NCBI GenBank assembly: GCA_028282785.1
Contig: JANQHE010000071.1
Coordinates: 4,423 to 68,422 of the forward strand
Length of the DNA: 64,000 nucleotides
Source of the DNA: Bacteroidales bacterium
GTDB lineage: Bacteria; Bacteroidota; Bacteroidia; Bacteroidales; UBA12077
Direction: 5' to 3'
Part shown: one piece after another, positions 1-64,000 of the stretch
Layout of the letters: each line of letters opens with the position of its first letter
Position numbering within the stretch: the stretch's first letter is position 1
Notes under the pieces: model-generated
The model's input: only the letters and a program-made list of their open reading frames with translations
Told to the model about the DNA's origin: nothing
The model's database searches: none
Position numbers and translations under genes: made by a program

Positions 1-147
1 CGCACGCTTCAAATGCCGGAACCGTTGTGTGCAAGTGTAAAGAACCGTTCGACACATTGAAACGATAAAAAAAACACAAAAAATGGATTGATTGGATTGG
101 TTCTTTGTTGATAGTGCGGTGCAGTTTGAGGGGAATTTATTTTGTTT

Positions 148-240
148 TTCTCCCCCGCGCAAAGATAAAGAAACCCCACCGCACAAAACAGCACATTTGC
201 AAAAGAGCTGTTTTTTTTGCCAACGTATCACTGCTTTTTT
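148..240 (+). repeat. GC-enriched intergenic repeat module, copy A
   Basis: CTCCCCCGCGC-AAAGATAAAGA(161-171)-AACCCCACCGCACAAAACA(174-190)...TTTGCAAAAGAGC(196-208). AAAGATAAAGA recurs at 62340-62350. CCCCACCNNACAAAA(A)CA recurs at 2407-2423. TTGCCAAAGAGC recurs at 2347-2358. Confidence 0.5.
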
Positions 241-298
241 GTAAATTAAGTGCAACCATTTTAGGTTTTTGCATCACTAAAAGAAGAATGATTAATAA

Positions 299-1264
299 AT
301 GGACTCGAACAAAGATTTTTGGATAGACACGTATAATCGAAATATTAAAAAGCTGATTGGAGTTTGCTACAGATATGTTACCGACCAAAAAATTGCGGAA
401 GACCTTGCTCATGATTCTTTTTTGACTGCAATGAAAAAGTCTGGAACATTTAAAGGTAAGGGACATTTCGATGCATGGCTAAGAAAGATTACTGTAAATA
501 CCGCATTGCAATATTTACGGGAGATAAAATCAATACAAGATAGCCAACAAGAGCTTTTGCAACGTGAACTGATTAATAACGATGAAAAAATGTTTCAGAA
601 GTATGATTTTACAACACAGGAATTACTGGATGCAATAAACAAATTGCCAGAACATCATCGTCAGGTATTTAACCTTTATGTTATTGACGGATTTACACAT
701 AAACAGATTGCCGAAAAACTTGACATCAGCATCGGAACCTCTAAATCTCATTTGGCAAGAGCTAAAAAGAAATTAAAACAAATTCTTAATAAAAAGCAGG
801 AATCAAAACGGTCGTTTATTTTACTCCTTTTCCCTTGTGGGTTTGGAAGAATAAACAGATTATACAAAAAGGAATTTGAAAATTACGAAATATCACCGCA
901 AAACACTTCATTCTTAAAAACAATTGATTGGGCTGAGGCTAAACCACCACGGTTCACATTGTATTTAAGCTTTATTAAAGCGATTGTGGCAATTGGAATT
1001 ATTTTAATAATAACAGTGATAGTAATTATTAAAACCAATACTAAACCCATTGATTTAAAAAGTAATCCCGACAATCAGGAAATTATTGATACAACAACAA
1101 TAAAAGCCAATTCAATTTCAATTCAAGAAACTACTGATTCAGTAATGCAAACAAAACCATTACAAAAATCAAATCCTGTTATTGTAAAAAAGAAAAGGAT
1201 AACCCATAAAAAAGTAGTTGTTCGTGATACCTTAACCATTTTAGATACGACCAATATTGAGTAA
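299..1264 (+). CDS. ECF-type sigma-70 factor with fused C-terminal transmembrane/extracytoplasmic extension
   Basis: 321-aa ORF. Region 2-like DLAHDSFLTAMKK...FDAWLRKITVNTAL. Region 4 HTH QVFNLYVIDGFTHKQIAEKLDISIGTSKSHLARAKKKL. These are followed by the hydrophobic helix IVAIGIILIITVIVII and a ~85-aa polar tail. Confidence 0.75.
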   Translation: MDSNKDFWIDTYNRNIKKLIGVCYRYVTDQKIAEDLAHDSFLTAMKKSGTFKGKGHFDAWLRKITVNTALQYLREIKSIQDSQQELLQRELINNDEKMFQKYDFTTQELLDAINKLPEHHRQVFNLYVIDGFTHKQIAEKLDISIGTSKSHLARAKKKLKQILNKKQESKRSFILLLFPCGFGRINRLYKKEFENYEISPQNTSFLKTIDWAEAKPPRFTLYLSFIKAIVAIGIILIITVIVIIKTNTKPIDLKSNPDNQEIIDTTTIKANSISIQETTDSVMQTKPLQKSNPVIVKKKRITHKKVVVRDTLTILDTTNIE

Positions 1265-2288
1265 AGTCAGGCACATATTATTAATTCTATTTTGGATTTG
1301 TTTCTTTTTCTATGCAAATGCACAAACCGATACAATTTATGTGTATGAAGATTTAGTTGTTTATGATACTGTTGTTGTGTACGACACAGTATTCATAAAA
1401 CCTGATATTGATAATGTTTTGCCGTTAAAACTTAAACCAATAAGCATTTTACAACTTGATACGATTAACCATCAAGCCAATTTATTGTTAATTTCTGACC
1501 AACAAACTGCCACCTTTCCGATAAATCACATCATACTAGATGAAAACTTTAGTAAAAACATTAAAAATTCAGAAAGTATGAAAAAGTTAAGTTTCTTCGG
1601 AGTTGTATTTTTTGCCTTTCAAGCAATGGTTTTGGCTCAAACCAATTATGAAATTTCAATTGGCTCAGGTATCTGGTGGGAAAACGGTAATCTCGAATAT
1701 GTTGATAAACCTTATTCATCGTTATTAAATGCTGGTTTTTTTGCAAAAAGGAATTCTATAGGTAAAAGCTTTGGATTAAAAACAGGCGTTGAATACAGCT
1801 ACCTTTTAGGTAGCAACGGTTATAAATTTGATGGAACAATTGGGATTTGGCATTCAGAAGACGGTAGCGAATTTGAAGATATAAACAGCAACTATGGTGC
1901 AGGACAGCATAATATTTCAATTCCCGTTTTAATCTACTGGAACAGGTACAAAGTTCAACCATTTTTCGGATTAAATTATAATTACCTTGTAACAGGAACG
2001 CAAACATCTTATTATGACTATATTGAAGTAGGTATTCAAAAAACAGGAAAGCACAAATATATTTCCGATTCACATAACATTGGACTTAACCTTGGCATAG
2101 GCTTTAAGATTAGTGAGCTGTTTTCTATTAATATGGAGTATAAACATAACCTGACCTCCGATTTTGGTCAATCTATATCAAACGAAGGTAGCGATACTGG
2201 CAGTACCGTATTAGGCAGTAGTTATAATCTTAAAAATGCACAGGCAAAACTGTCAATAGTTTATTCACTTGGTAAAAAGAAAAATTGA
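1257..2288 (+). CDS. Putative outer-membrane beta-barrel (porin-family-like) protein; possible internal start at 1578
   Basis: The C-terminal ~235 aa have alternating aromatic/glycine-rich beta-strand character and end in ...AKLSIVYSLGKKKN. There are two signal-peptide-like segments (aa 1-23 and aa 108-128, MKKLSFFGVVFFAFQAMVLAQ). The ORF overlaps the sigma gene by 8 nt. Confidence 0.5.
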   Translation: MSKVRHILLILFWICFFFYANAQTDTIYVYEDLVVYDTVVVYDTVFIKPDIDNVLPLKLKPISILQLDTINHQANLLLISDQQTATFPINHIILDENFSKNIKNSESMKKLSFFGVVFFAFQAMVLAQTNYEISIGSGIWWENGNLEYVDKPYSSLLNAGFFAKRNSIGKSFGLKTGVEYSYLLGSNGYKFDGTIGIWHSEDGSEFEDINSNYGAGQHNISIPVLIYWNRYKVQPFFGLNYNYLVTGTQTSYYDYIEVGIQKTGKHKYISDSHNIGLNLGIGFKISELFSINMEYKHNLTSDFGQSISNEGSDTGSTVLGSSYNLKNAQAKLSIVYSLGKKKN

Positions 2289-2290
2289 TA

Positions 2291-2423
2291 GGCTAACCCC
2301 GTTTGTAGGCACATTGGCAAGTCGCGCGTGCCAAGCTAACCAAAACTTGCCAAAGAGCTAACAAAGCCAGCTCTAAGTGCCGCCTATAATAACGGTTTGG
2401 GGATTTCCCCACCTACAAAAACA
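2291..2423 (+). repeat. GC-enriched intergenic repeat module, copy B
   Basis: GGCTAACCCC(2291-2300)...TTGGCA-N9-TGCCAA hairpin...TAACCAAAACTTGCCAAA(2337-2354; near-identical at 58827-58843)...TATAATAACGGTTT(2385-2397)...CCCCACCTACAAAAACA(2407-2423). Confidence 0.55.
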
Positions 2424-2598
2424 AAATAAATTCGGACTCCGTTGCAAGGTCAGTGCGAATTGATAAGATAAAAGATTAGATTTATAAAAAATTGAAATAG
2501 ATTACCTTTGAACAATAACAACAGCACACAACAAGCGTTTATAAGTAATGTGGGGAAAGTGCTAAATTTGAACAACAAAACATTTAATAAATGCAGTA

Positions 2599-2658
2599 GC
2601 GGTTTGATAGGTTGGAACTTTGAAATCCCGCACTACTCATGCCGCAAAACCGTTATAA
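2599..2658 (+). repeat. Bracketed element GCGGTTTGAT...AAAACCGTTATAA (copy B2)
   Basis: GCGGTTTGAT at 2599-2608 and AAAACCGTTATAA at 2646-2658. The same two brackets occur at 3936-3945 and 4019-4032. GCGGTTT can pair with AAACCGT (one G-U). Confidence 0.45.
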
Positions 2659-2739
2659 AACATAAATTCTTGAGAAAACTTGTAACCTTTTGGCGGTTGG
2701 CTTATCTAAACCACAATAATCATTAAAGTTATAAATGCT

Positions 2740-3066
2740 ATGATACTTATTCTTCCAATTGTTGCAATTTTAGTAGTCGGACTGATCCTTTATTACATTA
2801 GAACAAAAAATCAAGAAAGATTGAAGTTAATCGAAAAAGGGATCAATCCGGACGGACAAAGTATTACTGAATTTCAAAAACAATCCAGTTTGAAAAATGC
2901 AGTACTTTTTATTTCATTATCATTAGGACTATTTTTAGGTCATATTTTAACCATCAATTTCCGGCAACTTGATAATTTTATAACTTATTTGACCATGTTT
3001 TTATTATTTGGTGGTATAGGCTCATTGATAAACTATTACCAAATGAAAAATTGGAATTCTAATTAA
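2740..3066 (+). CDS. Small multi-pass membrane protein (DUF6249-like, tentative)
   Basis: 108 aa. N-terminal TM helix, then an RLKLIEKGINP amphipathic linker, then two more hydrophobic helices. The stop abuts the start of the downstream ECF sigma gene. Confidence 0.45.
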   Translation: MILILPIVAILVVGLILYYIRTKNQERLKLIEKGINPDGQSITEFQKQSSLKNAVLFISLSLGLFLGHILTINFRQLDNFITYLTMFLLFGGIGSLINYYQMKNWNSN

Positions 3067-3603
3067 ATGAATGGTTCTAAAATACTAAAAAAGGCTATCG
3101 CCGGAGATAAAAATGCACTTTCTGTTCTTGTTGACAAATATAAAGACATTGCCTTTAATCTTGCAATAAGTATTGTCAGGGACGAAGAAGATGCAAAAGA
3201 TATTACACAAGATAGCTTTTTGAAAGTTTTAGAGAATATTGAGAGCTTCAGAAATGAGTCAAAATTTTCAACCTGGTTATACAGAATAGTATATAATTTA
3301 TCAATACAATTTATTCGAAACAAAAAGAAAATGGACTCATTAGAAAATGTTTCTCATATTCTGACTGAAACATCTTCGGATACATTGGAAACTCATGAGA
3401 AAAACCAAATAATAAAAATTTCTCTTAATATACTTGATGGGAATGAAAGACTGATTGTTACTTTATTTTATCTTGGAGAAAAATCCATAAAAGAAATCAA
3501 AGAAATAACATCTCTTTCACTTTCAAACATCAAAGTTATTTTATATAGGTCAAGAAAGAAAATGACCAAAAATCTTGAAAAGTTGAATTATGAAAGAGTT
3601 TGA
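3067..3603 (+). CDS. ECF-type RNA polymerase sigma-70 factor
   Basis: 178 aa. Region 2 EEDAKDITQDSFLKVLENIESF...FSTWLYRIVYNLSI. Region 4 LIVTLFYLGEKSIKEIKEITSLSLSNIKVILYRSRKKM. Confidence 0.85.
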   Translation: MNGSKILKKAIAGDKNALSVLVDKYKDIAFNLAISIVRDEEDAKDITQDSFLKVLENIESFRNESKFSTWLYRIVYNLSIQFIRNKKKMDSLENVSHILTETSSDTLETHEKNQIIKISLNILDGNERLIVTLFYLGEKSIKEIKEITSLSLSNIKVILYRSRKKMTKNLEKLNYERV

Positions 3604-3904
3604 TAATGAAATAAAAAGTCATGTTAAGGCAAACATGAGTAAAATTAAAGATGAAAACTTTACTTCAAAAGTAGTTACAAGGCATTTGCTGACCAGAAAG
3701 AAAAAAGTAAAAAAGGTTTACTTCAATTTTGAAGCATTAATATTCTGGATTATTGCTGTTTTGATAGGTATAGCATTGTTGATAATGAAATTAATAAACG
3801 AGACAGTATTTTTTGAAATTCAGGTTAAGCATTGTTTAATTTTAATTTCACTGACATTGACGGCTTTGATATATAAATGGGTGGAAAAAATGTATAGTGT
3901 ATAA
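3590..3904 (+). CDS. Putative membrane anti-sigma factor / small membrane protein
   Basis: 104 aa. Overlaps the sigma gene by 14 nt. Two hydrophobic helices (ALIFWIIAVLIGIALLIM, LILISLTLTALIY). The call rests on position only. Confidence 0.45.
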   Translation: MKEFDNEIKSHVKANMSKIKDENFTSKVVTRHLLTRKKKVKKVYFNFEALIFWIIAVLIGIALLIMKLINETVFFEIQVKHCLILISLTLTALIYKWVEKMYSV

Positions 3905-3935
3905 AATTGCATCATTAAGCAAAAGAGTTGTCGTT

Positions 3936-4032
3936 GCGGTTTGATTGCTATTTGTTATATTTGTTTCTCCCGATAGTTATCGGGACAGGGGGTGGTGATC
4001 CCGCCTCGCTTCATACCCAAAAACCGTTATAA
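3936..4032 (+). repeat. Bracketed element GCGGTTTGAT...AAAAACCGTTATAA (copy C)
   Basis: Same brackets as 2599-2658. The interior contains hairpins CCCGAT/ATCGGG and GGTGG/CCGCC. It is locally GC-rich within AT-rich DNA. Confidence 0.45.
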
Positions 4033-4087
4033 GTAATTAGACATTAGCTAATGCATAACAAAGAGATTTTATATAAATAACATTTTT

Positions 4088-4861
4088 ATGAAAGAAATTC
4101 GAAAAATCGAACCCGACATATGGCAGTATGTATTTGTGGAAAGTGAAGATAATCCGGATATTGAAGTCAATATAACCGTTTTATTAAGTGTAAACAAAGC
4201 ATTAGTGATAGATACGGGATTCCCTTTACATGCAAAACAGGTTAAAAAGGATCTATTGCTGAAGGGGATCGAAGTTGAAAAAGTAATTCTGTCTCACTAC
4301 CATCCGGATCATGCGGCAGGAGCAAGTGAGTTCGAAAATGCAGTACTTAGTTGCAGCGTTCATTACAAAGAAAATTATAAAAAATGTTCTGAAGTTTGGG
4401 ATTCTGAGAATTACTATAAAAAACCTGATAATGTAATTAATAATAATGAAGCATGGCAATTTGGTGATTTCATATTAACGTTTATTGAAGCACCAGGTCA
4501 TAGTAAATGTAGCTTAATAACTTTAATTAATGATAGATTAGCTCATGTAGGCGATCTGGTTATGTCAAATGATGAAGATAAACCAATAATCCCCTATATA
4601 TCCGAAGATGGAGATTTTAATGAACATGTCTGTAGTTTAGAAAAAATAAGGGCTTTGTCTGTAGATAGCTTGCTGTTCTCACATGGTAAAACAATTTATG
4701 GAAAAAATGAAATCGAAAAAGAAGTCAATAAAAGAGAACATTATTTAAGGTCAGTTATCGAAACGAATGGAAAAGCTGATATTGAGAGCATGTTAATCGG
4801 AGGGTCCTTTAATTGGAGTTACGTTAAATGGCATAGTAAGAACTTGAAAAGTCTAAAGTAG
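4088..4861 (+). CDS. MBL-fold metallo-hydrolase
   Basis: 257 aa. HxHxDH motif SHYHPDHAAG, plus later APGHS and FSHG histidines typical of the metallo-beta-lactamase fold. Confidence 0.85.
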   Translation: MKEIRKIEPDIWQYVFVESEDNPDIEVNITVLLSVNKALVIDTGFPLHAKQVKKDLLLKGIEVEKVILSHYHPDHAAGASEFENAVLSCSVHYKENYKKCSEVWDSENYYKKPDNVINNNEAWQFGDFILTFIEAPGHSKCSLITLINDRLAHVGDLVMSNDEDKPIIPYISEDGDFNEHVCSLEKIRALSVDSLLFSHGKTIYGKNEIEKEVNKREHYLRSVIETNGKADIESMLIGGSFNWSYVKWHSKNLKSLK

Positions 4862-5009
4862 CGTTTTCAAGATAAATTCTAATAACCTATATATAAAGGT
4901 ATCGTTCAAATCTAACAGGTTTTGTTTGTTTTTCCACCATATATACCATTTAATAGGTATTGCTAAAAGAAATGATAGCCTTTACCTTTACGGTAAAATT
5001 ATTGTTTTC

Positions 5010-5666
5010 ATGAGTAAGCATCAACACGAGAAGAAAACCTTTTGGGTAGTATTGTTAACAGCTATTACAATGGTGGTTGAAATAATATTTGGAATTGCCA
5101 CCAATTCAGTGGCTTTATTGGCAGATGGAATTCACATGGGTTCACATGTTCTGGCAATTGGATTGAGTTGGTTGGCGTATGTCATGGTTAGAAGGGTTTC
5201 TAAAAGCGGCAAATTTAATGGAAATTCAGGTAAGATTCTTTCCCTTTCGGGATACAGCAGCGGATTAATGCTTTTGATTTTTGCCATTGTGATAATGGTG
5301 GAAGCTGTTGAACGTTTCTTCAATCCAGCTGATATTGTATACAAAGAAGCAATTTTTGTTGCAATTGTTGGTTTGATTGTAAATGTTGTTAGTGCATTCC
5401 TTCTGCATCATGAACACGAACATTCAGACCATAACATTAGAGCTGCATATCTGCATGTAATAGCGGATGCATTAACCAGTTTATCGGCAATATTGGGGTT
5501 AACAGCCGCAATGATTTGGGATATTCCTTTTATTGATACCATTGCGGCAATTATCAGCTCGTTTGTAATTATTAAGTGGTCGATAGGGTTGCTTAAGGAT
5601 TCGGGCAAGGTTTTGCTGGATATTGATGGAACTGATCAAAGACATAATGTTGAGCATCATCATTAA
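5010..5666 (+). CDS. Cation diffusion facilitator (CDF) family metal efflux transporter
   Basis: ATG at 5010 (MSKHQHEKKTFWVV...). TM helices carry the CDF metal-site motifs LLADGIHMGSH and AYLHVIADALTS. His-rich loop HHEHEHSDH and a His-rich C-terminus. The track ORF start at 4926 is a non-ATG upstream extension. Confidence 0.85.
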   Translation: MSKHQHEKKTFWVVLLTAITMVVEIIFGIATNSVALLADGIHMGSHVLAIGLSWLAYVMVRRVSKSGKFNGNSGKILSLSGYSSGLMLLIFAIVIMVEAVERFFNPADIVYKEAIFVAIVGLIVNVVSAFLLHHEHEHSDHNIRAAYLHVIADALTSLSAILGLTAAMIWDIPFIDTIAAIISSFVIIKWSIGLLKDSGKVLLDIDGTDQRHNVEHHH

Positions 5667-5807
5667 ATTATCATCGTATTTTATAAACTTATCGTGCAAA
5701 ATAAAATGTCTATTCTAGCAGGAAACAAATGAAATTACGGAAGCTATAGAAGCAGGGAAATAATCTAAAGAATTGGATAAATTATTTTTTTAAATATTAA
5801 AATAGGT

Positions 5808-5815
5808 TATATTTG
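5808..5815 (+). promoter_or_regulatory. Bacteroidota-type -7 promoter box TATATTTG
   Basis: Matches TAnnTTTG. It lies ~165 nt upstream of the GNAT gene start, implying a long 5' leader. Confidence 0.4.
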
Positions 5816-5980
5816 CACCTTATGTTAAAAGCTACTACATACGTTATAAACTCTTCTATCCTGGTAGGATAAGGACAGGTTTTTATTTCTAAAACTGAAT
5901 TATTTTATAATTCAACCTGTTCGCGTATTCAATTATTTATTAATTCATTTTATTAATTTATTCATTAATTATTATAAATA

Positions 5981-7249
5981 ATGGAAAACAAATATCTTAT
6001 CAGAAAAGTAAATAATAATAATAATCTAGAAGACTTATATAAATTATACGACAGGGTTTTTTTACCGGAAGAGGTGGGACAGCTTGCTAAAAAATTAGCA
6101 AATAATTTTCCCTATATGGAAAATAAGCACTGGTTCCTTGCAGAAGAAAAAGATTCAAAGGAACTAGCGGCTGGTTTGTCATTAATTCCCTCTATATGGG
6201 AAATGGAAGGGATACCCCTGAAAATAGCAGAACAAGGTTTGGTTGCAACGGATGAAAAACATCGTGGTAAAGGAATTATGAAAATGCTTAACCGCGAATT
6301 TGATGATCAACTGGAGCAGGAAAAGTATGATTTAGCTGTTATACAGGGAATACCGGGCTTTTATCATAAGTTTGGATATCATTATGCCGTTCCCATGGAA
6401 AACCATATAAACCTTGATTTAAGAAGTATTAAAGAGATTGGGAACAGTGGTTTTAAGGTAAGACAAGCAGAATTAAATGATATTCCGTTTTTGCTTGACC
6501 AGGATCAGGAGTATAGAAAAACAGAATATATATCGGTTTTACGGGATGAGAAAATATGGGAATATCTTCTTACTCATAGTAAAGAAACAGATTGTGGATG
6601 CGATTGCTATATTTTTGAATCAAACCTGGAGAAATTTTATTGTAAGATAATGTATCAGGGGTTTGGTAAAGGCTTAAATATTAGCGAGCTTAGTTATTCT
6701 ATTTCGGATTCTGGCCTGCAATTTTTATTGTCTTTTCTGAAGAAACAAGCCATTGAGTTGAAAAAGCCATTTATAAGGTTTAATTTTAATAATACCTCGC
6801 AAATCGGAAAATATTTGATCTCATTGGGAGCAGAAGAAGGGAAAACGTATGCATGGCAAATTAAAATCCCGAATAAGCTTCGATTGTTAAATAAGATTAA
6901 ACCGATATTAGAAGCAAGAATACAAAAATCGGAATGTAATGATTATTCAGGTATTCTTCAATTGAACTTTTATACGAACATGATTAATCTGAAATTTAAT
7001 AAGGGAAGGATTGAAAATATCCATGTAGAAATGATCGAATCGGAAAATACTTTTTGTATTCCTGACGAATTGTTTGCTTCATTGGTTCTAGGGCACCGAA
7101 GCTGGGAAGAATTGCAATACATTCATCCGCAAGTTTCGCCCATGATACTATATTTAAATCCGGAGCTTAAACCTTCTGATGATTTAACGGGAAAATTGAT
7201 TAATATTTTATTTCCTAAGAGAGAATCGTGGGTTTACCTTCAATATTAA
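5981..7249 (+). CDS. GNAT-family N-acetyltransferase, multi-domain (Eis-like architecture, tentative)
   Basis: 422 aa. Acetyl-CoA-binding-type motif LVATDEKHRGKGIMKMLNREF in the N-terminal third. The long C-terminal extension is compatible with the Eis/SCP2-type three-domain layout. Confidence 0.6.
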   Translation: MENKYLIRKVNNNNNLEDLYKLYDRVFLPEEVGQLAKKLANNFPYMENKHWFLAEEKDSKELAAGLSLIPSIWEMEGIPLKIAEQGLVATDEKHRGKGIMKMLNREFDDQLEQEKYDLAVIQGIPGFYHKFGYHYAVPMENHINLDLRSIKEIGNSGFKVRQAELNDIPFLLDQDQEYRKTEYISVLRDEKIWEYLLTHSKETDCGCDCYIFESNLEKFYCKIMYQGFGKGLNISELSYSISDSGLQFLLSFLKKQAIELKKPFIRFNFNNTSQIGKYLISLGAEEGKTYAWQIKIPNKLRLLNKIKPILEARIQKSECNDYSGILQLNFYTNMINLKFNKGRIENIHVEMIESENTFCIPDELFASLVLGHRSWEELQYIHPQVSPMILYLNPELKPSDDLTGKLINILFPKRESWVYLQY

Positions 7250-7503
7250 AAAGAGAAAATGCGAACTACTTGTTTGCATTTTCATTTTATGTTTAACACT
7301 ATTTTCTTATTAAATTACCACTGGTTGTATTACAATACATATACCCTCAATAAATTGACAAGTTTATCCTACTTAATCAAAACTTAAAGACCATTTGTTC
7401 TTTGAAAATGGAATTGCTTTATTATAAAAATGTTAACAATATGGATAAGATGTAAAAGAGGATTATGTAAGTATAAAAAAAATTATTAACTTGTATATAA
7501 AAA

Positions 7504-8631
7504 ATGAAAAACCAAGACGATCTTAAATCGGAATTGAAACTTCAAAAGGAGATTGCTTATATAGCCGGATTTTTACAAGGAGATGTTACTGTTAAAACTT
7601 TGCTTGAATCCTTGGCAGAAGGAGTTGTGTTTATCAATGACTCAGGCAGAATAATTTTAATAAATAATAGATTATCAGAACTTACAGGTTATGATAAGTT
7701 TGAAGTAATAGGAGAGAGTTTAAATATATTTATCCCGGATGAATTAGAAAAAAGACATAAAAAACATATTCAAAATTATTTTGCCCAACCTAAAATCCGT
7801 CCAATGGGAATAGGGGTGGAACTAATAGCCAAACGAAAAGACGGATCTACCTTTCCTGTTGAGATTAGCATAAGTTACCTGGATACTGAATCGGGCAGGT
7901 TGGGAATCGGTTTTGTAACAGATATAACAGACAGAAAAAAAGCTGAAACTGAGTTAAAAGAAAAAAATATTGAACTGGATGCGTATGCTCATACCGTAGC
8001 GCATGATTTAAGCTCTTCTTTATTAGGTATTATGGGATATAGTGAACTGCTTATAGAATCCGGTAAAGAAATATCGGAAGAAAAGCGTGATTCGTATTTA
8101 AACCAAATTAACGTGAGCAGCAAAAAAATGGACACGATAATAAGGGAACTCCTGGTTTTCGCAAGTATAAAAAAAGAAGATGTGGAAATTAAGAAAGTTA
8201 ATATGAAGGAATTAATTGAATCTGCTTGTCAACGTTTAAGATATCAGATAGATCAGAAAGATGCCCAACTTAAGGTTAGCGATAACATGTTAGATTGTTT
8301 GGGTTATCCGCTTTGGATTGAGGAAATTTGGTATAATATTATTAGTAATGCGATAAAATATGGTGGAGATAAACCTGAAATCGAAATATATTGTGCCCAA
8401 GCCGAAGATGGATTTATTAAATACAGTGTAAAAGATGGTGGAGAAGGAATCTCTGATGAATTAAGGCCGGTAATTTTTAATGACAGGGATGCAGAGAAAG
8501 ATAAATTATCCAAAGGACTGGGATTAGGACTATCCATAGTTAGAAGGATAACTGATAAGCTTAATGGGCGTCTTACGGTAGAATCCGAAGAAGGAAAAGG
8601 CAGTATATTTAGTTTTTATTTGAAACACTAG
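7504..8631 (+). CDS. Cytoplasmic PAS-domain sensor histidine kinase
   Basis: 375 aa. PAS (VVFINDSGRIILINNRLSELTGYDKFEVIG...RKDGSTFPVEISIS), HisKA H-box AHTVAHDLSSSL, HATPase N/G boxes NIISNAIKYG, DGGEGIS, GLGLGLSIV. No TM segment and no adjacent response regulator. Confidence 0.9.
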   Translation: MKNQDDLKSELKLQKEIAYIAGFLQGDVTVKTLLESLAEGVVFINDSGRIILINNRLSELTGYDKFEVIGESLNIFIPDELEKRHKKHIQNYFAQPKIRPMGIGVELIAKRKDGSTFPVEISISYLDTESGRLGIGFVTDITDRKKAETELKEKNIELDAYAHTVAHDLSSSLLGIMGYSELLIESGKEISEEKRDSYLNQINVSSKKMDTIIRELLVFASIKKEDVEIKKVNMKELIESACQRLRYQIDQKDAQLKVSDNMLDCLGYPLWIEEIWYNIISNAIKYGGDKPEIEIYCAQAEDGFIKYSVKDGGEGISDELRPVIFNDRDAEKDKLSKGLGLGLSIVRRITDKLNGRLTVESEEGKGSIFSFYLKH

Positions 8632-8712
8632 AGATTCTTTAAATAGTTATTAAAAAACCATACCACGCAATTTTATTAACTTATTTCAGGGCAGAACATA
8701 ATAAATCAAAAA

Positions 8713-8733
8713 AGGGCTGCAAAATGCAACCCT
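8713..8733 (-). terminator. Rho-independent terminator hairpin between convergent genes
   Basis: AGGGCTGCA-AAA-TGCAACCCT (one mismatch), followed on the minus strand by a T-run. Confidence 0.6.
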
Positions 8734-8753
8734 CTTATATTTAATATTAATTG

Positions 8754-11252
8754 TTACTTAATGATTAACTTTTTAGTTATACTGTTTAATTCGGAATTTA
8801 TTCTGATTATGTAGATCCCTTTATTTAAATCTGAAATATCAATATTCTCAATATACGACTTACTATTAACTGATCTATTATTCAGGTAAATTAGTTTACC
8901 TTCTACATTATAAATAGAAACATCAATTTCCTCGATCATTTCTTCAGATACTAACTCGACATTTAGATTATCCGTTGCCGGATTTGGATATACTTTTAAC
9001 TTGCTGTTACTAATGATATCATTAGTCGATGCAACATTACCTTGAATTTTTAAGTTATCAAGAGCCCATCCCCATCCAACCGTAAGTTGATCTGAGTATA
9101 ACGTAAATCTTACCAATACGGTGTCGTCAGCTGCAAAATTAGAAGTGCTAAGCATATCCACACGTTTCCATTCATACATAGATTCCGTACCATCTGAACC
9201 TGCATTGTAAGCATTTAAAAATGCAGAACTGATATTACAATCCCAACCATTTTCAAAATTGTGCCAGGTATCGCCGTTGTCTTTTGAGCCTTCTATAACT
9301 GCATAATCCCAGAAATTACTACTACCATAAATTGCACCATCATCTCCCGGCTCAATAATTGCAACCTGATCAAACTGTATATAAGCTTCAGAATCTCTAA
9401 TAATTACCGGTGATTTTAAAGTTGCTCGGTAATATATTTCATTCTCACTATTAAGTCCGTCACCTTCCTCATAAGGATGTGGGCTATTTAAACAAGCCGA
9501 TGAGAAATTAGTTGGCTGATCAACGAATAAGCCATCGAAAATAAACTTTGAATCAATATCGGATTCGTCAAAAGTTATAACTACTTCATTAACAGGTTCT
9601 GCTACATCAAAGATCTCAATTTCAAAGTACCCCGTACTTGGTAATTCTGACGTATTGGGTGTACCTGCTCTATCAACTGCGTGAAATTTGTATTTAAAAA
9701 CATCGCCATCTGCTAATCCTTCGTCATTTAATGAAACAGTTACATCATAAATTGGATAATCATCATATATGGTGTGCTGAACGAAATCGCATGTTATCGT
9801 CTTAGAAGTATTATCATTTATTTTATATTCCAGATAAATTGAGTCCAGCTCGATATTATCTTTACATTCCACAGTAAACTCAAATTGTTCCGTGGTTGCA
9901 GATGCAGTAGTAATGGCTTGATCATGAATTATTTCAGGGGCAATAATGTCATCTCCAACATAAAAACTAAATACTGTATCGATGGATGTTATATTTTCCA
10001 CACCCTGAACCGGAAAATAGTATGTTTTATTCTGACCGTTTTGAGCTTCAAAATAATAGCTGTATGTATTATCATTAGCTATAGCAGGTAGCTCGGCAGT
10101 GTACAACGTATCATTTGTGGTTGCCATATCTACAATTGTCTCTGTTGAAAAATTATCTGAAGAATAATGTATTTTAACAGTTCCGGGAGTTATACTGGAA
10201 TCAGCATAAATATCTAACTCAACAGTAATTGGATCTGGCATACTTTCAATATCTATAATTTCGTCATGCACAAATAAAGGCCTTATCCAACCCATATCTT
10301 CGAACATACCTAATGTAACCGGACCCGGATCATGCGTAACTTCACCTGATCCTGAAGAATAGGTCATCATGGAATTAACAGTTCCATTAAAAATTTCATC
10401 TAAATGAGAATAACTGGAACCGGGATTCCATTCAGGTGGTGCATACAATTTAACATTATTGCCTCCATTGGCAGCAACACTGGATTCACTATTATAAAAT
10501 AGATTATTAGATGTAAATTGTAATTCCAATTGACTGGAAGGATTTGTAAAAGTTGCTGTATCAATAATATATTCATCATCGCTATTTATAACATAACGAT
10601 CATAAATTAATGGAATATTTGTACCCCATCCCCACTCACCAAGGTTGTCTTCTACGTTACCAGTTCCAATAAAACCCAAACCATGGCCCAATTCATGCAT
10701 TACAACAGAAATAAAGTCGTATTGATCATTTGGACAATTTCCGTCTAATCCCAGATACCAATTAATTGACCTGCTAAAATTCGCAGTAATATCCGATTGT
10801 TCAGGTGCCAGATCATAGCCGGCTAACTTATTAGCAAGTGCAATTGGATACCAGGTATAAACAATTGGTGCATTTTTAAAATTTCTATAAAACGTGGTTG
10901 GGGAACATGAGCCTAAAACTCCAAGTTCTAATGTTTTCCACGTTGCATCTATCCTTATGGTATCAGTAGAATATACTAAATACGACCATAACTCAACCGC
11001 CTTTGCAAAAGCAGCTTTTGCATCTTCGGTAAATCCGTTATATGTAACTTTAAAATTTGCTGTTGGTTGTGCACCACTTTTTGCACGATTTTGTGCGTTA
11101 ATTCTAAAGTTTTCAACTTTCCCACTTGAAAGAATTTTAACTTCGGGTATTTTCTTATGATCAGGATATTTAATACCCTGCTGAGCATAATTTGTCTTAT
11201 CAATAAATACTAAAGACAATAAACAAATAAATAAGAGTGTAAATTTTTTCAT
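8754..11252 (-). CDS. Secreted zinc metalloprotease-like protein with T9SS C-terminal sorting domain
   Basis: 832 aa. Signal peptide MKKFTLLFICLLSLVFI. HExxH site VVMHELGHGLGF. C-terminal ~80 aa KLKVYPNPATDNLNVE...GIYIIRINSE...KKLIIK are typical of the Por/T9SS CTD. Confidence 0.75.
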   Translation of the reverse strand: MKKFTLLFICLLSLVFIDKTNYAQQGIKYPDHKKIPEVKILSSGKVENFRINAQNRAKSGAQPTANFKVTYNGFTEDAKAAFAKAVELWSYLVYSTDTIRIDATWKTLELGVLGSCSPTTFYRNFKNAPIVYTWYPIALANKLAGYDLAPEQSDITANFSRSINWYLGLDGNCPNDQYDFISVVMHELGHGLGFIGTGNVEDNLGEWGWGTNIPLIYDRYVINSDDEYIIDTATFTNPSSQLELQFTSNNLFYNSESSVAANGGNNVKLYAPPEWNPGSSYSHLDEIFNGTVNSMMTYSSGSGEVTHDPGPVTLGMFEDMGWIRPLFVHDEIIDIESMPDPITVELDIYADSSITPGTVKIHYSSDNFSTETIVDMATTNDTLYTAELPAIANDNTYSYYFEAQNGQNKTYYFPVQGVENITSIDTVFSFYVGDDIIAPEIIHDQAITTASATTEQFEFTVECKDNIELDSIYLEYKINDNTSKTITCDFVQHTIYDDYPIYDVTVSLNDEGLADGDVFKYKFHAVDRAGTPNTSELPSTGYFEIEIFDVAEPVNEVVITFDESDIDSKFIFDGLFVDQPTNFSSACLNSPHPYEEGDGLNSENEIYYRATLKSPVIIRDSEAYIQFDQVAIIEPGDDGAIYGSSNFWDYAVIEGSKDNGDTWHNFENGWDCNISSAFLNAYNAGSDGTESMYEWKRVDMLSTSNFAADDTVLVRFTLYSDQLTVGWGWALDNLKIQGNVASTNDIISNSKLKVYPNPATDNLNVELVSEEMIEEIDVSIYNVEGKLIYLNNRSVNSKSYIENIDISDLNKGIYIIRINSELNSITKKLIIK

Positions 11253-11353
11253 ATTAAATAAATTTAAATATTAAATTAATTTAGCAATTTATAAAAAAAT
11301 ACTAATATTGGTTAAAATAACACTTTTTATATAATATTAAACACATAAAAATC

Positions 11354-11821
11354 ATGAGAAATAGAACCATAATTGGCCTAATTGTTCTCTTAACAATTTT
11401 AACTATAACATTAAACTCTTGCCTGGGCACTAAAAAAATTGAATCGGAAAAGCCGGTAATAAAGCTAAAAACGACCGCATGCAACGGAACTTGTCCGGTT
11501 TTTTCGTTAGAAATATATTCGAATGGGACAACCATATTAAACGGGAAAGCCTTTATAGAATACATAGGGCAATATCAAGGAAAATTAGATGATGATAAAC
11601 TTAAAGCGCTTTTAATAAAGTTTGATGAATCCAACTTTTTTAGTTTTGAAAATAAGTATACATCGACTTTTATGGATTTACCTGCTAAATATATAACGTA
11701 TTCAAAAGGAGATCAGTCAAAAGAAATCATGGCTTATGATAATATTCCTGAAGAACTTACCAATTTAATTAAAACAGTAAGAGAATTAATTAATCAAGTT
11801 GATTGGAAAAAGATAGATTAA
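11354..11821 (+). CDS. Lipoprotein, DUF6438-like (tentative)
   Basis: 155 aa. Lipobox LTITLNSC. CNGTCPVF motif followed by SNGT...G...Y.G pattern. Confidence 0.45.
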   Translation: MRNRTIIGLIVLLTILTITLNSCLGTKKIESEKPVIKLKTTACNGTCPVFSLEIYSNGTTILNGKAFIEYIGQYQGKLDDDKLKALLIKFDESNFFSFENKYTSTFMDLPAKYITYSKGDQSKEIMAYDNIPEELTNLIKTVRELINQVDWKKID

Positions 11822-11831
11822 CCGGTGTAAT

Positions 11832-12365
11832 CTACCTTTCAACCTCAATTAAAATATCATCTTTCATTACAGTATCTTCCGGGTTAAAATTGATCTTATT
11901 TATTTTCCCTTGAATATTCGAAACAATTTCGTTTTGCATTTTCATTGCTTCAAGGATCAATAAAGGTTCTCCTTCCTTAACCACCTGGTCTTTTTCGACT
12001 AAAAATTCTACAATTTTCCCTGGCATCGGAGCCTGTATTCTTTCAACTTTTGATTGTTCCTTATTCTTTGCTAAATACTTTCGGCGTTTATAGGAGAAAG
12101 GAGATTCAACAGATATGGAGTAACTAACTCCATTTACTAATATTTCGTATTGATTCTGATTTTTTTCGATTATCTCAACCTGGTATTTCCTCTTTTTCCA
12201 AACGATGTATACAAATCCTTGTTTATCAGAAACAATTTCAATGGGGATGTTTTCTTTTCCACGCTTTATATAAAGCTCTTTAGGATTTATAAATTCAAAT
12301 TTCTTGTTCTTTTCAGTACAAGCAATAAATTTCTGTTTACCTTTTTTTGACTTTGAGAACATCAT
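11832..12365 (-). CDS. Biotin carboxyl carrier (biotin/lipoyl attachment) subunit of acyl-CoA carboxylase
   Basis: 177 aa. C-terminal biotinyl domain with the EAMKMQNEI biotinylation motif. Lies in an operon with the biotin carboxylase and carboxyltransferase. Confidence 0.8.
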   Translation of the reverse strand: MMFSKSKKGKQKFIACTEKNKKFEFINPKELYIKRGKENIPIEIVSDKQGFVYIVWKKRKYQVEIIEKNQNQYEILVNGVSYSISVESPFSYKRRKYLAKNKEQSKVERIQAPMPGKIVEFLVEKDQVVKEGEPLLILEAMKMQNEIVSNIQGKINKINFNPEDTVMKDDILIEVER

Positions 12366-12380
12366 AATTTTAGGTTTATG

Positions 12381-13895
12381 TTATAAGGATTTTAATCTTT
12401 TATTCATTAACCAGGGAGTCATATTTTTACCCTTTTCATAATCAACGTAAGTTTGGTCTTCAGTTTCCAATTCTACATTGTAGTTAAGTGCAGCCCAGAA
12501 TGCAGCTATCATTTCTTCATCTTCTTCCTGGTAATATAACTTTTTCATATCTTTTGCAATGAAAGATGTAGAAATATCACCACTCTTAAATTTATGATGA
12601 TTTAAAACTGCCTTACAAAATGGGATTGTAGTCTTTATTCCTTGTATTTGCAGTTTGTTTAGGGCCGTTAACGTATTTGTTATGGCTTTTTCCCTTGTCT
12701 CGCCGTAACAAATAAGTTTTGCCAGCATCGAATCAAAACTTGCGGTAACATTCGATCCTTCTGTAATTCCGGAATCGAATCTACAGGTTTTCCCTTTTGA
12801 GTAACTGATTTTTTCTATTGTTCCAAGGTAAGGCGTAAACCCAGCCTGAACATCTTCTGCATTAATTCTACATTCTATTGCCCACCCCTTAAGTTTTACA
12901 TCCTCTTGTCTGATTGTTAATGTTTCGTCTTGTGCAATTCGTATTTGCCATTCAACCAGATCATAACCGGTTACCATTTCGGTTACCGGATGCTCGACTT
13001 GTATTCTTGTATTCATTTCCATAAAGTAGAAGTTCCCTGATTCGTCTAATAGGAACTCTACGGTTCCTGCATTTCTATAATTAGAAGCTTTGGCAATATC
13101 TATAGCTGATTTTCCCATTTTAGCGCGCAATTCTTCATTTAAAGCAACAGAAGGCGATTCTTCTATTAATTTCTGATGTTTCCTTTGAATGGAGCATTCG
13201 CGTTCTCCTAAATGAATAATATTATCATGATGATCAGCAAGAATCTGGAATTCAATATGACGAGGGTTTCTAACATATTTTTCCATGAATACGGAAGGAT
13301 CGGCAAAAGCCTTCTCCGCTTCATTTTGCGCCATACGGAACATTTTTTCAATATCCGATTCCTTTTCAACAATTCTCATTCCACGGCCGCCTCCTCCGGA
13401 AGCTGCTTTTAATATAACAGGATATCCTATTTTTTGTGCTAACTGTTTAGCGTGTTTATAATCCCGGATGTTCCCGTTACTACCTTGTAACAAAGGCACC
13501 TTATGGCTGGCTGCCAGTTGTTTGGCAATTGTTTTGTTACCAAGCTTGTAAATAGAATCCGGAGAAGGCCCTATGAATATGATCTTTTCATCATTACATT
13601 TTTGAGCAAAATATGGATTCTCAGCCAGGTAGCCATAACCCGGGTGAACTGCATCAATATCATATTCCTTGGCAGCATAAATAATCCTGTCTATATCCAG
13701 GAATTCCGGTATATCACTAACAATTTCCGTGAAGTCAATAATTTTGTCCATGAATTGCAAATAATAAGCTCCTGGCTCCTTTGAGGTTTTTATTCCATAG
13801 GTTTTAATACCCATTTTTTTTGCAGTTTCAGAAATACGAATTGCAATTTCACCTCGATTTGCTATTAGAATGGATTTGATTTTTTTCATGATCAA
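12381..13895 (-). CDS. accC: Biotin carboxylase (acetyl/propionyl-CoA carboxylase alpha-type subunit)
   Basis: 504 aa. ILIANRGEIAIR N-terminus. ATP-grasp motifs GYPVILKAASGGGGRGMRIV, EMNTRIQVEHPVTE, and ECRINAED. Confidence 0.92.
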   Translation of the reverse strand: MIMKKIKSILIANRGEIAIRISETAKKMGIKTYGIKTSKEPGAYYLQFMDKIIDFTEIVSDIPEFLDIDRIIYAAKEYDIDAVHPGYGYLAENPYFAQKCNDEKIIFIGPSPDSIYKLGNKTIAKQLAASHKVPLLQGSNGNIRDYKHAKQLAQKIGYPVILKAASGGGGRGMRIVEKESDIEKMFRMAQNEAEKAFADPSVFMEKYVRNPRHIEFQILADHHDNIIHLGERECSIQRKHQKLIEESPSVALNEELRAKMGKSAIDIAKASNYRNAGTVEFLLDESGNFYFMEMNTRIQVEHPVTEMVTGYDLVEWQIRIAQDETLTIRQEDVKLKGWAIECRINAEDVQAGFTPYLGTIEKISYSKGKTCRFDSGITEGSNVTASFDSMLAKLICYGETREKAITNTLTALNKLQIQGIKTTIPFCKAVLNHHKFKSGDISTSFIAKDMKKLYYQEEDEEMIAAFWAALNYNVELETEDQTYVDYEKGKNMTPWLMNKRLKSL

Positions 13896-13910
13896 TTCTC
13901 CTTTTTAAGA

Positions 13911-15467
13911 TTAGAGAGGTATATTTCCATGCTTTCGTGCAGGTTGATCTACATGTTTATTCTCTAAAGTTTTAAACGCCGTAATTAATTTATTACGGGT
14001 ATCAGCAGGGTCAATTACTTCATCAATATAGCCCTTTTCATCTGCTATATAAGGATTTGCAATATCTTGCCTGTACTTGGCTGCAAACTCTTTTTTTAGT
14101 TTTTTAGGATCTTCAGCATCTTGTAATTCTCTTTTATATAAAATAGATACAGCACCTTCGGGGCCCATAACCGCTATTTCAGCAGTTGGCCATGCAAAAC
14201 TGTAATCACCACCTACATTTCGACTATTCATAACACAAAATGCACCACCATAAGCTTTTCTTAGTATTACCGTAATTTTAGGTACTGTAGCTTCACTATA
14301 GGCAAACAAAAGCTTAGCTCCGTGTTTAATAATTCCACTATGTTCCTGGTCCAGACCTGGTAAAAATCCGGGAACATCTTCCAACGTAAGAATTGGAATA
14401 TTAAATGAATCACAAAAACGAATAAATCTTGCTCCTTTTAGCGATGAGTTTATGTCTAAAACGCCCGCTAATATTTTTGGTTGGTTAGCGACAATTCCTA
14501 TGGCTTTACCATTAAGTCGAGAAAAGCCTACGACAATATTTGGAGCATATTGTTCCGATACTTCGAAAAAAGAATCCTGATCCACAATTAGATCAATAAC
14601 TTTTTTTACATCGTATGGTTTATTCGGGTCATCAGGAACTATACTTCTTAACTTATCAATATTCTTTTCCTTCTTAGATTTAGGTTCAACAAATGGAGGA
14701 TTCTCAAGATTATTTGAAGGGAAAAATGACAATAGCTTCTTAACTCCTAAAATTGTATTTTCTTCGTCCTCATAAATAAAGTTAGCAACACCACTTTTAC
14801 GTGCATGAACTTCTGCTCCTCCCAGCTCATCAAATGTAACTTCTTCGTTTAGTACCTCTTTCACTACATCGGGACCTGTTACAAACATATAACTTGTATT
14901 CTTGGTCATGAATACAAAATCGGTGAGGGCAGGGGAATAAACCGCTCCACCAGCCGCAGGGCCCAAAATAACCGATATTTGCGGTATTACACCGGACGAC
15001 TGAATATTGCGATGAAAGATACTCGCGTATCCCGATAAACTGGCAACACCTTCCTGGATCCTTGCTCCACCGGAATCAATTAATCCAACTATAGGAGCAC
15101 CAACGCGTAAGGCTAATTCCTGTACTTTCATGATCTTTTTGGCGTGTACAGACCCTAAAGAGCCTCCCATAACAGTAAAGTCTTGAGAATAAACGTATAC
15201 TATACGCCCGTTAATTCGACCATGACCAATTACAACACCATCACCAAATGCTTCGTCAATCCTGCCAAAACCAGTATCCGGTGTAGCAGAGGTAACAAAA
15301 GCATCAAGTTCTTCAAAAGAATCTTTGTCGAATAATAGCGCTATTCGTTCACGAGCATGCAATTTACCTTTGGCATGTTGCTTTTTAATCTTTTCAGGAC
15401 CATTTTGAACCTGGAACCGTTCTATCCTGTTGAGAAAATCTTTGTAGATTTTACCGTTAATATCCAT
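13911..15467 (-). CDS. Acyl-CoA carboxylase carboxyltransferase (beta) subunit, propionyl-/methylmalonyl-CoA type
   Basis: 518 aa. Conserved blocks HAKGKLHARERI, FTVMGGSLG, DSGGARIQEG, GPAAGGAVYSPALTDF, AYGGAFCVM. Confidence 0.92.
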   Translation of the reverse strand: MDINGKIYKDFLNRIERFQVQNGPEKIKKQHAKGKLHARERIALLFDKDSFEELDAFVTSATPDTGFGRIDEAFGDGVVIGHGRINGRIVYVYSQDFTVMGGSLGSVHAKKIMKVQELALRVGAPIVGLIDSGGARIQEGVASLSGYASIFHRNIQSSGVIPQISVILGPAAGGAVYSPALTDFVFMTKNTSYMFVTGPDVVKEVLNEEVTFDELGGAEVHARKSGVANFIYEDEENTILGVKKLLSFFPSNNLENPPFVEPKSKKEKNIDKLRSIVPDDPNKPYDVKKVIDLIVDQDSFFEVSEQYAPNIVVGFSRLNGKAIGIVANQPKILAGVLDINSSLKGARFIRFCDSFNIPILTLEDVPGFLPGLDQEHSGIIKHGAKLLFAYSEATVPKITVILRKAYGGAFCVMNSRNVGGDYSFAWPTAEIAVMGPEGAVSILYKRELQDAEDPKKLKKEFAAKYRQDIANPYIADEKGYIDEVIDPADTRNKLITAFKTLENKHVDQPARKHGNIPL

Positions 15468-15748
15468 ACAAAGAGGATTAGTTAAACTTTATGTTAAATA
15501 ACATATTTTAGTTTTTAGGCACATTTATAACATGGTATATACTCATTTGTTCAACAAAATTTGAATGATTTTTTACTTATTTGATATACCGTTTTTTACC
15601 TAAATAACGACATTAAATATATGAAATATTTGAATTGGTCAAATTTTTTAAAGGAAAAAGTAACTAACAGTATTAATATTTTTATTTTGTTTATCAGTTA
15701 GTTAAAAATTAAATGGGTGCCTGTATAATGCTGTCGATAGGTGATTGA

Positions 15749-15775
15749 TGAATCTGGTCGAAAACTTCAAACGTT
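15749..15775 (+). promoter_or_regulatory. ECF-sigma-type promoter candidate TGAATC-N17-CGTT
   Basis: ~107 nt upstream of the WD40-caspase ATG. The architecture resembles the classical ECF GAAC/CGT promoter layout. A near-twin, TGAATC-N16-CGTC, sits at 63914-63939 (minus strand). Confidence 0.35.
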
Positions 15776-15881
15776 TGCAAAAGTTGAAAAAAATAAATCA
15801 TTCTTACATTAATATAATTTAGAATAATTTGAAAAATGAATATGAATATTTAACTTGCTTTGCTCTAAAATTCTTATATCT

Positions 15882-18185
15882 ATGCGACACTATTCAGTTT
15901 TACTATTTCTTTTCTTATTTATACAATTATCTGCACAGGAGTTTTCTTATAAGGAAAAAAAAGAACTTAAAGCTTATCCTGATTATATTATGGATAGCAG
16001 ATTTTCTCCGTTTCGAAATTATTTTGCTATTGCCATAGGTAATAATACCCTGGAGATTTATGATAAAGACTGGAATAAGATTTTTTCCCATCAGGGTAAT
16101 CCAAAATCTGTAGGTGGCCATATGGCTTTTTCCCCGGATGAGAAATACCTTGCTTATGCAAAATACAAAAGTGATAACGATATAGCAATTATCAGGCTTG
16201 AAGATCAAAAAGTAATTCAGGTTTTAAATGGTCATTCATTTCATATTAATAAACTTGAATTTAGCCATAATGGAAAATTTCTGGCAAGTGCAGCTTCGGA
16301 TGATGCTGTTTGTTTATGGAAATGGGAGCAGGATCAAATGGTTCTTTCACAGAAATTTTTTTACGAGGAAAAAGCAAGAGGAGTAAGTTTTAATTTTAAT
16401 GATGATTTATTTGCGGTGGGTGGTGACGATGCAATGATCTATTTGTATAAAAATCAAAATGAGAAATATAGCCTTTATGATACTTTACATACATCAAAAT
16501 ACTGGATATATGATATTTGCTTTCATCCATTAAAGAATCAACTGGTAACCGCTTCTCAATACGAAGTGAGACGATATGATATAAATAAAGGCAAATTGTC
16601 TTTTAGAGATAGTTTAAAAATAAGGGTTAACCGAACATTAAAATATAATTCAACCGGCGAATATCTTGTTTTAGGTAAAAACCAGGATTTGGTAATTTTA
16701 AAGATGTTGCCAAATGAAATAACTGAGTTTGAATCCATATACCGGCACAGTGATCATGTATTTGGAGGAAACTTTAGTGATGATGGGTTGTTTCTTACTT
16801 CATTCAGTTCCGATAGATCATCTATTGTTTGGGAACTGACAGGAGTAAAACCAAGCCGAAAATCATTAATAACTGATTATATGGATGGTGAATTGACATC
16901 AGCTCAAAAATTAATATTAACAGCTGATGTTATCGAAAACATTTTAGAAAGTTTGGATTCAAAATTAACAGCGCCTCGGGATGAATTTGAAACTACTATT
17001 CAGTATACAGAACGGAGAGAAAAGCTTAAAGCTGAAGTTCTTTCTCAATTACAAAACTATACTGAAAAGCATTTTGGTTTAAAATTGAAATCAGGAAATA
17101 AAATTAATATTCCCATTGAACGAATCATTGGATACAATGCCGACTTACAAATTTACAAAGTTAGATTTTTAGAAACTGACGCAGGTATCAAAATCCCCAT
17201 TGAGGATGCAAAATCATTCAAATCAAATTGGGAGAAAGCAGTTTTACAAGCTAATAAAACTAAAAGTAAAGATGGGATCTCGTATGAATATTCGGATTTT
17301 GTATTGATTCATCCGTTGAATAGAAAGTCTTTTCCGGTAACTCCAATTGAAAATCCTTTTCATGTAAAGAGAATAACACGAAATGCCCAATCCGATAAAG
17401 ATAGAGCAGAAGCTGGTACCGTAACTCCTGTAAAAAAAGCTGTTGGAGAAGATGTGTTGGGTGTAGATCGTGCATTGATCTTCGCAACTAACATTTATGA
17501 TTCATTTTCAGAATTGGTAAATCCGGTTTTGGATGCGACCACTGTTTCGGAAGAATTGCAGACAAATTATTTTGTACAAACAGAACTTGTAATAAATCCA
17601 ACCTTAAAGGAAGCTATTGAAAAAATCAGAGAGTATGCAAAACTTGATTATGAGCCGAATGATAATCTGTTGATCTTTTTTGCAGGGCATGGAATTTACG
17701 ACGAAGTTTTTAAAGAAGGATATGTCATATCTCGCGATTCAAAATCTGATGATGTTGCAAAAACTTCTTATTTATCGCATTCAAATCTTCGTACAATGAT
17801 CAATAATATTCCCTGTGGACATATATTATTGGTAATGGATGTTTGTTTCGGAGGTACATTTGATCCTTTAATTGCATCCAGAAGCAGAGCAGCTGATTTA
17901 TACGCCGAAGTTACCAGTGAGGAATTTATAGCTCGCAAAAAAAAATATAAAACAAGATTGTATTTAACTTCTGGGGGTAGAGAGTATGTTCCTGACGGCC
18001 GCCCGGGTCATCACTCACCATTTGCAAGAAAGTTTTTAGAGGCATTAAGAAATTATGGTGGTCATGATGGGATACTAACAATAAATGAAATTATCCAGTA
18101 TGTTGAAAAAGTAGAACCACAACCCAGGTTTGGAGAGTTTGGGGACAATGAACCTGGTAGTGATTTTATATTAATGGTTAAATAA
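15882..18185 (+). CDS. Exported WD40-repeat protein fused to a C-terminal caspase-like (peptidase C14) domain
   Basis: ATG at 15882 gives signal peptide MRHYSVLLFLFLFIQLSAQ. N-terminal WD40 repeats (GHSFHINKLEFSHNGKFLASAASDDAVCLWKW etc.). C-terminal caspase dyad motifs LLIFFAGHG (His) and ILLVMDVCFGG (Cys). Confidence 0.8.
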   Translation: MRHYSVLLFLFLFIQLSAQEFSYKEKKELKAYPDYIMDSRFSPFRNYFAIAIGNNTLEIYDKDWNKIFSHQGNPKSVGGHMAFSPDEKYLAYAKYKSDNDIAIIRLEDQKVIQVLNGHSFHINKLEFSHNGKFLASAASDDAVCLWKWEQDQMVLSQKFFYEEKARGVSFNFNDDLFAVGGDDAMIYLYKNQNEKYSLYDTLHTSKYWIYDICFHPLKNQLVTASQYEVRRYDINKGKLSFRDSLKIRVNRTLKYNSTGEYLVLGKNQDLVILKMLPNEITEFESIYRHSDHVFGGNFSDDGLFLTSFSSDRSSIVWELTGVKPSRKSLITDYMDGELTSAQKLILTADVIENILESLDSKLTAPRDEFETTIQYTERREKLKAEVLSQLQNYTEKHFGLKLKSGNKINIPIERIIGYNADLQIYKVRFLETDAGIKIPIEDAKSFKSNWEKAVLQANKTKSKDGISYEYSDFVLIHPLNRKSFPVTPIENPFHVKRITRNAQSDKDRAEAGTVTPVKKAVGEDVLGVDRALIFATNIYDSFSELVNPVLDATTVSEELQTNYFVQTELVINPTLKEAIEKIREYAKLDYEPNDNLLIFFAGHGIYDEVFKEGYVISRDSKSDDVAKTSYLSHSNLRTMINNIPCGHILLVMDVCFGGTFDPLIASRSRAADLYAEVTSEEFIARKKKYKTRLYLTSGGREYVPDGRPGHHSPFARKFLEALRNYGGHDGILTINEIIQYVEKVEPQPRFGEFGDNEPGSDFILMVK

Positions 18186-18224
18186 ACAATTATTCAACGA
18201 TTAAATAATTAAATAGAATCGAAA

Positions 18225-18761
18225 ATGAAAACAATCGTGGTTTATTATTCAAGGAAAGGCAGCAATAGTTATTTAGCCGGAAGAATATCCAGTACTTTGT
18301 CATGTGAAATTGAAAAAATCAGACCGAGATTAAATGCTTTTATGCTTTTTTTAATGGGTATTCACTTAGGAATTAAACCTCTAAAGAATGAAATCAAGGA
18401 TTACGACCGGGTTATTTTATGCGGACCAATATGGGTTGGAAGATTTATAGCACCATTACGAAGTTTTGTAAAAAAATATAAAAAGCAAATTAAGGAATTA
18501 GTGTTTGTTACTTGTTGTGGCAGTACATTTGATAAAAAAAATGAAAAGTTTGGGCATGGCCTTGTATTTAACAAAGTTAGGAAAATATTGAATGGAAAAT
18601 TGGTTCATTGTGAAGCTTTTCCAATTGATCTGGTTCTATCCGAAGATAAAAAAGATGACGAAGCAGCATTCATGGAAACACATTTAAATGACTCTAATTT
18701 TACAGGAGAAATCCTGGAAAGATTTAATGAATTTATTCAAAAGTTAAACCGGTTTAATTAA
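18225..18761 (+). CDS. Flavodoxin-like fold protein
   Basis: 178 aa. N-terminal MKTIVVYYSRKGSNS flavodoxin-type phosphate-binding loop, then DRVILCGPIW. Confidence 0.6.
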   Translation: MKTIVVYYSRKGSNSYLAGRISSTLSCEIEKIRPRLNAFMLFLMGIHLGIKPLKNEIKDYDRVILCGPIWVGRFIAPLRSFVKKYKKQIKELVFVTCCGSTFDKKNEKFGHGLVFNKVRKILNGKLVHCEAFPIDLVLSEDKKDDEAAFMETHLNDSNFTGEILERFNEFIQKLNRFN

Positions 18762-18767
18762 GCCTTA

Positions 18768-19241
18768 TTACCAAAATAAGCTTTTTTGTTTTATAGCTCC
18801 TTCATGTTCAAGTAACCATTGTTTTTTAAGTAATCCACCGGCGTATCCGGTTAAACTGCCATCGTTCCCAATCACTCTGTGACAAGGTATAATTATTGGT
18901 ATCGGGTTTTTACCATTAGCTGTCGCAATAGCCCGAATAGCTTTTTCATCACCGAATTGCCTGGCCTGCTCAAGGTAGGAAATTGTTTTTCCATATGGAA
19001 TGTTAAGTAATATATTCCAAATTTTACTTTGAAATTCGGTGCCAGCAGGATTTAATCCTATATTAAATTCTTTCCGGTTACCACTAAAGTATTCATCAAG
19101 CTGAGTAATACAATTTTGAATTTGAACAGGAACCATTTTCATTTTATAGAAATCCTTTACGAATTCAATCTTAATGATATCCCTATCGTTCGATATTATT
19201 CGGAGATTTCCAACAGGAGATTTATAATAAGCTTCGAACAT
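18768..19241 (-). CDS. ogt: Methylated-DNA--protein-cysteine S-methyltransferase
   Basis: 157 aa. Active-site motif IPCHRVIG and the YGKTISY / NPIPIIIPCHRV context. Confidence 0.9.
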   Translation of the reverse strand: MFEAYYKSPVGNLRIISNDRDIIKIEFVKDFYKMKMVPVQIQNCITQLDEYFSGNRKEFNIGLNPAGTEFQSKIWNILLNIPYGKTISYLEQARQFGDEKAIRAIATANGKNPIPIIIPCHRVIGNDGSLTGYAGGLLKKQWLLEHEGAIKQKSLFW

Positions 19242-19242
19242 T

Positions 19243-19719
19243 TTATTTAAGGAGTTTTTTTATAAGGTCTTCCGGTACACCTGTTTTTTGATATATTTGA
19301 ATTGTATTTAAACCATTTTCGAACATTCTTCTAATGAATATTTCCAGTTTTTCACCTATTTCGATCAAATTCTGATCAGGGTCATACACTCGAATTGTTT
19401 TTTGCCCCCATGATTCTTCTATTAAATCATGATGCTTACTGATTTTGTTCTTTTTAATTAAATTTACAACTGCATCAATATTTTCAGTTTCGAAATAAAG
19501 TTCAAGTGCCTGGTTAGTATTACCTTTTCGATAGAAACTATTGTTGAGCAAATGAGTTTTAGGGATTTCCCATAATGATAAACCATTCTTTAAAGAAACA
19601 TTATTACCGAAATCCGTTTCAATTTCCTGATTAAGAATGTCACAATAAAATTTTTTGGACACTTTAATATCTTTGACAAAAATTACAGATGAATGAAATT
19701 CCATATTCGTAACAAACAA
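19243..19719 (-). CDS. VOC (glyoxalase/bleomycin-resistance) family protein
   Basis: 158 aa. The beta-alpha-beta-beta-beta module pattern (HSSVIFVKDIKVSKKFY...ELYFETENID...RVYDPDQNLIEIGE) is typical of VOC proteins. Confidence 0.6.
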   Translation of the reverse strand: MFVTNMEFHSSVIFVKDIKVSKKFYCDILNQEIETDFGNNVSLKNGLSLWEIPKTHLLNNSFYRKGNTNQALELYFETENIDAVVNLIKKNKISKHHDLIEESWGQKTIRVYDPDQNLIEIGEKLEIFIRRMFENGLNTIQIYQKTGVPEDLIKKLLK

Positions 19720-19749
19720 AAAAAGCCATACTAAAATATGGCTTTTATC

Positions 19750-20298
19750 TTATTTTTTCAATTCGTTTGCTATGGTTTCTTTTAACTTGGCAAATTCTTC
19801 ATCATCGAACCCGGTTGCCTGGTAAATGATTTTTCCTTCGCGGTCAAGAACTACATTTCTTGGAATGTATTTTTCAGCAAATAACGAATAAATCTTTCTA
19901 CCCGGGTCGGGAACTATATTAAAAGTGAAATTACTTTTTTCTTTGAAAGTAATCATTTCTTCTGCAATGTGTTCACGGCCAAAAACGATTAACTCAAAGT
20001 TTTCATTGTCTTTATGAGTAGCCCAAATATCACTTTCAATAAAAGGAAGTTCCTTTATACAAATAGGGCAAGAGGTTGCAAAGAAATTCATAAAAACAAC
20101 TTTCCCTTTTAAATCATTGATGTTTAACGTATCACTGTTTAATGTAATGTAACTAAATTCAGGAACTTGTTGTCCTACTTCAATTAAAGTAGAATTTATC
20201 ACGTCTTGTTTTCCTTCTTCGTCAGCTTTCTTTTGTTTGTTATTACATGAGCTAAGGCAAATTAAAAAAGCAGATAAAATAAAAATGATTCTTTTCAT
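19750..20298 (-). CDS. TlpA-family thiol:disulfide oxidoreductase lipoprotein
   Basis: 182 aa. Lipobox LICLSSC. Thioredoxin-fold CxxC site FFATSCPICIKELP. C-terminal PRNVVLDREGKIIY. Confidence 0.8.
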   Translation of the reverse strand: MKRIIFILSAFLICLSSCNNKQKKADEEGKQDVINSTLIEVGQQVPEFSYITLNSDTLNINDLKGKVVFMNFFATSCPICIKELPFIESDIWATHKDNENFELIVFGREHIAEEMITFKEKSNFTFNIVPDPGRKIYSLFAEKYIPRNVVLDREGKIIYQATGFDDEEFAKLKETIANELKK

Positions 20299-20340
20299 GG
20301 TTTAAGATTTTAAAATGCGATGGCAATATACGTTAAATTC

Positions 20341-20718
20341 TTAATTTTTATCTACAATATCCCTTCCAAATGGAGTTAAAGCCAATGAAGCTAATTTAAA
20401 ATGCTGATTTCCAAAAGGAATTCCAATAATCGTAATGTAAAGGATTATTCCAAAAATAAAATGGGATAGTGCAATCCAAATTCCACCAACAAATATCCAT
20501 ATTATATTAAAAATAATATATAAACATCCACCTGAACGTTCGCCCTGCACTGTTGTTTTACCAAAAGGCCAAAGGGCAAGCAATCCTAATTTCAAGGTTT
20601 GAACACCAAATGGAATTCCAATAATGGTAATAATCAAAATAAAACTACTTATAAAATATTGGATTGCGGTGATAAGCCCACCGAATATTAGCCATAAAAT
20701 GTTTCCAAGTAATCTCAT
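20341..20718 (-). CDS. YccF-domain inner membrane protein
   Basis: 125 aa. Internal duplication, each half carrying the IIGIPFG signature (TIIGIPFGVQTLKL and TIIGIPFGNQHFKL). Confidence 0.8.
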   Translation of the reverse strand: MRLLGNILWLIFGGLITAIQYFISSFILIITIIGIPFGVQTLKLGLLALWPFGKTTVQGERSGGCLYIIFNIIWIFVGGIWIALSHFIFGIILYITIIGIPFGNQHFKLASLALTPFGRDIVDKN

Positions 20719-20783
20719 ACCTATTAAATTTTAAAGAAAAATAAAGATAATAAAAAAGATAATAGTTCAAATAAAAATGTAGA

Positions 20784-20799
20784 ATGACTTGGTAGTCAT
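20784..20799. promoter_or_regulatory. Perfect palindrome ATGACT-TGGT-AGTCAT, candidate TetR operator
   Basis: 16-bp dyad located 47 nt upstream of the TetR gene. Confidence 0.5.
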
Positions 20800-20818
20800 A
20801 ATTGTTATATTTAATTTT

Positions 20819-20834
20819 GTGACCATGTAGTCAT
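20819..20834. promoter_or_regulatory. Second, imperfect copy GTGACC-ATGT-AGTCAT, candidate TetR operator
   Basis: Same half-site AGTCAT, 35 bp from the first copy. It abuts a TAATTTTG -7 box (20834-20841) just before the ATG at 20846. Confidence 0.45.
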
Positions 20835-20845
20835 AATTTTGAAAT

Positions 20846-21505
20846 ATGCCAACAAATACATTTGAAAATTTACCAGAAGATAAGCGCCAACGTATTATTG
20901 ATGCTTGTTTTAAAGAGTTTGCATTACATTATTATGAGCAGGCTTCGGTTTCTCGAATTGTTAAAGAGCTGGGAATTGCTAAAGGGAGCATATTCCAGTA
21001 TTTTGGAAGTAAAAAAGAACTATATCGTTTTTTGATCAATTACGCGGGGCAAAAAAAACTGGAGGTTTCAAAAGAAATGTTGGAAACGGAAATAGTTGAT
21101 TTCTTTGAATGGTACAAAAAAGTATATTCCTTTGGAATCCAGTTTGATATTCAATATCCCATATATAGTGGATTTCTGTATAATGTTGTTCGTGAGCGCA
21201 ATTACAAAGATGTTGAAGCTTTCTATATTGATAGTAAAACCCAGGTATTTCAATTTATTGAAAGTAAATTGATTGAACAACAAGAAAAAGGCAAGATTCG
21301 TGATGATATTAATATAAAAACCTTAGCATTTATATTTTACCAGGTGCATACGGGAGTTTTCGATTACCTGTCTATGTTATACGATGTTGATTTTAGGGAG
21401 AATATAAAACAGGGTAAACCATTATTTTCAGTATCAAAAGACCAAATTGATAACATGCTTTACGAGTTTACATCAATTTTAAAAACAGGAATGCAAAAAG
21501 TATAA
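20846..21505 (+). CDS. TetR/AcrR-family transcriptional regulator
   Basis: 219 aa. N-terminal HTH RIIDACFKEFALHYYEQASVSRIVKELGIAKGSIFQYFGSKKELY. Confidence 0.85.
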   Translation: MPTNTFENLPEDKRQRIIDACFKEFALHYYEQASVSRIVKELGIAKGSIFQYFGSKKELYRFLINYAGQKKLEVSKEMLETEIVDFFEWYKKVYSFGIQFDIQYPIYSGFLYNVVRERNYKDVEAFYIDSKTQVFQFIESKLIEQQEKGKIRDDINIKTLAFIFYQVHTGVFDYLSMLYDVDFRENIKQGKPLFSVSKDQIDNMLYEFTSILKTGMQKV

Positions 21506-21508
21506 CAC

Positions 21509-22360
21509 ATGATAAAAGTAGATGATGTAAAGTACACTTATCTAAAGAATGATAAACCTACCATAAAAGGAATATCATTTAATATTTCAGAAGGCGAGAT
21601 TTTTGGATTTCTCGGACCAAGCGGAGCAGGGAAGAGTACTACCCAAAATGTTTTAACTAAACTTTTGAGAAGTTACGAGGGAAGTATCAATATTTTGGGC
21701 AAAGAATTGAACGATTGGAAGAATAATTATTATGAATATATCGGGGTAGGTTTTGAGCTCCCAAATCATTACCTGAAATTAACTGCAAAAGAAAACCTTG
21801 AACTGTTCAGTACTTTTTATAAAAAAAAAGTAATAAAACCTAACGATTTGTTAGCAAAAGTGGGTTTAGAAAATGATGCGGATAAAAAGGTTTCTAAATT
21901 TTCCAAAGGAATGAAAATGAGGCTAAACTTTGTCCGTGCTTTCATGCATAATCCTGAGATTATATTTTTCGACGAACCAACTTCAGGTTTAGATCCCGTA
22001 AATGCTAAATGCGTGAAAGATATTATTTTAGAATTAAAAACACAGGGAAAAACAATTTTTGTTACTACTCATAATATGCACGATGCCGATAAACTTTGCG
22101 ATAGAGTAGCGTTTATTCTAAATGGAGAAATAAAATTGATTGATCAACCCAAAAAATTAAAGCTCCAATACGGAGAGCGAAAAGTAAAAGTCGAATATTC
22201 TAATAAACAGAGTTTTACAAGGGTATTCGCCCTTGATAATTTAGGAGAAAATGTAGAATTTTTAGAGTTGATTAAGAAAGAAAGAATAGATTCTATTCAC
22301 ACGAAAGAAGCAACTCTCGAGGATATATTTATTAAAGTAACGGGTCATAGTTTAGTTTAA
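21509..22360 (+). CDS. ABC transporter ATP-binding protein (ABC-2 exporter type)
   Basis: 283 aa. Walker A GPSGAGKST, signature FSKGMKMRL, Walker B IIFFDEPTSGLD, H-loop TTHNM. Confidence 0.92.
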   Translation: MIKVDDVKYTYLKNDKPTIKGISFNISEGEIFGFLGPSGAGKSTTQNVLTKLLRSYEGSINILGKELNDWKNNYYEYIGVGFELPNHYLKLTAKENLELFSTFYKKKVIKPNDLLAKVGLENDADKKVSKFSKGMKMRLNFVRAFMHNPEIIFFDEPTSGLDPVNAKCVKDIILELKTQGKTIFVTTHNMHDADKLCDRVAFILNGEIKLIDQPKKLKLQYGERKVKVEYSNKQSFTRVFALDNLGENVEFLELIKKERIDSIHTKEATLEDIFIKVTGHSLV

Positions 22361-22370
22361 ATATTTAATT

Positions 22371-23069
22371 ATGAATGCATTGGTTAAACTAATTGGATGG
22401 GATTTTAAGTTACTATTAAAATATAATATTGTAACCATAGCCATTGTTATTGCTTTATTATATATATTACTGTTACGTTCATTGCCTTTTCCAAATCTAG
22501 ATTACTTATCAATTCTATTGGTAATTTCCGACCCAGCTATGTTTGGAGTATTATTTATTGGTGTTTTGGTTTTATACGAAAAGGATAATAATACACTGAA
22601 TGCCTTGATAGTAACTCCATTAAAACCATCTCATTATTTATTATCCAAAGCAATTTCATTAACTATTGTTGCTGTTCCCATTGCATTAGCTATTGGGTTA
22701 TTTGGCCATGGAGTTGATATTGGTTATTTTCCTTTTTTGGTTTCTGTTACCCTATCATCTTTTATTTTTGTATTTCTGGGTTTTGTAGTTGTTTCAAGAT
22801 CAAAAAGTTTTAATCAGTTTGTAATAAAATTTGCAATATTTACAATTCCTGTTTCATTACCCTTTCTGGATCTTTTCGATTTGATTCATTCTGATCTGTT
22901 TTATTTAATTCCGTTACAAGCAACTGTATTATTATTAAAGCAATCATTCAATTATAATGTTGAGAGTTGGAAATATATTTACGCAATAAGCTATTTATTG
23001 GCATGGACTTATTTTAGTTATTATATTGCTATTAGAGCATACAATTTAAACCTTATAAACGGCAGATAA
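22371..23069 (+). CDS. ABC-2-type exporter permease
   Basis: 232 aa with ~6 hydrophobic helices. Directly follows the ATPase gene. Confidence 0.6.
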   Translation: MNALVKLIGWDFKLLLKYNIVTIAIVIALLYILLLRSLPFPNLDYLSILLVISDPAMFGVLFIGVLVLYEKDNNTLNALIVTPLKPSHYLLSKAISLTIVAVPIALAIGLFGHGVDIGYFPFLVSVTLSSFIFVFLGFVVVSRSKSFNQFVIKFAIFTIPVSLPFLDLFDLIHSDLFYLIPLQATVLLLKQSFNYNVESWKYIYAISYLLAWTYFSYYIAIRAYNLNLINGR

Positions 23070-23785
23070 TGAATAAAGTAATTCAATTAACATTAAACGA
23101 TTTAAAAAATATAACCAGGGATGATATATTGAAATATTTTTTCATTGTAGTTCCTTTACTTTTTATAATGGTTCTGGTGTTAGTAGTTCCCGTTTTTATT
23201 GAACAGTTTCCGGCAATTGCTGAATATTCGGAGATTATTGTTACTTTCTTTTCACTTGAATTACCGTTAATAATAGGTTTTGTTATTTCATTTCTTATGT
23301 TGGATGAAAAGGATGAAAGGGTGTTTACAGCACTTCGGGTAATGCCGGTTTCATTGTTTCAGTTTTTATGTTATCGTTTGTTTTTTGCTGTTTTCTTTGC
23401 TTTTGTATTTATATTCTTCATGTTATTATTAAATGACTTACATCGGATTTCAATTGTTGAGATGCTTTTAAACTCATTGGCATTTGCTTTGATTACACCA
23501 ATACTTGTGTTAATAGAAGTTTCATTTGCCAGTAATAAAGTTACAGGATTCACAGTTTTTAAAACACTTAACTTTATTTTTATGATTCCTGTAGCAAGTT
23601 TTTTTATAGAATCGAAATGGAGTATGTTAATGGGACTAATACCAACATATTGGCCAATGCATAGTATATATAATTCTCTGAATTCTGAGTTGTCATTTAA
23701 TCATTTTATAATCTCCATTTTACTTTCGGTTTCTTTAATAATGATTTTGAGTTTGATATTTAAACGAAGAGTTTATAGTGTGTAA
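23069..23785 (+). CDS. ABC-2-type exporter permease (second subunit)
   Basis: 238 aa, polytopic. Its start overlaps the stop of the previous permease gene. Confidence 0.6.
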   Translation: MNKVIQLTLNDLKNITRDDILKYFFIVVPLLFIMVLVLVVPVFIEQFPAIAEYSEIIVTFFSLELPLIIGFVISFLMLDEKDERVFTALRVMPVSLFQFLCYRLFFAVFFAFVFIFFMLLLNDLHRISIVEMLLNSLAFALITPILVLIEVSFASNKVTGFTVFKTLNFIFMIPVASFFIESKWSMLMGLIPTYWPMHSIYNSLNSELSFNHFIISILLSVSLIMILSLIFKRRVYSV

Positions 23786-23893
23786 GTTTTTATTTGTCAG
23801 TAGCCTACAAAATTATTTTTTAAGTATTTAGTTTTGGCACAGTAATTGAAATCAATCTCAAAAAAATATATTACAACCAAACAACTAACCAAA

Positions 23894-24619
23894 ATGGCAA
23901 CAAAACTATTATTTAAAGGATTAATTATCATATTTCTTTTTTCATTTTCGTCTTGCGTAGATTGGGGCGATGATAATATTGAAGGAAATGATGATGTGGA
24001 AACTGAGATAAGAAACATTGCAAGCATAATTGAAGTTCAATCATGGGGTAATTTTGATGTATACATTAATCTTGCAGATACAACTACATTGCGTGTAGAA
24101 GCGGAAGAAAACCTTCTACGTTATATTATTACCGAAGTTAGTGGTCAAAAATTAACTATTGAGGAAAAAGATGGGTACGATCTTGAAAATAACAGACCGA
24201 TGAGAATTTATATTTCAACACCAAACCTTGAAGAAGTAACACTTGGAGGTTCTGGATCGATTGAATGTGACAGTCTTTCAGGAGATTCGTTTAAGGCTGA
24301 ACTATTAGGTTCCGGAAAGATCGAGTTTAATAATTTAACGGTTGATGATGTTGAAGCTTTACTTGCAGGATCAGGTGAAATTGAATTAGAAGGAGATGGT
24401 AAAGATTCTGATTTTGAGATAGAAGGATCAGGAGATATCAGGGCAATTAACTTTGTTCATGAAGATTCAGAATGTAAGATAGTTGGTTCAGGTAACATTT
24501 ATGTTCATGCAACCGAATTTTTAAGAGCCAGAATTACCGGATCCGGAACCATTTATTACGAAGGAAATCCGGATATAGATGAATCAATAACCGGTTCCGG
24601 AGATGTACGAAGGTATTAA
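23894..24619 (+). CDS. Lipoprotein with head GIN / DUF2807-type repeats
   Basis: ATG at 23894 gives MATKLLFKGLIIIFLFSFSSC (lipobox). Repeated GSG-x-I/E units (GGSGSIE, LGSGKIE, AGSGEIE, EGSGDI, VGSGNI, TGSGTI, TGSGDV). Confidence 0.7.
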   Translation: MATKLLFKGLIIIFLFSFSSCVDWGDDNIEGNDDVETEIRNIASIIEVQSWGNFDVYINLADTTTLRVEAEENLLRYIITEVSGQKLTIEEKDGYDLENNRPMRIYISTPNLEEVTLGGSGSIECDSLSGDSFKAELLGSGKIEFNNLTVDDVEALLAGSGEIELEGDGKDSDFEIEGSGDIRAINFVHEDSECKIVGSGNIYVHATEFLRARITGSGTIYYEGNPDIDESITGSGDVRRY

Positions 24620-24663
24620 TTTTACTACTTAATACAATCACAACGCAACGCAGCAACAAACAG

Positions 24664-24690
24664 GGAACATCAAAATGATGTTCCTTTTTT
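24664..24690 (+). terminator. Rho-independent terminator
   Basis: GGAACATCA-AAA-TGATGTTCC 9-bp stem followed by TTTTTT. Confidence 0.7.
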
Positions 24691-25915
24691 ATACTTTTAG
24701 ATTTTCTTTTTCGGATTTTGCAATTACGACTGCTCCACAGCTATCACTCCAAACATTAGTTGCTGTTCTGAACATGTCTAAAATTCTGTCGACAGGTAGT
24801 ATAAGAGCCATCATTTCAATTGGCAAACCAAGAACCTCCAGAATAATAGTTATAATTACCAGGCTGGCCATTGGAACTGCTGCAGTTCCTATACTGGAGA
24901 ATAAGGCAGTAATCAAAATAATGATTTGTTCTTTTATTCCCATATCAACGCCTTTTGCTTGTGCAATAAACATAACAACAGCAGCAATATAAATTGCCGT
25001 ACCATCCATATTTACTGTGGCACCGATTGGTAATGTAAAATTTGTTATTCTATGCGAAACTCCTGATTTTTCATATGTTTCTTTCATATTAAGAGGTAGA
25101 GCAGCAGCTGATGAGGCAGTTGAAAACGCTGTTATTATGGTTGTCTTCATATTATTAAAGTGCTTAAATGGTTTAGCCCTACCAATAAACCTTGTAATTA
25201 ATGGTAATGAAATAAATGCATGGATCAAAATAGCAGCTATAACCGTAATCATAAATGACCCCAGTTTAACTACCATATTACCAAAATCGTTCTGTTCTGC
25301 AACAACTTTTACTATTAATCCAAAGATTCCATAAGGAGCGAGTTTTATAATTAACATGGTTATTTTCATGAATAATTCAAAAAAAGCATTGAAAAAGTTG
25401 GAGAGAAGACCACTATTTTTAGAGTCCAGTTTATTTATAAAGATCCCAACAACTATTGCAAAGAAAATGACTGATAAAAACTCATTATTAGCCATAGACT
25501 TAAAAATATTTTGTGGAACTATCTGAATTAGCATGTCAGACATACTTTGCCTTTGTATTCCTATGGATTCATCTATAGAAATTGCTGAAATATCCATACC
25601 TAATCCTGGTTTTATTAAATTTACTAAAACCAAGCCTATCGTAACTGCAAAAATTGTTGTAGTAATATAATATCCTAGAGTTTTTAATCCAAGTCTTCCA
25701 AAATTACCGTCATTACCTATGTTAGCTATACCAGAAACGATCGAACTAAGTATTAAAGGAATAACAATCATTTTAAGCATTCGAAGAAATATATCACCCA
25801 TCCAGGAAACATATTTTACCTGGTTCTTAAAAAAAATGCCAAATACGATTGCTAAAATAAAAGCTATTAAAATTTGCCAGTGTAATGCTAATTTTTTCAT
25901 ACGTTCAATTTTCAA
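24689..25915 (-). CDS. Dicarboxylate/amino acid:cation symporter (DAACS family)
   Basis: 408 aa, polytopic. Conserved blocks TAFSTASSAAALP and GATVNMDGTAIY...VPMASLV are typical of GltP/DctA-type carriers. Confidence 0.9.
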   Translation of the reverse strand: MKIERMKKLALHWQILIAFILAIVFGIFFKNQVKYVSWMGDIFLRMLKMIVIPLILSSIVSGIANIGNDGNFGRLGLKTLGYYITTTIFAVTIGLVLVNLIKPGLGMDISAISIDESIGIQRQSMSDMLIQIVPQNIFKSMANNEFLSVIFFAIVVGIFINKLDSKNSGLLSNFFNAFFELFMKITMLIIKLAPYGIFGLIVKVVAEQNDFGNMVVKLGSFMITVIAAILIHAFISLPLITRFIGRAKPFKHFNNMKTTIITAFSTASSAAALPLNMKETYEKSGVSHRITNFTLPIGATVNMDGTAIYIAAVVMFIAQAKGVDMGIKEQIIILITALFSSIGTAAVPMASLVIITIILEVLGLPIEMMALILPVDRILDMFRTATNVWSDSCGAVVIAKSEKENLKV

Positions 25916-26131
25916 ATTTCAGGTAAATGTAATTATAATGTTTTTTGATGAAAAAATAGGAGTTAAGTTTAATTTTTAAATAAAAACTTATTAAAAATTC
26001 CTTTCTCAGAGTTTAATATTATGTGTAATGGTATACTATGATTTTGAATATTCGATTCTCGTGAGGATAAAAATTAGGCCGCAAGAATTAATATTTTTTA
26101 AAAATGAAATATAATGTTTGAGCTTAATTAC

Positions 26132-26251
26132 GTAACAATAAGTTTACAAATTTAACTTTCCGTACAGGTTACAAATGTAACAAGAATAAATTCAAAGAAA
26201 TATTACAAATGTAACACAAGAATCAACTAAAATAAATTTACATATCTAAAC
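26132..26251. promoter_or_regulatory. Distal cluster of TTACA-N3/4-TGTAA(C) palindromic boxes
   Basis: GTAACAATAAGTTTAC (26132-26147), TTACAAATTTAAC (26144-26156), GTTACAAATGTAAC (26168-26181), TTACAAATGTAAC (26203-26215), TTACATATCTAAAC (26238-26251). Confidence 0.6.
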
Positions 26252-26618
26252 ATTAATAATCTGTAAGCGAATATTAATTCAAATTATTTATATTTATCAT
26301 AATATCAATTAATTATATATTTTATATAAAGTAAAAAAATAGATAAATGATAAATTCTATCAGATATTTTAAATATTATGAGATTTATTAACTAATAAAT
26401 AGGTATAAATCAAATAATTATTGAGTTTAATTGAAATTATATTGAAATATTTCAATTCTAACCAATTTTTTAACCTAAAATACGACTAAATATCATTATT
26501 TTATTCAACATACTGTTTTTATATAACAACAATATCAGGCTATAAATGGTGCCCTATTAACTAAACAATAATAGCGATAAATCTTCCAATATTAACAGGA
26601 TTTTTGAGGGATTGTAAC

Positions 26619-26701
26619 TTACATATGTAAACAAATTACAACTCGCAAAAATCACACATGTAAACAAAATATTTTTTACATTTGTAACTTACATAGTTTA
26701 C
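26619..26701. promoter_or_regulatory. Proximal cluster of TTACA-N3/4-TGTAA(C) palindromic boxes abutting the XRE gene start
   Basis: TTACATATGTAAAC (26619-26632), half-site TTACAAC (26636-26642), CACATGTAAAC (26655-26665), TTACATTTGTAAC (26676-26688), TTACATAGTTTAC (26689-26701). The ATG is at 26706. Confidence 0.6.
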
Positions 26702-26705
26702 AATT

Positions 26706-27140
26706 ATGAAAGATCGAATAATTCAGTTTTTAAGTGCAAATAACCTAACATCAACAAAATTTGCCGATGAGATCGGTGTGCAACGATCCAGTATCTCACA
26801 TATATTATCAGGAAGAAATAAGCCCAGTTTTGATTTTATAGAGAAGATGCTTTTAGCCTACCCTGATATAAATGCACAATGGTTAATTACAGGAAAAGGA
26901 AATATGTATATCAACCAACCTTCATTATTTAATCAGTACGAAAATAAAAAAACAGAGGAAACGTTTACCTCCCCAGAATCGAATATTCAAGAACCTATCG
27001 AATATAGCACTGAAAAATCAATTTCTGACCAGGAAAAAACAGAAAAAGTTAATGTAACACAATCAATGAATTTTAACTCTATAGAACGGGTAATAGTTTT
27101 TTATACAAATGGATCCTTTAAAGAATATAAACCGGAATAA
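26706..27140 (+). CDS. XRE-family helix-turn-helix DNA-binding protein
   Basis: 144 aa. N-terminal HTH LTSTKFADEIGVQRSSISHILSGRNKPSFDFIEKMLLAYPDINAQWLITGKG. The C-terminal half is low-complexity. Confidence 0.75.
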   Translation: MKDRIIQFLSANNLTSTKFADEIGVQRSSISHILSGRNKPSFDFIEKMLLAYPDINAQWLITGKGNMYINQPSLFNQYENKKTEETFTSPESNIQEPIEYSTEKSISDQEKTEKVNVTQSMNFNSIERVIVFYTNGSFKEYKPE

Positions 27141-27156
27141 TTTCGGATTTCTATAT

Positions 27157-27164
27157 TATCTTTG
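27157..27164 (+). promoter_or_regulatory. -7 promoter box TATCTTTG
   Basis: Matches TAnnTTTG, 12 nt upstream of the pyrD ATG (short or absent leader). Confidence 0.45.
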
Positions 27165-27175
27165 CACAAAAACTT

Positions 27176-28207
27176 ATGTATCGAAATATAATTCGCCCAC
27201 TATTATTCTTATTACAACCGGAAACCGTACATCATTTAATTGTTAATTTGCTAAAAATAGGCTTTAAAATACCTGGAATAGCTTATTTTGTCAGTAAATC
27301 ATTTCAAATAAAAGATAATCGTTTAAAAACTTCCTTTTTGGGCATGGAGTTGGATAATCCTGTTGGATTTGCTGCAGGGTTTGATAAAAATGCTGAAGTT
27401 TATAATCAATTTTCAAATTTTGGGTTCTCATTTATCGAAATTGGAACAGTAACACCGAAAGCACAGCCTGGTAACCAAAAACCCAGATCATTTAGAATCC
27501 CTGCGGATAAAGGTCTTATTAATAGAATGGGATTTAATAACAAAGGAGTGGATTATGCTGTAAATCAACTAAAAAACAAGAACCATAAAGTAATAATTGG
27601 TGGAAACATTGGAAAGAATACCACTACCTCAAATGAGGATGCTTTAAATGATTATGTTACATGTTTTGAAAAACTTTATAACCATGTGGATTACTTTGTG
27701 GTAAATCTAAGTTGTCCTAACATTAAGGACCTAAGAAAATTACAGGATAAGGATTCAACGATAACCATTTTAAATAAACTTACAGAATTAAGAAGAGAAA
27801 GAAAACCATATAAACCTATATTGTTAAAAATATCGCCGGATTTAACCGACAGTGAGCTTGATGATGTTATTGAGACTTTTAATATAACTGGTATTGATGG
27901 TATTGTAGCTACTAATACGACGGTTTCGAGAGAAAATCTTTTAACACCAGAGAAGAGAATTAAAAAAATAGCTAATGGAGGGTTAAGCGGAAAACCACTT
28001 ACTGAAAGATCCACAGAAATTATTCGTTACATTACAAAAAAATCAAATGGCTCAATACCAATAATTGGTGTTGGAGGTATCATGTCAACACAAGATGCAT
28101 TGCATAAATTAGAAGCAGGAGCCACTCTGATTCAGGTATATACAGGTTTTATATATGAAGGTCCGGCTTTTGTTAAGAGGGTAAATAAAGCAATTCTGAA
28201 AAACTAA
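27176..28207 (+). CDS. pyrD: Quinone-dependent dihydroorotate dehydrogenase (class 2)
   Basis: 343 aa. N-terminal membrane-association helix. GFAAGFDKN, EIGTVTP, NRMGFNN, NLSCPN, GGLSG and VGGI blocks. Confidence 0.92.
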   Translation: MYRNIIRPLLFLLQPETVHHLIVNLLKIGFKIPGIAYFVSKSFQIKDNRLKTSFLGMELDNPVGFAAGFDKNAEVYNQFSNFGFSFIEIGTVTPKAQPGNQKPRSFRIPADKGLINRMGFNNKGVDYAVNQLKNKNHKVIIGGNIGKNTTTSNEDALNDYVTCFEKLYNHVDYFVVNLSCPNIKDLRKLQDKDSTITILNKLTELRRERKPYKPILLKISPDLTDSELDDVIETFNITGIDGIVATNTTVSRENLLTPEKRIKKIANGGLSGKPLTERSTEIIRYITKKSNGSIPIIGVGGIMSTQDALHKLEAGATLIQVYTGFIYEGPAFVKRVNKAILKN

Positions 28208-28217
28208 TAAAACAAAA

Positions 28218-28245
28218 AGAGAAGCTTTAATAGCTTCTCTTTTTT
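28218..28245. terminator. Bidirectional terminator hairpin (pyrD / tRNA-Lys copy 1)
   Basis: AGAGAAGCT-TTAAT-AGCTTCTCT flanked by an A-run and a T-run. Confidence 0.7.
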
Positions 28246-28248
28246 ATG

Positions 28249-28321
28249 TGACCCAACAGGGGCTCGAACCCTGGACCCCATCCTTAAAAGGGATGTGCTC
28301 TACCAACTGAGCTATTGAGTC
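28249..28321 (-). tRNA. tRNA-Lys (anticodon UUU), copy 1
   Basis: 73-nt cloverleaf on the minus strand: GACTCAA-TA-GCTC-AGTTGGTA-GAGC-A-CATCC-CTTTTAA-GGATG-GGGTC-CAGGG-TTCGAGC-CCCTG-TTGGGTC-A. No encoded CCA. Confidence 0.9.
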
Positions 28322-28469
28322 ATTCAATTTGCGAATGCAAAAGTAGTATCTTATTATATAAATCCAAATTTTTTCCTAAAAAATAATTAAAAATACATTA
28401 ATATCTAAAAAACAATTTAAGAAGTGTTGAATAATGGTATGTAAAAGAGTAACTTATAGAAAACAAAAA

Positions 28470-28496
28470 AGAGAAGCTATTAAAGCTTCTCTTTTT
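28470..28496 (-). terminator. Terminator hairpin downstream of tRNA-Lys copy 2
   Basis: AGAGAAGCT-ATTAA-AGCTTCTCT. This is a duplicate of the 28218 hairpin with a changed loop. Confidence 0.6.
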
Positions 28497-28499
28497 ATG

Positions 28500-28572
28500 T
28501 GACCCAACAGGGGCTCGAACCCTGGACCCCATCCTTAAAAGGGATGTGCTCTACCAGCTGAGCTATTGAGTC
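28500..28572 (-). tRNA. tRNA-Lys (anticodon UUU), copy 2
   Basis: Identical to copy 1 except for one D-loop base (AGCTGGTA vs AGTTGGTA). Confidence 0.9.
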
Positions 28573-28709
28573 AAACGGATTGCAAAAATAAAATCTTTTT
28601 TTCAAAATCAAAAGAAATCAAAAAAAAATGTAATAAATTATATTAAAAAATATTGATCTATCGTTATAACAATTTGTAAATTTCAAGTGACACAACACTT
28701 TATTGATCT

Positions 28710-29528
28710 ATGAAAAATATTCTGCAAGACAAAGTAGTTATCGTAACAGGTGCGTCCTCAGGAATTGGTAAAGCATGTACAGAGGTATTTGCCGAAAAAA
28801 AAGCAAAAGTGGTTTTTTGTGCCAGGAGAATCGAAAGACTAAAAGAAATTGAAACAAGTTTAAATTTAAAAGGTTATGATGTTTCTGCCGTTCAAGTCGA
28901 TGTAACCAAAGAAGAAGAATGTAAGCACCTAATTGATTTTACTTTAGAAAAATATGGAAAAATTGATATATTAATTAATAATGCTGGAATCTCAATGCGC
29001 GCCCTTTTTAAAGATGTTGATTTGGTTGTTATGAAAAAACTAATGGATGTAAATTTTTGGGGTACCGTGTTTTGTACTAAGTTCGCATTAATGCATATAT
29101 TAAAAAATAAAGGTTCGGTTGTCGGAGTCACTTCAATTGCTGGTTTTCATGGATTACCTGGAAGATCAGGTTATTCGGCTTCAAAATTCGCTATGCATGG
29201 TTTTCTGGAAACATTAAGAATTGAGCATTTAAAATCAGGATTGCATGTTTTAATAGCAGCTCCCGGTTTTACTGAATCAGAAATTAGAAAACTGGCTTTA
29301 ATGGCTAATGGTGAACATCAAGGGAATACCCCATTAAATGAACATAAATTAATGTCGGCAAAAACAGTAGCCAATTCAATATTTAGAGGTGTTATAAAAA
29401 GAAAAAGGAATATTATTCTATCATTCGAAGGAAAATTCTCTGTATTATTGCAGCGAATTATTCCAAAATCATTGGATAGAATATTTTATTATTATGTGGC
29501 CAGAGAGCCAGATTCACCTTTTAAATAG
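28710..29528 (+). CDS. SDR-family short-chain dehydrogenase/reductase
   Basis: 272 aa. TGASSGIG cofactor motif, NNAG, catalytic YSASK. Confidence 0.9.
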   Translation: MKNILQDKVVIVTGASSGIGKACTEVFAEKKAKVVFCARRIERLKEIETSLNLKGYDVSAVQVDVTKEEECKHLIDFTLEKYGKIDILINNAGISMRALFKDVDLVVMKKLMDVNFWGTVFCTKFALMHILKNKGSVVGVTSIAGFHGLPGRSGYSASKFAMHGFLETLRIEHLKSGLHVLIAAPGFTESEIRKLALMANGEHQGNTPLNEHKLMSAKTVANSIFRGVIKRKRNIILSFEGKFSVLLQRIIPKSLDRIFYYYVAREPDSPFK

Positions 29529-29535
29529 TTATTTT

Positions 29536-29943
29536 ATGTATACTTCTGAAACAAAAATTCGTGTTCGTTACGGAGAAACTGATAAAATGGGATATGTTTA
29601 TTATGGTGTATATCCGTTATATTACGAGGTAGGGCGAACCGAACTGATGCGAAACTTCAATTATCCTTATAAAAGAATCGAAGATATGGGAATTATGCTT
29701 CCGGTAATTTCTTTAGACATTAAGTATCATCAAGCTGCAAAATATGATGATTTACTGACGATAAAAACTACATTAAAAGAATTACCTTCGGCTCGAATTA
29801 CTTTTCATTACGAAGTTTTAAATGAAGATAATGTATTGTTAAATGAAGGTTCTACAACCCTTGTATTTGTTGATGAACAAACGAGAAGACCAAAGAGAGT
29901 TCCAAAAGAATTATTAGAACAGTTACAAACGTATTTTAATTAG
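29536..29943 (+). CDS. Acyl-CoA thioesterase, hotdog fold (YbgC/4HBT type)
   Basis: ATG at 29536 (MYTSETKIRVRYGETDKMGYVYYGVY...). The RYGETD-x-MG-x-VY motif is typical of YbgC-like thioesterases. The upstream part of the track ORF overlaps the SDR gene. Confidence 0.8.
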   Translation: MYTSETKIRVRYGETDKMGYVYYGVYPLYYEVGRTELMRNFNYPYKRIEDMGIMLPVISLDIKYHQAAKYDDLLTIKTTLKELPSARITFHYEVLNEDNVLLNEGSTTLVFVDEQTRRPKRVPKELLEQLQTYFN

Positions 29944-29968
29944 TAAAAGTACTCAAGTTATTGATATT

Positions 29969-29995
29969 AGGGCATTGTATTGATGCCCTTTTTTA
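29969..29995 (+). terminator. Rho-independent terminator
   Basis: AGGGCAT-TGTATTG-ATGCCCT followed by TTTTTT. Confidence 0.75.
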
Positions 29996-30020
29996 TTATT
30001 AAATTTTCTAAGTACTGTTT

Positions 30021-30046
30021 TGTAATGAATGGATTTTAAGTTCGTC
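30021..30046 (+). promoter_or_regulatory. ECF-type promoter candidate TGTAAT-N16-CGTC
   Basis: ~60 nt upstream of the first DUF4252 gene. Same layout as the classical TGTAAC/TGAAAC-N16-17-CGxx ECF promoters. Confidence 0.35.
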
Positions 30047-30106
30047 TTGTATATAAATTGAGCTCAAAAACTATAATTAAAATTGTAACCTTAAACCAAA
30101 AAAGTT

Positions 30107-30613
30107 ATGAAAAAGTTAGTAATAATATTAGTTTTAAGTATTGTTCCGTTCTTTATAAACGCTCAGGATTTTGTTGATGATATGATCGATAAATATCAGG
30201 ATAAAAAAGGATTTACAACTGTTGTAATAAACAGTGCTTTATTTGATATTGCCGCACAGATAGATGATGATGAGGATCTCCAAAAAATGAAAGGCATGAT
30301 AGATAATATAAGGATTATTGCAATGGAAGATCACTATATTTCTGATGTGAATTTTTTCGATGAAATGAAATCGCAGGTTGATACTAAGGCATATGTGGAG
30401 TTAATGACAGTAAAAGAACATGATAATGATGTCATATTTTACGTAAAATACGCTGGTGAAAACATCCGGGAACTACTTCTTGTTGCAGGTGGGCATGATG
30501 ATAATGCAATTATTAGTATTAAAGGTAATATTAATTTAAAAGATTTAGCTTCTTTATCGGAATCTGTTCATATCAAAGGATTCAAATATCTGGATGAACT
30601 GGAATATCATTAA
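30107..30613 (+). CDS. DUF4252-family exported protein
   Basis: 168 aa. Signal peptide. KGFTTVVINSALFD...IRIIAMED...LLLVAGGHDDNAIISIKGNINLKDL pattern shared with the two paralogs at 31760 and 32294. Confidence 0.7.
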   Translation: MKKLVIILVLSIVPFFINAQDFVDDMIDKYQDKKGFTTVVINSALFDIAAQIDDDEDLQKMKGMIDNIRIIAMEDHYISDVNFFDEMKSQVDTKAYVELMTVKEHDNDVIFYVKYAGENIRELLLVAGGHDDNAIISIKGNINLKDLASLSESVHIKGFKYLDELEYH

Positions 30614-30683
30614 AAGAAAGGGAGATATTAACTCCCTTTCTCGAAATTAATTTGTAATTTTCATGGTCTCGAATTGTGGATAA

Positions 30684-31229
30684 ATGACATCTGAATCTTT
30701 TAAAGAAAATATATTACCTCTTAATAGAAAGTTACTTGGTTTCGCCAATCGATTTATGCAAAATATGGACGATGCCAAAGATATTGTGCAGGAGATATAT
30801 GTTAAACTCTGGAAGATGCGTGAGGAACTCGATAAATATAATAGTGTTGAAGCTTTAGCTATGAGAATGACACGGAATTTATGTCTTGATAGAATAAAAC
30901 TTAAAAAGACAGTTAAAATCAATGGGACTATAAAAGAAGAGTCAGAAGAAAAAAATATTGTAAATGAAAGGCAAGAGGAGATTAAAATTGCAGTTTCCAG
31001 AGCTAAATATGCTATGGGCACACTTGCCGAACCACAAAAGACAATTATGCACCTTCGCGATATTGAAGGATATGATTATGAGGAGATTGCTCAAATTTTA
31101 AATATGAATGTAAATACAATTCGTGTAAGTTTATCAAGAGCTAGAAAAAAAGTACGGGAAATTTTATTAACTAAATATTATAGCCATGGATCTGAAAAGA
31201 ATAAAAGTGCTCTTAGAGAAATACTATAA
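30684..31229 (+). CDS. ECF-type RNA polymerase sigma-70 factor
   Basis: 181 aa. Region 2 DDAKDIVQEIYVKLWKM...ALAMRMTRNLCLDRIK. Region 4 IMHLRDIEGYDYEEIAQILNMNVNTIRVSLSRARKKV. Confidence 0.85.
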   Translation: MTSESFKENILPLNRKLLGFANRFMQNMDDAKDIVQEIYVKLWKMREELDKYNSVEALAMRMTRNLCLDRIKLKKTVKINGTIKEESEEKNIVNERQEEIKIAVSRAKYAMGTLAEPQKTIMHLRDIEGYDYEEIAQILNMNVNTIRVSLSRARKKVREILLTKYYSHGSEKNKSALREIL

Positions 31230-31755
31230 AGGCGAAACAAGTCTGGAGGAAGAGAAAATTCTAAGGGAATATTTCAGTAAAGAAGATGTAGGTCCTGAAT
31301 TTATTTCGGATAGAGATATTTTTATGCATCAGGTTCAGGAAAATGAAAATATAGGTAATATCCCGGATATTTCAGATGAGATTTGGAAGTCGTTAAGTTC
31401 TCCTGAAGAATATAAAGAGAAGAAAAACAGTAAATTAACTTATCTTTTCTTGAGAATTGCAGCGGGCATACTTATTTTAGTTGGATCATATTACATTTTA
31501 GGTGATCAGGTTTTAAATACGGACCAAAATGTTGCTGATACTTTTAGCGAACCGGAAATGGCTTATGAACAAGCGAAAGAAACCCTTTTATATGTATCTG
31601 CATTACTTAATAATGGTACTGACCACCTTGAGCCAATACATAAAATTAATGAAGGAACTCAAAAATTAAATACAATATCAAGGTTAAATGATGGTATAAA
31701 AAAACTTGAACCAATAAAAAAATATACTAAAGCAGATAAATATTTTAAACAATAA
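31186..31755 (+). CDS. Putative anti-sigma factor / membrane protein of the DUF4252 cluster
   Basis: 189 aa. One TM helix (LFLRIAAGILILVGSYYIL). Overlaps the sigma gene by 44 nt. The function is assigned from position only. Confidence 0.45.
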   Translation: MDLKRIKVLLEKYYKGETSLEEEKILREYFSKEDVGPEFISDRDIFMHQVQENENIGNIPDISDEIWKSLSSPEEYKEKKNSKLTYLFLRIAAGILILVGSYYILGDQVLNTDQNVADTFSEPEMAYEQAKETLLYVSALLNNGTDHLEPIHKINEGTQKLNTISRLNDGIKKLEPIKKYTKADKYFKQ

Positions 31756-31759
31756 AACC

Positions 31760-32269
31760 ATGAAAAAATTACTATTTAGTCTTTTCGTAATAACATTACC
31801 TTTGGCTCTTAACGCTCAAAATACCCCTGTTGATGAGCTCTTTGAAAAATATAGCGGAAAAGAAGGATTTACATCGGTTTATATTACAAGTTACATGTTT
31901 AGCATGTTTGCCGATATTGAAACCAGTGATCCTGAATTTGATGACTTAATGAAAAATCTAACAGGTATTAAAATCCTGGCAACAGATGACTCATATAACG
32001 GAAGTGCAAATTTTTATAAGGAAATAATTGATAAACTTCCCATGTCAAAATACAAGGAGTTAATGGTAATAAAGGAAAAAGATCAGGACGTAAAATTCCT
32101 TATTAATGAAAAAGATGGAAAAATAATTGAATTGCTTTTAATTGCAGGAGGTAAAGATGATAACGCCTTAATTAGCATTCAAGGTAATATTGATTTGAAG
32201 AATATTTCAAAGTTATCTAAATCAATGCAAATTGATGGTTTAAAACACCTTGAAGAAATTGATAAGTAG
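31760..32269 (+). CDS. DUF4252-family exported protein
   Basis: 169 aa. A clear paralog of 30107..30613 (EGFTSVYITSYMFSM...IKILATDD...LLLIAGGKDDNALISIQGNIDLKNI). Confidence 0.7.
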   Translation: MKKLLFSLFVITLPLALNAQNTPVDELFEKYSGKEGFTSVYITSYMFSMFADIETSDPEFDDLMKNLTGIKILATDDSYNGSANFYKEIIDKLPMSKYKELMVIKEKDQDVKFLINEKDGKIIELLLIAGGKDDNALISIQGNIDLKNISKLSKSMQIDGLKHLEEIDK

Positions 32270-32293
32270 TTTGTTTATTAAATAGATTGAAGT

Positions 32294-32818
32294 ATGAAAA
32301 AAATATTTTTAGCTATTATTTTTATTTCACTAATAGGTCAATATTCATGTATAATTGACCAGGATAAATATAAAGAAACTGAGATATTCGAGGAGTTTGA
32401 AACACAAAAAGGATTTCTTATCCTTCATTTACCTCCGGTATTATTCAAGGTAGTTATGTCTTTATCTGATGAAGACAGAATAGAGGCAAAAGAAATTCTT
32501 GATAAAATTGACTTAATTAAAGTTTTATTTTTTCAGGAAAGTGAAAATACCAACCTTACGGTTTCAGAATTAAAATCTAAAATTCATGAGAATATAAAAG
32601 GATATGAATATAACCTTTTAACCAGGATTGCAGAAAAAGACACTGATATTTCAATTTATATAATTGATAAAGAAGATGTTATACATGAAGTGTTGGTTTT
32701 AATGGAATCTGATGATGAATATGTTGGATTTAACCTTGTTGGTAAGCTAACAAAAGAGGAGGTTTTTAAAGTTTATAAAATGATCAATACGGAAAATATC
32801 CAAAATATTGAAAACTAA
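32294..32818 (+). CDS. DUF4252-like exported protein (divergent paralog)
   Basis: 174 aa. Signal/lipobox-like N-terminus. KGFLILHLPPVLF...IDLIKVLFF...VLVLMESDDEYVGFNLVGKL follows the same pattern. Confidence 0.55.
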   Translation: MKKIFLAIIFISLIGQYSCIIDQDKYKETEIFEEFETQKGFLILHLPPVLFKVVMSLSDEDRIEAKEILDKIDLIKVLFFQESENTNLTVSELKSKIHENIKGYEYNLLTRIAEKDTDISIYIIDKEDVIHEVLVLMESDDEYVGFNLVGKLTKEEVFKVYKMINTENIQNIEN

Positions 32819-32847
32819 TAATTTGTTAATATCATCTGAACTATAGG

Positions 32848-32875
32848 GCGGTAGGGGCATACCGCTCTTTTTTTA
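32848..32875 (+). terminator. Rho-independent terminator
   Basis: GCGGTA-GGGGCA-TACCGC followed by TCTTTTTTT. Confidence 0.7.
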
Positions 32876-32904
32876 TTTGGCATGATACTTGTTCAAAGCA
32901 AATA

Positions 32905-32930
32905 TGAAACGAAAACTACAAGTACGCGTA
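32905..32930 (+). promoter_or_regulatory. ECF-type promoter candidate TGAAAC-N16-CGTA
   Basis: An exact match to the classical TGAAAC-N16-CGTA ECF layout. It lies ~110 nt upstream of the acidic lipoprotein gene and directly after the ECF/DUF4252 operon terminator. Confidence 0.45.
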
Positions 32931-33040
32931 TAAAATCTTAGTTTTAAAAAATTATTAACAACGAAACCTTTTACAACTTTTTAACATCTTATTAAAAAAA
33001 TGAAAACAATTTTTACTAATACTAACCAAAACAATAAACT

Positions 33041-34177
33041 ATGACAAACATGAAGAAACTCATTACTATGATGTTAATGTTAGCATCAGTATTCTTTTTT
33101 GCTTGTTCTGAAGACGAAGAAGATAAACTGTCTAAAGAAGAAGCTAAAACTGAAATTACGCAGTTAGGTACTGACGTATCTGATAAATTTACCGAGATGC
33201 AAGAGTCTGATGGTATGGTAGCAATGGATGCTTTAATGAGCTTAGATTATCCATTCTCAGACAATAAATCCAACAAAGAATCGGCGGTTTTAAAGAATAT
33301 TCAAAAGTATTTATTACCATACAATTATGTAGGTGAGAATAATTTAAAATCTGCTTCTGAAGATGAAATATTCGATTTTGACAGGTGGGTTGGAACCTAT
33401 ACCTGGAATAACACGGTGGGAGCTTGGGATCCGGATTATGGCACCCCTGATGATAAAATAATCATTATTTTCCCTGCTGATACTGCAGATATGGATAATA
33501 ACAACGCAACATTAACTATTAGTAATTACTCCGAAATTACAATAGATGAAGAACTTTATCCTGAATCTATTGATGTGGAACTTACCGTAAATGAAATTAA
33601 GGTAATTGATATTGATGTTGACGCTGAATGGTTCGAAACAGGCGATCATATGGGTGAACCAACTTCACTTGATGTAAGTGTTTATTTAATTCCATTTGAA
33701 TTTACAGGAAGCTTTACTCATACTAGTACTGAAGCTGGTATTGATGTATCTATTCTTTATGATAGCGCAGAATTCTTCGCGGTTGGTCTTGGAGCAGACT
33801 GGGCAAGTGAAGATGATTCGATTCCTTCTAATATTAATGGATATATTTCATTCTTTAACGTTAAATTCCAGGCTGATGTTGATTTAGCTGATATTATTGA
33901 TTTAATGTTAAATACTCCGGATAATATTACAACTCAGGATGAGTTAATTGAAGCTGTTAATAATGAAATCGATGCGTATGTATCTGTTGACGGTACATGG
34001 GCAGCAGATATTGAAATTACATTATTAGAGTCTACGGATGAAGACGGAGAAATGTTCGATATACTATTTGTATATGCTGATGGTACTTCAGAATCTGCAA
34101 TTCCGTACTTTGAAGAGTTAGGGGAAGAATTAGAAGAATTCTTTGGTGAATTGGAAGAGTACTATGATAGCTGGTAA
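33041..34177 (+). CDS. Highly acidic lipoprotein of unknown function
   Basis: 378 aa. Lipobox ...SVFFFACSEDEED (alternative ATG at 33050). D/E-rich throughout. No recognisable catalytic motif. Confidence 0.5.
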   Translation: MTNMKKLITMMLMLASVFFFACSEDEEDKLSKEEAKTEITQLGTDVSDKFTEMQESDGMVAMDALMSLDYPFSDNKSNKESAVLKNIQKYLLPYNYVGENNLKSASEDEIFDFDRWVGTYTWNNTVGAWDPDYGTPDDKIIIIFPADTADMDNNNATLTISNYSEITIDEELYPESIDVELTVNEIKVIDIDVDAEWFETGDHMGEPTSLDVSVYLIPFEFTGSFTHTSTEAGIDVSILYDSAEFFAVGLGADWASEDDSIPSNINGYISFFNVKFQADVDLADIIDLMLNTPDNITTQDELIEAVNNEIDAYVSVDGTWAADIEITLLESTDEDGEMFDILFVYADGTSESAIPYFEELGEELEEFFGELEEYYDSW

Positions 34178-34200
34178 AAATAATTATCATCATATTATAT

Positions 34201-34226
34201 AAGGAGCCTTTTAGGCTCCTTTTTTA
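34201..34226. terminator. Terminator hairpin between convergent genes
   Basis: AGGAGCC-TTTTA-GGCTCCT followed by TTTTTT. Confidence 0.7.
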
Positions 34227-35492
34227 TGATTTAAATAACTCCAATACCGTTATTTCCGGTGGCATTCCAACTCTTCCGGGGAACCCAATGTAACCAAAAC
34301 CACGGTTAACATATAAATATTGATCTTTCTCTTTATAAACCCCTGCCCAACGTGGATATTTATATTTTACAGGACTCCATTTTATATTTCCAATTTCAAC
34401 TCCAAACTGCATTCCATGGGTATGTCCTGATAAGGTAATATCAATATTGGTTTTATCTATAACTTCGGCGTCCCAGTGTGAAGGGTCATGTGATAAAAGA
34501 ATTTTAAACGGTAAATCCGAAGAGCCGTTCATTGCAATTTTCAAATTTCCGTATTGAGGAAAAGGAGGCAGGCCCCAATTTTCAACTCCAATTAATCCTA
34601 TTTTTTGATTCTTTACAACCACATGTTGGGTTTCATTTAATAACAATCTAAATCCCATTTCTTTATGAGCTTGTTTTACCTTTTCCAGGTTTTGGGCTTT
34701 TTCAACCTCATTTTTCCACTCAAAGTAATCACCATAGTCATGATTACCTAAAATAGAGTATTTGCCATATTTCGCTTCTAATTTACTTAATATGGGTATC
34801 CAACCATCCAATTCTTCAGCAAAATTGTTAACTAAATCTCCCGTAAATAGGATCAAATCAGGATTTTGTTCATTTATTAATTCAATTCCTCTATTAACCT
34901 GGTCCTCATGGCCCAAAAAACTACCAATATGTATATCAGATATTTGTACTATTTTAAGCCCATGAAATGCTTCCGGCAAATTTTTAAACAAAAGCTTTTC
35001 ATTTACTAATCTAAAATTGAACCTTCCTTTTGCCATCCCGTAAATTATGGAGGTAAAAGGTATGGCAGCCACAACAAGACCTAACTGAGATAAAAACTTA
35101 GCCCTTGAAATTCCATTTGAATTAACTTTTAAAACTTCAGATTCACCGGAAAGTTTAGCGATCAATACCTTGGAAACATGTATTATATCTTCTACCAAAT
35201 GAAAAGCAATAAAGATAAGTTTAGGGAAATAAAATAGGACGAAAAACCCTGCCAACATAAAGAAGTTTTTAAATATATGTGGTTCTCTTTCTAATGGTTG
35301 TAATGTTCTTAGATAATATAAATATGTGAGCATTATTACCGGTACTACCCAATAAACAAAATATACAACATGTTTAAATATATTTGAATCTATATTATTG
35401 GAAACCAATTTAATCCCTTTAAAAGAGTAGAGGTCAACCAAAAGAATAAAAACCGTAATAAATATTAAAAACATAACAAATCGTTCCTTCAT
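34224..35492 (-). CDS. Membrane-anchored metallophosphoesterase (calcineurin-like)
   Basis: 422 aa. ~5 N-terminal TM helices, then SDIHIG, GDLVN, GNHD and GHTHG phosphoesterase motifs. Confidence 0.85.
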   Translation of the reverse strand: MKERFVMFLIFITVFILLVDLYSFKGIKLVSNNIDSNIFKHVVYFVYWVVPVIMLTYLYYLRTLQPLEREPHIFKNFFMLAGFFVLFYFPKLIFIAFHLVEDIIHVSKVLIAKLSGESEVLKVNSNGISRAKFLSQLGLVVAAIPFTSIIYGMAKGRFNFRLVNEKLLFKNLPEAFHGLKIVQISDIHIGSFLGHEDQVNRGIELINEQNPDLILFTGDLVNNFAEELDGWIPILSKLEAKYGKYSILGNHDYGDYFEWKNEVEKAQNLEKVKQAHKEMGFRLLLNETQHVVVKNQKIGLIGVENWGLPPFPQYGNLKIAMNGSSDLPFKILLSHDPSHWDAEVIDKTNIDITLSGHTHGMQFGVEIGNIKWSPVKYKYPRWAGVYKEKDQYLYVNRGFGYIGFPGRVGMPPEITVLELFKS

Positions 35493-35690
35493 TATTTTAC
35501 AATTTTAATCCAACGTAAAATTGCATAATTAATTATAATTTTATAAGCTATATAGCGTGAACTGCTCAAATTTAAACATGAACATGTAATAAACGTGTGT
35601 GCAGTTTATTTGTTTAGTTTTGCTATGGTTTCATTATACAATTGTTCTAAACTTTAATTAATAATTAGATATTAAATAAACGATTTAAGT

Positions 35691-36089
35691 GTGTTTGATA
35701 AAGGCAAGGTAATTAAAGAGGTAAAATATAAAACTACACGAAGTAGCGGGAGTGGAGGTCAAAATGTAAACAAAGTATCAACTAAAGTTGAATTACGTTT
35801 TGATGTTGTAAATTCTTTGGTTTTAACAGAAGCTCAAAAAAGTGTAATATTTACAAAATTAAAAAACAGGATTTCTTCAGAAGGGGTATTAATTATTACC
35901 TCAGATTCGGAAAGAACTCAGCTCCGTAATAAGAAAAAGGTTCGTGAGTTATTTTTGGCATTACTAGAACAATCTTTTCGTAAACCTAAAAACAGGATAA
36001 AAACTAAACCTACAAAGACTTCCAGGGAAAAGCGATTAAAAGAAAAGAAAATTAAGTCTGAAAAGAAAAAAATGAGAAAAATCGACTAA
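35691..36089 (+). CDS. arfB: Alternative ribosome-rescue peptidyl-tRNA hydrolase ArfB
   Basis: 132 aa (GTG start). GGQ motif in SSGSGGQNVNKVSTKVELRF and a lysine/arginine-rich C-terminal tail. Confidence 0.85.
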   Translation: MFDKGKVIKEVKYKTTRSSGSGGQNVNKVSTKVELRFDVVNSLVLTEAQKSVIFTKLKNRISSEGVLIITSDSERTQLRNKKKVRELFLALLEQSFRKPKNRIKTKPTKTSREKRLKEKKIKSEKKKMRKID

Positions 36090-36093
36090 CTAT

Positions 36094-36876
36094 TTATTTT
36101 TTCAATTTTGATATTTCTTCTTTCATTTCAAGGATCATATCGTGTAATTTGTTTACAGACAGATTATTATCTACTTCCGGCAGATTAAAACTAATAAATC
36201 CTAAAGCGCTCCATATTTCATGAATATCTTCGGTTTTTAGGCTATAGTCCTGATATTCCTTATTGTCTGAGCTTAGAATAATCTCATTGGATTCGTTGAT
36301 TTTATTGAATAAACGTTTATATACGATTCCATCATCTTTAGATATCACTATATAAGTTTTTCCGTCCGATATTTCTTCCCAGTTTAAAAGATACTGGCAT
36401 ATAATATAAGAACCGGACTTAATTGGTTCCATACTATCTCCCTTAATTTGGAAAACACGGTATGATCTTTCCTGGCTTAATTCAATTAAAGGAAGCGAAA
36501 AATGCGGTAATTCCCCAATATAATCAGGATCTGAATATCCAACGGTATATCCTGCGGATGCTTGTATAGGAACAGTTGTGATTAACTCATTATTTTTTTC
36601 ATTAACAGTTGTACTTAATATCCTAAGATTTCCTCCTTTTACATCCTTATCTCTTGATAATTCAGGTGTTTCCCAAAGTTTTAATTTAGCAATATCATCT
36701 ATTGAAATATTAAAAAAATATGCTAAATCTTTTAATACAGATAATTTGGGAGTGGCCCTGTTTTCTTCGTAAGATCCTATCATTGCTCTGTTAACTCCAA
36801 TATTTTTAGCAAGCTCGTCCTGGGTTAAACCTTTTTGTTTTCTCAGATACTTAATATTTGAACCAATTACTTCCAT
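36094..36876 (-). CDS. S24-peptidase repressor with phage-CI/XRE-type HTH (non-canonical LexA-type SOS regulator candidate)
   Basis: 260 aa. N-terminal HTH LRKQKGLTQDELAKNIGVNRAMIGSYEENRATP. C-terminal S24 catalytic Ser in IKGDSMEPI and Lys in VYKRL. Divergent from a DNA-repair radical SAM pair. Confidence 0.75.
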   Translation of the reverse strand: MEVIGSNIKYLRKQKGLTQDELAKNIGVNRAMIGSYEENRATPKLSVLKDLAYFFNISIDDIAKLKLWETPELSRDKDVKGGNLRILSTTVNEKNNELITTVPIQASAGYTVGYSDPDYIGELPHFSLPLIELSQERSYRVFQIKGDSMEPIKSGSYIICQYLLNWEEISDGKTYIVISKDDGIVYKRLFNKINESNEIILSSDNKEYQDYSLKTEDIHEIWSALGFISFNLPEVDNNLSVNKLHDMILEMKEEISKLKK

Positions 36877-36922
36877 ATCAACTTTATTAAATTATTGCTA
36901 AGATAATAAAAAAACCAAACAA

Positions 36923-36969
36923 ATTAGACTGAATGCAAAAATAATTAGTATATTTGCTAATAATATTAG
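36923..36969. promoter_or_regulatory. Three ATTAG motifs phased at 21 bp, overlapping back-to-back -7 boxes
   Basis: ATTAG at 36923, 36944 and 36965. The dyad ATTAGTA-N4-TGCTAAT spans 36944-36961. The plus-strand -7 box TATATTTG is at 36949-36956 and the minus-strand -7 box TATTTTTG is at 36936-36943. Confidence 0.45.
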
Positions 36970-36983
36970 TTTAAATTAAATTG

Positions 36984-38255
36984 ATGAAAGAAGAAACTGC
37001 CAATAAGCTAAAAATTTTAGTAGGTGCCGCAAAATATGACGTATCATGTGCATCAAGCGGAAGTAATCGCCCAAATAAAGGTAAGGGACTTGGAAACACT
37101 GCACCATGGGGAATCTGTCATAGTTTCACCGAAGATGGCCGATGTATTTCATTAATAAAGCTAATGTTAACAAACTATTGTATTTATGATTGTGCTTATT
37201 GTGCCAATAGAAACAGTAATGATATCCCAAGAAGTACATTTACTGTTAAGGAGGTTGCAGATTTAACAATTGAATTTTACCGGAGAAATTACATAGAAGG
37301 ATTATTTTTAAGTTCGGGAGTAATCAAAAACCCTGATTATACCATGGAAAGAATGGTTCGTGTTGCAAAGGAATTAAGAAACAGGAATTACAATGGTTAT
37401 ATTCATTTAAAATCAATTCCCGGTGCAAGTGAAGAACTACAGCAATTAGCTGGAATGTATGCTGATCGATTAAGTGTAAATATTGAAATTGCGACTGAAC
37501 CTAACCTGAAGATGCTGGCTCCTGAAAAAAACTTTAAGAGCATCTTAAATCCAATGAAATTTATCAGGAACAAAATCATTGAGAATAAAGAAGAAAGAAG
37601 GAAGTTTAAACATGCTCCAAGGTTTTCACCTGCAGGACAAAGTACTCAATTGATCATAGGAGCTACTCCGGATAATGATAAACATATTTTAACTTTGGCA
37701 GGAGGATTATATAACTCCAAAAATCTTAAAAGGGTATACTATTCAGGGTTTATACCTGTAAATGATTATGACAAAAGACTTCCGGCTCTTCAAGAACCAC
37801 CATTAAAAAGGGAAAACAGGCTATATCAGGCAGATTGGTTGTTTCGGTTTTACGGATTTTCTATTAACGAAATAGTTAATGATGATCATCCCGATCTTGA
37901 CCTGGAAATTGATCCGAAATTAAGTTATGCTTTACGAAATCCGTGGCTTTTTCCGATTGATATTAACAAAGCAAGTTATGAAACGATATTAAGGGTACCG
38001 GGAATTGGAGTTTTATCTGCTAAAAAAATACTTTTGGCAAGAAGGTATAAAAGTTTAGATATTAATAACTTAAAAAAGATAGGAGTGGTGCTTAAAAGAG
38101 CAAAATACTTTATTACCTGTAAAGAATTGAAGGAACCTACTATAAATGAACTTAAACCGGAAGGTGTTCGTGGTATTTTGTTACATCACGAAAAACCTAA
38201 GCTTAGTAATTATGTAACTCAACACAAGCAACTAAGCTTATTTTCAACAAACTAA
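36984..38255 (+). CDS. Putative DNA modification/repair radical SAM protein (TIGR03916-like)
   Basis: ~423 aa. CxxxCxxC cluster CIYDCAYCANR. Additional N-terminal Cys (VSCASSG...GICHSF). C-terminal helix-hairpin-helix-like RVPGIGVLSAKKIL. Confidence 0.8.
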   Translation: MKEETANKLKILVGAAKYDVSCASSGSNRPNKGKGLGNTAPWGICHSFTEDGRCISLIKLMLTNYCIYDCAYCANRNSNDIPRSTFTVKEVADLTIEFYRRNYIEGLFLSSGVIKNPDYTMERMVRVAKELRNRNYNGYIHLKSIPGASEELQQLAGMYADRLSVNIEIATEPNLKMLAPEKNFKSILNPMKFIRNKIIENKEERRKFKHAPRFSPAGQSTQLIIGATPDNDKHILTLAGGLYNSKNLKRVYYSGFIPVNDYDKRLPALQEPPLKRENRLYQADWLFRFYGFSINEIVNDDHPDLDLEIDPKLSYALRNPWLFPIDINKASYETILRVPGIGVLSAKKILLARRYKSLDINNLKKIGVVLKRAKYFITCKELKEPTINELKPEGVRGILLHHEKPKLSNYVTQHKQLSLFSTN

Positions 38256-38268
38256 AACTAAATTGGCT

Positions 38269-39057
38269 ATGAACATTTTTATTTACGATCAAACATTTGA
38301 AGGTCTTCTTACAACGATATATGAAGCAATTGAGCTTAAGGTTAGACCTGATAAAATTGTAAGCGCAAAGTCATTTCAAGATGATTTATTTGCTATCAAA
38401 AACTATGTAACTACTGATCATGCGAAATTTGAAAGTATCTGGAACCAGGTTAATAAGAAAACAACTCAGCAAGTATGTCAACGAATATTCCAGGCTTTTC
38501 TCTCAGAAGGGCCAGATATAGAGATGCTTATTTATAATTATATAAAGTTAATAATTGATACGCCATATAATATAGAAGTTAATTTTAGTGATAATTTTGT
38601 TTTAAAATTGACCAATATCCAAAAGAAAGTTGGTCGCGAAACTCAACGTGTAATTATGTTTGTTCGCTTTCAAAAAACAATTGATGACATATATTATGCC
38701 TCATTTGATCCTAAATACAATGTTATTCCTTTAACAATATCTCATTTTAGAAATCGTTTTGCAGACCAGAAATGGGTAATATTCGATACCAGAAGAAAAT
38801 ATGGTTACTATTATGATCTAAATGAGGTTAGAGAAGTAACCATAGGAAATCAAAAAGTAAATAATAACTCCGGAAAGGTTGAGAATGATATTTTACACGT
38901 CAGTGAAAAACTTTTTCAGAAGCTTTGGAAGAGTTACTATGACACAATTAATATTAAGGAGCGTAAAAATCTAAAAGTGCATATGCAATTTCTTCCCAAA
39001 AGATTTTGGAAATTCCTTCCTGAAAAAGACTTCAAGAATAAGATGGTATTAAGTTGA
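38269..39057 (+). CDS. Probable DNA metabolism protein partnered with the radical SAM enzyme (TIGR03915/DUF4130-like)
   Basis: ~262 aa. N-terminus IYDQTFEGLLTTIYEA and the conserved radical-SAM/partner gene order. ATG at 38269 (the track start at 38263 is TTG). Confidence 0.65.
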   Translation: MNIFIYDQTFEGLLTTIYEAIELKVRPDKIVSAKSFQDDLFAIKNYVTTDHAKFESIWNQVNKKTTQQVCQRIFQAFLSEGPDIEMLIYNYIKLIIDTPYNIEVNFSDNFVLKLTNIQKKVGRETQRVIMFVRFQKTIDDIYYASFDPKYNVIPLTISHFRNRFADQKWVIFDTRRKYGYYYDLNEVREVTIGNQKVNNNSGKVENDILHVSEKLFQKLWKSYYDTINIKERKNLKVHMQFLPKRFWKFLPEKDFKNKMVLS

Positions 39058-39167
39058 TCAGTAGGTATATATATAAAATAATTATTTAACTATTTTTATA
39101 ACATATCATAAAATTGAGACAAATTGTGGTGTTTTCTTAGATTTGATGATCAATTTTATGTTTGGAT

Positions 39168-40121
39168 ATGTATTTTTCTGTCATTATAAATCAAATATTA
39201 ATATTGGCATTTCTTTCGCTTGTAGGCGTTATTGCTACAAAGGTGAATATAATTACAGAAAAGGTTAAAGACAGTATTACTAAAATTGTATTTAACATAA
39301 CCTTACCTGCACTTATTCTAACTTCAGTAACAAAAGTTGATTTAAATGAAGAAATAATATACAATAGCATTTTGGTTTTTGGTTTTTCAAACCTGGGTAT
39401 TATTCTGCTATACGCTATTGGAAAAGTTTCAAGAGCAGTTCTTAAAATTAAAGATAAAAAAGGAAATATTCATGTAATACATACCATGTTAGGCAATACC
39501 GTATTTCTTGGATATCCTTTATTTTCAGTCTTATTTCCGGGTGGCGAGGGATTGTTTTATGCAGTAATTTTCCATCTTACCCAAAATATTTATATATGGA
39601 CAATTGGCGTTTTTGAATTTAATAATACGAAAGATCTTACCCTTAAACAAAGCCTCAAAAACCTGATAAATCCTAACACTTTTATATTTATTGTTAGTAT
39701 AATTTTATTGGCTTTCCGGGTAAAAATACCGGTTTTTTTCTTCGATCCTTTAAATGGGTTGGGTAAAACAACCATTTATCTTGCAATGTTATACATTGGA
39801 GCAGCATTAACACAAAATCCCATGCTTAAAGCATTTAAAAGACGGGAAATATATGTACTCATATTTAATAAAATGATTTTTATTCCTATCATTCTACTAT
39901 TACTGGTTAATTTTACTACGTATTTATTTCATATCCATATTGGAGATGTTGCAAAAACTGTTGTAGTAATGCAAACTGCTATGCCCTGTATGGCCCTGGT
40001 TGTTGTTTTGGCAAAGAAATACGGAAGTGATGATATTCATGCAACAGAGAACTTATTTATATCAACTATTCTTTCTCTTGCTACACTTCCTTTTATATAT
40101 TATTTGGCTCAGATTTTATAG
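39168..40121 (+). CDS. AEC-family (auxin efflux carrier-like) transporter
   Basis: ~317 aa with ~10 TM helices. N-terminus VIINQILILAFLSLVGVIA and the overall topology are typical of AEC permeases. Confidence 0.75.
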   Translation: MYFSVIINQILILAFLSLVGVIATKVNIITEKVKDSITKIVFNITLPALILTSVTKVDLNEEIIYNSILVFGFSNLGIILLYAIGKVSRAVLKIKDKKGNIHVIHTMLGNTVFLGYPLFSVLFPGGEGLFYAVIFHLTQNIYIWTIGVFEFNNTKDLTLKQSLKNLINPNTFIFIVSIILLAFRVKIPVFFFDPLNGLGKTTIYLAMLYIGAALTQNPMLKAFKRREIYVLIFNKMIFIPIILLLLVNFTTYLFHIHIGDVAKTVVVMQTAMPCMALVVVLAKKYGSDDIHATENLFISTILSLATLPFIYYLAQIL

Positions 40122-40359
40122 AATCAACTTTTTTCAGAATTAATATAGGGTAAAAGCTTACTTTTTTATCATTGATATAGGACAGAAAAATCATGAAATA
40201 AAGGTTTTGGTTTGTGAGTAAAAGGTTAGTTCTTAAATGATTGATTTACTTAGTATTTATGGTCGGTTTGTGTTGACTGGCCATAAGTTTTAAAAACAGA
40301 GTATTGTAAATAAGAATATTATTGTTTTAATTTAGAAGATTACAGATAGCTTAAAATAT

Positions 40360-40911
40360 ATGAATCTTAAAGATAAAAAGATTTTAAAACGTATTAAGAC
40401 AGGTGATATTAAGCAATTTGAATTGCTCTTTAAAGAATATTATGAAATGTTATGTCAGTTTGCAATAAAATATGTAAAAAACATTGAAGAATCAGAAGGA
40501 GTAGTTCAGGATACATTTTATAATATTTGGAAGAACAGAGAAAAACTTAATATTACCACATCATTTAAGTCTTATTTATTTTCTGCGGTTAGAAATAACT
40601 GTTTACAGGTTTTAAGAACGCGTTCTTTGAACATAAAGTATGAAAATTACTATAAATCACATTATGTGAATGAAAGCATTAATCCATCAGATGAATTAAG
40701 CGCAAAAGAACTTTCAAAAGTTATTAATAATGCATTAAATTCGCTGCCGGAAAAATGTCGTCAAATTTTTAAAATGAGTCGATACGAAGGATTAAAATAT
40801 CATGAAATTGCAGAAAAACTTTCTATATCGATTAAAACAGTAGAGGCAAATATGGGAAAGGCACTTAAACATTTCAGGTCGCACCTTAAAGATTACGCCG
40901 AAGTTGTTTAA
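40360..40911 (+). CDS. ECF sigma factor, FecI-like
   Basis: 183 aa. Region 2 ESEGVVQDTFYNIWKNR...YLFSAVRNNCLQ. Region 4 QIFKMSRYEGLKYHEIAEKLSISIKTVEANMGKAL. Confidence 0.88.
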   Translation: MNLKDKKILKRIKTGDIKQFELLFKEYYEMLCQFAIKYVKNIEESEGVVQDTFYNIWKNREKLNITTSFKSYLFSAVRNNCLQVLRTRSLNIKYENYYKSHYVNESINPSDELSAKELSKVINNALNSLPEKCRQIFKMSRYEGLKYHEIAEKLSISIKTVEANMGKALKHFRSHLKDYAEVV

Positions 40912-40927
40912 ATAAAACCGGAAAGAT

Positions 40928-41947
40928 ATGAAAACAAATAATAACATAGAATATTGGGATTTAATTGCAAAATACTTTTCTCATGAATGTACGGAAGAAG
41001 AGGTAAAAGAACTTTTTAAATGGAGAGATGAAAGCAATGAGAACCAATTATTATTTAACCAGATAAAAAAGGATTTGGAAATTATTAATTTAAATAAATC
41101 GATGAATAAAGTTAATGTTGATTCTGCCTGGGAGAATCTTAAAAACAAAATTAAGGAGGATGAGTTGGATTTACCGTTAACAGAAGAAACCAAAACCAGA
41201 TTTATGCTTCCGACAGTATTGAAGTATGCTGCTATGGTTATCATATTAGTAGGATTGGGTTTCTTTTCAACAAAGGTATATCAACGGATTTCAGGTAGTT
41301 TTACTACCCAATATGCTACTTTGTATGAACAAGGTAAGGAAATAGCCTTACCAGATGGTAGTATGGTAGTTTTAAATGCTAATAGTAAAATAACTTACCC
41401 GGCAGCATTTTCACATAATGAGCGTAAAGTTAAACTCGAAGGAGAAGCATTTTTTGATGTAACTAATAATTCTGAAAAACCTTTCATTATTGAAACTAAA
41501 AATGCTGAAGTGAGAGTTCTTGGAACTTCTTTTAATGTAAATGCCAGTATTCCCGGACATAAGGTGGAAGTATTTGTTGAAACCGGATTGGTTCAGTTAT
41601 CACGTACAAAAAATGGAGGAGAAAAAATATTAATTAATCCTGGCGATATTGGTATTCTTGATATCAACGAGTTAACCAATAAGAAAAATTCTGATCAAAA
41701 TATTATTGCCTGGAAAACAAAAGAAATTGTTTTTGTTGAGGAAAGCATAGAAAGTGTGATACGTACTTTAAATAAAGTTTATAATGCAAACATCAATTGT
41801 GAAAATGAAGAGATTCTTAATTCAAGATATACTTCAACTTTCAGAAATCAGGATATAGATTCAATTTTAAATGTAATTTGTTTAACATTCAATTTAAAAA
41901 TTGAGAATACAGATAATGGAATTTATATAGTAAAATACGATAGCTAA
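40928..41947 (+). CDS. FecR-family anti-sigma factor / signal transducer
   Basis: 339 aa. N-terminal anti-sigma segment, single TM (AAMVIILVGLGFF), periplasmic FecR block LPDGSMVVLNANSKITY...LEGEAFFDV...VRVLGTSFNV, and a C-terminal DUF4974-like tail. Confidence 0.85.
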   Translation: MKTNNNIEYWDLIAKYFSHECTEEEVKELFKWRDESNENQLLFNQIKKDLEIINLNKSMNKVNVDSAWENLKNKIKEDELDLPLTEETKTRFMLPTVLKYAAMVIILVGLGFFSTKVYQRISGSFTTQYATLYEQGKEIALPDGSMVVLNANSKITYPAAFSHNERKVKLEGEAFFDVTNNSEKPFIIETKNAEVRVLGTSFNVNASIPGHKVEVFVETGLVQLSRTKNGGEKILINPGDIGILDINELTNKKNSDQNIIAWKTKEIVFVEESIESVIRTLNKVYNANINCENEEILNSRYTSTFRNQDIDSILNVICLTFNLKIENTDNGIYIVKYDS

Positions 41948-41993
41948 TTCTATTTTTATCTGTATATTCATTTTTGGGAATATACAGAGTGAC

Positions 41994-43553
41994 ATGATCA
42001 ACATAAATCAAAATATAAAAAGCGCCATCATTCTGTTTCTGGGAATTATGGTATTTTTATTTCCAGTTCAACTACAATCGCAAACAAAATCTATTCTTGA
42101 TAGTATAATTTCTTTTAAATCAAAAAATATAAGCTTATATGAAAGTTTAAATCAAATAAGTGATGCAATAGAATATGAATTTTCTTACAATGCCGATTTA
42201 ATTGCATCGGAAAGTAGAATAAAAGTTAATTATGATAATATAAGTGTAAACAATCTGTTATCTGAACTACTTAAGGATTCTACGTTGACTTTTCATGTTA
42301 CAGATAAGCAAATTATCATTCTGAAAAAAAATTCATTCCAAAATCTTGACCCAATTAAAAATGAGTTGAAAATTGAGAATAGATTTCAAATAAATGGTAG
42401 CGTTTATGATAGAAGAACAAAAGAGCCTTTGGCATTCGCCAACATTGCTTTATTGGGTAAAAGTATTGGATCCGTTACCAATGAACAGGGTTTATTTAAC
42501 CTCAAAATTAAAGATATTAACTTCAAAGATACATTAGTAATTTCTTATATAGGTTATAAAAATACTTATGTGCCGGTAAATCAATTATCTTTATACAATA
42601 ATAGCATATACCTGGAGGAAAATCTTGTTAAGATTCAGGAAGTTATTATAAGAATTCATGATCCTATTGCCATTTTGAGGGAATCTATAAAAAACATAAA
42701 AGATAATTACTATACTGATCCTTACTATATTACTTCATTTTATAGAGAAAGAGTTACCAAACAAGATGAGTTAGCTTCAATTACAGAAGCAGTAATTGAA
42801 GTTTATAAAAGTCCTTACTGGGGATTATTCTCGGATCAAATGAGAGTAGTAAAAAGTCGTAAAAATGAATATTATAGCAAGGATGATTCGGTTTCCTTAA
42901 AACTAAAAGGAGGCCTATATGCCAGTTTATATTTAGATGCCATAAAAAATCCTCCAAACTTTTTGAAATTAGATCAACTACATAATTACACATATTCAAT
43001 ATCGGAAATAGTAAATTATGATGATAATATTGCATATGTAATTGATTTTAAACCTAAAGTTTATTTAGAAGAACAGACTTTTGAAGGAAAAATATATATA
43101 AATACGGATAACCTGGCAGTTGTAGCTATAAATTATAATATTACTCCTGAAGCAATTAAAAAAGTAGGAAAACGTTTAGTTGTTAAAAAAAGAATTGGAA
43201 CAAAAGTTAGACCTACTTCAGTAAAATACAGAATAAATTATAGAAAGATCAACGGTAAATATTATATGCATCTTACCAGGGGAGAACTGGAATTTAAAAT
43301 CAATTACAAACGAAAACTATTTTCAAAAGATTTTAAAACCATATTTGAATTTGCATCCAATAATATTGATACAGTAAATGTTGAAAGGTTCGATAGGGTT
43401 GAAACAATATCAACACATAAGGTATTTATTGATGAAGATTTTCAATATGATCATCTGTTTTGGGGCGATTATAACTATATTAGTCCGGATGAAACAATTG
43501 AGGAGGCTTTAATCCGGATTCAGAAAAAAATAGAAGAATTGTATTATAAATGA
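41994..43553 (+). CDS. STN-like + CarboxypepD_reg-like domain protein lacking a TonB-dependent barrel
   Basis: 519 aa. Signal sequence. N-terminal signalling-extension-like segment ISFKSKNISLYESLNQISDAIEYEFSYNADL...LTFHVTDKQIIIL. CarboxypepD_reg block INGSVYDRRTKEPLAFANIALLGKSIGSVTNEQGLFNL. A ~300-aa C-terminal domain has no plug or barrel features. Confidence 0.6.
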   Translation: MININQNIKSAIILFLGIMVFLFPVQLQSQTKSILDSIISFKSKNISLYESLNQISDAIEYEFSYNADLIASESRIKVNYDNISVNNLLSELLKDSTLTFHVTDKQIIILKKNSFQNLDPIKNELKIENRFQINGSVYDRRTKEPLAFANIALLGKSIGSVTNEQGLFNLKIKDINFKDTLVISYIGYKNTYVPVNQLSLYNNSIYLEENLVKIQEVIIRIHDPIAILRESIKNIKDNYYTDPYYITSFYRERVTKQDELASITEAVIEVYKSPYWGLFSDQMRVVKSRKNEYYSKDDSVSLKLKGGLYASLYLDAIKNPPNFLKLDQLHNYTYSISEIVNYDDNIAYVIDFKPKVYLEEQTFEGKIYINTDNLAVVAINYNITPEAIKKVGKRLVVKKRIGTKVRPTSVKYRINYRKINGKYYMHLTRGELEFKINYKRKLFSKDFKTIFEFASNNIDTVNVERFDRVETISTHKVFIDEDFQYDHLFWGDYNYISPDETIEEALIRIQKKIEELYYK

Positions 43554-43740
43554 AATATTAAATAGTGGCTTTTAAATTAAAATAGATTGGTAGAAGGAGA
43601 AATATAAACTTTGTAATTCGTATCAGGCGAATGCAAAAGTTATAAAAGAAATAGCAATTAGAGAACAGATAAGGAAACTGATTCAAAAAATAACCAATGA
43701 AGTTGGTTTGATCTTAAGCCTCTTAAGTATTAATAGTTAA

Positions 43741-45612
43741 TTACTCTCTCCGTTTGTATGCTCTTACCCAATCTATTTCCATAGCGCAAGGTACTGCGGG
43801 ATTTCCTTCCTGACTGATTCCTGAACTTAAAACAATGTACATGGGCTCATTAGGAATTCCTTCTGTTTGCTCGTATAGTACAACATCATTTATTTTCCAG
43901 GTAAGTTTTTCATTGGTCCATTCCAGTGAATAAATAAAGTAGTCCTTTGAAAAGTTTAATCCACCAAGAGCTTTTTTGGAGCTTTTTAAATTTCCATCTC
44001 CATTCCAATAATTCGCTACTTCTAATTTAGAAGAAGATTTTTTTCCGTACTTGAAAACATCAATTTCAGGAGTTATTTTTTCGCCTAATAACCAAAAAGC
44101 ATGATGGATAGGAAAGGAGTGGTTAACTTTAATTTTAGCCTTGAATAAGCCATATTGTTGTCTAAAGTATTGTCCTGTATTTACCAAAGCAGAAGAATAA
44201 TCAAATTCCTTTGGATAAAATCCCATGGTTGGATCCCAGGTCTTTCCCAGGATTTTTTCCTGCTTGGTAACAATCCTAAGGTTGCTATTATTTATTTCTA
44301 TATTTGAATCTTTAAAAAATTGTTTTTCATTAACTTGGACATAATCATCCTGTAACAGGTTTTTGCCCCAATAATAACCCGTCATCCACTTATCCGCATT
44401 CAATTTGTTTTCGTTAAAATCATCTTCAAACGTAAGTTCCCATTCATGTAACTTACCGAAATCATTTTGTTTTTCAAGTTTAAAATACCATTTAATCTTT
44501 TCAGAATTTTTCAATTCTTTATATTCTTCTGCTTGCTTAAACTCTTCTGATAACTTGAATTTATCCTTAACTAAAAGATATTTCTTTTCTTCTTTAAACT
44601 CTTCAGAGTTGATAAAAGTATCCAATTCTTCAAAGTCTGCAATTTCTTGTGAGTCATTCAATTCGGTATAAATTGCCAATTTTTCAGAATCCTTGAACTT
44701 GTAGAATTTCTTAATTTCAGGAGACTTCTTTAGAGTTTTATATTCCTGCTGTTTTTTATATTCTTCGGTGTTTTCAAATTTCAGATTTTTTACTTCTTCT
44801 ATTTGAGCTTTAAACTCAGGAGATCCAACTTGCTTTTCTAACTCAAGAAATGCCTCAACTTCTTCAGATCCATCTAATTCAACGAATTTCTTATATTTTT
44901 CTGATTCTTTAAATTTAAAATGATTCTTTACCTTACCTGATTTAGTTAGCTTTTTGTACTGATTCAATTTTTCAAATTCTTCAGGATTTTCCTTTTTATT
45001 AATTGAATTAAAATCTATTGATTCAATTTCATTTTTTAACTGAATGTAATCCTCTAGCTCCTTAGAATTATCGAAACTTTGAAAATCAGCTAATTGTTTT
45101 GAGTTTTTTATTTTAAAGAAAGGTTTGAATTTACTTTTATATTCTTTGTATTGTACTTTTGTATCTTTTAAAGCTTGAGTTTTATCGTTTTTTTGCTGTA
45201 TAATAGACTTTTTAAACTCTTCAAAATCAGGCGATGTAAAAAATCGATTCAACTCTTCGTAGTTGGCAAGTTTGTCTGAATCTTTAAACAATTCATAATC
45301 TTTAAGTTCTTGAGAATCTTTAACCTGGTAATAGGTTTTTATACGCTTGGATTTTTTGAGCTCCTTATATTTCTTTTCTTTTTCAAAAGTTTCAGAACCA
45401 GTATATTTCTTGGAGTTAATCTCTTTTTTAATGTTCTCGAAATCGGGCGAAGTTACGAAAGCTTCTAATTCTCTATATCTGGCTAATTCTTCAGATTCGG
45501 AGAAAGTGGTAAATTCTTCGTACTCCTGTTTTAATTTGTTTTCTTTTTCTTCAAGAACAGAAGTTTTGGGAATCATTCCCAATCTAGCTTTAAACGAAAA
45601 TTGTGCACTCAT
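43741..45612 (-). CDS. GH16-like (concanavalin-fold) protein with five N-terminal ~70-aa K/E-rich repeats; no signal peptide
   Basis: 623 aa. C-terminal HAFWLLGEKITPEIDVFKY and MEIDWVRAYK resemble the GH16 core. The N-terminal repeats share S-x-E-h-x-x-Y/F-x-E-L...SPEF...EYKxLKKS...YFKFKDS. Confidence 0.6.
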   Translation of the reverse strand: MSAQFSFKARLGMIPKTSVLEEKENKLKQEYEEFTTFSESEELARYRELEAFVTSPDFENIKKEINSKKYTGSETFEKEKKYKELKKSKRIKTYYQVKDSQELKDYELFKDSDKLANYEELNRFFTSPDFEEFKKSIIQQKNDKTQALKDTKVQYKEYKSKFKPFFKIKNSKQLADFQSFDNSKELEDYIQLKNEIESIDFNSINKKENPEEFEKLNQYKKLTKSGKVKNHFKFKESEKYKKFVELDGSEEVEAFLELEKQVGSPEFKAQIEEVKNLKFENTEEYKKQQEYKTLKKSPEIKKFYKFKDSEKLAIYTELNDSQEIADFEELDTFINSEEFKEEKKYLLVKDKFKLSEEFKQAEEYKELKNSEKIKWYFKLEKQNDFGKLHEWELTFEDDFNENKLNADKWMTGYYWGKNLLQDDYVQVNEKQFFKDSNIEINNSNLRIVTKQEKILGKTWDPTMGFYPKEFDYSSALVNTGQYFRQQYGLFKAKIKVNHSFPIHHAFWLLGEKITPEIDVFKYGKKSSSKLEVANYWNGDGNLKSSKKALGGLNFSKDYFIYSLEWTNEKLTWKINDVVLYEQTEGIPNEPMYIVLSSGISQEGNPAVPCAMEIDWVRAYKRRE

Positions 45613-45663
45613 AATAATCTATTTTCTTGCCAATGGTTAAAGATATAAAAAAAACAGGAAAAA

Positions 45664-45695
45664 AGACCTAATAGGTTTTTAAACCTGTTAGGTCT
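45664..45695. repeat. REP-like hairpin AGACCTAATAGGTTT-TT-AAACCTGTTAGGTCT
   Basis: 15-bp arms with one mismatch. A near-identical hairpin sits at 46351-46381 on the other side of the RAYT remnant. Confidence 0.7.
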
Positions 45696-45751
45696 GAGTT
45701 AAGCCTGATGTTTTAATTAATTTTAAATAACTTTAAATTAAAATATATTAA

Positions 45752-46341
45752 GCTATAAAAAAAGAACCATTAGAGGCCAGTAATTATTACCATCTGTTTA
45801 ACCGGGGAAATAACAAAGAAAACATATTTAAAAATGATGAAAACTATCTGTATTTTCTTTCATTAGTAAAAAAGCATTTATCTGAAATTTGTAAATTTTA
45901 TGCTTATTGCTTGCTGCCCAATCATTTCCACTTATTATTAAGGATAAATGATTTTGAAAGTATACCGTCAAATTATCAAAAGAGAATTCATCAACCTTTT
46001 TCGAACCTTTTTAATGCTTATAGTAAAGCTATTAACAAAAAATATAACAGAACAGGGAGTTTGATCCAGGAACATCTGCATCGTATAAAAGTAAACTCTG
46101 AGGAATATTTTAAGCAATTACTTCTTTATATTCATTTAAATCCAGAGAAACACGAAATATGTGAAAATTTTTCGGATTATAAACATTCATCATATAATTC
46201 TTTCATTATTAATAAACCGAGTTTACTAAACAGGAAAGAAGTCTTTGACTATTTTATAGTAAAGATAACTTTATCAAGTGCCACATGGATAAAAAAATCA
46301 ATTTGGAGTTATTAAAAGAAATAGACAATTGGGATGGTTAG
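45752..46341 (+). pseudogene. IS200/IS605-like HUH tyrosine transposase (REP-associated, RAYT-type), decayed
   Basis: The reading frame is open from 45752 (...YYHLFNRGNNKENIFKNDENYLYFLSLVKK...AYCLLPNHFHLLL... with HUH = HFH, and YIHLNPEKH with catalytic Tyr), but there is no ATG upstream of the conserved N-terminal block. A 1-nt frameshift near 46250-46255 is needed to reach the C-terminus ...SKDNFIKCHMDKKINLELLKEIDNWDG (stop at 46339-46341). Confidence 0.7.
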
Positions 46342-46350
46342 TAAAAGAAA

Positions 46351-46381
46351 GACCTAACAGGTTTTAAAAACCTGTTAGGCC
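46351..46381. repeat. REP-like hairpin CCTAACAGGTTTT-A-AAAACCTGTTAGG; also terminator for the 46389 gene
   Basis: 13-bp perfect arms. On the minus strand it is followed by a T-rich run immediately after the stop of 46389..48443. Confidence 0.7.
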
Positions 46382-46388
46382 GTACGTT

Positions 46389-48443
46389 TTAATTAATGTT
46401 CTTTAATGCTTCTTCCGTAGCAACAATCATAGGTTTGATAGAAATATTTTCACCTACAGCTTGTTGCATCCATGTTTCCGGAGTTAAACGACCAATGCTC
46501 CATATTCTGTCTACCTCGTTCGAGAAGTCTTTTCCAACAAGATACTGTTCAATTTGGAAATCAATTAAATGACCAAACGAATAATTTGCAAGATAAAGCG
46601 GACTGGCAATCATGTGTGAATAGATTGCCAAAATAGGTTCATCCTGGATCCCATAAACCTCTGCAAAATACTTATTCCAAACTTCATTAGCAATGTTTAC
46701 GGTAGCTTCATTTAATTGCGCTGCTGTAGCATTAGGATTTTCATATAACCATTTCCAAACTTTCATATCAACCATTGAAACACCCATGATTTCAAACACA
46801 GACCAATGTAAATCCAAGGTTTCAAGATATTCTTTATCAGGATTCTCATTTTTAAAACCTAACAATTGTAAATCGCGTTTTTGGAAAATGAATGCCAATG
46901 CTTCGGTAAATGCAGTGTTTGGAACGCCATTAATCATGTAATAATCAACATCATGCAATGATATTGTTTGCTCAACATTGTGACCATACTCATGAACCGC
47001 AATGTTATAACCCTTATAATCCATTCCTTTATCAGAAATACGAGTACGAAGGTGAGCATTTTCAGCTTTCATTTGAGCTCCCCATGCATGACCCGAACCA
47101 CGGGCCGGATCAACAGTTACTTTTGAAGCGATGAATTCTGCACGATTCTTTTCCCAACCTAATTTCTTTAGCATATTATCCAAATCAGCCTCGAATGCTT
47201 TTGCATCCGGATAAAGAGATCTTGTTTTTTTATCTAAAATTTCTCCGGAAATTGAACTTCTTGCTTTAAAACCATCATACCAAATATCAAAGGGTTTTAA
47301 ATCTCTTCCCAGTCTTTCGGAAATAAGTTTACCAACCTCCTTTGCAACAGGAGATGATAGATACTCATCGAATAATTTCTCTACTTCTTCCTGGGGTATT
47401 TCTTTTGATCCTGCAAAAGCTCTTTTTATAAAGGTATTATAATCAGTATAATATTCATCAGCTGCTTTGTTAGCGTTGAAATTATCTATTACCATTTGAT
47501 AACGAGTATTAGGTTCGGCAGTGAGCTGAACTTCATTTCCCTCCTGATATACTTTATTAACCAGCGGGTTCCAGTCATAATCTCCGGAATTAATTACCTC
47601 CTCTGGAATGGTTTGGTTAATGATATGTTTCATAACCGTATAGATCATATCTTGCTTTTCAAGGCCATTTTCCTTATTGGCATAATTTGATTTTATCTCA
47701 TCGCGCAAATTCCAGTGAGAAAGTAGGACCATATCTTCAGAGAACAATTTTTTTCCATCGTTATTAAGAAGATGCCCCATGAAAATATTGTAATCGGCAA
47801 TATAAATATCAGCATTAGTTCCTGCCGCTGAAATTTTTTGAGAGATCTCAGCAGGAACACGAGCAGTAAAAACATCACCTAAACGCGCATAGGCCCATTC
47901 TAAAGAATTCCAATTCTTACCTAACTCATTTTTTTCATCCAAAGAGTAAGGAGGGTAGTTTAAAGCAATAACAAAAGCAATTTTATTTTTGTAAAAATCA
48001 CTTGAAAAATGCGCACCCGGACTATAAGCAGCAAACATAGCATCAATCTTATGTGGTACGCCTATATCCTCGTGTATATTTCTGTTTAGATCCAGTACAA
48101 CCTTGTTTTGATGTCCCCAAAGAGATTCGAAATTGTTTGATATTTTTTCAAATACCACTTTCTTTTCTTTGGCATCGGCAATAAAATTATTTAAACAGAA
48201 ATCTTTGAATTCTTCTGTTGTTCCATCAGAAGCTCTCCAAAGTGAAGCTACATGAGAAACTCCTCTTTTTATTAATTCCTGGTTTGCACCGGACTTTTCA
48301 ATAATTGCCTGTTGAGTTTCAGCGATTACCTGATCATTTATATTTTTTTGATCAGAGATTTGACTATTGCTATCTGTATTTGTACATTGACTGAATCCAA
48401 ATACCAGAAAAGCAAGAATAATTAGAAAACTTTTTTTCATCAT
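46389..48443 (-). CDS. Lipoprotein, putative gluzincin-type zinc metallopeptidase
   Basis: 684 aa. Lipobox LVFGFSQC. HExxH in IAVHEYGHNVEQ with a downstream glutamate in NTAFTEALAF. The specific family is not recognised. Confidence 0.55.
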   Translation of the reverse strand: MMKKSFLIILAFLVFGFSQCTNTDSNSQISDQKNINDQVIAETQQAIIEKSGANQELIKRGVSHVASLWRASDGTTEEFKDFCLNNFIADAKEKKVVFEKISNNFESLWGHQNKVVLDLNRNIHEDIGVPHKIDAMFAAYSPGAHFSSDFYKNKIAFVIALNYPPYSLDEKNELGKNWNSLEWAYARLGDVFTARVPAEISQKISAAGTNADIYIADYNIFMGHLLNNDGKKLFSEDMVLLSHWNLRDEIKSNYANKENGLEKQDMIYTVMKHIINQTIPEEVINSGDYDWNPLVNKVYQEGNEVQLTAEPNTRYQMVIDNFNANKAADEYYTDYNTFIKRAFAGSKEIPQEEVEKLFDEYLSSPVAKEVGKLISERLGRDLKPFDIWYDGFKARSSISGEILDKKTRSLYPDAKAFEADLDNMLKKLGWEKNRAEFIASKVTVDPARGSGHAWGAQMKAENAHLRTRISDKGMDYKGYNIAVHEYGHNVEQTISLHDVDYYMINGVPNTAFTEALAFIFQKRDLQLLGFKNENPDKEYLETLDLHWSVFEIMGVSMVDMKVWKWLYENPNATAAQLNEATVNIANEVWNKYFAEVYGIQDEPILAIYSHMIASPLYLANYSFGHLIDFQIEQYLVGKDFSNEVDRIWSIGRLTPETWMQQAVGENISIKPMIVATEEALKNIN

Positions 48444-48538
48444 GATTGTATTATATTTTGATATTCAAATATTATTTGAAGGGATAAAATTAGCATTTAT
48501 AAGCATGAATCAAAATCTTATAAACTAAAAATTAAGTT

Positions 48539-49801
48539 ATGGACAGACAAGATACTTTATTAGCCAAATACAATTTAGTTAGAAAAAGAACAGTTGAAAT
48601 ATGTGAACCTTTAGAGATTGAAGATTACGTTGTTCAACCCATAGAAGATGTCAGTCCTCCAAAGTGGCATTTAGGTCATACTACATGGTTTTTTGAAGTT
48701 TTTATACTTGAACCTAACCTTAAAAATTATCGGTTTTATAATGAAAAGTATAACTATATCTTTAATAGTTATTATGAAAGTCTTGGAGAGCGAATGGTTC
48801 GTATAGATCGTGGTAACCTTACACGACCTTCGGTTGAAGAAATTATTCATTACAGAAATATTATAGATGAGAATGTAGAGATTTTTTTTAGTACCAAAGT
48901 AGATGATCATATTCTTGATTTAATCGAATTAGGGATAAATCACGAACAACAGCATCAGGAATTGCTGATAACTGATATTAAATATATTTTAGGAAATAAT
49001 CCCTTATTTCCTTCATATAAATTACAATATGACAAGAAATTAGATGAACTGGCCAAATTTACCGAGCCTGAATTTCTTAAAGTAAATGAAGGAAAATTTG
49101 AAGTTGGATATGAAGGAGATGATTTTCACTATGATAATGAAGAAAAAAGACATAAAATTTACCTTAATGGATTTATTTTTTCGGACATGCTGGTTACTAA
49201 CCGGGAATATATTGCTTTTATTCAAGATAAAGGATATAAAAGATTCGAACTATGGTCTTCCGATGGTTGGGAGTGGAAAAATAAAAACAGTATAAAATCA
49301 CCCTTATATTGGCATTTAATTGATAAAGAATTTTATGAGTATAGCCTGATAAATGGTTTACATAAATTAAATCCTGATGCGCCGGTTACACATGTTAGTT
49401 TTTACGAAGCAGATGCATTTGCAAGATGGAAAGAGATGCGATTGCTTACTGAATTTGAATGGGAGGTTGCCGTAAACAAATACGCATTGGAAATGGATTA
49501 TAATCTTTCTAATTTTCAGGATAATAATTTATTCCATCCGCTGGCACGTAAGGAAAGCTCATATCAGTTAATTGGAGATGTATGGGAGTGGACTAACAGT
49601 GCATATTTACCATATCCCGGATATAAACAGGCAAAAGGTGCATTAGGTGAATATAATGGGAAGTTTATGATAAATCAAATGGTTTTACGTGGTGGTTCTT
49701 GTGCTACACCATTTGACCATTATAGAAATACCTATCGAAATTTTTTCCAACCTGATAAACGTTGGCAATTTACCGGTATAAGGTTAGCCAATGATATTTG
49801 A
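48539..49801 (+). CDS. egtB: EgtB-like sulfoxide synthase (DinB_2 + FGE-sulfatase/SUMF1 domains)
   Basis: 420 aa. DinB-type iron ligands PPKWHLGHTTWFFE and NHEQQHQELL. C-terminal FGE-like block GDVWEWTNSAY...RGGSCATP...YRNFF. Confidence 0.75.
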   Translation: MDRQDTLLAKYNLVRKRTVEICEPLEIEDYVVQPIEDVSPPKWHLGHTTWFFEVFILEPNLKNYRFYNEKYNYIFNSYYESLGERMVRIDRGNLTRPSVEEIIHYRNIIDENVEIFFSTKVDDHILDLIELGINHEQQHQELLITDIKYILGNNPLFPSYKLQYDKKLDELAKFTEPEFLKVNEGKFEVGYEGDDFHYDNEEKRHKIYLNGFIFSDMLVTNREYIAFIQDKGYKRFELWSSDGWEWKNKNSIKSPLYWHLIDKEFYEYSLINGLHKLNPDAPVTHVSFYEADAFARWKEMRLLTEFEWEVAVNKYALEMDYNLSNFQDNNLFHPLARKESSYQLIGDVWEWTNSAYLPYPGYKQAKGALGEYNGKFMINQMVLRGGSCATPFDHYRNTYRNFFQPDKRWQFTGIRLANDI

Positions 49802-49876
49802 TGATGATGTACTGATTTAGTTGTAATGAACTTTTAATTATAAGTTCCTGTTATATTTTATATAAACACTAAGGTT

Positions 49877-50170
49877 ATGATAAAAGCAGTATACAAAGGT
49901 AGGGTTATTGCTGAAAGCAATGATACCGTAAAAGTTGAAGGGAACCACTATTTTCCCTTGGAATCAATCAACAGGGATTTTTTGGAAAAAAGTGAATTAC
50001 AAACTATTTGTGTTTGGAAAGGTGTTGCCAGCTATTATAATTTAATTTTAGATGGTGAAAAATTGAAAGATATGGTCTGGTATTATCCGGACCCTAGCGA
50101 AGAAGCAAAATCAGTTAAGGATAGAATAGCTTTTTATCAGAAAGACGGGCTAAAAGTTATTGAAGAATAA
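49877..50170 (+). CDS. DUF427-domain protein
   Basis: 97 aa. VIAESNDTVKVEGNHYFP...CVWKGVASYY...VWYYPDP...RIAFY pattern. Confidence 0.65.
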   Translation: MIKAVYKGRVIAESNDTVKVEGNHYFPLESINRDFLEKSELQTICVWKGVASYYNLILDGEKLKDMVWYYPDPSEEAKSVKDRIAFYQKDGLKVIEE

Positions 50171-50179
50171 TTTCATCAT

Positions 50180-50225
50180 GTGACTAGTCCTAAAAAAACG
50201 ATACAGTTTTTTTAGGACTAGTCAC
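50180..50225. terminator. Bidirectional terminator, perfect 19-bp stem
   Basis: GTGACTAGTCCTAAAAAAA-CGATACAG-TTTTTTTAGGACTAGTCAC between convergent genes. Confidence 0.85.
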
Positions 50226-50299
50226 GTTTAACTCTTAATTTTGCCTTTTGCGTTTTTATAGTATTCATTATTCATAAATTTTGGTTCGGGTTTTAATAT

Positions 50300-51259
50300 T
50301 TAATTAATTGAAATTACAACACTTCCTCTTTTCTTTTCATTTTCAACATATTTATGCGCTTCAACGATCTCATTTAGAGAATATTTTCTGTCAATCACCG
50401 GTTTAAATTTCTGATCTTCAATAATTTTTTTAAGTGCAGCAAGGTCCTTAGCTTTTTTCATTGGGCTTCTTAAACCTGCAGCGATAAATTTTACCCTTTT
50501 TTTGCCAAATTTTGAGGTCCATAACATCTGTATCATCGTAGCCGGAGTTGGAACAGTTGTTAAATAAATACCATTTGGTTTAAGAATTTTTTTACAACGC
50601 GTAAAGGAAGATTTTCCGGCCACATCGAAAATGATATCAAAATGTTCATCAATTGTAGTAAAATCATATTTAGTATAATCTATAACATGTTCTGCCCCAA
50701 TTGAGCGTACCAAAAATAAATTATGTGTGCTACAAACACCATAAACCCTGGCACCATAATATTTGGCTATTTGAACAGCAGCAGTTCCGACCGAACCCGA
50801 AGCACCATTTATAAGTACCTTTTGTCCTTTACGGATATTACCTTTTTCGACAAGAAATGGTAAAGCCGTTAATCCACCATTAGTAACTGATACAGCTTCT
50901 TCGAAACTTAAATTATTCGGTTTAATAAAGATACCGGCATTCTCATTCATACATTTATATTCGGCATATGAACCCATGCTCATACCGGTATTTCCATAAA
51001 CTTGGTCTCCGGTTTTAAATAATTTTACATTTGCACCAACATTTTCAATCTCACCTGAAAGTTCCAAACCTAAAATTTTTCGTTTGGGTTTTAAAAAACC
51101 ATTAATTCCGGGCGATTTCCGCATTCCCGGATCTTCCTTTTCAACCGTTGTGGCATGAATTTTTATCAATACTTCATTATCCTTTGGAACAGGCTTCTTA
51201 ATTTCAGTTATTTTAAGTACCTCCGGAGGGCCAAATCTATCATAAACAGCTGCTTTCAT
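50300..51259 (-). CDS. NAD(P)-dependent medium-chain dehydrogenase/reductase (quinone oxidoreductase-like)
   Basis: 319 aa. GroES-like N-terminus (MKAAVYDRFGPPEVLKI) and Rossmann motif LINGASGSVGTAAVQIAK. Confidence 0.85.
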   Translation of the reverse strand: MKAAVYDRFGPPEVLKITEIKKPVPKDNEVLIKIHATTVEKEDPGMRKSPGINGFLKPKRKILGLELSGEIENVGANVKLFKTGDQVYGNTGMSMGSYAEYKCMNENAGIFIKPNNLSFEEAVSVTNGGLTALPFLVEKGNIRKGQKVLINGASGSVGTAAVQIAKYYGARVYGVCSTHNLFLVRSIGAEHVIDYTKYDFTTIDEHFDIIFDVAGKSSFTRCKKILKPNGIYLTTVPTPATMIQMLWTSKFGKKRVKFIAAGLRSPMKKAKDLAALKKIIEDQKFKPVIDRKYSLNEIVEAHKYVENEKKRGSVVISIN

Positions 51260-51504
51260 TATTTTAATTTCTTATTTCTTAATTTATCCTTATCAGGGTC
51301 ATACATAAATACTTCACTCAAACTTGTTTGAAAAATATAGGCGATGCGAAATGCCAGTTCCAGAGAAGGAGAGTAGTTGCCTTTTTCAATGGCTACTATT
51401 GTTTGCCTTGACACACCTGTTTTATCAGCCAGTTCTTGCTGTGTCATTTCGTTGGCATTAAATCTTAATCTTCTGATATTATTGCTTATTGAACTTTTAC
51501 CCAT
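51259..51504 (-). CDS. Small XRE-family HTH transcriptional regulator
   Basis: 81 aa. IRRLRFNANEMTQQELADKTGVSRQTIVAIEKGNYSPSLELAFRIA. Confidence 0.85.
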   Translation of the reverse strand: MGKSSISNNIRRLRFNANEMTQQELADKTGVSRQTIVAIEKGNYSPSLELAFRIAYIFQTSLSEVFMYDPDKDKLRNKKLK

Positions 51505-51964
51505 GCTTAATTCCTCTTTTATAAAAATATATTTGTGCTATACTCTCAACTATACTTGAAATAAAGCATGATGAAATTAATAACACAAACATTACCCAGA
51601 TATGCATTCCAATTGTTATAGCTCCCATTGCAAGGAAAAATATTAAGGATTGTACCCAACGTGATATTCTAAGTGATTTTAGTTCAATCAATTTATCCAT
51701 TTCATCTTCCGAAGTTGGCATGTCTTCATTTGTAATTATTTTGTTTATAATAGCAAAAATGATGTGAAGTATAATCTGAGCAACTATCATAATAGGGACT
51801 AGAATTATAAATGTTTTACCCCAGAACTTTAAGTCATTTAAGATCTCCGGGTTGCTATCTATATAGTTGTTATAAATGTATAAAGCATAAATACCAAGAA
51901 TTATTACTGTCGTGATTAAGGAAAACAGAATTCTATTTTCTCTTCGATACATTTTTTCTTCCAT
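51497..51964 (-). CDS. Four-helix membrane protein co-transcribed with the XRE regulator
   Basis: 155 aa with four hydrophobic helices. The 8-nt overlap with the downstream regulator gene matches a known membrane-protein/XRE pairing, but the family is not identified. Confidence 0.45.
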   Translation of the reverse strand: MEEKMYRRENRILFSLITTVIILGIYALYIYNNYIDSNPEILNDLKFWGKTFIILVPIMIVAQIILHIIFAIINKIITNEDMPTSEDEMDKLIELKSLRISRWVQSLIFFLAMGAITIGMHIWVMFVLLISSCFISSIVESIAQIYFYKRGIKHG

Positions 51965-52026
51965 TGTCTTATATATTTTACTTAATGTTAAATATTATCG
52001 ATACAAAGTTAAAAATAATATACATA

Positions 52027-52046
52027 ATGTCAAATATATTTGACAT
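52027..52046. promoter_or_regulatory. Perfect 20-bp palindrome ATGTCAAATATATTTGACAT, candidate operator
   Basis: Lies 63 nt upstream of the start of the 51964-50300 minus-strand operon that encodes the XRE regulator. Confidence 0.5.
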
Positions 52047-52147
52047 TAATTTTTTAAATTTATCATTTATAACCTAACTAGAATGATTTTACTTTTTTAT
52101 CTTTAAACGCTTTTTATAAGAATTTACCTTGTTTTAACATATCAGTA

Positions 52148-52855
52148 ATGGAAACTTTTAGAAATTTCAGATTTATTTTTTTAGGAACATTAATTATTCT
52201 CATTTTAGTAGGAGCTAGTTATAATGCAAAAGCTAAAAAAGTGCCGGGGTATTTAATAACAAACGAGGACGATACCTTGTATGGTGAAATAAAAATATCA
52301 CATTTTAATATTTTAACAGGAGACTTTTTGTTTAGAAGTATTTACATGGATCAGCTTCATTTTGAAGTTGTTTTTAGGGAAAATGATACTGGAAAATTCT
52401 CTGCATTCAAGGCAGGTGAGATCCTGGGATTTGGATTTGATCATAGGAAACAATCTTATATTTTTCAAAGTTTTATTCTAACATCCAATACTCCGCTTAA
52501 AAGAGAAAAGTATACCTCCCGTTTTTTGCAGTTATGTTACTTGGGAGAAGTGGCACTATATAGAGATGTAAACAGAATTGCTAATTATGATAATACAACA
52601 GAGACAGTTCCAATATTAACCGATGAAACTTTCGTATATTATGAGTATTACCTATATAACTTAAAGGAAGGTTTAAATAAAGTGGAGCCAAAAGAAGGAA
52701 TAAGTACGATCACGGATTTATTGTATTTATATAAACTTGAAAAGGAATTTATTGAGCAACTTCCAGGTTCTTATAAATTTAAGGACGTAAAACAAATCTT
52801 AATATCTTATGATATTTGGTTAAACCAACAAAGAAACAGAAAAATTAAAGCTTAA
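52148..52855 (+). CDS. Exported hypothetical protein
   Basis: 235 aa. Signal peptide FIFLGTLIILILVGASYNAKA. No recognisable motif. Confidence 0.4.
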   Translation: METFRNFRFIFLGTLIILILVGASYNAKAKKVPGYLITNEDDTLYGEIKISHFNILTGDFLFRSIYMDQLHFEVVFRENDTGKFSAFKAGEILGFGFDHRKQSYIFQSFILTSNTPLKREKYTSRFLQLCYLGEVALYRDVNRIANYDNTTETVPILTDETFVYYEYYLYNLKEGLNKVEPKEGISTITDLLYLYKLEKEFIEQLPGSYKFKDVKQILISYDIWLNQQRNRKIKA

Positions 52856-52944
52856 ATTTATACTTATACCGGGTTAAACAAGATCATTCATAAACCGGCA
52901 ATTGCAGAATTTACTGTTCCGGATTTCATATTAACTTTGTTTAA

Positions 52945-53904
52945 TTAGTACTCCAAAGGTAACCAATCGGCAATTCTTTTACCAGCCATTGAACCTGTCC
53001 AGCGAATACCGGACGGATCGAAATTTCCGTTTTCTTCAAATAATACTAAACCCGATACGATCATTTTAGATTCAATCTCAAAAAAATAGATTCTTAAACT
53101 CCCTTTATATTTAAGGTATTTATTATTGCTTTCATCTTCAACAACGATATCTTTATATTTGATCTTTTTGTTATCGGAATCTACTATTCTATATCGATTT
53201 CTTGATAGGTCATCATTCCATAAAGATCTAAAAAAATGCATCCTGGATCCATTATAAACATATTTTCTATTTTTATCTGTTAGCTCAATCTTTCTTGTTG
53301 GGTCCTCTTCGAAGATGAAATTCCCTGTAAAAAAAACAAATTTACTATCCCTGTAATATTCAAATTTGTCAAGGTAATAAGTTATTTTATACCCCAGGGC
53401 TTTATTTTCAATAATAAGAGGTTTTGATACATAAGCTTTAAGCGTATCTTCATCTTCAAAGTAGTTGAACGTAATATCTTCTTCATTAACTATTGCACAA
53501 TCCCAGGAGTTATCCGTCGTTCCCAAAAATTCTTCTCTAAACAAACGTAAGTGTTTTTTACGTAACCGAACCAGTGACTTGGAATTAATTACTGCTTCAT
53601 TTATATCATAAACTTTGGGAGTTAATTTTACTAAAAGATCTTCACCCTCGTATAGATCTTCTACAGATTTGGAGTAATATCCTATAGCACTACAAGTTAA
53701 AGCTTTGGTTTTATATTTTGTTATATCGATTTCAAAATCTCCATTTTCATTTGATGAAGTTCCCACAACGGTTCCACTAAAATAAATGGTTGCAAAAGGA
53801 ATTTCTTTTTGGTTATGTTTATCAATTATTTTTCCCTTTATAACCTGCCCATAGGTAAGGCTGTATAAGCTAAAGAATAAGATCCACAAGGTAATTTTTT
53901 TCAT
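52945..53904 (-). CDS. CarboxypepD_reg-like domain protein
   Basis: ATG at 53904 gives signal peptide MKKITLWILFFSLYSLTYGQ. VIKGKIIDKHNQKEIPFATIYFSGTVVGTSSNENGDFEI block. The C-terminal domain is of unknown function. Confidence 0.6.
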   Translation of the reverse strand: MKKITLWILFFSLYSLTYGQVIKGKIIDKHNQKEIPFATIYFSGTVVGTSSNENGDFEIDITKYKTKALTCSAIGYYSKSVEDLYEGEDLLVKLTPKVYDINEAVINSKSLVRLRKKHLRLFREEFLGTTDNSWDCAIVNEEDITFNYFEDEDTLKAYVSKPLIIENKALGYKITYYLDKFEYYRDSKFVFFTGNFIFEEDPTRKIELTDKNRKYVYNGSRMHFFRSLWNDDLSRNRYRIVDSDNKKIKYKDIVVEDESNNKYLKYKGSLRIYFFEIESKMIVSGLVLFEENGNFDPSGIRWTGSMAGKRIADWLPLEY

Positions 53905-54107
53905 AATTAGAATATTTATTATAATGTAGATTAACAATAACTCCGCTTCCCTTAATTGAACGTAAAGTTATATTATTAACTTAATATGTCCATTATTTTC
54001 AATAAAGCTCGTACAATATAAAACATCGTAAAACTGAATACAAGCCAACTTTTAATTGTGGAAATGCTTTAATAATAGTTTAGATAGGATCTTATAAATG
54101 CATAAAA

Positions 54108-55205
54108 TTACTCGTTTATTAACTCTTCATACATTTTCTTGGTTTTTAGAATAGTCATTTCAGTATTGAGTTCGGTCCTTATTCTTTCTTTTGATTTTTC
54201 ACCCATTAGTTTGCATAATTCACGATCATTGTATATGCGCATAATGGCTTTACTTAAATCTTTAGGATTTTTAGCACGAACAACCAATCCATTTTCACCA
54301 TGAACAACTAATTCCGTATTTCCGGGGATATCGGTAATAACAGGAGTAGTACCTAAGGACATTGCTTCAAGGACCGATTTTGTAATGGATTCACCTTTAA
54401 TTGAAGGTAGTACGAATGAATCGCATGCAGCAACTATATTTAACACATCTTTCCTAAATCCCAGTATATGTACTTTATCTGCCTTATCATCTGAATTTAT
54501 TATTTTCATGTGTTTGGGTATGTCCATATTTCTTCCGGCAATTAAAAGATGAATAGTTGCATCGGATGGAAGTAAGTTCATAGCTTTTAATAAATACGGA
54601 ACTCCCTTCATTCTTCTGTTGTTAGCGACATTTATCAATAAAAATGCGTCTTCGGGAATACCTAACTCACTCTTAATGTCAATAGGTTTATAATCTTCGT
54701 ACCACTTAATATCATGTCCCTTGTTAATGGTAACCGGAACTTTTGTTTTAAAGATTTTTTGTCTTCTGATCAGCTTTTCAACACCAATTGAATTACAGAA
54801 GACTCTATCGACCCTGGGATGTAAGTATTTTAAGTAGGCCGTAGGATCCCACCAATGTATATTTCCTGTGTAACCTCTATATAGTACAACTTTTACAGGT
54901 AATCGTTTGGCGGCTTTTATTCCGGTTTGTATGGCCCTGGAATTAAACAAGTGAATAATATCAATGCCATTCTCAATAATGTAATCACGCACTCTTTCTA
55001 TTTCAGAACGTTTACCTTTATGATCAGGATGAAATTCGACTACCGTTATACCGGCATCTTCAAATCTTTTTTGCATCTGTGTTCCGGGGTAAGTCATAAT
55101 GTGGACATTAAATCCCATTTTAGCTAACCCCATAAAAATATTTGCTTCGGGACGGGTTGAGTGATAATCTCTGTAGTTGCTTATAACCAGTACGTTGATT
55201 GACAT
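54108..55205 (-). CDS. Glycosyltransferase family 4 (GT-B fold)
   Basis: 365 aa. C-terminal EGESITKSVLEAMSLGTTPVITDIPGNTELV (E-x7-E-type motif). Confidence 0.85.
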   Translation of the reverse strand: MSINVLVISNYRDYHSTRPEANIFMGLAKMGFNVHIMTYPGTQMQKRFEDAGITVVEFHPDHKGKRSEIERVRDYIIENGIDIIHLFNSRAIQTGIKAAKRLPVKVVLYRGYTGNIHWWDPTAYLKYLHPRVDRVFCNSIGVEKLIRRQKIFKTKVPVTINKGHDIKWYEDYKPIDIKSELGIPEDAFLLINVANNRRMKGVPYLLKAMNLLPSDATIHLLIAGRNMDIPKHMKIINSDDKADKVHILGFRKDVLNIVAACDSFVLPSIKGESITKSVLEAMSLGTTPVITDIPGNTELVVHGENGLVVRAKNPKDLSKAIMRIYNDRELCKLMGEKSKERIRTELNTEMTILKTKKMYEELINE

Positions 55206-55321
55206 TTTTAGTATGTTAAGATTATTTTATAAAAACATGGCTAAAATAAGTTTTTTTTAAAGCAAACAGAGCGTTCTTAAGATAAAACTTATTTTATAGC
55301 AAATAAAGTGGGGGACTTATT

Positions 55322-55984
55322 CTAAAATTCAGGCTCAATACTGTTTCTTAACGAAATATAGTTTTCATAATCGTTTTTGTATTCCATTCTCTTTTTTACG
55401 GTTTCATCGAAGTTACCGTTTAATCCAATCAGTAGCTCCGTAACCTCACGAACAGCATTTTCTCCTCCCTGATTAGCACTTATATAATCGCATAATCCAT
55501 TATTTAAAATAAATTCCTTGAATAATGGACTTGCATTCCTTTTTACGCAAAAGCTCAGATTACAAATTTCAGCAGCGCTAAGATCCAAAATATCATCAAA
55601 AATAAATGCGGTTTGATCTAAAGAGAATCCATTTATATCAGCTAATTTCTTAATTGCTTCGCCTTTATCCTTAGCTTTTAGTAAAACTGCATTTAAATGC
55701 TCTCTTTTAGCAAAGTTTCTTGCAGTTAGATTATTCTCACCGGTAACAATAGCAACAAAAGGTAATTTATTGTGTTTTAGCCAATAACTAAAACGTAACA
55801 TGTTTATGCCCATTGAATCCGCTTCGGAAAATGGACTACCATCAGGATTGGATTTTTGCCCATTATTAAAAACACCATCCCAGTCGAATATAAAAGCATG
55901 AATATCTTTTAATTTGACTGAAATTTCGCGTGCAGGGTTTATAAAATGGCCTCCAATCTGTTCAAATTGTTTTTGAATACTCAT
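55322..55984 (-). CDS. HAD-IIIA phosphatase, KdsC-like (Kdo-8-phosphate phosphatase candidate)
   Basis: 220 aa. Nucleophile motif FIFDWDGVF, IVTGENN, FIFDDILD. Its start overlaps the stop of the upstream gene in the kdsA operon. Confidence 0.6.
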   Translation of the reverse strand: MSIQKQFEQIGGHFINPAREISVKLKDIHAFIFDWDGVFNNGQKSNPDGSPFSEADSMGINMLRFSYWLKHNKLPFVAIVTGENNLTARNFAKREHLNAVLLKAKDKGEAIKKLADINGFSLDQTAFIFDDILDLSAAEICNLSFCVKRNASPLFKEFILNNGLCDYISANQGGENAVREVTELLIGLNGNFDETVKKRMEYKNDYENYISLRNSIEPEF

Positions 55985-56991
55985 TAAAGTAAATATTGTA
56001 CATCGATCAAACCTACGAATTTATCTCCGTCTTTTGCAACCAATGTATCTACTTTTTGATCTTTAATTAATTGTTTAGCTTCGAAAAGACTGGCATTTAC
56101 ATCAATACTTACAGGGTCATGATCATCCAGTTCGGAAAGGTTATATTCGTGAACATCCTTACCATTTTCATGTAAAATTCTGCGAACATCTCCATCTGTA
56201 AAAATACGCCTGATAGTGTTTTCATTTTTCATAACAACCACTGCACCCAGTTTCGACTTAGTCATTAATAATAATGCATCTTTAACTTTTCCGGCTCCGT
56301 TTATTTTTATGTCTTCTGTTCTGACTATATCGCCAACTCTGGTGGTTAATATTCTAGTATCCTCAATGAATTGATTCGTACCAATGGTGGTAAAGTGATT
56401 TTCTGTTAGCTTTTTCATGATCTTCCAGGGAATAGTGCACGTATGTACGCCTATATTTAAAGCATTTTTAACATGTTCTACATGGCGAACAGAAGAAAAC
56501 ATCACTTTTGATTTGTAGTTGTATTTTTGGGTAATTTCAACACATTCTTTTACTAGCCCCAAAGCATCATGTCCCTGATCTTGTAAACGACCTACCAATG
56601 GGCAAACATAAGTAGCTCCGGCTGCAAATGCCATATATGCCTGCTGCACTGTATAGACCAAATGTAAATTAACCATTAATCCTTGATTAACCAACATTTT
56701 ACATGCTCTTGTTCCTTCAAGTGAAATTGGAATTTTAAATACTGTTTTTTCTTTTGATAAACCTAGCTCGATTAATCTTTGAGCTTCAGTCACAATTTCT
56801 TCTGCAGTGTCTCCTAATGCTTCAACCTGAAGAATGTCAACGTATTTTGCAATCTCCAACATCTGTGCATCGATATCTTTCACACCTTCCCGTACCATAA
56901 AGGTTGGGGTAGTGGTAAGACCTGTCAAGTAGCCCAGTTTACTGGCTTCTTTTATCTCTTCTAAATTAACTGAATCTAAATATAGTTCCAT
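55984..56991 (-). CDS. Fusion protein: fructose-6-phosphate aldolase/TalC-type TIM barrel + KdsD-type CBS pair
   Basis: 335 aa. N-terminal part: MELYLDS...GLTTTP...VFKIPIS(Lys)...EGTRACKML...FSSV, as in FsaA/TalC. C-terminal part: RVGDIVRTEDI...LGAVVV...IFTDGDVRRIL...VDTLVAKDGDKFVGLIDVQYLL, as in the KdsD/KpsF CBS domains. Confidence 0.75.
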   Translation of the reverse strand: MELYLDSVNLEEIKEASKLGYLTGLTTTPTFMVREGVKDIDAQMLEIAKYVDILQVEALGDTAEEIVTEAQRLIELGLSKEKTVFKIPISLEGTRACKMLVNQGLMVNLHLVYTVQQAYMAFAAGATYVCPLVGRLQDQGHDALGLVKECVEITQKYNYKSKVMFSSVRHVEHVKNALNIGVHTCTIPWKIMKKLTENHFTTIGTNQFIEDTRILTTRVGDIVRTEDIKINGAGKVKDALLLMTKSKLGAVVVMKNENTIRRIFTDGDVRRILHENGKDVHEYNLSELDDHDPVSIDVNASLFEAKQLIKDQKVDTLVAKDGDKFVGLIDVQYLL

Positions 56992-56992
56992 T

Positions 56993-57802
56993 TTATCTGT
57001 ATTTTTTTTCTGTTGAATGTAATTCTATTAAAGGTTTTAAAAATTCTTCCAGATCAGCCACACATAGTTGACTTGCAGCATCGCACAAGGCTTCTGAAGG
57101 ATTTGGATGTGTTTCAATAAATACACCATCAATACCCGAAGCAACACCAGCACGTGCAAGAGTAGGCAGGTATTCTCTAAGCCCGCCTTTTGGGTCAGCG
57201 CTGGGAATACCGTATTTACGAATGGAATGCGTTATATCGAAAATAACCGGATATCCCAATTGTCTTAGATCGTAAAAGCTTCTTGGATCAACGATCAAAT
57301 CGTTATATCCAAATGTATAACCACGTTCGGTAAGTAATATGTTCTTGTTCCCTGTTGATTCAATTTTCTCAACCGGTTTAATCATATTTTTCGGAGAAAT
57401 AAACTGACCATGTTTTAGATTTACAACTTTACCCGTTTTGGCTGCCTCAACCACCAAAGTGGTTTGCATGCATAAATAAGCCGGAATTTGAATGATATCA
57501 AGTACTTCGCTTGCCGGTTTAATCTGCTCGGGAAAGTGAACATCCGAAACAACCGGAACATCAAATTCAGTTTTAATTTTTTGTAGTATTTCCAAACCTT
57601 CTTCGATCCCCGGTCCTGAGTAATAATCTACAGAACTTCGGTTATCTTTCATAAATGAGGATTTAAATACAAGCGGGAGAGAAAGTTTTTGAGAAACCTC
57701 CTTTAGTTTCTCTGCAGTTTCCATCATGATACGCTCATTTTCAACAACACAAGGACCTGATATAAGAAAAAAACTGCTCCAATCGATTAATTTGTCATTC
57801 AT
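56993..57802 (-). CDS. kdsA: 3-deoxy-8-phosphooctulonate (Kdo-8-P) synthase, metal-dependent class
   Basis: ATG at 57802 (MNDKLIDWSSFFLISGPCVVE...). Conserved FKSSFMKDNRSS, IQIPAYLCMQT, LTERGYTFGY, IFDITHS, ARAGVASGIDGVFIETHPNP. Confidence 0.9.
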   Translation of the reverse strand: MNDKLIDWSSFFLISGPCVVENERIMMETAEKLKEVSQKLSLPLVFKSSFMKDNRSSVDYYSGPGIEEGLEILQKIKTEFDVPVVSDVHFPEQIKPASEVLDIIQIPAYLCMQTTLVVEAAKTGKVVNLKHGQFISPKNMIKPVEKIESTGNKNILLTERGYTFGYNDLIVDPRSFYDLRQLGYPVIFDITHSIRKYGIPSADPKGGLREYLPTLARAGVASGIDGVFIETHPNPSEALCDAASQLCVADLEEFLKPLIELHSTEKKYR

Positions 57803-57932
57803 ATCTTTTCGCGTTCTGCTAACTTCAAATAATTGGATTAACGTTCGACGACGAAAATAAGTAAATAGAGTAAACACAAAGTATTCTGTGCATTAACCTT
57901 TTGTTACCTTAGTGTATATTAATTGTTATGAG

Positions 57933-57976
57933 GTTATTGTAGGAGATTTGTAAAGATATTTAGTGGACCATTCGCC
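57933..57976 (+). repeat. GC-enriched intergenic repeat module, degenerate copy G
   Basis: GTTATTGTAGGAGA...TAGTGGACCATTCGCC parallels GTTATTAAGCCTTGTAGGAGA...CAGTGTCACCCGTAATCG of copy E. Confidence 0.35.
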
Positions 57977-58093
57977 TTTTGAACAAGCTTTAAATTATAT
58001 ATAATCATTTTATCAATGAGCTAAACATTTTAAAGAAATACTAATAATGTTTTAATAGTTAAAATTGTGTTTTCAATTAGGTTTATCAGAATT

Positions 58094-58594
58094 TTATTTA
58101 ACTCCTTTAAAAGCTTTCTTTATTTTGACTTTGAATATAATTCCTCTTATTATAAGGGAAATACCAACAATAATTGCTCCATACATAATGCTGTATTTCT
58201 CCTCGGTAAATTTTATAGCTTTGGTATAAGAAGCTATTGTAAGAAGTATACCAAAGAATACTAAGACAATTCCTCCAACCAAATAGTTAGTACCCTTTTC
58301 TTTAATTTCTTTTTGTACTTCATGGAATATACCTACCTCGTTATCCTTAGACTCTTTAACTGTTTTTTGAGTAATATTAACCTCATTTTCAATTCTTGAT
58401 TTTTCTTTTCGATTTATGTAATTATTACAAATCTCTTCTTGTTCAGGTGTTATAATATTTCTTTCAAAACCAAGCTGCATAGTTTCGATAACCTTTTCCT
58501 CATTATGGTTTTCAGGATGCTCTAAAATTTCTTCAAGCTCGCTATTTGTCATATTTTGTAATTTATCATAATAGTCTACAGGATTTTTCATCAT
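58094..58594 (-). CDS. Hypothetical membrane protein
   Basis: 166 aa. Acidic N-terminal half and two C-terminal TM helices. Confidence 0.4.
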   Translation of the reverse strand: MMKNPVDYYDKLQNMTNSELEEILEHPENHNEEKVIETMQLGFERNIITPEQEEICNNYINRKEKSRIENEVNITQKTVKESKDNEVGIFHEVQKEIKEKGTNYLVGGIVLVFFGILLTIASYTKAIKFTEEKYSIMYGAIIVGISLIIRGIIFKVKIKKAFKGVK

Positions 58595-58755
58595 ATTGTT
58601 GTTTTATAGAATGATTATATTTTAAGTAAATGTTTGCGAACTTTAAATCTTCAAACTCAGTTTATTTCTTAATTCATCATCCAAAAATTATTTTAAAGCT
58701 TTCTCTTTATCATCACATTAAACTAAATGTACGATATTTATGAAATAGATTATTA

Positions 58756-58864
58756 GTTATTAAGTTTACTTTTTTAATGTCACCCGATGACCTGTTTACC
58801 AAAGGGCAGACACGGAAACTTAAAAGTAACCAAAATTGCCAAACCTGCAAAATAACCGGTATGC
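58756..58864 (+). repeat. GC-enriched intergenic repeat module, copy D
   Basis: GTTATTAAG(58756-58764)...TGTCACCC(58778-58785)...TAACCAAAATTGCCAAA(58827-58843)...CAAAATAACCGGTATGC(58848-58864). Confidence 0.55.
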
Positions 58865-59016
58865 TTTACCTATTGGAAAAGTAATATTAGCTTTAGAAAT
58901 AGTAAATACCTAAAAGGATATAATTTGAATTAATTTTAAAACATTAACACATTATCGGTGTTTCCTTTACACTATTTGTTCATAAAATATTTTTCGAAAG
59001 TTATTTTTAATGGAAA

Positions 59017-60558
59017 ATGGCAAAAATAAAGTATACTTCTGAAGAACGTTGGACACTCATAGCAACCATTTTGGCATCAAGTCTTGTGTTTATTGATGGT
59101 ACTGCCTTGAATATTGCTTTGCCCGCTTTACAGGTTGATTTGGGTTTATCTGGTGCACAACTTATGTGGATTGTAAATTCGTATGCTTTATTTTTATCTG
59201 CACTATTGTTATTGGGTGGGGCCATGGGAGATCGGTATGGCAGAAACAAAATTTTTGGTATTGGCTTATTTATATTTATGGTTGCATCGCTGGTGTGCGG
59301 AATCTCCCAAAACTCTATACAACTTATTAGTGCCAGAGCTTTCCAGGGTGTGGGAGGAGCTTTGCTAACTCCGGGGAGTTTATCTATTATTACGGCAAGA
59401 TTTTCTTCAAACAAAGTGGGTAGTGCCATTGGTTTGTGGTCGACCTTCAGTGCCTTAACAGCCATAATCGGTCCTGTGTTGGGAGGGTGGCTTGCCGAAT
59501 TGGGTTTGTGGCGCGTAATATTCTTTATTAATATACCTTTTTCAATATTTGTTCTTTGGGTAATTTTTAATCGCGTACAGGAAAGTAAAAACTCCGAAGT
59601 GGTTAAACTTGATTACCTGGGTGCGTTCCTTGCAACTATCGGTTTGGCTGGTATTACATACGGATTTATTGAATCCTCAAACCGTGGATTCAACGATATG
59701 ATAATCGTTGCTTCATTAGTTATAGGAGGAGCAGGATCCATAGGATTTTTATTATCGCAACATTATGGAAAAAAACCTATGATGCCATTGAGGTTATTTA
59801 AATCGGTGGATTTTAGTATTACCAATACAGGAACCTTATTTATATACGGAGCTTTAAGTGCTACTTTGTTCTTTTTACCTTTAAATCTTGTTCAAGTGCA
59901 GGGATATACCGAAAGTCAGGTTGGGTTAGCCATTTTACCTACCATTGTATTAATAACCATATTATCAACTATTTCGGGAAGGTTGTCGGATAAATTTGGT
60001 GCAAGGTTGTTTTTAACTTTTGGCCCGTTAATAACGGGTTTTGCTTTTCTTTTATATGGTTTTCAAGGATTAACCAATGGGCCATCGGTATATTGGACAA
60101 GCTTTTTTATTCCAAGTGCTTTATTGGGGCTAGGCATGGGATTAACGGTTGCTCCGCTTACCACAACAGTAATGAAATCGGTTTCAAAAAACAATAGTGG
60201 CGTTGCGTCAGGTGTAAATAATACAGTTTCGCGCATGTCAGGGGTACTTTCCGTTGCATTAATGGGAGCTATGGTTATGTATTATTTTAAAATTCATTTA
60301 ATTACACAGGCGCAAGAAATAAATGTATCTTCAGAAATTATTGAAGGCTTAAAAAACGATGCGATCAATCTTGGAGCAACCAGGCCGCCAGAAAATACTC
60401 CGGCAAACCTGATAAATGGATTGAATTTGGTCATTAAAAGCTCTTTTATCAGATCGTTTAACAGTGTGGCGTATATTTCAGCCCTGGCAGCCTGGATAAC
60501 TGCTATAATGTGTTTTACACTTTTGAAAAAGCATAAAGTAAATGTTCAGGAAAATTGA
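59017..60558 (+). CDS. MFS transporter, DHA2 (14-TMS EmrB/QacA-like) drug:H+ antiporter family
   Basis: 513 aa with ~14 TM helices. Motif A-like GGAMGDRYGRNKIF and motif C-like GPVLGGWL. Confidence 0.88.
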   Translation: MAKIKYTSEERWTLIATILASSLVFIDGTALNIALPALQVDLGLSGAQLMWIVNSYALFLSALLLLGGAMGDRYGRNKIFGIGLFIFMVASLVCGISQNSIQLISARAFQGVGGALLTPGSLSIITARFSSNKVGSAIGLWSTFSALTAIIGPVLGGWLAELGLWRVIFFINIPFSIFVLWVIFNRVQESKNSEVVKLDYLGAFLATIGLAGITYGFIESSNRGFNDMIIVASLVIGGAGSIGFLLSQHYGKKPMMPLRLFKSVDFSITNTGTLFIYGALSATLFFLPLNLVQVQGYTESQVGLAILPTIVLITILSTISGRLSDKFGARLFLTFGPLITGFAFLLYGFQGLTNGPSVYWTSFFIPSALLGLGMGLTVAPLTTTVMKSVSKNNSGVASGVNNTVSRMSGVLSVALMGAMVMYYFKIHLITQAQEINVSSEIIEGLKNDAINLGATRPPENTPANLINGLNLVIKSSFIRSFNSVAYISALAAWITAIMCFTLLKKHKVNVQEN

Positions 60559-60643
60559 TGTTAAAGGGGCAGGATTACCGGAAATACTGAATTTTTAGCG
60601 GCTTATTTATAACTGCTCATATTTTATGACGCAATTGTTAATT

Positions 60644-61051
60644 CTAATTTTCAGAATTCCTATATATTACAACAGAACCTACTAACATATCATGAATAGC
60701 TTTTCTTTTTTTATTCCCAGAGACTGTCAATAGTGATAACCAACCTAAAAATGCTTTAACAATAAATCGAATAATTGCTAAAGGTAAAAGTATATTTTTC
60801 TCTTCATTACGATGTCTTCTTACTCTTATATTCATAATCATATGACCTATAGTACCACCAAAGAAACTTGTAAAAATTGGATCGTAAAGCAAAAATATAA
60901 ATACGAATGCAATTTTCTTTGCTACATCCGGCACATTTTCAAATAGCGAAAAAATATACGTTACTAAAACTAACTCGCTAATTAAAATAATAGAATCAAT
61001 CACAACTGCTTTTACTCTATCAGATACATGTGGGTAATTTTTCTCAGTCAT
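60644..61051 (-). CDS. RDD-family membrane protein
   Basis: 135 aa. VSDRVKAVVIDSIIL N-terminus, three TM helices, GGTIGHMIMNIRV. Confidence 0.65.
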   Translation of the reverse strand: MTEKNYPHVSDRVKAVVIDSIILISELVLVTYIFSLFENVPDVAKKIAFVFIFLLYDPIFTSFFGGTIGHMIMNIRVRRHRNEEKNILLPLAIIRFIVKAFLGWLSLLTVSGNKKRKAIHDMLVGSVVIYRNSEN

Positions 61052-61069
61052 TATTCTATTTTTAAATAT

Positions 61070-61693
61070 TTATTTTTCTACAACAGTTGTTAATTTATCA
61101 GATTGAAACATTACTGCTGGAGATATTACTTTTTCGTCCAAAGGAATAGTGTCACCATAACGTTTTGCCATTATTTCTTTTACAATTTCATTCTCTAAGT
61201 CAAATTCTCTCAAAGATTGAAGTTTACCAATTTCAATTCCTACAGCTTCCTTGTATATTTTCCAAACCAGTTCAGAACAGTAGATTTTTTCATTTGACCA
61301 TTCGAAATAGATATCATAATTCTTCCCAATAAACGTTTCTCCAATAGACTTCATTTTCATTAAGTTCTCGCTGGTCAAATATTTTTTAGACTCTTTCAAT
61401 CGTTTAACCACAAAGTGTTTCTTTTCGCCGCGATTTATCCATTCATGAAGCGGTGTCAATTTCACAGGTTGAACAGCTTCATAAACCATGATGTTGTCAT
61501 TCTCAACATATATAATTCCCATATGACTATATTTCGAATGTGTAGCAAGTTGTATCGCTTTACTTTGTTGCGATTTTGAGGTTTGGAAAATAATATCTCC
61601 ACTTTTCAATTTTTGTTCAAAATTGTCAGTAGAACAACCAAGAAAAATAAATAGTATTAATGAAATTGCCTTTACAGAAATGTTTTGTCTCAT
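61070..61693 (-). CDS. YiiX-like permuted papain/NlpC-P60 family lipoprotein
   Basis: 207 aa. Lipobox IFLGCS. GDIIFQTS...YSHMGIIY (His) and the later YCSELVWKIY (Cys) give the circularly permuted catalytic order. Confidence 0.65.
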   Translation of the reverse strand: MRQNISVKAISLILFIFLGCSTDNFEQKLKSGDIIFQTSKSQQSKAIQLATHSKYSHMGIIYVENDNIMVYEAVQPVKLTPLHEWINRGEKKHFVVKRLKESKKYLTSENLMKMKSIGETFIGKNYDIYFEWSNEKIYCSELVWKIYKEAVGIEIGKLQSLREFDLENEIVKEIMAKRYGDTIPLDEKVISPAVMFQSDKLTTVVEK

Positions 61694-61737
61694 GCGTTTT
61701 TTCTCAGAATTAATATGTATTACACATTGTATGCAAA

Positions 61738-62256
61738 TTATTCAGTCTCGTAATAAAATTTCACTGCGTCAAAAATGTCTCTCAGATGCTCTCTGGTAAT
61801 TCTATGAATGTCAAGTTTAGACAAATTAAGAATTATGTAATTTAAATTCTCTTCAGAATAAGTTTTTCCTTTAGTTTCTACAAATTCATCCTGAATTTCT
61901 GTGATTATCTCGATGTCATTTCGAGTTACAGTCTCCTTAGTTTTGGCTAAAATATTATTATAAATTGTATTAGTCCTTTCATCATAATCATTCTCTGTTA
62001 CTAGTTTCGTGATGTCTTCTCCACCGGAAAAGTTGATATGAAGAGCTTCTAAAGAATTTCTCAAGCCTCTAAACGGCTTGGTAATACTAAAACCCCACCA
62101 ACCAAATAAAATTGTCAAAATGGAATAAGGTACTCCTGGTAAAATTAAATTTTTCCCACTGTGAATTTCATAAACTTTAGAATTTGAATAAACTCTGTAT
62201 GGGCCTAAGTTAATAGAGACCTTATAAAACCTTTGTAAAACTTCCTGCTCTTTCAT
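61738..62256 (-). CDS. Hypothetical membrane-associated protein
   Basis: 172 aa. One hydrophobic segment with ILFGWWGF. No recognisable family. Confidence 0.4.
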   Translation of the reverse strand: MKEQEVLQRFYKVSINLGPYRVYSNSKVYEIHSGKNLILPGVPYSILTILFGWWGFSITKPFRGLRNSLEALHINFSGGEDITKLVTENDYDERTNTIYNNILAKTKETVTRNDIEIITEIQDEFVETKGKTYSEENLNYIILNLSKLDIHRITREHLRDIFDAVKFYYETE

Positions 62257-62293
62257 TAGAGTAAAATTTATATATTATGTGTAATGTTCTTCT

Positions 62294-62431
62294 GTTATTA
62301 AGCCTTGTAGGAGAAGCGTTTCAGTGTCACCCGTAATCGAAAGATAAAGATAACTAAAACCTTGCATGCTGGCAAGCAGGTTGTCAAAATACCACTGAAA
62401 CCTGTATGTTTTATGACTTGCTGTTAGCCAC
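62294..62431 (+). repeat. GC-enriched intergenic repeat module, copy E
   Basis: GTTATTAAG(62294-62302)-TTGTAGGAGA(62305-62314)-TGTCACCC(62325-62332)-AAAGATAAAGA(62340-62350)-TAACTAAAACCTTGC...GTCAAAATACC...GTTAGCCAC(62423-62431). Confidence 0.55.
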
Positions 62432-62441
62432 TGTTTATTTT

Positions 62442-63869
62442 TTATTCTACATTAATGTAATACTGCAAAACTGCTCTATTTGTATGAGTTTCTTTTTCAA
62501 GAATTAATATTCCATACTTTATAAATTTTTTAAAGCGAACTTCTTTCTGCCCGAAAATAAATTCCTGTTTATTTTCTTCAAAATTCTCATCTCTATCAAA
62601 TTGTACCAAATTGTCAATTCTTTGAAATAAATTTTCCAGTTCTGTAAAATAAACAAAGTCTGAATAATTTTTAAATACACGACGATATGTTAAACCTACA
62701 ACCTTATCTTTCTCATACTTCTGATGAATAACATAGTTGAAAAAATTAAAATATAATATTGGAAGTTCAATAGCAATCATTTCTGATTCAAATTCTTCAG
62801 ATTTCTCATATTTTTCAACTACTTTATTAAAATCGATATACTGAAAAGCATTTTCAACTATTTCATCTGTTGAATTAGGAGGAAGATGAATCATATCGTC
62901 AAGTACTTCTCTAAATTCTTCAAACGAAAGAATTTTTGTAGGTATTTTAAATTCAGAATATAAAACTTTCGATTTGATTCTTAAATTCTTGTCATTTACT
63001 ACGAAATAATCACAATGAGCGCCATAAAAAGCATGCTCGGAATCTACAACAATATTTTTAGCAGTATCAGTTGGCTTTTTAAGCTTATCAGATTTAAAAC
63101 CAATTATGTCCAAGAATAAATAGGCTGTTTTAAAGAATTCAAATCGGGTTGTAGGTTCTCGATATTTAAATGCTGTTTGAACATAGTCAATAAAAGTAAG
63201 ATTTGTCTCAAACGAATTTAAATACTCATTTATGTTTTCAACAACTTCCTTTTCATTCCAATTTCCTGAATTCGCTTCAATTTTAAACCCTTTTTCATTC
63301 AGTGTTTTTCTAAACTCTTTATAAAATGGACGACTTCCAATGAAATTTTCTGAAAACAATCCAATATCTGAAAAGAATTCTAACATATTAGAATTTGATT
63401 TTAAGTTTGGAAACATTTGATTTAGGACTTCTCTATTTTCATTATTAATTTCAATAGGCACTATTTGATTCTTGAATAATGTCTTCAACATTTTACCATA
63501 CTTTCCTAAACCAAGTTCTTTTCCAAATTCATCTAATTGGTCAAATAGACTATTAATGTCATATTCTATCGGCTCATTATGATTATCTTTAATATCCTTA
63601 AAGTACTGTGATGGTTTGCAAAACAAACACATTGTTCTTTTTTTTTCCCAGCGGAGTAAATGCTTTTCAGAAATCTCATCAAGTGTATTTAAATCATTCC
63701 AGAACATTTTATTTTCAGGGCTAAAGCTTTTCATTAAATCGTGGAAATGCGCTGGTGAGTATGGAAAGAGTAGTTTTGTCTTATGACTTAGAATTTTTTG
63801 TTTGAAATTTAAGAATTCATCTTTTTTTAAATTACTAAAAACATTCCAGTCAAGGTAGATTCTAATCAT
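62442..63869 (-). CDS. Hypothetical protein with tentative split PIN-like signature
   Basis: ~475 aa (ATG at 63869; the track start at 63875 is TTG). N-terminal IYLDWNVFSNL and the later VVDSEHAFYGAHCDYFVVNDKNL resemble the first and last acidic motifs of PIN-like nucleases, separated by a long insert. Bracketed by a 9-bp inverted repeat. Confidence 0.35.
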   Translation of the reverse strand: MIRIYLDWNVFSNLKKDEFLNFKQKILSHKTKLLFPYSPAHFHDLMKSFSPENKMFWNDLNTLDEISEKHLLRWEKKRTMCLFCKPSQYFKDIKDNHNEPIEYDINSLFDQLDEFGKELGLGKYGKMLKTLFKNQIVPIEINNENREVLNQMFPNLKSNSNMLEFFSDIGLFSENFIGSRPFYKEFRKTLNEKGFKIEANSGNWNEKEVVENINEYLNSFETNLTFIDYVQTAFKYREPTTRFEFFKTAYLFLDIIGFKSDKLKKPTDTAKNIVVDSEHAFYGAHCDYFVVNDKNLRIKSKVLYSEFKIPTKILSFEEFREVLDDMIHLPPNSTDEIVENAFQYIDFNKVVEKYEKSEEFESEMIAIELPILYFNFFNYVIHQKYEKDKVVGLTYRRVFKNYSDFVYFTELENLFQRIDNLVQFDRDENFEENKQEFIFGQKEVRFKKFIKYGILILEKETHTNRAVLQYYINVE

Positions 63870-63893
63870 AAGCAATTTTCAAAAAAATATATT

Positions 63894-64000
63894 GTGGCTA
63901 ACCTGATTTACTGGACGTGCGGGAGTTTCTCGTGATTCACTGTCACCCATTGCAAAAACCAACACGAATATACATTTTTGTCATCAAACTGCCAAAAACC
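63894..64000 (+). repeat. GC-enriched intergenic repeat module, copy F (truncated by window end)
   Basis: GTGGCTAAC(63894-63902)...TGTCACCC(63941-63948)...CTGCCAAAAACC at the window end. Confidence 0.5.
63914..63939 (-). promoter_or_regulatory. ECF-type promoter candidate TGAATC-N16-CGTC
   Basis: Minus-strand reading GGGTGACAGTGAATC-acgagaaactcccgca-CGTC. The -10-like CGTC lies ~40 nt upstream of the ORF start. Copy E has the homologous GGGTGACACTGAAAC at the same distance from the 62256 start. Confidence 0.35.

Follow-up and report, generated by a model that had tools for sequence, protein, structure and literature searches.

A WD40–caspase fusion protein of a Bacteroidales bacterium, predicted to act outside the cytoplasm

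Gene, start codon and surroundings

The stretch of DNA analysed here (64,000 nucleotides; hereafter the window) encodes a 767-residue WD40–caspase protein, predicted to be exported, at 15882-18185 of the forward strand, on which its parts and the upstream blocks described below also lie. The open frame closes with a stop codon at 18183-18185 and is matched over its full length by homologues of 50-94% identity. Four parts follow one another in the product: a Sec/SPase I signal peptide, a seven-blade WD40 propeller, a middle domain and a tethered C-terminal peptidase C14 domain. The fusion of signal peptide, propeller and C14 domain announced in a preliminary description of this DNA is real, as judged by Pfam, structure models and signal-peptide statistics. 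Only the ATG at 15882 or the TTG at 15855 qualifies as the start codon, and a signal peptide results from either. A true start further downstream, which would have left the protein without a signal peptide, is ruled out because the mature N-terminus QEFSYKEKKEL is conserved at the protein level and forces initiation before codon 19.

The neighbours of the gene in the window are metabolic and repair genes for an acyl-CoA carboxylase, a flavodoxin, MGMT, a glyoxalase and a redoxin. As had been described, the gene immediately downstream (18225-18761) encodes a flavodoxin-fold protein, matching Flavodoxin_5, and no gasdermin or other effector gene adjoins the locus. We inspected eight neighbourhoods, namely the window, those of four close relatives and those of three distant ones. 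The flavodoxin gene was considered as a partner and rejected, being downstream in four close relatives and missing from one 78%-identical relative and from all distant ones; its position is a lineage-specific adjacency. Gene order is shared among close relatives only, and since distant orthologues lack any conserved neighbour, the gene has no conserved partner.

Two conserved blocks precede the gene. The first, TTCAAACGTTTGCAAA (15766-15781), is kept in five relatives and includes the CGTT of the '-10' element of an ECF-type promoter candidate proposed in the preliminary description. When the five relatives are aligned as a footprint, only the CGTTTG block of that candidate is kept; the '-35' word TGAATC (15749-15754) is not conserved, even in the 94%-identical relative. 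A Bacteroidetes -7-like word, ATAATTTG (15825-15832), precedes the second block, ATGAATATTTAACTTGC (15842-15858; 24-40 nt ahead of the ATG), which could act as promoter, leader or operator. A scan for sigma-70-type promoters returned fewer sites than shuffled sequence.

Export signal and domain structure

Residues 1-18 (MRHYSVLLFLFLFIQLSA; 15882-15935) form a predicted signal peptide, with SPase I cleavage predicted at A18|Q19, leaving Gln as the new N-terminus in keeping with the Q-rule described for Bacteroidetes (PMC5837995, PMC10653852). The prediction is borne out by statistics over 112 homologues whose presequence reaches 12 aa or more (median length 19 aa), so the exported location given in the preliminary description stands. 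The n-region contains K/R in 111 of the 112 and a hydrophobic core is present in all, while S/A/G/T occupies position -1 in 101 and Gln position +1 in 105; the protein itself shows every one of these Sec/SPase I and Q-rule features (K/R n-region, hydrophobic core, small residues at -3/-1 and Gln at +1). A lipobox Cys at +1, as in lipoproteins processed by SPase II, occurs in none of the 112. No T9SS C-terminal sorting domain (PF18962/TIGR04183) appears among the listed Pfam or NCBIfam matches of the protein, and the orthologue alignment shows the caspase domain conserved up to its final residue; the T9SS model does work in this genome, as a neighbouring gene (8754-11252) matches Por_Secre_tail (PF18962). 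Because both a lipobox Cys and a T9SS domain are lacking, a protein soluble in the periplasm is to be expected. On these sequence features we expect the protein to act outside the cytoplasm, most likely in the periplasm, release in outer-membrane vesicles or an unrecognised export route being conceivable. PorE offers a precedent for a periplasmic WD40 domain in Bacteroidetes (PMC7192894, PMC12773672).

The seven-blade WD40 propeller occupies residues 19-322 (15936-16847). WD40 and other beta-propeller families of Pfam cover residues ~20-330, a profile search of the PDB returned propeller matches such as 2ymu at 1e-123, and the AF2 model is a closed seven-blade WD40 propeller of 28 strands with pLDDT above 90, for which Foldseek found 5yzv with a TM-score of 0.89. 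The conserved N-terminal strand of the mature protein (residues 22-29) is modelled within this propeller.

What had been described as a linker of ~200 aa is in fact a conserved, folded middle domain (residues 325-496; 16854-17369), evident from the orthologue alignment, with many invariant residues, and from pLDDT values of 94-98. It comprises a helical part (326-397) bearing the motif PRDEFETT..Y..RR and a beta-rich part (401-488) bearing GYNAD..IYK, and it ends in NPF; residues E368, F369, E370, R378, Y418, D421, N491, P492 and F493 are invariant in the alignment. Disorder is confined to the following K/R-rich tether (residues 497-525; 17370-17456), which is unconserved in the alignment and has pLDDT below 50 in both models. 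The middle domain had no significant match to Pfam at E values up to 10, nor to PDB sequences in single-sequence and profile searches, and distant copies of it are present in other repeat-caspase proteins. Two candidate kin were discarded: the Glucodextran_B-like domain that precedes the caspase domain of a relative (hhalign probability 0.35%), and DUF4852, an ESM Atlas lead that scored only 0.69 and was not found in the genome.

The peptidase C14 domain spans residues 526-767 (17457-18182). Pfam Peptidase_C14 (PF00656) matches residues 530-741 (E 1.5e-15; 58 bits against a cut-off of 21.4), and the AF2 model, with pLDDT around 90, has the alpha/beta fold of caspases and haemoglobinases. Foldseek placed MALT1, AtMC9, caspase-9, caspase-3 and Yca1 at the top (E 1e-10 to 1e-7; TM-scores, normalised to the target, of up to 0.70), with the MALT1 paracaspase as the best match (E 2.6e-10, target-normalised TM-score 0.67). 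As a single sequence the domain had no match among PDB sequences; a 92-sequence profile found caspase-1, caspase-4, Yca1 and MALT1 at E around 1e-3, aligning ffaGHG with fMSHG of caspase-1. Both catalytic motifs are intact, as the preliminary description had them, namely FFAGHG with His603 (codon 17688-17690) and MDVCFGG with Cys655 (codon 17844-17846). The two residues are invariant across 36 orthologues; in further sets of 79 and 92 caspase relatives His603 is invariant throughout, and Cys655 is invariant in the larger and kept in 90% or more of the smaller. Little or no variation is seen at Gly604 and Asp653 among orthologues and in the wider clade, and a flexible loop (663-674) holds a nearly invariant Arg669.

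Asp653 stands two residues before Cys655, giving the D-x-C arrangement found in metacaspases and in MALT1, which is Arg-specific. In the alignment with caspase-1, Leu545, a non-basic residue, lies opposite the Arg179 region. Given the D-x-C motif, the non-basic residue at the caspase Arg179 position and the Arg-specific MALT1 as best structural match, we predict a C14B-like P1 preference for Arg/Lys, a prediction that draws on motifs and fold matches. The domain also matches NCBIfam caspase_w_EACC1 (NF047832), but the 57 bits fall short of the cut-off, 140, and do not place it among EACC1-associated caspases.

Relatives and comparison with known systems

In bacteria, homologues of caspases have been treated mainly as enzymes of cell death or defence that work in the cytoplasm. 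Residues 325-767 (middle domain and caspase module) match 897 clusters (50% identity) at E below 1e-30, and the caspase module is 50-62% identical to the C-terminal caspase domains of the closest of these. All 79 of the closest representatives checked against Pfam carry the caspase domain, and some of them also have WD40, TPR or Ig-like modules; this pattern of a constant C-terminal caspase and varied N-terminal parts suggests a catalytic module with exchangeable binding modules. A crude signal-peptide test was passed by 113 of the 149 closest cluster representatives which, taken with the 897 matching clusters, suggests that a substantial share of prokaryotic caspase diversity is located in the periplasm. 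Full-length orthologues (50-94% identity) are present in many Bacteroidales/Marinilabiliales metagenome bins and in only a few of the sampled reference genomes. The sequencing runs listed for the source are DNA runs from coral and marine metagenomes, with no RNA run among them.

The architecture, whose WD40-first order the preliminary description had taken to suggest a different role, is not out of the ordinary, since caspase homologues of prokaryotes are fused to WD40 more often than to any other partner (10.9% of sequences in the survey of Asplund-Samuelsson et al. 2012; PMC3501461) and relatives that pass the crude signal-peptide test are abundant. The gene is an ordinary representative of a large Bacteroidota family that carries generic annotations and is unstudied biochemically; literature searches found no biochemical study of any member. 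With prokaryotic caspase homologues in general (orthocaspases, MEROPS C14B) it shares the C14 His/Cys dyad, the D-x-C motif, the WD40 fusion and, with some of them, signal-like N-terminal helices, which the same survey had already recorded. However, the well-described WD40 representatives are cytoplasmic caspase-NACHT-WD40 proteins in which the caspase comes first, whereas the order here is signal peptide, WD40, middle domain and caspase, with no NTPase.

MALT1 (PDB 3v4o, 3uo8), the best structural match to the modelled caspase domain, likewise has an Asp two residues before the catalytic Cys. Unlike the present protein, it is a eukaryotic protease of cytoplasmic signalling, contains death and Ig domains and becomes active on dimerisation; sequence identity is only 12-13%. 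A homodimer model of the present caspase domain scored 0.28, higher than the controls (0.00) yet under the mark of 0.42, and the modelled interface is formed by helices 575-587 and 625-642 and not by the canonical caspase strand.

S9 peptidases such as prolyl oligopeptidase and DPP4 also place a beta-propeller before a C-terminal catalytic domain, but their catalytic fold and mechanism are different and their propeller packs onto the active site, in contrast to the disordered tether and lack of predicted docking here. A complex model of residues 20-496 with residues 526-767 scored 0.00, the same as controls; occlusion of the active site by the propeller, raised in the preliminary description, is therefore supported by no model, and the score is not counter-evidence either. 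PorE has a WD40 propeller that works in the Bacteroidetes periplasm (PMC7192894) but no protease domain. The gasdermin-activating and EACC1/CHAT-type defence proteases resemble the present protein in combining a caspase-fold protease with repeat 'sensor' modules; they are cytoplasmic and encoded in defence islands, where their operons also hold gasdermin, NTPase or effector genes, whereas this protein is predicted to be exported and its gene stands alone.

Proposed role and alternatives

We consider it moderately likely that the protein is a stand-alone extracytoplasmic, most likely periplasmic, C14 protease of orthocaspase/metacaspase type that serves envelope processing, quality control or signalling. 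Its Sec signal peptide would be removed by SPase I between A18 and Q19 to yield a soluble periplasmic protein, in which the propeller, probably aided by the middle domain, would dock a protein substrate or ligand, and the tethered caspase domain would then cut after Arg or Lys. The enzyme may be activated, or its catalytic domain set free, by autoprocessing in the flexible loop at Arg669 or within the K/R-rich tether. The outcome would be processing, quality control or signalling at the envelope, as opposed to cell death or defence in the cytoplasm.

A more specific signalling function seems to us fairly unlikely. In it, binding of a ligand or protein to the propeller would switch on the cutting of a regulator anchored in the membrane (anti-sigma factor, CHASE2-type protein, or sensor phosphatase or cyclase) and so pass an envelope signal inward. 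The layout of repeat sensor, tether and caspase does resemble that of switchable proteases, and the preliminary description annotates several ECF sigma genes in the window; however, a gene for such a partner adjoins the caspase gene in none of the eight neighbourhoods, and the lack of conservation of the ECF -35 word speaks against it as well. Improbable, too, is a degradative nutritional protease acting at the surface, in vesicles or in the medium, in the manner of the gingipain- and clostripain-like enzymes of clan CD. Bacteroidota export many clan CD proteases, a polymer-degrading role has been proposed for Bacteroidetes metacaspases (PMC4933709), and a coral-associated metagenome is the source of this DNA. 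Against this, the protein has neither a T9SS C-terminal domain nor a lipobox, and hence no known route across the outer membrane, its propeller and conserved adaptor domain favour a specific partner over bulk digestion, and its gene lies outside any polysaccharide-utilisation or peptide-uptake locus.

We find it quite improbable that the protein is an effector of defence or programmed death that acts from the periplasm, similar to the gasdermin-activating or CHAT/caspase proteases. The weak 'caspase' match in PADLOC (E 5.8e-7) and the NCBIfam EACC1 match could be read in this way, but both are generic to the caspase domain and the latter falls far under its cut-off. A constant protease carrying varied binding modules is reminiscent of immune receptors; however, no gasdermin, NTPase, EACC1 or other defence or effector gene and no defence island lies beside the gene, gene order is common to close relatives, unlike that of a mobile defence island, and export would take the protein away from cytoplasmic targets. 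That the protein is a non-catalytic scaffold, a pseudo-protease that only binds partners, is extremely improbable: bacterial pseudo-orthocaspases exist (PMC6426788), but the known variants replace His and Cys, whereas His603, Cys655, Gly604 and Asp653 are here invariant or nearly so.

As for the clade to which the envelope protease proposed here belongs, a speculative and distinctly unlikely extension would make the exported Bacteroidota caspases the periplasmic counterpart of cytoplasmic sensor-protease machines. Their exchangeable WD40, TPR and Ig modules would recognise foreign (phage or toxin) or self (stress) extracytoplasmic proteins and free the tethered Arg/Lys-specific caspase onto an envelope target, with the middle domain as the coupling element, which, if true, would make them an extracytoplasmic system of surveillance or signalling. 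Beyond this periplasmic caspase clade the present gene introduces no new principle; its product is a clean stand-alone representative for first biochemical work on the clade and on the unnamed middle domain. Four other caspase paralogues are encoded in this genome, three of which also begin with signal peptides.

Export and predicted function

We propose that the 767-aa product of the WD40-caspase gene (15882–18185, plus strand) is most likely an Arg/Lys-directed protease of the periplasm, with the substrate or ligand selected by its propeller and middle domain. The main rival is a signalling version of the same periplasmic, propeller-guided protease. The preliminary description of an exported, catalytically intact protein that is not part of a gasdermin-type system is upheld by our results, whereas its view of the architecture as unusual is not.

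The gene lies in a single open frame on the plus strand (15855 to 18185), which encodes 767 aa from the ATG at 15882. In the 120 best homologues, a variable presequence of the form M-K/R-hydrophobic starts at the equivalent Met and leads into a conserved mature N-terminus, Q(E/D)F(S/T)YKEKKEL. Conservation of residues 19–36 at the protein level requires translation to begin upstream of codon 19, where the only in-frame starts are ATG 15882 and TTG 15855. Either yields a signal peptide, which dismisses the earlier caveat that a true start further downstream might remove it. Alignment of the N-terminal residues of 121 family members to the mature N-terminus gave 112 presequences of 12 aa or longer (median length 19). 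A hydrophobic core was present in every one (minimum 9-residue hydropathy 2.17), and the n-region of 111 contained K/R; position −1 was Ser, Ala, Gly or Thr in 101, and position −3 was small or aliphatic in nearly all. Gln occupied +1 in 105 of the 112, as in the ‘Q-rule’ for SPase I substrates in Bacteroidetes; cyclisation turns the Gln thus exposed into pyroglutamate (PMC5837995, PMC10653852). These statistics and the conserved mature N-terminus argue for export at the sequence level.

None of the homologues with these 112 presequences has Cys at +1, and the protein is therefore not a lipoprotein. A T9SS C-terminal domain was neither found by NCBIfam nor present among the Pfam matches listed, and conservation of the caspase domain reaches the very last residues in the orthologue alignment, leaving no room for one. 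Por_Secre_tail is matched by the neighbouring gene at 8754–11252 (minus strand), indicating that the organism belongs to the Bacteroidota and that the model works in this genome. Given a signal peptide with neither a lipoprotein Cys nor a T9SS domain, the protein is expected to reside in the periplasm.

Caspase domain, propeller and middle domain

Peptidase_C14 matched residues 530–741 with 58 bits against a cut-off of 21.4 (Pfam), and Foldseek matched the caspase domain to MALT1 paracaspase (2.6e-10), Arabidopsis metacaspase 9, caspase-9, caspase-3 and yeast Yca1. In a profile alignment, FFAGHG coincides with FMSHG, the motif that holds the catalytic His of caspase-1. Neither His603 nor Cys655 varies among the orthologues or in a wider set of 92 relatives; in a second wider set, of 79, His603 is again invariant and Cys655 is at least 90% conserved. 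The predicted caspase fold with both catalytic residues intact is thus borne out. Asp653 precedes the catalytic Cys by two residues in a D-x-C motif, an arrangement shared with MALT1 and the metacaspases, in which this Asp lines the S1 pocket, whereas caspases carry Gln instead (QACxG). Because of this Asp, of Leu545 opposite the position of the S1 residue Arg179 in the caspase-1 alignment, and of the best structural match being the Arg-specific MALT1, our best guess for P1 specificity is Arg/Lys. The flexible loop after Cys655, with its nearly invariant Arg669, and the K/R-rich tether (497–525) are candidate autoprocessing sites.

WD40/propeller families matched residues ~20–330 (Pfam), and a profile of 36 orthologues matched WD40 structures from bacteria and eukaryotes, the best at 1e-123. 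An AF2 model of the whole protein (pLDDT 79.7) contains a seven-blade propeller at residues 22–320 (pLDDT >90) that resembles canonical WD40 propellers (5yzv, TM-score 0.89, Foldseek). The following segment, initially taken for a ~200-aa linker, is instead a conserved folded domain (325–496) with many invariant positions: D367-E368-F369-E370-T371, R378, Y418-N419-A420-D421, Y425-K426 and N491-P492-F493. In a second model, built from a 92-sequence alignment, it folds at pLDDT 94–98, combining a helical part, in which one helix spans 26 residues, with a beta part of eight strands; the caspase domain (529–767) reaches pLDDT ~90, loop 663–674 excepted. Disorder is confined to residues 497–525, which are K/R-rich and unconserved. 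The middle domain had no Pfam matches and no PDB sequence matches. Distant copies (26–30% identity) lie after the repeat modules and before the C-terminal part in proteins from other Bacteroidota lineages, among them a 1195-aa TPR-CARDB-caspase protein (L006:1632–5219, plus strand) and a 799-aa WD40 protein (L007:891–3290, minus strand), which suggests a recurrent adaptor domain outside Pfam coverage.

When the propeller plus middle domain was modelled in complex with the caspase domain, the score was 0.00, no higher than for controls; two caspase-domain copies scored 0.28, above controls and below the mark of 0.42. These scores speak neither for nor against blocking of the active site by the propeller or activation through dimerisation. 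Monomer models had low pTM (0.62 and 0.56) despite high domain pLDDT, which fits domains sitting on a flexible tether.

Distribution of the architecture

Residues 325–767 were searched exhaustively with HMMER against 1.84 billion cluster representatives and matched 12,081 clusters (50% identity) at E ≤ 1e-3, 897 of them at E ≤ 1e-30. In matching proteins other than the orthologues, which span 236–1368 aa and are unrelated in their N-terminal parts, the C-terminal domain is 50–62% identical to the caspase module alone. By a crude test of hydropathy, 113 of 149 such relatives have a signal-like N-terminus, many of the remainder being fragments, and Pfam assigned Peptidase_C14 to 79 of 79, a Glucodextran_B-type Ig-like domain to 32, WD40 to 15 and TPR to 12–13. 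By these counts, proteins consisting of a signal peptide, a binding module and a C-terminal caspase form a large, modular clade, of which the WD40-first arrangement is one common version. In earlier work, WD40 is listed as the commonest partner of prokaryotic caspase homologues, some of which are noted to have N-terminal helices that are ‘likely signal peptides’ (PMC3501461), and TAT-exported pseudo-orthocaspases have been described (PMC6426788). Our literature search found no characterisation of an exported WD40-caspase.

The same genome encodes four further Peptidase_C14 proteins of 486, 622, 717 and 669 aa (L005:1456–2916, minus; L009:1486–3354, minus; L010:37–2190, plus; L011:181–2190, plus; contigs C3, C39 and C34). 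Signal peptides ending in AQ or SQ are clear in three, of which one also carries a Glucodextran_B-like Ig domain; the fourth protein contains TPR repeats. Most of the genome's caspase complement is therefore exported. Metagenome bins named Bacteroidales, Marinilabiliales or Bacteroidota contain numerous full-length orthologues (50–94% identity, ~767 aa), which are annotated as ‘caspase family protein’ or ‘WD40 repeat protein’. Of 201 genomes sampled evenly across the order, six matched: the window's own, three over most of the protein and two in the caspase domain only. The middle domain occurred in 3 of 401 genomes sampled across the phylum, two of these matches being distant. DNA runs containing the window are coral and marine metagenomes.

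Gene neighbourhood and intergenic region

A Flavodoxin_5-like gene (18225–18761) on the same strand begins 39 nt after the caspase gene; no terminator-like site separates the two, so they may be co-transcribed. Beyond it, on the other strand, lie MGMT, glyoxalase, redoxin and YccF genes. Gene order is kept in relatives of 78–94% identity; the Flavodoxin_5-like gene is present in four close relatives and absent from one that is 78% identical. All neighbours differ in three orthologues of 51–53% identity, and hence there is no conserved partner. Neither a defence island nor a gasdermin was found around the gene in the window or in relatives' neighbourhoods, and PADLOC and the NCBIfam EACC1-type model gave only generic, sub-threshold caspase matches, in line with a protein outside gasdermin-type systems.

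The gene diverges from an acyl-CoA carboxylase operon (13911–15467, 12381–13895 and 11832–12365, minus strand). An ECF-type promoter had been proposed in the intergenic region, TGAATC (15749–15754)-N17-CGTT (15772–15775). Aligning this region from five relatives placed CGTT within a conserved block, TTCAAACGTTTGCAAA (15766–15781); the TGAATC hexamer is unconserved even at 94% identity, where the relative has TAAAAA, and the proposed ECF promoter is thus unsupported. Nearer the ATG lies a second conserved block, ATGAATATTTAACTTGC (15842–15858), preceded by a −7-like word, ATAATTTG (15825–15832). A sigma-70-type scan came out below chance. A third conserved block, TTAAATATATGAAATAT (15613–15629), also lies between the operon and the caspase gene. 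The perfect palindrome ATGTTA-AA-TAACAT (15491–15504), ~25 nt before the start of the divergent carboxyltransferase gene (15467, minus strand), has arms conserved in all five aligned relatives and is a candidate operator of the carboxylase operon. Elsewhere in the window, the gene matching Por_Secre_tail encodes a T9SS cargo protein of 832 aa in which Pfam finds no further domain, and adjoins a gene for a DUF6438 protein (11354–11821, plus strand).

Follow-up and report, generated by a model that had tools for sequence, protein, structure and literature searches.

A transaldolase-family barrel joined to a KdsD-type CBS pair is a candidate supplier of arabinose 5-phosphate to KdsA in Bacteroidota

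Kdo is an essential sugar of the outer membrane, and the first enzyme of its pathway is usually a sugar isomerase. In a 64,000-nucleotide stretch of a Bacteroidales contig (JANQHE010000071.1; hereafter the window), the place next to kdsA where this isomerase, KdsD, would be expected holds a gene of another kind, which leads to the question of how KdsA obtains its substrate arabinose 5-phosphate (A5P). The features of the locus are collected in Table 1. A preliminary description, made from the sequence alone, had placed an aldolase-CBS fusion one nucleotide from kdsA and in overlap with a KdsC-like gene, and the ORFs and junctions are as it described: the kdsA/fusion boundary reads TAA-A-ATG, and the fusion stop codon overlaps the following start by 1 nt (TAATG). 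Judged by these junctions, the fusion fills a kdsA-X-kdsC slot with predicted translational coupling. In E. coli, kdsD is adjacent to kdsC, an order mirrored by the fusion and kdsC of Bacteroidota.

Table 1. Coordinates of the Kdo module and of active-site codons in the window
Feature	Position	Strand	Remarks
kdsA, Kdo8P synthase (3-deoxy-8-phosphooctulonate synthase)	56993..57802	-	269 aa; ATG start at 57802
Fusion protein, TAL/FSA-family barrel + KdsD-type CBS pair	55984..56991	-	335 aa
Aldolase barrel domain	56356..56991	-	residues 1-212; Pfam TAL_FSA
KdsD/KpsF-type CBS pair	55984..56355	-	residues 213-335 (with stop codon); contains IFTDGDVRR
Thr28 codon	56908..56910	-	Asn in transaldolases, FSA and the subfamily's other branch
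Lys86 codon, predicted Schiff-base lysine	56734..56736	-	aligns with type-5 transaldolase catalytic Lys and FSA Lys85
His110 codon	56662..56664	-	Thr in all canonical transaldolases and FSAs
Cys130-Pro131-Leu132 codons	56596..56604	-	Ser-Pro-Phe in transaldolases, Ala-Pro-Tyr in FSA
Divergent KdsC-like HAD phosphatase	55322..55984	-	220 aa; predicted Kdo8P phosphatase
GT4-family glycosyltransferase	54108..55205	-	Pfam Glycos_transf_1, E 1.6e-31

The longest kdsA ORF extends to a GTG at 57877, and the ATG in Table 1 was taken as the start. Its product scores 342 bits against the NCBIfam equivalog NF003543 (cut-off 242) and 334 bits against TIGR01362 (cut-off 314), with a Pfam DAHP_synth_1 match (E 8e-65), and the gene is a genuine kdsA. 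The KdsC-like product gave no match in a Pfam search and only 50 bits against the NCBIfam KdsC model PRK09484 (E 2.3e-13; cut-off 208); its closest PDB entries are KdsC 4um5 (1.2e-11) and 1j8d, and the DxDG motifs line up. The glycosyltransferase gene, in the same orientation and separated downstream by 116 nt, is possibly co-transcribed with the Kdo module; it is not conserved beside the module in the other loci inspected.

The preliminary reading of the fusion as an aldolase barrel followed by a KdsD-type CBS pair, with no SIS domain, was borne out by Pfam, NCBIfam and a fold search, and the motifs it quoted are present. Pfam assigned TAL_FSA to residues 3-201 (E 1.8e-37) as well as CBS, and NCBIfam fsa_talC_mipB covers residues 1-211; at 170 bits, against a cut-off of 246, the barrel reaches none of the NCBIfam equivalogs for transaldolase or FSA. 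The KpsF and KdsD models of NCBIfam match the CBS tail only, at residues 214-329 (model positions 152-267 of 268; E 2.5e-18) and 213-334 (200-322 of 328; E 1.3e-14), respectively. A SIS domain was matched in none of the profile libraries searched, Pfam and NCBIfam included. The AlphaFold model (pLDDT 91.2) is confident through the linker helix and superimposes on type-5 transaldolases with TM 0.91-0.93 and an rmsd of about 1.6 A, the top Foldseek matches of the barrel being 1vpx, 3s0c and 3r8r. The barrel had been named FSA/TalC; membership of the TAL/FSA family holds, whereas the PDB sequence search places type-5 transaldolases (E about 1e-37) ahead of E. coli FSA (about 1e-17). The CBS part alone finds its best PDB sequence matches in the CBS pairs of A5P isomerases (4o9k, 1.9e-13; 3fna, 1.5e-11; also 3k2v), which also make up the top 6 matches of the fold search. 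Sequence and model together indicate that these are its closest relatives and that the pair was probably inherited from KdsD/KpsF.

An artefact of mis-assembly or frameshift that ran a transaldolase gene into the 3' end of kdsD has a probability close to nil. The join, for which a check had been advised, is genuine: within Bacteroidota the architecture is found in at least 595 species representatives, from independent assemblies that include complete chromosomes, and this recurrence refutes an artefact. All of the top 120 database relatives share the two-domain architecture and the length, thousands of database entries have this architecture at 333-341 aa, and the gene order recurs in assemblies that include complete contigs of 4.8 and 5.0 Mb and two of Thermonema. 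Nucleotide composition is even across the barrel/CBS junction, which together with the confidently modelled linker also argues against a join.

The active site was compared with those of the canonical enzymes by alignment. Lys86 is present in all 121 family members aligned. Together with Asp6, Glu57, Asn108, His110, Cys130, Leu132, Arg135, Ser167 and Arg169 it forms the signature of a His-Cys-Leu subfamily, complete in 132 of 133 proteins of the window protein's family and in 101 of 115 of the wider subfamily; the catalytic Lys, Asp, Glu and Asn and the phosphate-binding Arg/Ser/Arg are essentially invariant in both. Relative to transaldolase, the replacements Thr110 to His, Ser130 to Cys and Phe132 to Leu are fixed, His110 being invariant in the fusion family and the wider subfamily, and Thr28 is fixed in the Bacteroidota branch. 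Glu57, typical of transaldolases, is retained in the barrel, but the Tyr of FSA (Y131, the counterpart of barrel position 132) is missing. With these residues and its own His110, Cys130 and Leu132, the likeness to FSA/TalC does not extend to catalytic detail. By sequence, the barrel is neither a normal transaldolase nor an FSA, and a rough neighbour-joining tree set all His-Cys-Leu proteins apart from the canonical enzymes. TalB S176 and F178 and FSA A129, equivalent to barrel positions 130 and 132, have reported roles (PMC3962226), and FSA N28, the counterpart of Thr28, hydrogen-bonds the 4-OH oxyanion (PMC6099348). In TalB and FSA, the positions changed in the barrel set donor C1 polarity and reaction type (PMC3962226, PMC6099348). 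The FsaA sequence in the alignment was entered by hand, and its residue numbers agree with PMC6099348 and PMC3962226.

Among 80 sampled Bacteroidota species, the order kdsA-fusion-kdsC was found in 40; kdsC lies immediately downstream of the fusion in 63 and kdsA within the fusion locus in 46, while in 12 the fusion gene adjoins neither. Cultured bacteria that carry it include Thermonema rossianum and Thermoflexibacter ruber. The subfamily also exists without CBS, as stand-alone members of 218-221 aa. Stand-alone and CBS-fused members occur on marine contigs, in a Chloroflexota-labelled MAG, on a contig of 23% GC and on a phage-like contig, all beside a Kdo8P synthase gene (337 and 314 bits with NCBIfam where tested; cut-off 242) and with a KdsB-type cytidylyltransferase nearby. 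On viral contigs with the aldolase, kdsA is adjacent or within about 8 kb in 15 of 17, the aldolase gene lying at the contig end in the other two. Nearly all sampled non-Bacteroidota and viral contexts have the aldolase adjoining, or within about 8 kb of, Kdo8P synthase. In other lineages and in viruses, too, the subfamily goes together with Kdo8P synthase whether or not it carries CBS, which makes the link to Kdo stronger than the preliminary description could tell. On one point that description needs correction: the fusion with CBS is secondary, being limited to some members of the subfamily, and what works as a unit is KdsA with the His-Cys-Leu aldolase.

A validated probe detected no SIS-type isomerase within 8-10 kb on either side of about 110 aldolase loci, and the single SIS ORF seen near such loci is GmhA-like. 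Among 80 viral kdsA loci, the aldolase was present in 5, a SIS isomerase took the corresponding place in 3, and the two never occurred together; numbers this low do not establish that they exclude each other. Outside Bacteroidota, the aldolase in many cases lies in an extensive accessory glycan cluster that also encodes methyltransferases, radical SAM enzymes, aminotransferases and a second DAHP-synthase/NeuB-like protein, a content suggestive of modified ulosonic acids. A conserved glycolaldehyde-producing gene was not found in the module among the loci inspected.

We lean, with modest confidence, towards the view that the 335-aa fusion provides KdsA with A5P through the covalent chemistry of an aldolase, the CBS pair serving feedback control, and that it probably stands in for the SIS domain of KdsD. 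Lys86 would form a Schiff base with C1 of the aldose 5-phosphate. Sterically, A5P is fructose 6-phosphate without C1, and its imine carbon and phosphate would be placed as those of fructose 6-phosphate in transaldolase. The changes of Ser to Cys and Phe to Leu would reshape the pocket for the absent C1 hydroxymethyl group, and His110 would take the place of the Thr that positions the catalytic water. In the reaction considered most likely, glycolaldehyde, as the enzyme-bound enamine, and D-glyceraldehyde 3-phosphate (G3P) would give A5P; KdsA would condense this with PEP, and the KdsC-like phosphatase would then strip the phosphate. Allosteric control through the CBS pair would be by a pathway nucleotide, probably CMP-Kdo. 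This reaction is favoured because of a direct precedent in E. coli FsaA, which makes an aldolase route to A5P chemically plausible, as had been suggested: FsaA cleaves A5P with a KM of 0.65 mM and a kcat of 3.6 s-1 (PMC6900487) and forms it from glycolaldehyde and G3P in vitro and in vivo (PMC6900487, PMC9947464). As Glu57 is kept and the FSA Tyr for donor release or protonation is absent, behaviour as an aldolase and not a transferase rests on the assumed role of His110. Free glycolaldehyde does not belong to the standard central metabolites, and the lack of an obvious source weakens the glycolaldehyde reaction, particularly for phage-borne modules. Speaking against A5P supply as such, these genomes may have a gene for a SIS-type isomerase in some other region, for instance a single-domain one as in B. 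fragilis.

Free glycolaldehyde would not be needed if A5P came from ribose 5-phosphate (R5P), its C2 epimer, by a net 2-epimerisation, a possible but doubtful route. After Schiff base formation between Lys86 and C1, either C2-C3 would be cleaved to the enamine and G3P and rejoined with the opposite C2 configuration, or C2 would be deprotonated and then reprotonated from the other face. The kept Glu57 and gained His110 are two potential acid/base groups, and a universal metabolite would suit self-contained phage modules and accessory glycan clusters, as well as a module with no conserved glycolaldehyde-producing gene. TalB F178Y makes R5P as a by-product from glycolaldehyde and G3P, whereas FsaA does not (PMC9947464); yet the basis is this one by-product of an engineered mutant, no epimerase is known in the transaldolase/FSA family, and the wild-type enzymes, transaldolases as well as FSA, show strict (3S,4R) selectivity (PMC6099348). 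The sequence holds nothing that separates epimerisation from the aldolase reaction. It is rather unlikely that the fusion acts in the Kdo pathway in another capacity, as a CBS-controlled overflow valve cleaving A5P or as a source of another aldose phosphate that goes into a Kdo-like sugar, with A5P given by a SIS isomerase elsewhere. FsaA is efficient in the cleavage direction (PMC6900487), modified ulosonic acids are suggested by the glycan clusters, and the SIS search covered the flanks of the aldolase loci only. Still, no SIS isomerase lies near any of these loci, the neighbouring synthases have the scores of genuine Kdo8P synthases, which use A5P, and a catabolic valve is unexpected as the coupled middle gene in hundreds of species or in phage modules.

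Full-length homology, a shared fold, the retained Schiff-base Lys, Asp, Glu and phosphate site, and the transaldolase label of database entries would fit an ordinary pentose-phosphate transaldolase or FSA with a CBS tail, adjacent to kdsA for co-regulated pentose-phosphate supply. This is improbable, as three to four fixed canonical active-site positions are replaced and fixed differently and the barrel falls below the family cut-offs. Moreover, in two loci (L075 and L076) the gene of a canonical type-5 transaldolase lies about 6 kb from that of the aldolase, cyanophage TalC, a control with the canonical signature, is not linked to kdsA, and the stand-alone viral forms still are. Very improbable is a non-catalytic barrel that senses a ligand and regulates Kdo synthesis. 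A small paralogue clade has lost Lys86, Asp6, Asn108, Arg135 and other residues with the KdsD-type CBS pair intact, so the scaffold can have non-catalytic roles; these paralogues do not adjoin Kdo genes, however, and the near-invariant catalytic signature of the family and subfamily argues for catalysis.

Taking A5P supply as the preferred reading, the linkage in hundreds of bacteria and in viruses points to an undescribed route to the starting sugar of the Kdo pathway. No publication or curated family model describing the fusion or subfamily was found, in line with the preliminary description, and the fusion appears uncharacterised. The best match of residues 1-212 is to type-5 transaldolases of about 215-225 aa (TM0295 of Thermotoga maritima, 1vpx; Bacillus subtilis, 3r8r; Thermoplasma acidophilum, 3s0c), with which the barrel shares the Schiff-base Lys, Asp6, the Glu acid/base, Asn108 and the Arg/Ser/Arg phosphate site. 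Unlike them, the fusion has His110, Cys130 and Leu132, Thr28 in the Bacteroidota branch and a C-terminal CBS pair, and is tied to kdsA, not to pentose-phosphate genes. E. coli FsaA (1l6w) shares the barrel fold and Schiff-base chemistry and, alone in the family, has been shown to convert A5P to glycolaldehyde and G3P and back, the reaction proposed here; in synthetic biology it is used as an "arabinose-5-phosphate aldolase". FSA has Gln59, Leu107, Ala129 and Tyr131 where the fusion has Glu57, Asn108, Cys130 and Leu132, in addition to His110, and FsaA has neither a CBS pair nor a known Kdo role. 6-deoxy-6-sulfofructose transaldolase (PDB 8bc3; PMC7491151) offers a precedent for a short scaffold neofunctionalised for a new sugar in a dedicated operon, although its substrate and pathway differ and it is more distant from the barrel (E about 1e-21).

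With KdsD/KpsF/GutQ (SIS plus CBS pair) the fusion shares the CBS pair with its xFTDGDLRR motif, the pathway slot, the adjacency to kdsC as in E. coli and the predicted product A5P. In place of SIS it has an unrelated (beta/alpha)8 barrel, and whereas KdsD isomerises ribulose 5-phosphate through an ene-diol, the fusion would use covalent aldol or epimerase chemistry. The single-domain SIS A5P isomerases (Bacteroides fragilis Q5LIW1, PDB 3etn; phage RB69 gp55) kept SIS and lost CBS, the opposite of the fusion. Cech et al. are said to have found in 2014 that the B. fragilis enzyme is feedback-inhibited by CMP-Kdo. Such single-domain enzymes show that KdsD's SIS and CBS modules can exist apart and that the means of A5P supply vary in Bacteroidota and phages (PMC13326640).

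The fusion encoded next to kdsA had been described as an aldolase-family barrel joined to a KdsD/KpsF-type CBS pair, lacking the sugar isomerase (SIS) domain, and this was borne out by Pfam, NCBIfam, PDB and fold matches. In Pfam, TAL_FSA was found on residues 3-201 (PF00923, E 1.8e-37) together with CBS, and the NCBIfam FSA/TalC model spanned residues 1-211 at a score below its cut-off. The KpsF and KdsD models met the protein only through their C-terminal CBS segments (KpsF positions 152-267 of 268 on residues 214-329, E 2.5e-18; KdsD positions 200-322 of 328 on residues 213-334, E 1.3e-14), and no SIS domain was detected in the protein with Pfam, NCBIfam or any library searched. Because the SIS domain is absent and only the CBS module of the KdsD/KpsF family is present, the fusion lies outside that family. 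Architecture and genomic context in the preliminary description thus proved largely right, but its assignment of the barrel to the FSA/TalC type gave way to a transaldolase-like one: the closest solved structures for residues 1-213 are type-5 transaldolases (1vpx, 4e-37; 3r8r, 5e-36), whereas E. coli FSA is a weaker match (~1e-17). An AlphaFold model from 26 family members (pLDDT 91.2) predicts a TIM-type (beta/alpha)8 barrel for residues 1-212 and superimposes on the type-5 transaldolases 1vpx, 3s0c, and 3r8r with TM scores of 0.91-0.93 and an rmsd of ~1.6 A (Foldseek). The CBS pair modelled alone (pLDDT 91.7) has CBS pairs of D-arabinose-5-phosphate (A5P) isomerases as its six best structural matches (3k2v, 4o9k, and 3fna, of which 3fna is E. 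coli KdsD), in agreement with a PDB sequence search in which residues 213-334 matched isolated CBS pairs of these isomerases. FTDGD-RR is invariant in the pair, which is presumably regulatory; 4o9k is a CMP-Kdo complex.

In the window, the genes for KdsA, the fusion, a KdsC-like protein, and a GT4 glycosyltransferase are four successive ORFs on the same strand, and base composition is even across the kdsA-fusion-kdsC region. One nucleotide separates the stop of kdsA from the start of the fusion (TAA-A-ATG), and the fusion stop overlaps the start of the KdsC-like gene as TAATG. KdsA scored above both Kdo8P-synthase equivalog cut-offs (NF003543, 342 bits versus 242; TIGR01362, 334 versus 314). 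The KdsC-like protein had KdsC as its best NCBIfam match (E 2.3e-13), yet at 50 bits where the cut-off is 208, and KdsC 4um5 as its best PDB match (1.2e-11), in which DWDGV aligned with DVDGI of the DxDG nucleophile motif. It had no Pfam match, and "divergent KdsC-like phosphatase" is a fair description of its sequence. A promoter and terminator consensus scan gave no more sites than shuffled sequence, Bacteroidota promoters lying outside the consensus set. Neither a SIS-like ORF nor a second transaldolase-like ORF was found in the 64-kb window. The only RNA genes detected there are two tandem tRNA-Lys(TTT) genes spaced ~180 nt apart. A 152-aa ORF lies wholly antisense to a 513-aa ORF and is most likely spurious; the 513-aa product resembles, on inspection by eye, a multi-pass membrane protein.

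Coordinates of the features discussed, in the window unless a retrieved locus (L) is named
Feature	Location	Strand	Remark
kdsA	56993-57802	-	homology from the ATG at 57802; longest ORF reaches GTG 57877
Fusion	55984-56991	-	335 aa
KdsC-like gene	55322-55984	-	220 aa
GT4 glycosyltransferase	54108-55205	-	begins 116 nt past the KdsC-like gene
tRNA-Lys(TTT)	28248-28321	-	
tRNA-Lys(TTT)	28499-28572	-	
Antisense ORF	59007-59465	-	152 aa
ORF opposite the antisense ORF	59017-60558	+	513 aa
Canonical type-5 transaldolase	L075:11498-12427		Bacteroidota MAG
Canonical type-5 transaldolase	L076:7122-7913		Bacteroidota MAG
Pseudo-enzyme-like barrel+CBS	L086:10001-11005		
Pseudo-enzyme-like barrel+CBS	L087:2448-3452		
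Glycan cluster with stand-alone aldolase	L088:590-20657		marine metagenome, 30% GC

The 120 best database relatives share 56-94% identity, are all 333-347 aa long and contain both domains; their source names are only "transaldolase (family protein)," "TalC/MipB family," and "CBS domain-containing protein." A scan with one genome per species found the fusion in at least 595 species representatives, spanning Saprospiraceae, Flavobacteriales, Bacteroidales, Chitinophagales, Sphingobacteriales, and Cytophagales (Thermonema rossianum, Thermoflexibacter ruber, Raineyaceae, Cyclobacteriaceae, and Flammeovirgaceae). Carriers include T. rossianum DSM 10300 (GCA_000426825.1), T. ruber DSM 9560, "bacterium 336/3," Chitinophagaceae bacterium IBVUCB1, and complete contigs in ERZ25074389 and ERZ26962017. 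The concern that the domain junction might be mis-assembled was thereby dispelled: the join is genuine, since the same architecture and gene order recur in independent genomes, the order kdsA-fusion-kdsC being present also in two complete chromosomes (4.8 and 5.0 Mb) and in Thermonema. Among 80 retrieved species loci, this order was found in 40, kdsC directly downstream of the fusion in any arrangement in 63, kdsA anywhere in the locus in 46, and a KdsB-type gene within the examined flanks in 12. Neither kdsA nor kdsC was present in 12 of the 80, and these showed no consistent neighbour pattern. In two Bacteroidota MAGs, a canonical type-5 transaldolase with intact TTNP, N-x-T (N-C-T), and S-P-F motifs is encoded ~6 kb from the fusion, and therefore both kinds of barrel coexist in one genome; the fusion is not the housekeeping transaldolase. 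Three loci (L015, L069, and L071) bear the titles "Proteobacteria bacterium," "Candidatus Saccharibacteria bacterium," and "Akkermansia sp.," but their fusions are of the typical Bacteroidota type, in two cases with kdsC directly downstream, and they are likely mis-binned or mislabelled MAG contigs and not genuine cases outside Bacteroidota.

The active site was compared in an alignment of the fusion and 120 relatives with the T. maritima and B. subtilis transaldolases and E. coli FsaA. Asp6, Thr26, Thr27, Glu57, Lys86, Asn108, Arg135, Ser167, and Arg169 are invariant and common to the canonical enzymes; Lys86, Asp6, Arg135, Ser167, and Arg169, which align with catalytic residues, are invariant in 121 relatives, and Lys86 is the predicted Schiff-base lysine on strand 4. 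Other positions are equally invariant in the fusion family but differ from both known types: Thr at position 28 (Asn in transaldolase and FSA), His at 110 (Thr in both), Cys at 130 (Ser in transaldolase, Ala in FSA), and Leu at 132 (Phe and Tyr, respectively). In FSA, the side chain of N28 forms a hydrogen bond to the electrophile's 4-OH oxyanion, and activity is lost when N28 is replaced (PMC6099348). Pocket polarity around the donor C1 group depends on TalB S176 or FSA A129, TalB F178Y converts the transaldolase into an aldolase, and TalB R181 binds the phosphate (PMC3962226). These roles fall at exactly the positions compared here. The covalent machinery and the phosphate site thus appear to be kept, with the donor pocket and the proton-relay region remodelled.

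From the canonical transaldolase set Asn28, Glu57, Asn108, Thr110, Ser130, and Phe132 (TalB N35, E96, N154, T156, S176, and F178), the fusion retains Glu57 and Asn108 and carries Thr28, His110, Cys130, and Leu132 elsewhere. The full canonical 11-residue set occurs in 54 of the 150 nearest representatives listed and in cyanophage TalC, and N-T-S-F at positions 28/110/130/132 in 77 of those 150. The fusion also scores below the transaldolase equivalog cut-offs (TIGR02134, the best transaldolase-named model, 72.8 bits versus 282; talAB, 56.5 versus 396). Where FSA has Gln59 and Tyr131 as acid/base pair and Ala129 (FsaA numbering), the fusion has Glu57, Leu132, and Cys130; FSA-type representatives show N-T-A-Y or N-T-S-Y at positions 28/110/130/132. 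Against the FSA model TIGR00875, it reaches 169.9 bits with a cut-off of 245.95. By residues and scores, the fusion is thus a TAL/FSA superfamily member that classifies with neither transaldolase nor FSA.

The barrel by itself was searched exhaustively against 1.84 billion representatives; residue typing and a rough neighbour-joining tree then placed all proteins with His110/Cys130/Leu132 in one group, apart from canonical transaldolases (N-T-S-F) and FSAs (N-T-A-Y). One branch of this His-Cys-Leu subfamily has Thr28 and comprises Bacteroidota and some viral contigs, the other has Asn28, and both include CBS-fused (~335 aa) and stand-alone (~215-220 aa) members; the 120 relatives of one stand-alone member comprise 36 stand-alone and 84 fused proteins. 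Stand-alone members likewise fall below the TIGR00875 cut-off (175.8 bits). All 11 signature residues occur together in 132 of the 133 proteins in the window's family and in every one of the 26 catalytically intact ORFs of the metagenomic and viral loci. In the Asn28 set, 101 of 115 proteins have the complete signature and 12 others deviate at Asn108 only.

Linkage to kdsA extends through this wider subfamily. The gene of a 218-aa marine stand-alone member overlaps the stop of a Kdo8P synthase gene by 4 nt (337 bits, cut-off 242), with a 2-hydroxyacid dehydrogenase and a KdsB-type cytidylyltransferase downstream in a large glycan cluster, and a 221-aa member is found in the order kdsB, small ORF, kdsA, aldolase. 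Fusions are preceded immediately by kdsA in a Chloroflexota-labelled MAG (NF003543, 314 bits, cut-off 242), stand in the order kdsB-kdsA-fusion on a contig of 23% GC, and follow kdsB, kdsA, and a 151-aa ORF on a "Heimdallarchaeota" MAG contig with adjoining phage capsid and tail genes. The subfamily was found on 17 IMG/VR contigs, 15 of them with a kdsA-like gene adjacent or within ~8 kb; the remaining two carry the aldolase gene at a contig end. As both stand-alone and fused members are linked to kdsA across lineages and viruses, KdsA and the His-Cys-Leu aldolase together form the conserved functional unit, to which the CBS pair is an add-on. GenBank phage genomes contained only canonical cyanophage TalC-type proteins (<40% identity), and so no cultured phage there carries the subfamily. 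Cyanophage TalC served as negative control: its signature is canonical, and no kdsA neighbour appeared in the 3.6-kb stretch examined.

Some of these loci have further features. In the marine cluster L088 (also L089 and L090), a stand-alone aldolase lies in a long co-directional array with two DAHP-synthase-family genes (one Kdo8P-type, one DAHP/NeuB-like), a 2-hydroxyacid dehydrogenase, GT29 sialyltransferase-like genes, radical SAM/B12 enzymes, and an aminotransferase, which suggests a modified ulosonic acid rather than plain Kdo as the product. Contig L096 (GCA_021399335.1, JAAFKH010000085.1, labelled Candidatus Heimdallarchaeota) carries kdsB, several methyltransferases, kdsA, and the fusion, directly followed by genes for phage capsid, cement, and tail-tape-measure proteins. 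The contig probably represents a phage or prophage that bears a module for a Kdo-type sugar, and its archaeal label may be a product of binning and not of its origin. In a small barrel+CBS clade (L086 and L087; proteins P0153, P0399-P0402, also P0155 and P0256), Lys86 is replaced by Arg or Ser and Asp6 by Glu, and Asn108, His110, Cys130, Leu132, and Arg135 are all altered, with the KdsD-type CBS pair (GVFTDGDLRR) intact. By their residues these proteins look like pseudo-enzymes; they were considered as pointers to a regulatory partner and set aside, since the genes around them (for an M61 peptidase, among others) are unrelated to Kdo.

The presence of a conventional isomerase near the aldolase was assessed with a SIS probe, residues 1-204 of E. 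coli KdsD. The probe was validated by a full-length PF01380 match (E 3e-37), and the 3fna alignment independently confirmed the CBS segment adjoining it. Against ~110 aldolase-carrying loci, the probe found nothing within 8-10 kb on either side. The one SIS ORF seen, in L091, was rejected as an A5P isomerase, as it scores GmhA-like (TIGR00441). A KdsA relative is encoded on at least 570 viral contigs in IMG/VR, and within 8 kb on either side in the best 80 of these, the aldolase was found in 5, a SIS-type isomerase in 3, both in none, and neither in 72. In the three loci with the isomerase, it occupies a position equivalent to that of the aldolase, next to kdsA/kdsB. Although the numbers are small, the pattern fits two alternative, optional A5P suppliers. 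Phages needing A5P for DNA arabinosylation encode their own SIS isomerase (PMC13326640), which makes a phage-encoded A5P supplier plausible. Across the 80 contigs (L115-L194), a KdsB-type cytidylyltransferase gene is very often directly adjacent to the Kdo8P-synthase relative, and most carry no A5P-supplying gene. With KdsA relatives on so many viral contigs and kdsB often adjacent, virus-encoded Kdo-type sugar activation seems common, well beyond the single cyanophage report (PMC12801897).

A5P production for KdsA is what we infer from the gene linkage, tight to kdsA and in Bacteroidota also to kdsC. Together with a predicted covalent-catalysis barrel with intact phosphate site, an altered donor pocket, and a KdsD-derived CBS pair, this leads us to favour, by a modest degree of belief, a fusion that would deliver A5P to KdsA by covalent aldolase-type chemistry, most likely from glycolaldehyde and D-glyceraldehyde-3-phosphate (G3P). 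A5P corresponds to F6P lacking C1, with the configuration of F6P C3-C5, and an imine at A5P C1 would put the phosphate exactly where the F6P C2 imine does. This mimicry would explain why FsaA accepts A5P (KM 0.65 mM, kcat 3.6 s-1; PMC6900487), and the missing C1 would explain the replacement of Ser130 and Phe132, which contact the C1-hydroxymethyl group. The candidate reaction, glycolaldehyde + G3P <-> A5P, has been shown in vitro and in vivo with FsaA (PMC9947464) and is the only candidate with direct precedent. Its weakness is that an obvious glycolaldehyde supply is absent, especially for the phage modules; as a specific assignment it carries the larger share of our expectation for covalent A5P supply and is in itself tentative.

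The same covalent intermediates could also supply A5P by net 2-epimerisation of R5P, through retro-aldol and re-aldol steps or enamine reprotonation at C2 on the lysine Schiff base. That TalB F178Y gives ribose-5-phosphate beside A5P (PMC9947464) indicates that a transaldolase scaffold can accommodate both C2 epimers, but the reaction would be new for any enzyme, and we regard this route as speculative and rather unlikely. If true, the Kdo pathway would need neither the KdsD isomerase nor free glycolaldehyde, and the epimerisation would natively open the pathway in hundreds of Bacteroidota species, while phages and accessory glycan clusters would carry it, paired with kdsA, as a mobile module of two genes. 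Isomerisation of Ru5P through a Schiff base was ruled out chemically, because the ketimine/aldimine rearrangement traps a covalent Heyns/Amadori amine and not the free aldose. A non-covalent ene-diol isomerase on the same barrel would be unparsimonious, as the whole Schiff-base apparatus is invariant.

Almost all Gram-negative bacteria depend on Kdo for their outer membrane, and KdsD has been pursued as an antibacterial target. The standard pathway runs KdsD, KdsA, KdsC, KdsB, and the start of Kdo8P synthesis with KdsD is restated in a Flavobacteriaceae study (PMC9478572). The fusion is predicted to be a neofunctionalised transaldolase-family subfamily displacing KdsD. A literature search gave no paper on the fusion or on a natural aldolase route to A5P, the "A5P aldolase" papers found being solely about E. 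coli FsaA as a tool of synthetic biology. There is no model for the fusion in NCBIfam release 20 (June 2026), and PGAP-style names are generic. If the prediction is right, an unrelated enzyme has taken over the first Kdo step, a clear case of non-orthologous displacement within a core pathway of the cell envelope. It would account for the kdsD genes that seem to be missing from genome-scale models of many Bacteroidota and put right thousands of entries now annotated as "transaldolase" or "CBS domain-containing protein," and KdsD inhibitors would miss the carriers. With the KdsD CBS pair attached to another catalytic domain, the long-unclear function of the pair becomes directly testable, and the phage modules of kdsA and aldolase suggest viral remodelling of host surface glycans. 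A5P supply by the fusion would be the first physiological role for FSA-type A5P chemistry, or else the transaldolase scaffold would prove capable of an epimerase reaction that is new. Synthetic glycolaldehyde assimilation, the pathways for which now rely on the promiscuous FsaA (PMC9947464), would also gain a natural, regulated A5P-forming catalyst.

Follow-up and report, generated by a model that had tools for sequence, protein, structure and literature searches.

Sedentary chromosomal integrons, of which the Vibrio cholerae superintegron with its ~125-nt VCR attC sites is an example, and the CALINs of the IntegronFinder classification, which comprise at least two sites within a few kb with no integrase nearby, are among the described systems closest to the locus analyzed here. 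Recombinase sites also bracket genes in Xer systems (XerA, XerC/XerD, and the pdif modules of Acinetobacter plasmids); the dif-like sites of the Xer-dependent pdif modules are 28-bp duplexes in alternating orientation. Integron surveys rely on the IntI-specific domain together with a canonical attC model, and inverted integrases of the Treponema type carry that domain. In these "inverted-integrase" chromosomal integrons, the integrase is co-oriented with the cassette array (PMC3607928). The I2-helix insertion is treated as necessary for attC recombination, and in the accepted account integron recombination evolved through acquisition of this helix (PMC7790495, PMC4792948). Surveys have found almost no integrons in Bacteroidota (PMC9024848).

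The window, meaning the whole 64-kb stretch of Bacteroidales DNA that was analyzed, carries near its right end a minus-strand gene, ORF477, which the original prediction had described as boxed by a perfect 9-bp inverted repeat. With a probability of roughly 85%, we interpret ORF477 as an integron-type cassette within a CALIN-like remnant of an integron-like system whose recombinase is not nearby.

The box was confirmed by an exact-repeat search: the window contains exactly two copies of GTTAGCCAC, one at 62423-62431 (+) and one at 63894-63902 (−), which lie 10 nt beyond the stop codon and 24 nt ahead of the ATG of ORF477, respectively. About 0.15 matches would be expected per window, and two or more copies were obtained in 0 of 100 shuffles. 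The left cassette boundary (63894..63902, minus strand), located by this search and by the cassette-rule table (row C40 68324/66739), reads G|TTAGCCAC on the coding strand; the G at 63902 is the final base of the upstream attC-like site F, and TTAGCCAC constitutes cassette bases 1-8, such that GTTAGCCAC is the crossover core of site F together with the first cassette bases. At the opposite end, an R''-type inverse core with its extension (GTGGCTAAC; 62423..62431, minus strand) starts the cassette's own site E and is complementary to the first bases of the ORF477 cassette. As derived from the alignments, the complete cassette (62285..63901, minus strand, ~1617 bp) runs from TTAGCCAC through a 5' leader, the gene, and site E to the crossover-G position, which is an A here. 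The inverted repeat is thus the boundary signature of a gene cassette, real and not due to chance. The insertion of a gene between two modules, offered by the original prediction as an alternative, is in our view the same thing as a cassette. A 1497-nt contig of a second metagenome terminates within E and F.

The "GC-rich modules" noted beside the ORF are real repeats, and they can be defined better as members of a family of ~130-nt hairpins. An nhmmer search found 51 copies of this family, including E and F, clustered on several contigs of the genome, and their alignment demonstrated conserved ends, with TAAC at one and GGACC-GTTA at the other. Compared with the integron consensus (inverse core RYYYAAC, core GTTRRRY), AAC and GTT(A) are near-invariant at the site ends, and positions 5-7 often break the R/Y rule (GTTAGCC, GTTATAA); the cores match GTTRRRY in part only. 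Pairs were counted on a structure taken from one member and scored against slid-partner controls: 79% of cells were paired versus 33-38% with a slid partner, 16 of 24 stem pairs had changed on both sides, and stem covariation was 0.305 versus 0.06-0.10. Arm-to-arm duplex energies supported the pairing overall, with the site's own partner not always the best one. RNAalifold on the MAFFT alignment of the sites returned no consensus structure, and a column-pair dynamic program on the site alignment gave a noisy one.

Site F (63892..64000, minus strand; nhmmer E=7e-22; covariance model 54.8 bits) lies upstream of the ORF477 cassette and is clipped by the window end. The whole site extends to ~64026 on the contig, where its covariance-model match (L015 315-449) scored 56.8 bits; it has lost 4 nt from the conserved GGACC motif beside the crossover. 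Site E (62275..62433, minus strand; nhmmer E=1.2e-8; covariance model 33.9 bits, E=7e-6), which belongs to the ORF477 cassette, contains an internal 22-nt insertion, and its distal crossover core is degenerate, reading AGAAC-ATTA and not GGACC-GTTA. Fold z-scores of −0.7 to −0.8 for E and −0.2 to −0.5 for F were no better than those of shuffled sequences, whereas a well-preserved member of the family folded at z −3.2/−4.0. The earlier failure to find a convincing attC fold therefore holds for E and F, which are decayed, and does not extend to the family. Since both sites have lost the most conserved motif and fold poorly, the ORF477 cassette is probably immobile now and fixed in place.

The ORF477 cluster is a small decayed remnant of three to four attC-like sites. 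E, F, and G occupy 62275-64842 in window numbering, at least two sites within a few kb with no integrase nearby, and contig C40, on which the window lies, has no tyrosine recombinase match. Next after site E comes a gene of 172 aa with no family match (61738..62256, minus strand), followed, with no more sites, by genes for a Peptidase_C92 and an RDD protein; a weak, partial, degenerate site in the same array direction was detected at 58771..58867 (minus strand; nhmmer E=0.52, searching contig C40 only). A second cluster in the opposite orientation lies at the left end of the window, where an attC-like site occupies 3895..4036 (plus strand; covariance model 57 bits, E=3e-11). The GGCTAAC that had been reported directly after the stop of a plus-strand gene is indeed present at 2291-2297, behind the gene at 1578-2288, and is the R''-type start of a site (2291..2662, plus strand; covariance model 2522-2662, 37.7 bits) whose two halves are separated by extra DNA and whose R' half (…AAACC-GTTATAAA), at ~2640-2662, is clear. 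Positions 1..34 (plus strand) are the 3' end of a well-preserved site spanning the window start (contig C40:4316-4456, L014 4316-4456; 97.5 bits).

The proposal that the box obeys the rule for integron cassettes gained statistical support over the arrays of the genome, in which the flanking modules are covarying attC-like hairpins. The seven variable nucleotides after GTTA matched the R'' extension of the next site at 4.09/7 positions, versus 2.5/7 for same-site or random pairs, a level reached in 0 of 20000 permutations (p<5e-5, genome-wide). About 15 of 22 adjacent site pairs obey the rule and about one-third break it; ORF477 obeys it over 8 bases, most other cassettes are flanked by equivalent complementary ends of differing sequence, and in a more distant lineage the rule holds in both pairs (2/2).

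The statement that no integrase is present is true of the window and its contig, but does not apply to the genome, which has an array-linked recombinase, not a canonical IntI, on contig C53. This 364-aa Xer/IntI-like tyrosine recombinase (C53 54755-55849) and a conserved attI-like junction are followed by 12 co-oriented sites, and the arrays carry cargo of the kind usual in chromosomal integrons, including an HNH gene and a MazF/PemK pair. Against the NCBIfam integron-integrase model TIGR02249 (cut-off 265 bits), the protein scored 193 bits, the best value in the genome and among the best matches of the protein itself, with model positions 179-242 unmatched; no frame of the assembly, which is 100% complete by marker genes, attains 265 bits. 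Alignment to VchIntIA (2a3v) covered query residues 97-272 and 290-359 and skipped IntI 186-247, to which the ~45 residues missing from the recombinase correspond. It thus lacks the IntI-specific additional domain (the I2 helix around patch III), and because this insertion is absent it is not a canonical IntI; the system is therefore integron-like and not an integron in the strict sense. The closest solved relatives of the recombinase are archaeal XerA (4a8e, 5hxy), ahead of VchIntIA, and it carries an additional N-terminal region of ~90 aa.

The attI-like junction (..TATAAACAAG|TTA) lies 100-170 nt past the recombinase stop codon in seven genomes, 3' and not 5' of the gene, which is transcribed towards the array. 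Similarity between genomes at the junction stops at GTT, and two contigs end there. The recombinase and array layout recurs in G015, G008, and G024, with recombinases 41-62% identical, and is present in a more distant lineage too. In six genomes (G008, G161, G163, G158, G071, and G116), a site was among the matches listed downstream of the recombinase on the same strand and contig. In a sample of 151 genomes from the order, the site model matched 52, and a single complete genome holds at least 21 sites over 130 kb. Site-positive and recombinase-positive genomes overlap (28/23/23/76; odds ratio 4.0, p=1.2e-4), an imperfect co-occurrence in which 23 genomes have sites only and 23 the recombinase only. 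An integron-like system whose recombinase lacks the IntI-defining domain is common in this Bacteroidales order. Our literature search, of incomplete coverage, found no published description of it.

In the mechanism that we propose, each cassette carries one or two genes between a short leader and an imperfect hairpin site of ~130 nt, which opens with ..TAAC and closes with GGACC-G|TTA. The Xer/IntI-related recombinase of C53 would cut at G|TT, and excision would yield a circle; with a cut at this position, the first bases of the excised cassette (TTAGCCAC) would pair with the opening bases of the cassette's site (GTGGCTAA). The TTAGCCAC/GTGGCTAA pairing is the 9-bp inverted repeat on which the original prediction was based. 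We infer catalysis by the C53-type recombinase, the exact cut position, and the choice of substrate, folded single strands versus duplex DNA. As the recombinase has no I2-helix insertion, the system would use a different mechanism or, less likely, this protein is not the enzyme.

Comparison with relatives placed the ORF477 family in a second array. In the genome G011, a homolog with 50% identity sits in another array, where the boundary is GTTAGCCGT/ACGGCTAAC; the homolog's cassette begins G|TTAGCCGT, and the site trailing it matches E best (score 52 versus 21-30). Both ORF477-family members with full context examined sit in arrays of the 130-nt repeat family, and no copies of the unit outside attC-like contexts with target-site duplications were seen. 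Across 37 genomes of the genus, just two carry the gene, and another assembly with the exact ORF477 protein has an identical context. We saw neither a recombination product nor an empty site nor a circular form: four metagenome runs yielded no joints, just contig breaks within E and F, and the flanking 760-aa gene was absent (E<=1e-30) from five same-genus genomes with the closest recombinases. Within the genus, a core gene shows only 45-48% identity, and gene order is too poorly conserved between close relatives to allow empty sites to be compared.

Like sedentary chromosomal integrons, the system strings promoter-poor cassettes into long one-directional arrays, which can reach at least 100 kb. 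Its imperfect hairpin sites (~130 nt, with AAC/GTT inverse cores) are typical of the species, and it shares with those integrons a putative G|TT crossover with the cassette's first bases complementing its own site, toxin-antitoxin and defence-like cargo, and an attI-like junction that adjoins a tyrosine recombinase gene. It differs from them in that the recombinase lacks the I2-helix insertion and has the extra ~90-aa N-terminal region, in that transcription of its gene runs towards the array and the attI-like site lies past the gene's 3' end, and in that the sites have an unpaired GGACC spacer, conserved and strongly asymmetric, and conform to GTTRRRY only partly. As a short, partly degraded cluster on a contig with no recombinase, E, F, and G resemble CALINs; unlike in CALINs, the system from which they derive is not an integron with IntI. 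Co-orientation of the recombinase gene with the array is shared with the inverted-integrase integrons of Treponema, whereas the IntI-specific domain is absent from the recombinase here. Recombinase sites that bracket genes recall the Xer systems, yet the 130-nt hairpins, one-directional arrays, and integron-type cassette rule set the system apart from pdif modules.

It is very unlikely that the modules are non-mobile intergenic repeats of a REP/BIME-like, terminator, or regulatory kind, whose shared ends would produce the inverted repeat. Their intergenic position directly past stop codons, their capacity to form hairpins, and the seemingly inert state of E and F would be compatible with such an origin, but the variable bases co-vary across the gene and not within one module, the modules are constantly linked to one recombinase family and a conserved junction ending at GTT, the same gene recurs with the same boundary in another array, and Rfam contained no match for the modules. 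The copies sit in one-directional clusters after genes, and not, as expected of REP or MITE elements, as dispersed copies with target-site duplications or with a RAYT or transposase. A canonical integron with a true IntI, its array transferred or its intI missing from the assembly, would share the cassette rule and the AAC/GTT cores, and the 193-bit match places the NCBIfam integron-integrase model among the best for the C53 recombinase. This explanation is nevertheless highly improbable, given that no frame in the assembly reaches the 265-bit cut-off, that the array-linked recombinase lacks the ~45 residues of VchIntIA 186-247, that the sites are 130 nt long with a family-specific GGACC spacer, and that the system occurs natively in many genera of the order.

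A single gene flanked by a perfect inverted repeat could also describe a small transposon- or MITE-like unit, ORF477 with 9-bp terminal repeats, set between two modules. Both a transposase and a target-site duplication are absent at ORF477, however, each repeat arm is the ordinary end of one of two family members, and most other cassettes have equivalent complementary ends of different sequence; we regard such a unit as extremely unlikely. Short repeats are common in AT-rich DNA, but a chance match is refuted by the expectation of 0.15 copies per window, by the 0 of 100 shuffles with two copies, and by recurrence of the same rule in about 15/22 adjacent site pairs. The cassette interpretation, by comparison, accounts for the GC-rich modules at both ends of the window and makes ORF477 and its neighbours exchangeable cargo, not core genes.

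On balance, we lean slightly towards a broader view: that Bacteroidales, and probably the wider Bacteroidota, have an integron of their own, with an attI-like site, 130-nt hairpins, arrays that reach at least 130 kb, and a recombinase that never had or has lost the I2 helix, and that ORF477 represents a new split PIN-like, defence-type cassette family. If so, the Bacteroidales recombinase without the I2 helix would be an ancestral form or an independent invention, a natural counter-example to the I2-helix account of integron evolution, and surveys would have missed the accessory-gene reservoir of a major phylum of marine and gut habitats.

The cassette gene itself (62442..63869, minus strand) belongs to a conserved family without a characterized member. 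The minus-strand ORF spans 62442..63875 with a TTG start and 477 aa; homolog alignments begin at the ATG at 63869, giving 475 aa with the N-terminus MIRIY. Its earlier description as an orphan was wrong: one search returned at least 218 homologs at E<=1e-3, and another 1464 cluster representatives. Asp is invariant at D7, D44, D276, and D293 in the homolog alignment. As in PIN-domain nucleases (VapC-type toxins, PIN_3), the N-terminal strand ends in an invariant Asp (IYLDWN), a late block (D..EH....A.CD.FV..DK) is in register with the last PIN motifs, and strands and helices alternate in the structure model; unlike in those nucleases, a helical insertion of ~200 residues splits the domain and a C-terminal domain of 150 aa is added. 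The split PIN-like signature proposed earlier agrees with a language-model and structure look-up, in which the nearest Atlas cluster had PIN clusters as structural neighbours (TM 0.68-0.76), but was not confirmed by other searches. Pfam gave no match for the whole protein or its parts, NCBIfam and PADLOC yielded nothing significant, and neither a PDB sequence-profile search nor Foldseek against the PDB and viral libraries produced a significant match; hhalign against the PIN_3 alignment reached E=0.083 over only 11 columns, and the PIN structure 1o4w ranked 47th in the PDB Foldseek search (E=1.2, non-significant). The modelled product is plausibly a PIN-like nuclease that depends on metal and carries a large helical insertion as well as an added beta-rich C-terminal domain, and a role in defence or as a toxin is a tentative guess. 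A homolog with 84% identity lies on a metagenome contig of 3.1 kb (L057); it is not flanked by the site family and keeps a GTTAGAC core ahead of its leader.

The 64-kb window contains just two copies of the 9-bp sequence GTTAGCCAC, at 62423-62431 (+) and 63894-63902 (-), against an expectation of ~0.15 copies per window, and none of 100 shuffles gave two. Both copies enclose the minus-strand ORF 62442..63875 (ORF477), one arm lying 10 nt past its stop and the other 24 nt ahead of the ATG at 63869, which bears out the boxing and spacing described in the original prediction. A further GGCTAAC was likewise found as predicted, at 2291-2297, immediately after a stop codon. Homolog alignments start at the ATG at 63869, and the product more likely has 475 than 477 aa.

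We then characterized the repeat family to which the flanking modules belong. Iterated nhmmer searches of the 5.5-Mb source assembly (the window is its contig C40:4423-68422), seeded with the module on the ORF's right-hand side and run to convergence, retrieved 51 copies of a ~130-nt element, clustered on several contigs. In gene direction, the element starts with ..(T)ATAAC and finishes with ..GGACC-GTTA.., and a long imperfect stem joins the two ends. When 26 copies were aligned with MAFFT without structural information, the stem that we specified was 79% paired, versus 33–38% when the partner columns were slid; changes occurred on both sides in 16 of 24 stem pairs, with a covariation score of 0.305 versus 0.06–0.10. 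A well-preserved copy folded end to end as single-stranded DNA (z -3.2 for the top and -4.0 for the bottom strand), leaving GGACC unpaired and facing one to three bases, which resembles the unpaired central spacer of attC sites. The loop of several sites (C40:683-859, C53:59326-59486, C76:159798-160048, C37:6175-6324) carries an extra 30–120-nt insert of common sequence (..CGACTACGGCTCATGAAGTCGCTACGCTCAG..), which looks like a small secondary element targeting the hairpin.

In integrons, crossover falls between the G and TT of the core; the bases after GTT therefore belong to the next cassette and are complementary to that cassette's own inverse core. The reverse complement of the extension of R'', the inverse core at the start of the next array site, was matched against the seven variable bases that follow GTTA in each site. 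The next-site match was 4.09/7, versus 2.5/7 both for the two ends of one site and for all-against-all pairs, and 0 of 20000 partner permutations attained the observed mean. Successive cassettes on contig C53 are surrounded by the complementary runs GTTATAAGGC / GCCTTATAAC, GTTATAGGGC / GCCCTATAAC and GTTACACAC / GTGTGTAAC. The window's GTTAGCCAC / GTGGCTAAC combines the end of site F with the cassette's first eight bases and the start of site E, and is therefore the boundary signature of a single cassette, window 62285-63901 (-).

The two flanking sites, E (62275-62433) and F (63892 to ~64026), are accompanied by site G (~64706-64842, outside the window) and weaker remnants at ~65532-65596 and 58771-58867. 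The motif that the family conserves best is damaged in both E and F: four bases of GGACC are missing from F, and E has AGAAC-ATTA in place of GGACC-GTTA, plus a 22-nt insertion. They fold no better than shuffled sequence, which is why the original prediction saw no convincing attC fold. This state suggests that the ORF477 cassette is now fixed.

Several comparisons bear on past movement. Of 37 genomes of the genus, only 2 carry the gene family. The second copy, in G011, is 50% identical and lies in a different array with different neighbours (boundary GTTAGCCGT / ACGGCTAAC). The best match to site E is the site behind this copy (score 52, versus 21–30 for other pairings), which argues that the trailing site travels with its gene, as it does in integrons. 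Rarity, the G011 copy and its trailing site provide evidence that the cassette once moved as a unit. A second coral metagenome (run X4, L059:1468-2961) contains a 99%-identical cassette body, corresponding to window 62412-63905, on a 1497-nt contig that ends inside sites E and F. X4 also contains the upstream neighbour, and the genes downstream of E had no match there at ≥85% identity; as a sign of movement this contig is suggestive only, because repeats break contigs and a gap in coverage is no proof. In another metagenome contig, an 84%-identical homolog is preceded by a ~50-nt hairpin element (L057:470-560) with ends CATAAC and GTTAGAC, which fits the canonical GTTRRRY core and is not the 130-nt site; the gene may also move with a site of another, shorter kind.

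No frame in the source genome attained the NCBIfam integron-integrase cut-off; the best match was a 364-aa tyrosine recombinase (C53:54755-55849), behind which 12 sites run to the contig end on the same strand and in a single orientation, each directly behind one or two ORFs. Among the cargo are an HNH protein, an RlaP nucleotidyltransferase, and a MazF/PemK toxin preceded by a small partner. Many cassettes in this array are two-gene pairs of toxin–antitoxin size (C53:56661-57220 and several others; 81+107, 81+100, 81+99 and 82+114 aa), one of them being the confirmed MazF/PemK toxin and its small partner.

The recombinase has SAM-like and catalytic domains and ~90 additional N-terminal residues. 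Models for archaeal XerA, integron integrase and XerD gave the recombinase about equal scores, each below the model's cut-off; of solved proteins, XerA proteins are closest to it and VchIntIA comes next. Its alignment with VchIntIA skips IntI residues 186-247, the IntI-specific insertion that defines the IntI family (PMC9668308, PMC7790495); judged by this insertion, it is not an IntI. The system shows the cassette rule and hairpin sites of integrons and fails on their IntI integrase; agreement of its cores with the attC consensus is partial, and its attI-like junction is a candidate attI site. It works like a sedentary chromosomal integron, and the ORF477 locus resembles a CALIN, an attC cluster without integron integrase. 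For Bacteroidetes, the IntegronFinder 2.0 paper reports In0 elements alone, joined later by a single complete integron, in Salinibacter (PMC9024848); our full-text literature search found no account of a Bacteroidota cassette system whose recombinase lacks the insertion. Taken together, the predicted integron-cassette reading is in substance supported, with two corrections: the system is a non-IntI, integron-like variant, and the ORF477 copy is a decayed remnant.

Recombinase orthologs in the genus are 59–75% identical and often lie 100–180 nt from a contig end. On long contigs of G015, G008 (a complete genome from the genus) and G024, same-family arrays follow the recombinase gene on the same strand, with the G008 and G024 recombinases just 41% identical. 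Downstream of the stop codon, seven genomes have the junction ..TATAAACAAG|TTA.. in common; similarity ends at GTT, sequences diverge beyond, and two assemblies break exactly there. By this pattern, the junction behaves like a putative attI site. Five drafts (L022 G004, L024 G018, L026 G007, L023 G005, L027 G023) stop 107–181 nt past the recombinase stop codon, two of them exactly at ..AAC(A/T)AGTTA(T); the attI-like junction seems to be a point at which assemblies tend to stop.

A covariance model built from the source-genome sites was applied to 151 genomes drawn evenly from the order, and matched in 52 genomes (51 of 148 genera). The recombinase (E≤1e-55) was also present in 52. Excluding the source genome, the overlap was 28 / 23 / 23 / 76 (both, sites only, recombinase only, neither; odds ratio 4.0; one-sided Fisher p=1.2e-4, related genomes not being independent). 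For six genera, the sites listed include one that shares contig and strand with the recombinase and lies downstream of it. In G008, the model placed at least 21 sites at 1,401,732-1,531,348, all on the recombinase's strand; 21 is the number of candidates scored, and the true number is probably higher. This array extends ~130 kb behind the recombinase gene (C1:1398572-1531348), a scale matching the Vibrio superintegron. At L063, a distant recombinase homolog (45% identity) precedes 130-nt sites that form a separate sequence family, with ATAAC/GTTA ends and CAAAAC replacing GGACC; the cassette rule held in 2/2 adjacent pairs. Just upstream of this homolog, L063:9151-9987 contains a 171-aa ORF with a perfect 75-nt direct repeat and 36-nt inverted repeats (94% complementary) on either side, possibly a segment that can invert or has been duplicated.

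Contrary to what had been proposed, the ORF477 protein is not an orphan: we retrieved 218 homologs (470–485 aa, 40–50% identity, mostly Bacteroidota) and 1464 cluster representatives at E≤1e-3, some without the last 150 residues. It had no match by sequence in Pfam, NCBIfam, PADLOC or PDB. The confident AlphaFold model (pLDDT 89) has an alternating strand/helix core (residues 1–50 and ~260–330), a helical insertion between these and a beta-rich C-terminal domain. Invariant D7, D44, D276 and D293 and a D..EH....A.CD.FV..DK block follow the order of PIN motifs, the block being in register with the PIN_3 alignment end over 11 columns only (hhalign, E=0.083). Foldseek with the model gave nothing significant; a protein atlas lists PIN-type features, with PIN clusters as structural neighbours of the nearest cluster (TM 0.68–0.76). 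We give a PIN-like nuclease roughly even odds, and a defence or toxin role is tentative, at a little below even.

At the scale of the window, two same-family site clusters lie at its ends in opposite orientation, ~55 kb apart (1-4036 (+) versus 58771-64000 and beyond (-)), separated by core genes (tRNAs, Kdo operon). Over 46 nt, site E is 93% identical to the inverted site at C40:4323-4368; the arrangement would fit an old inversion, one of whose ends fell within an array. Two tRNA genes, 28249-28321 and 28500-28572 (-), lie in a 251-nt tandem duplication (window 28209-28621), and behind each of them the same palindromic, terminator-like hairpin of 32 nt recurs.
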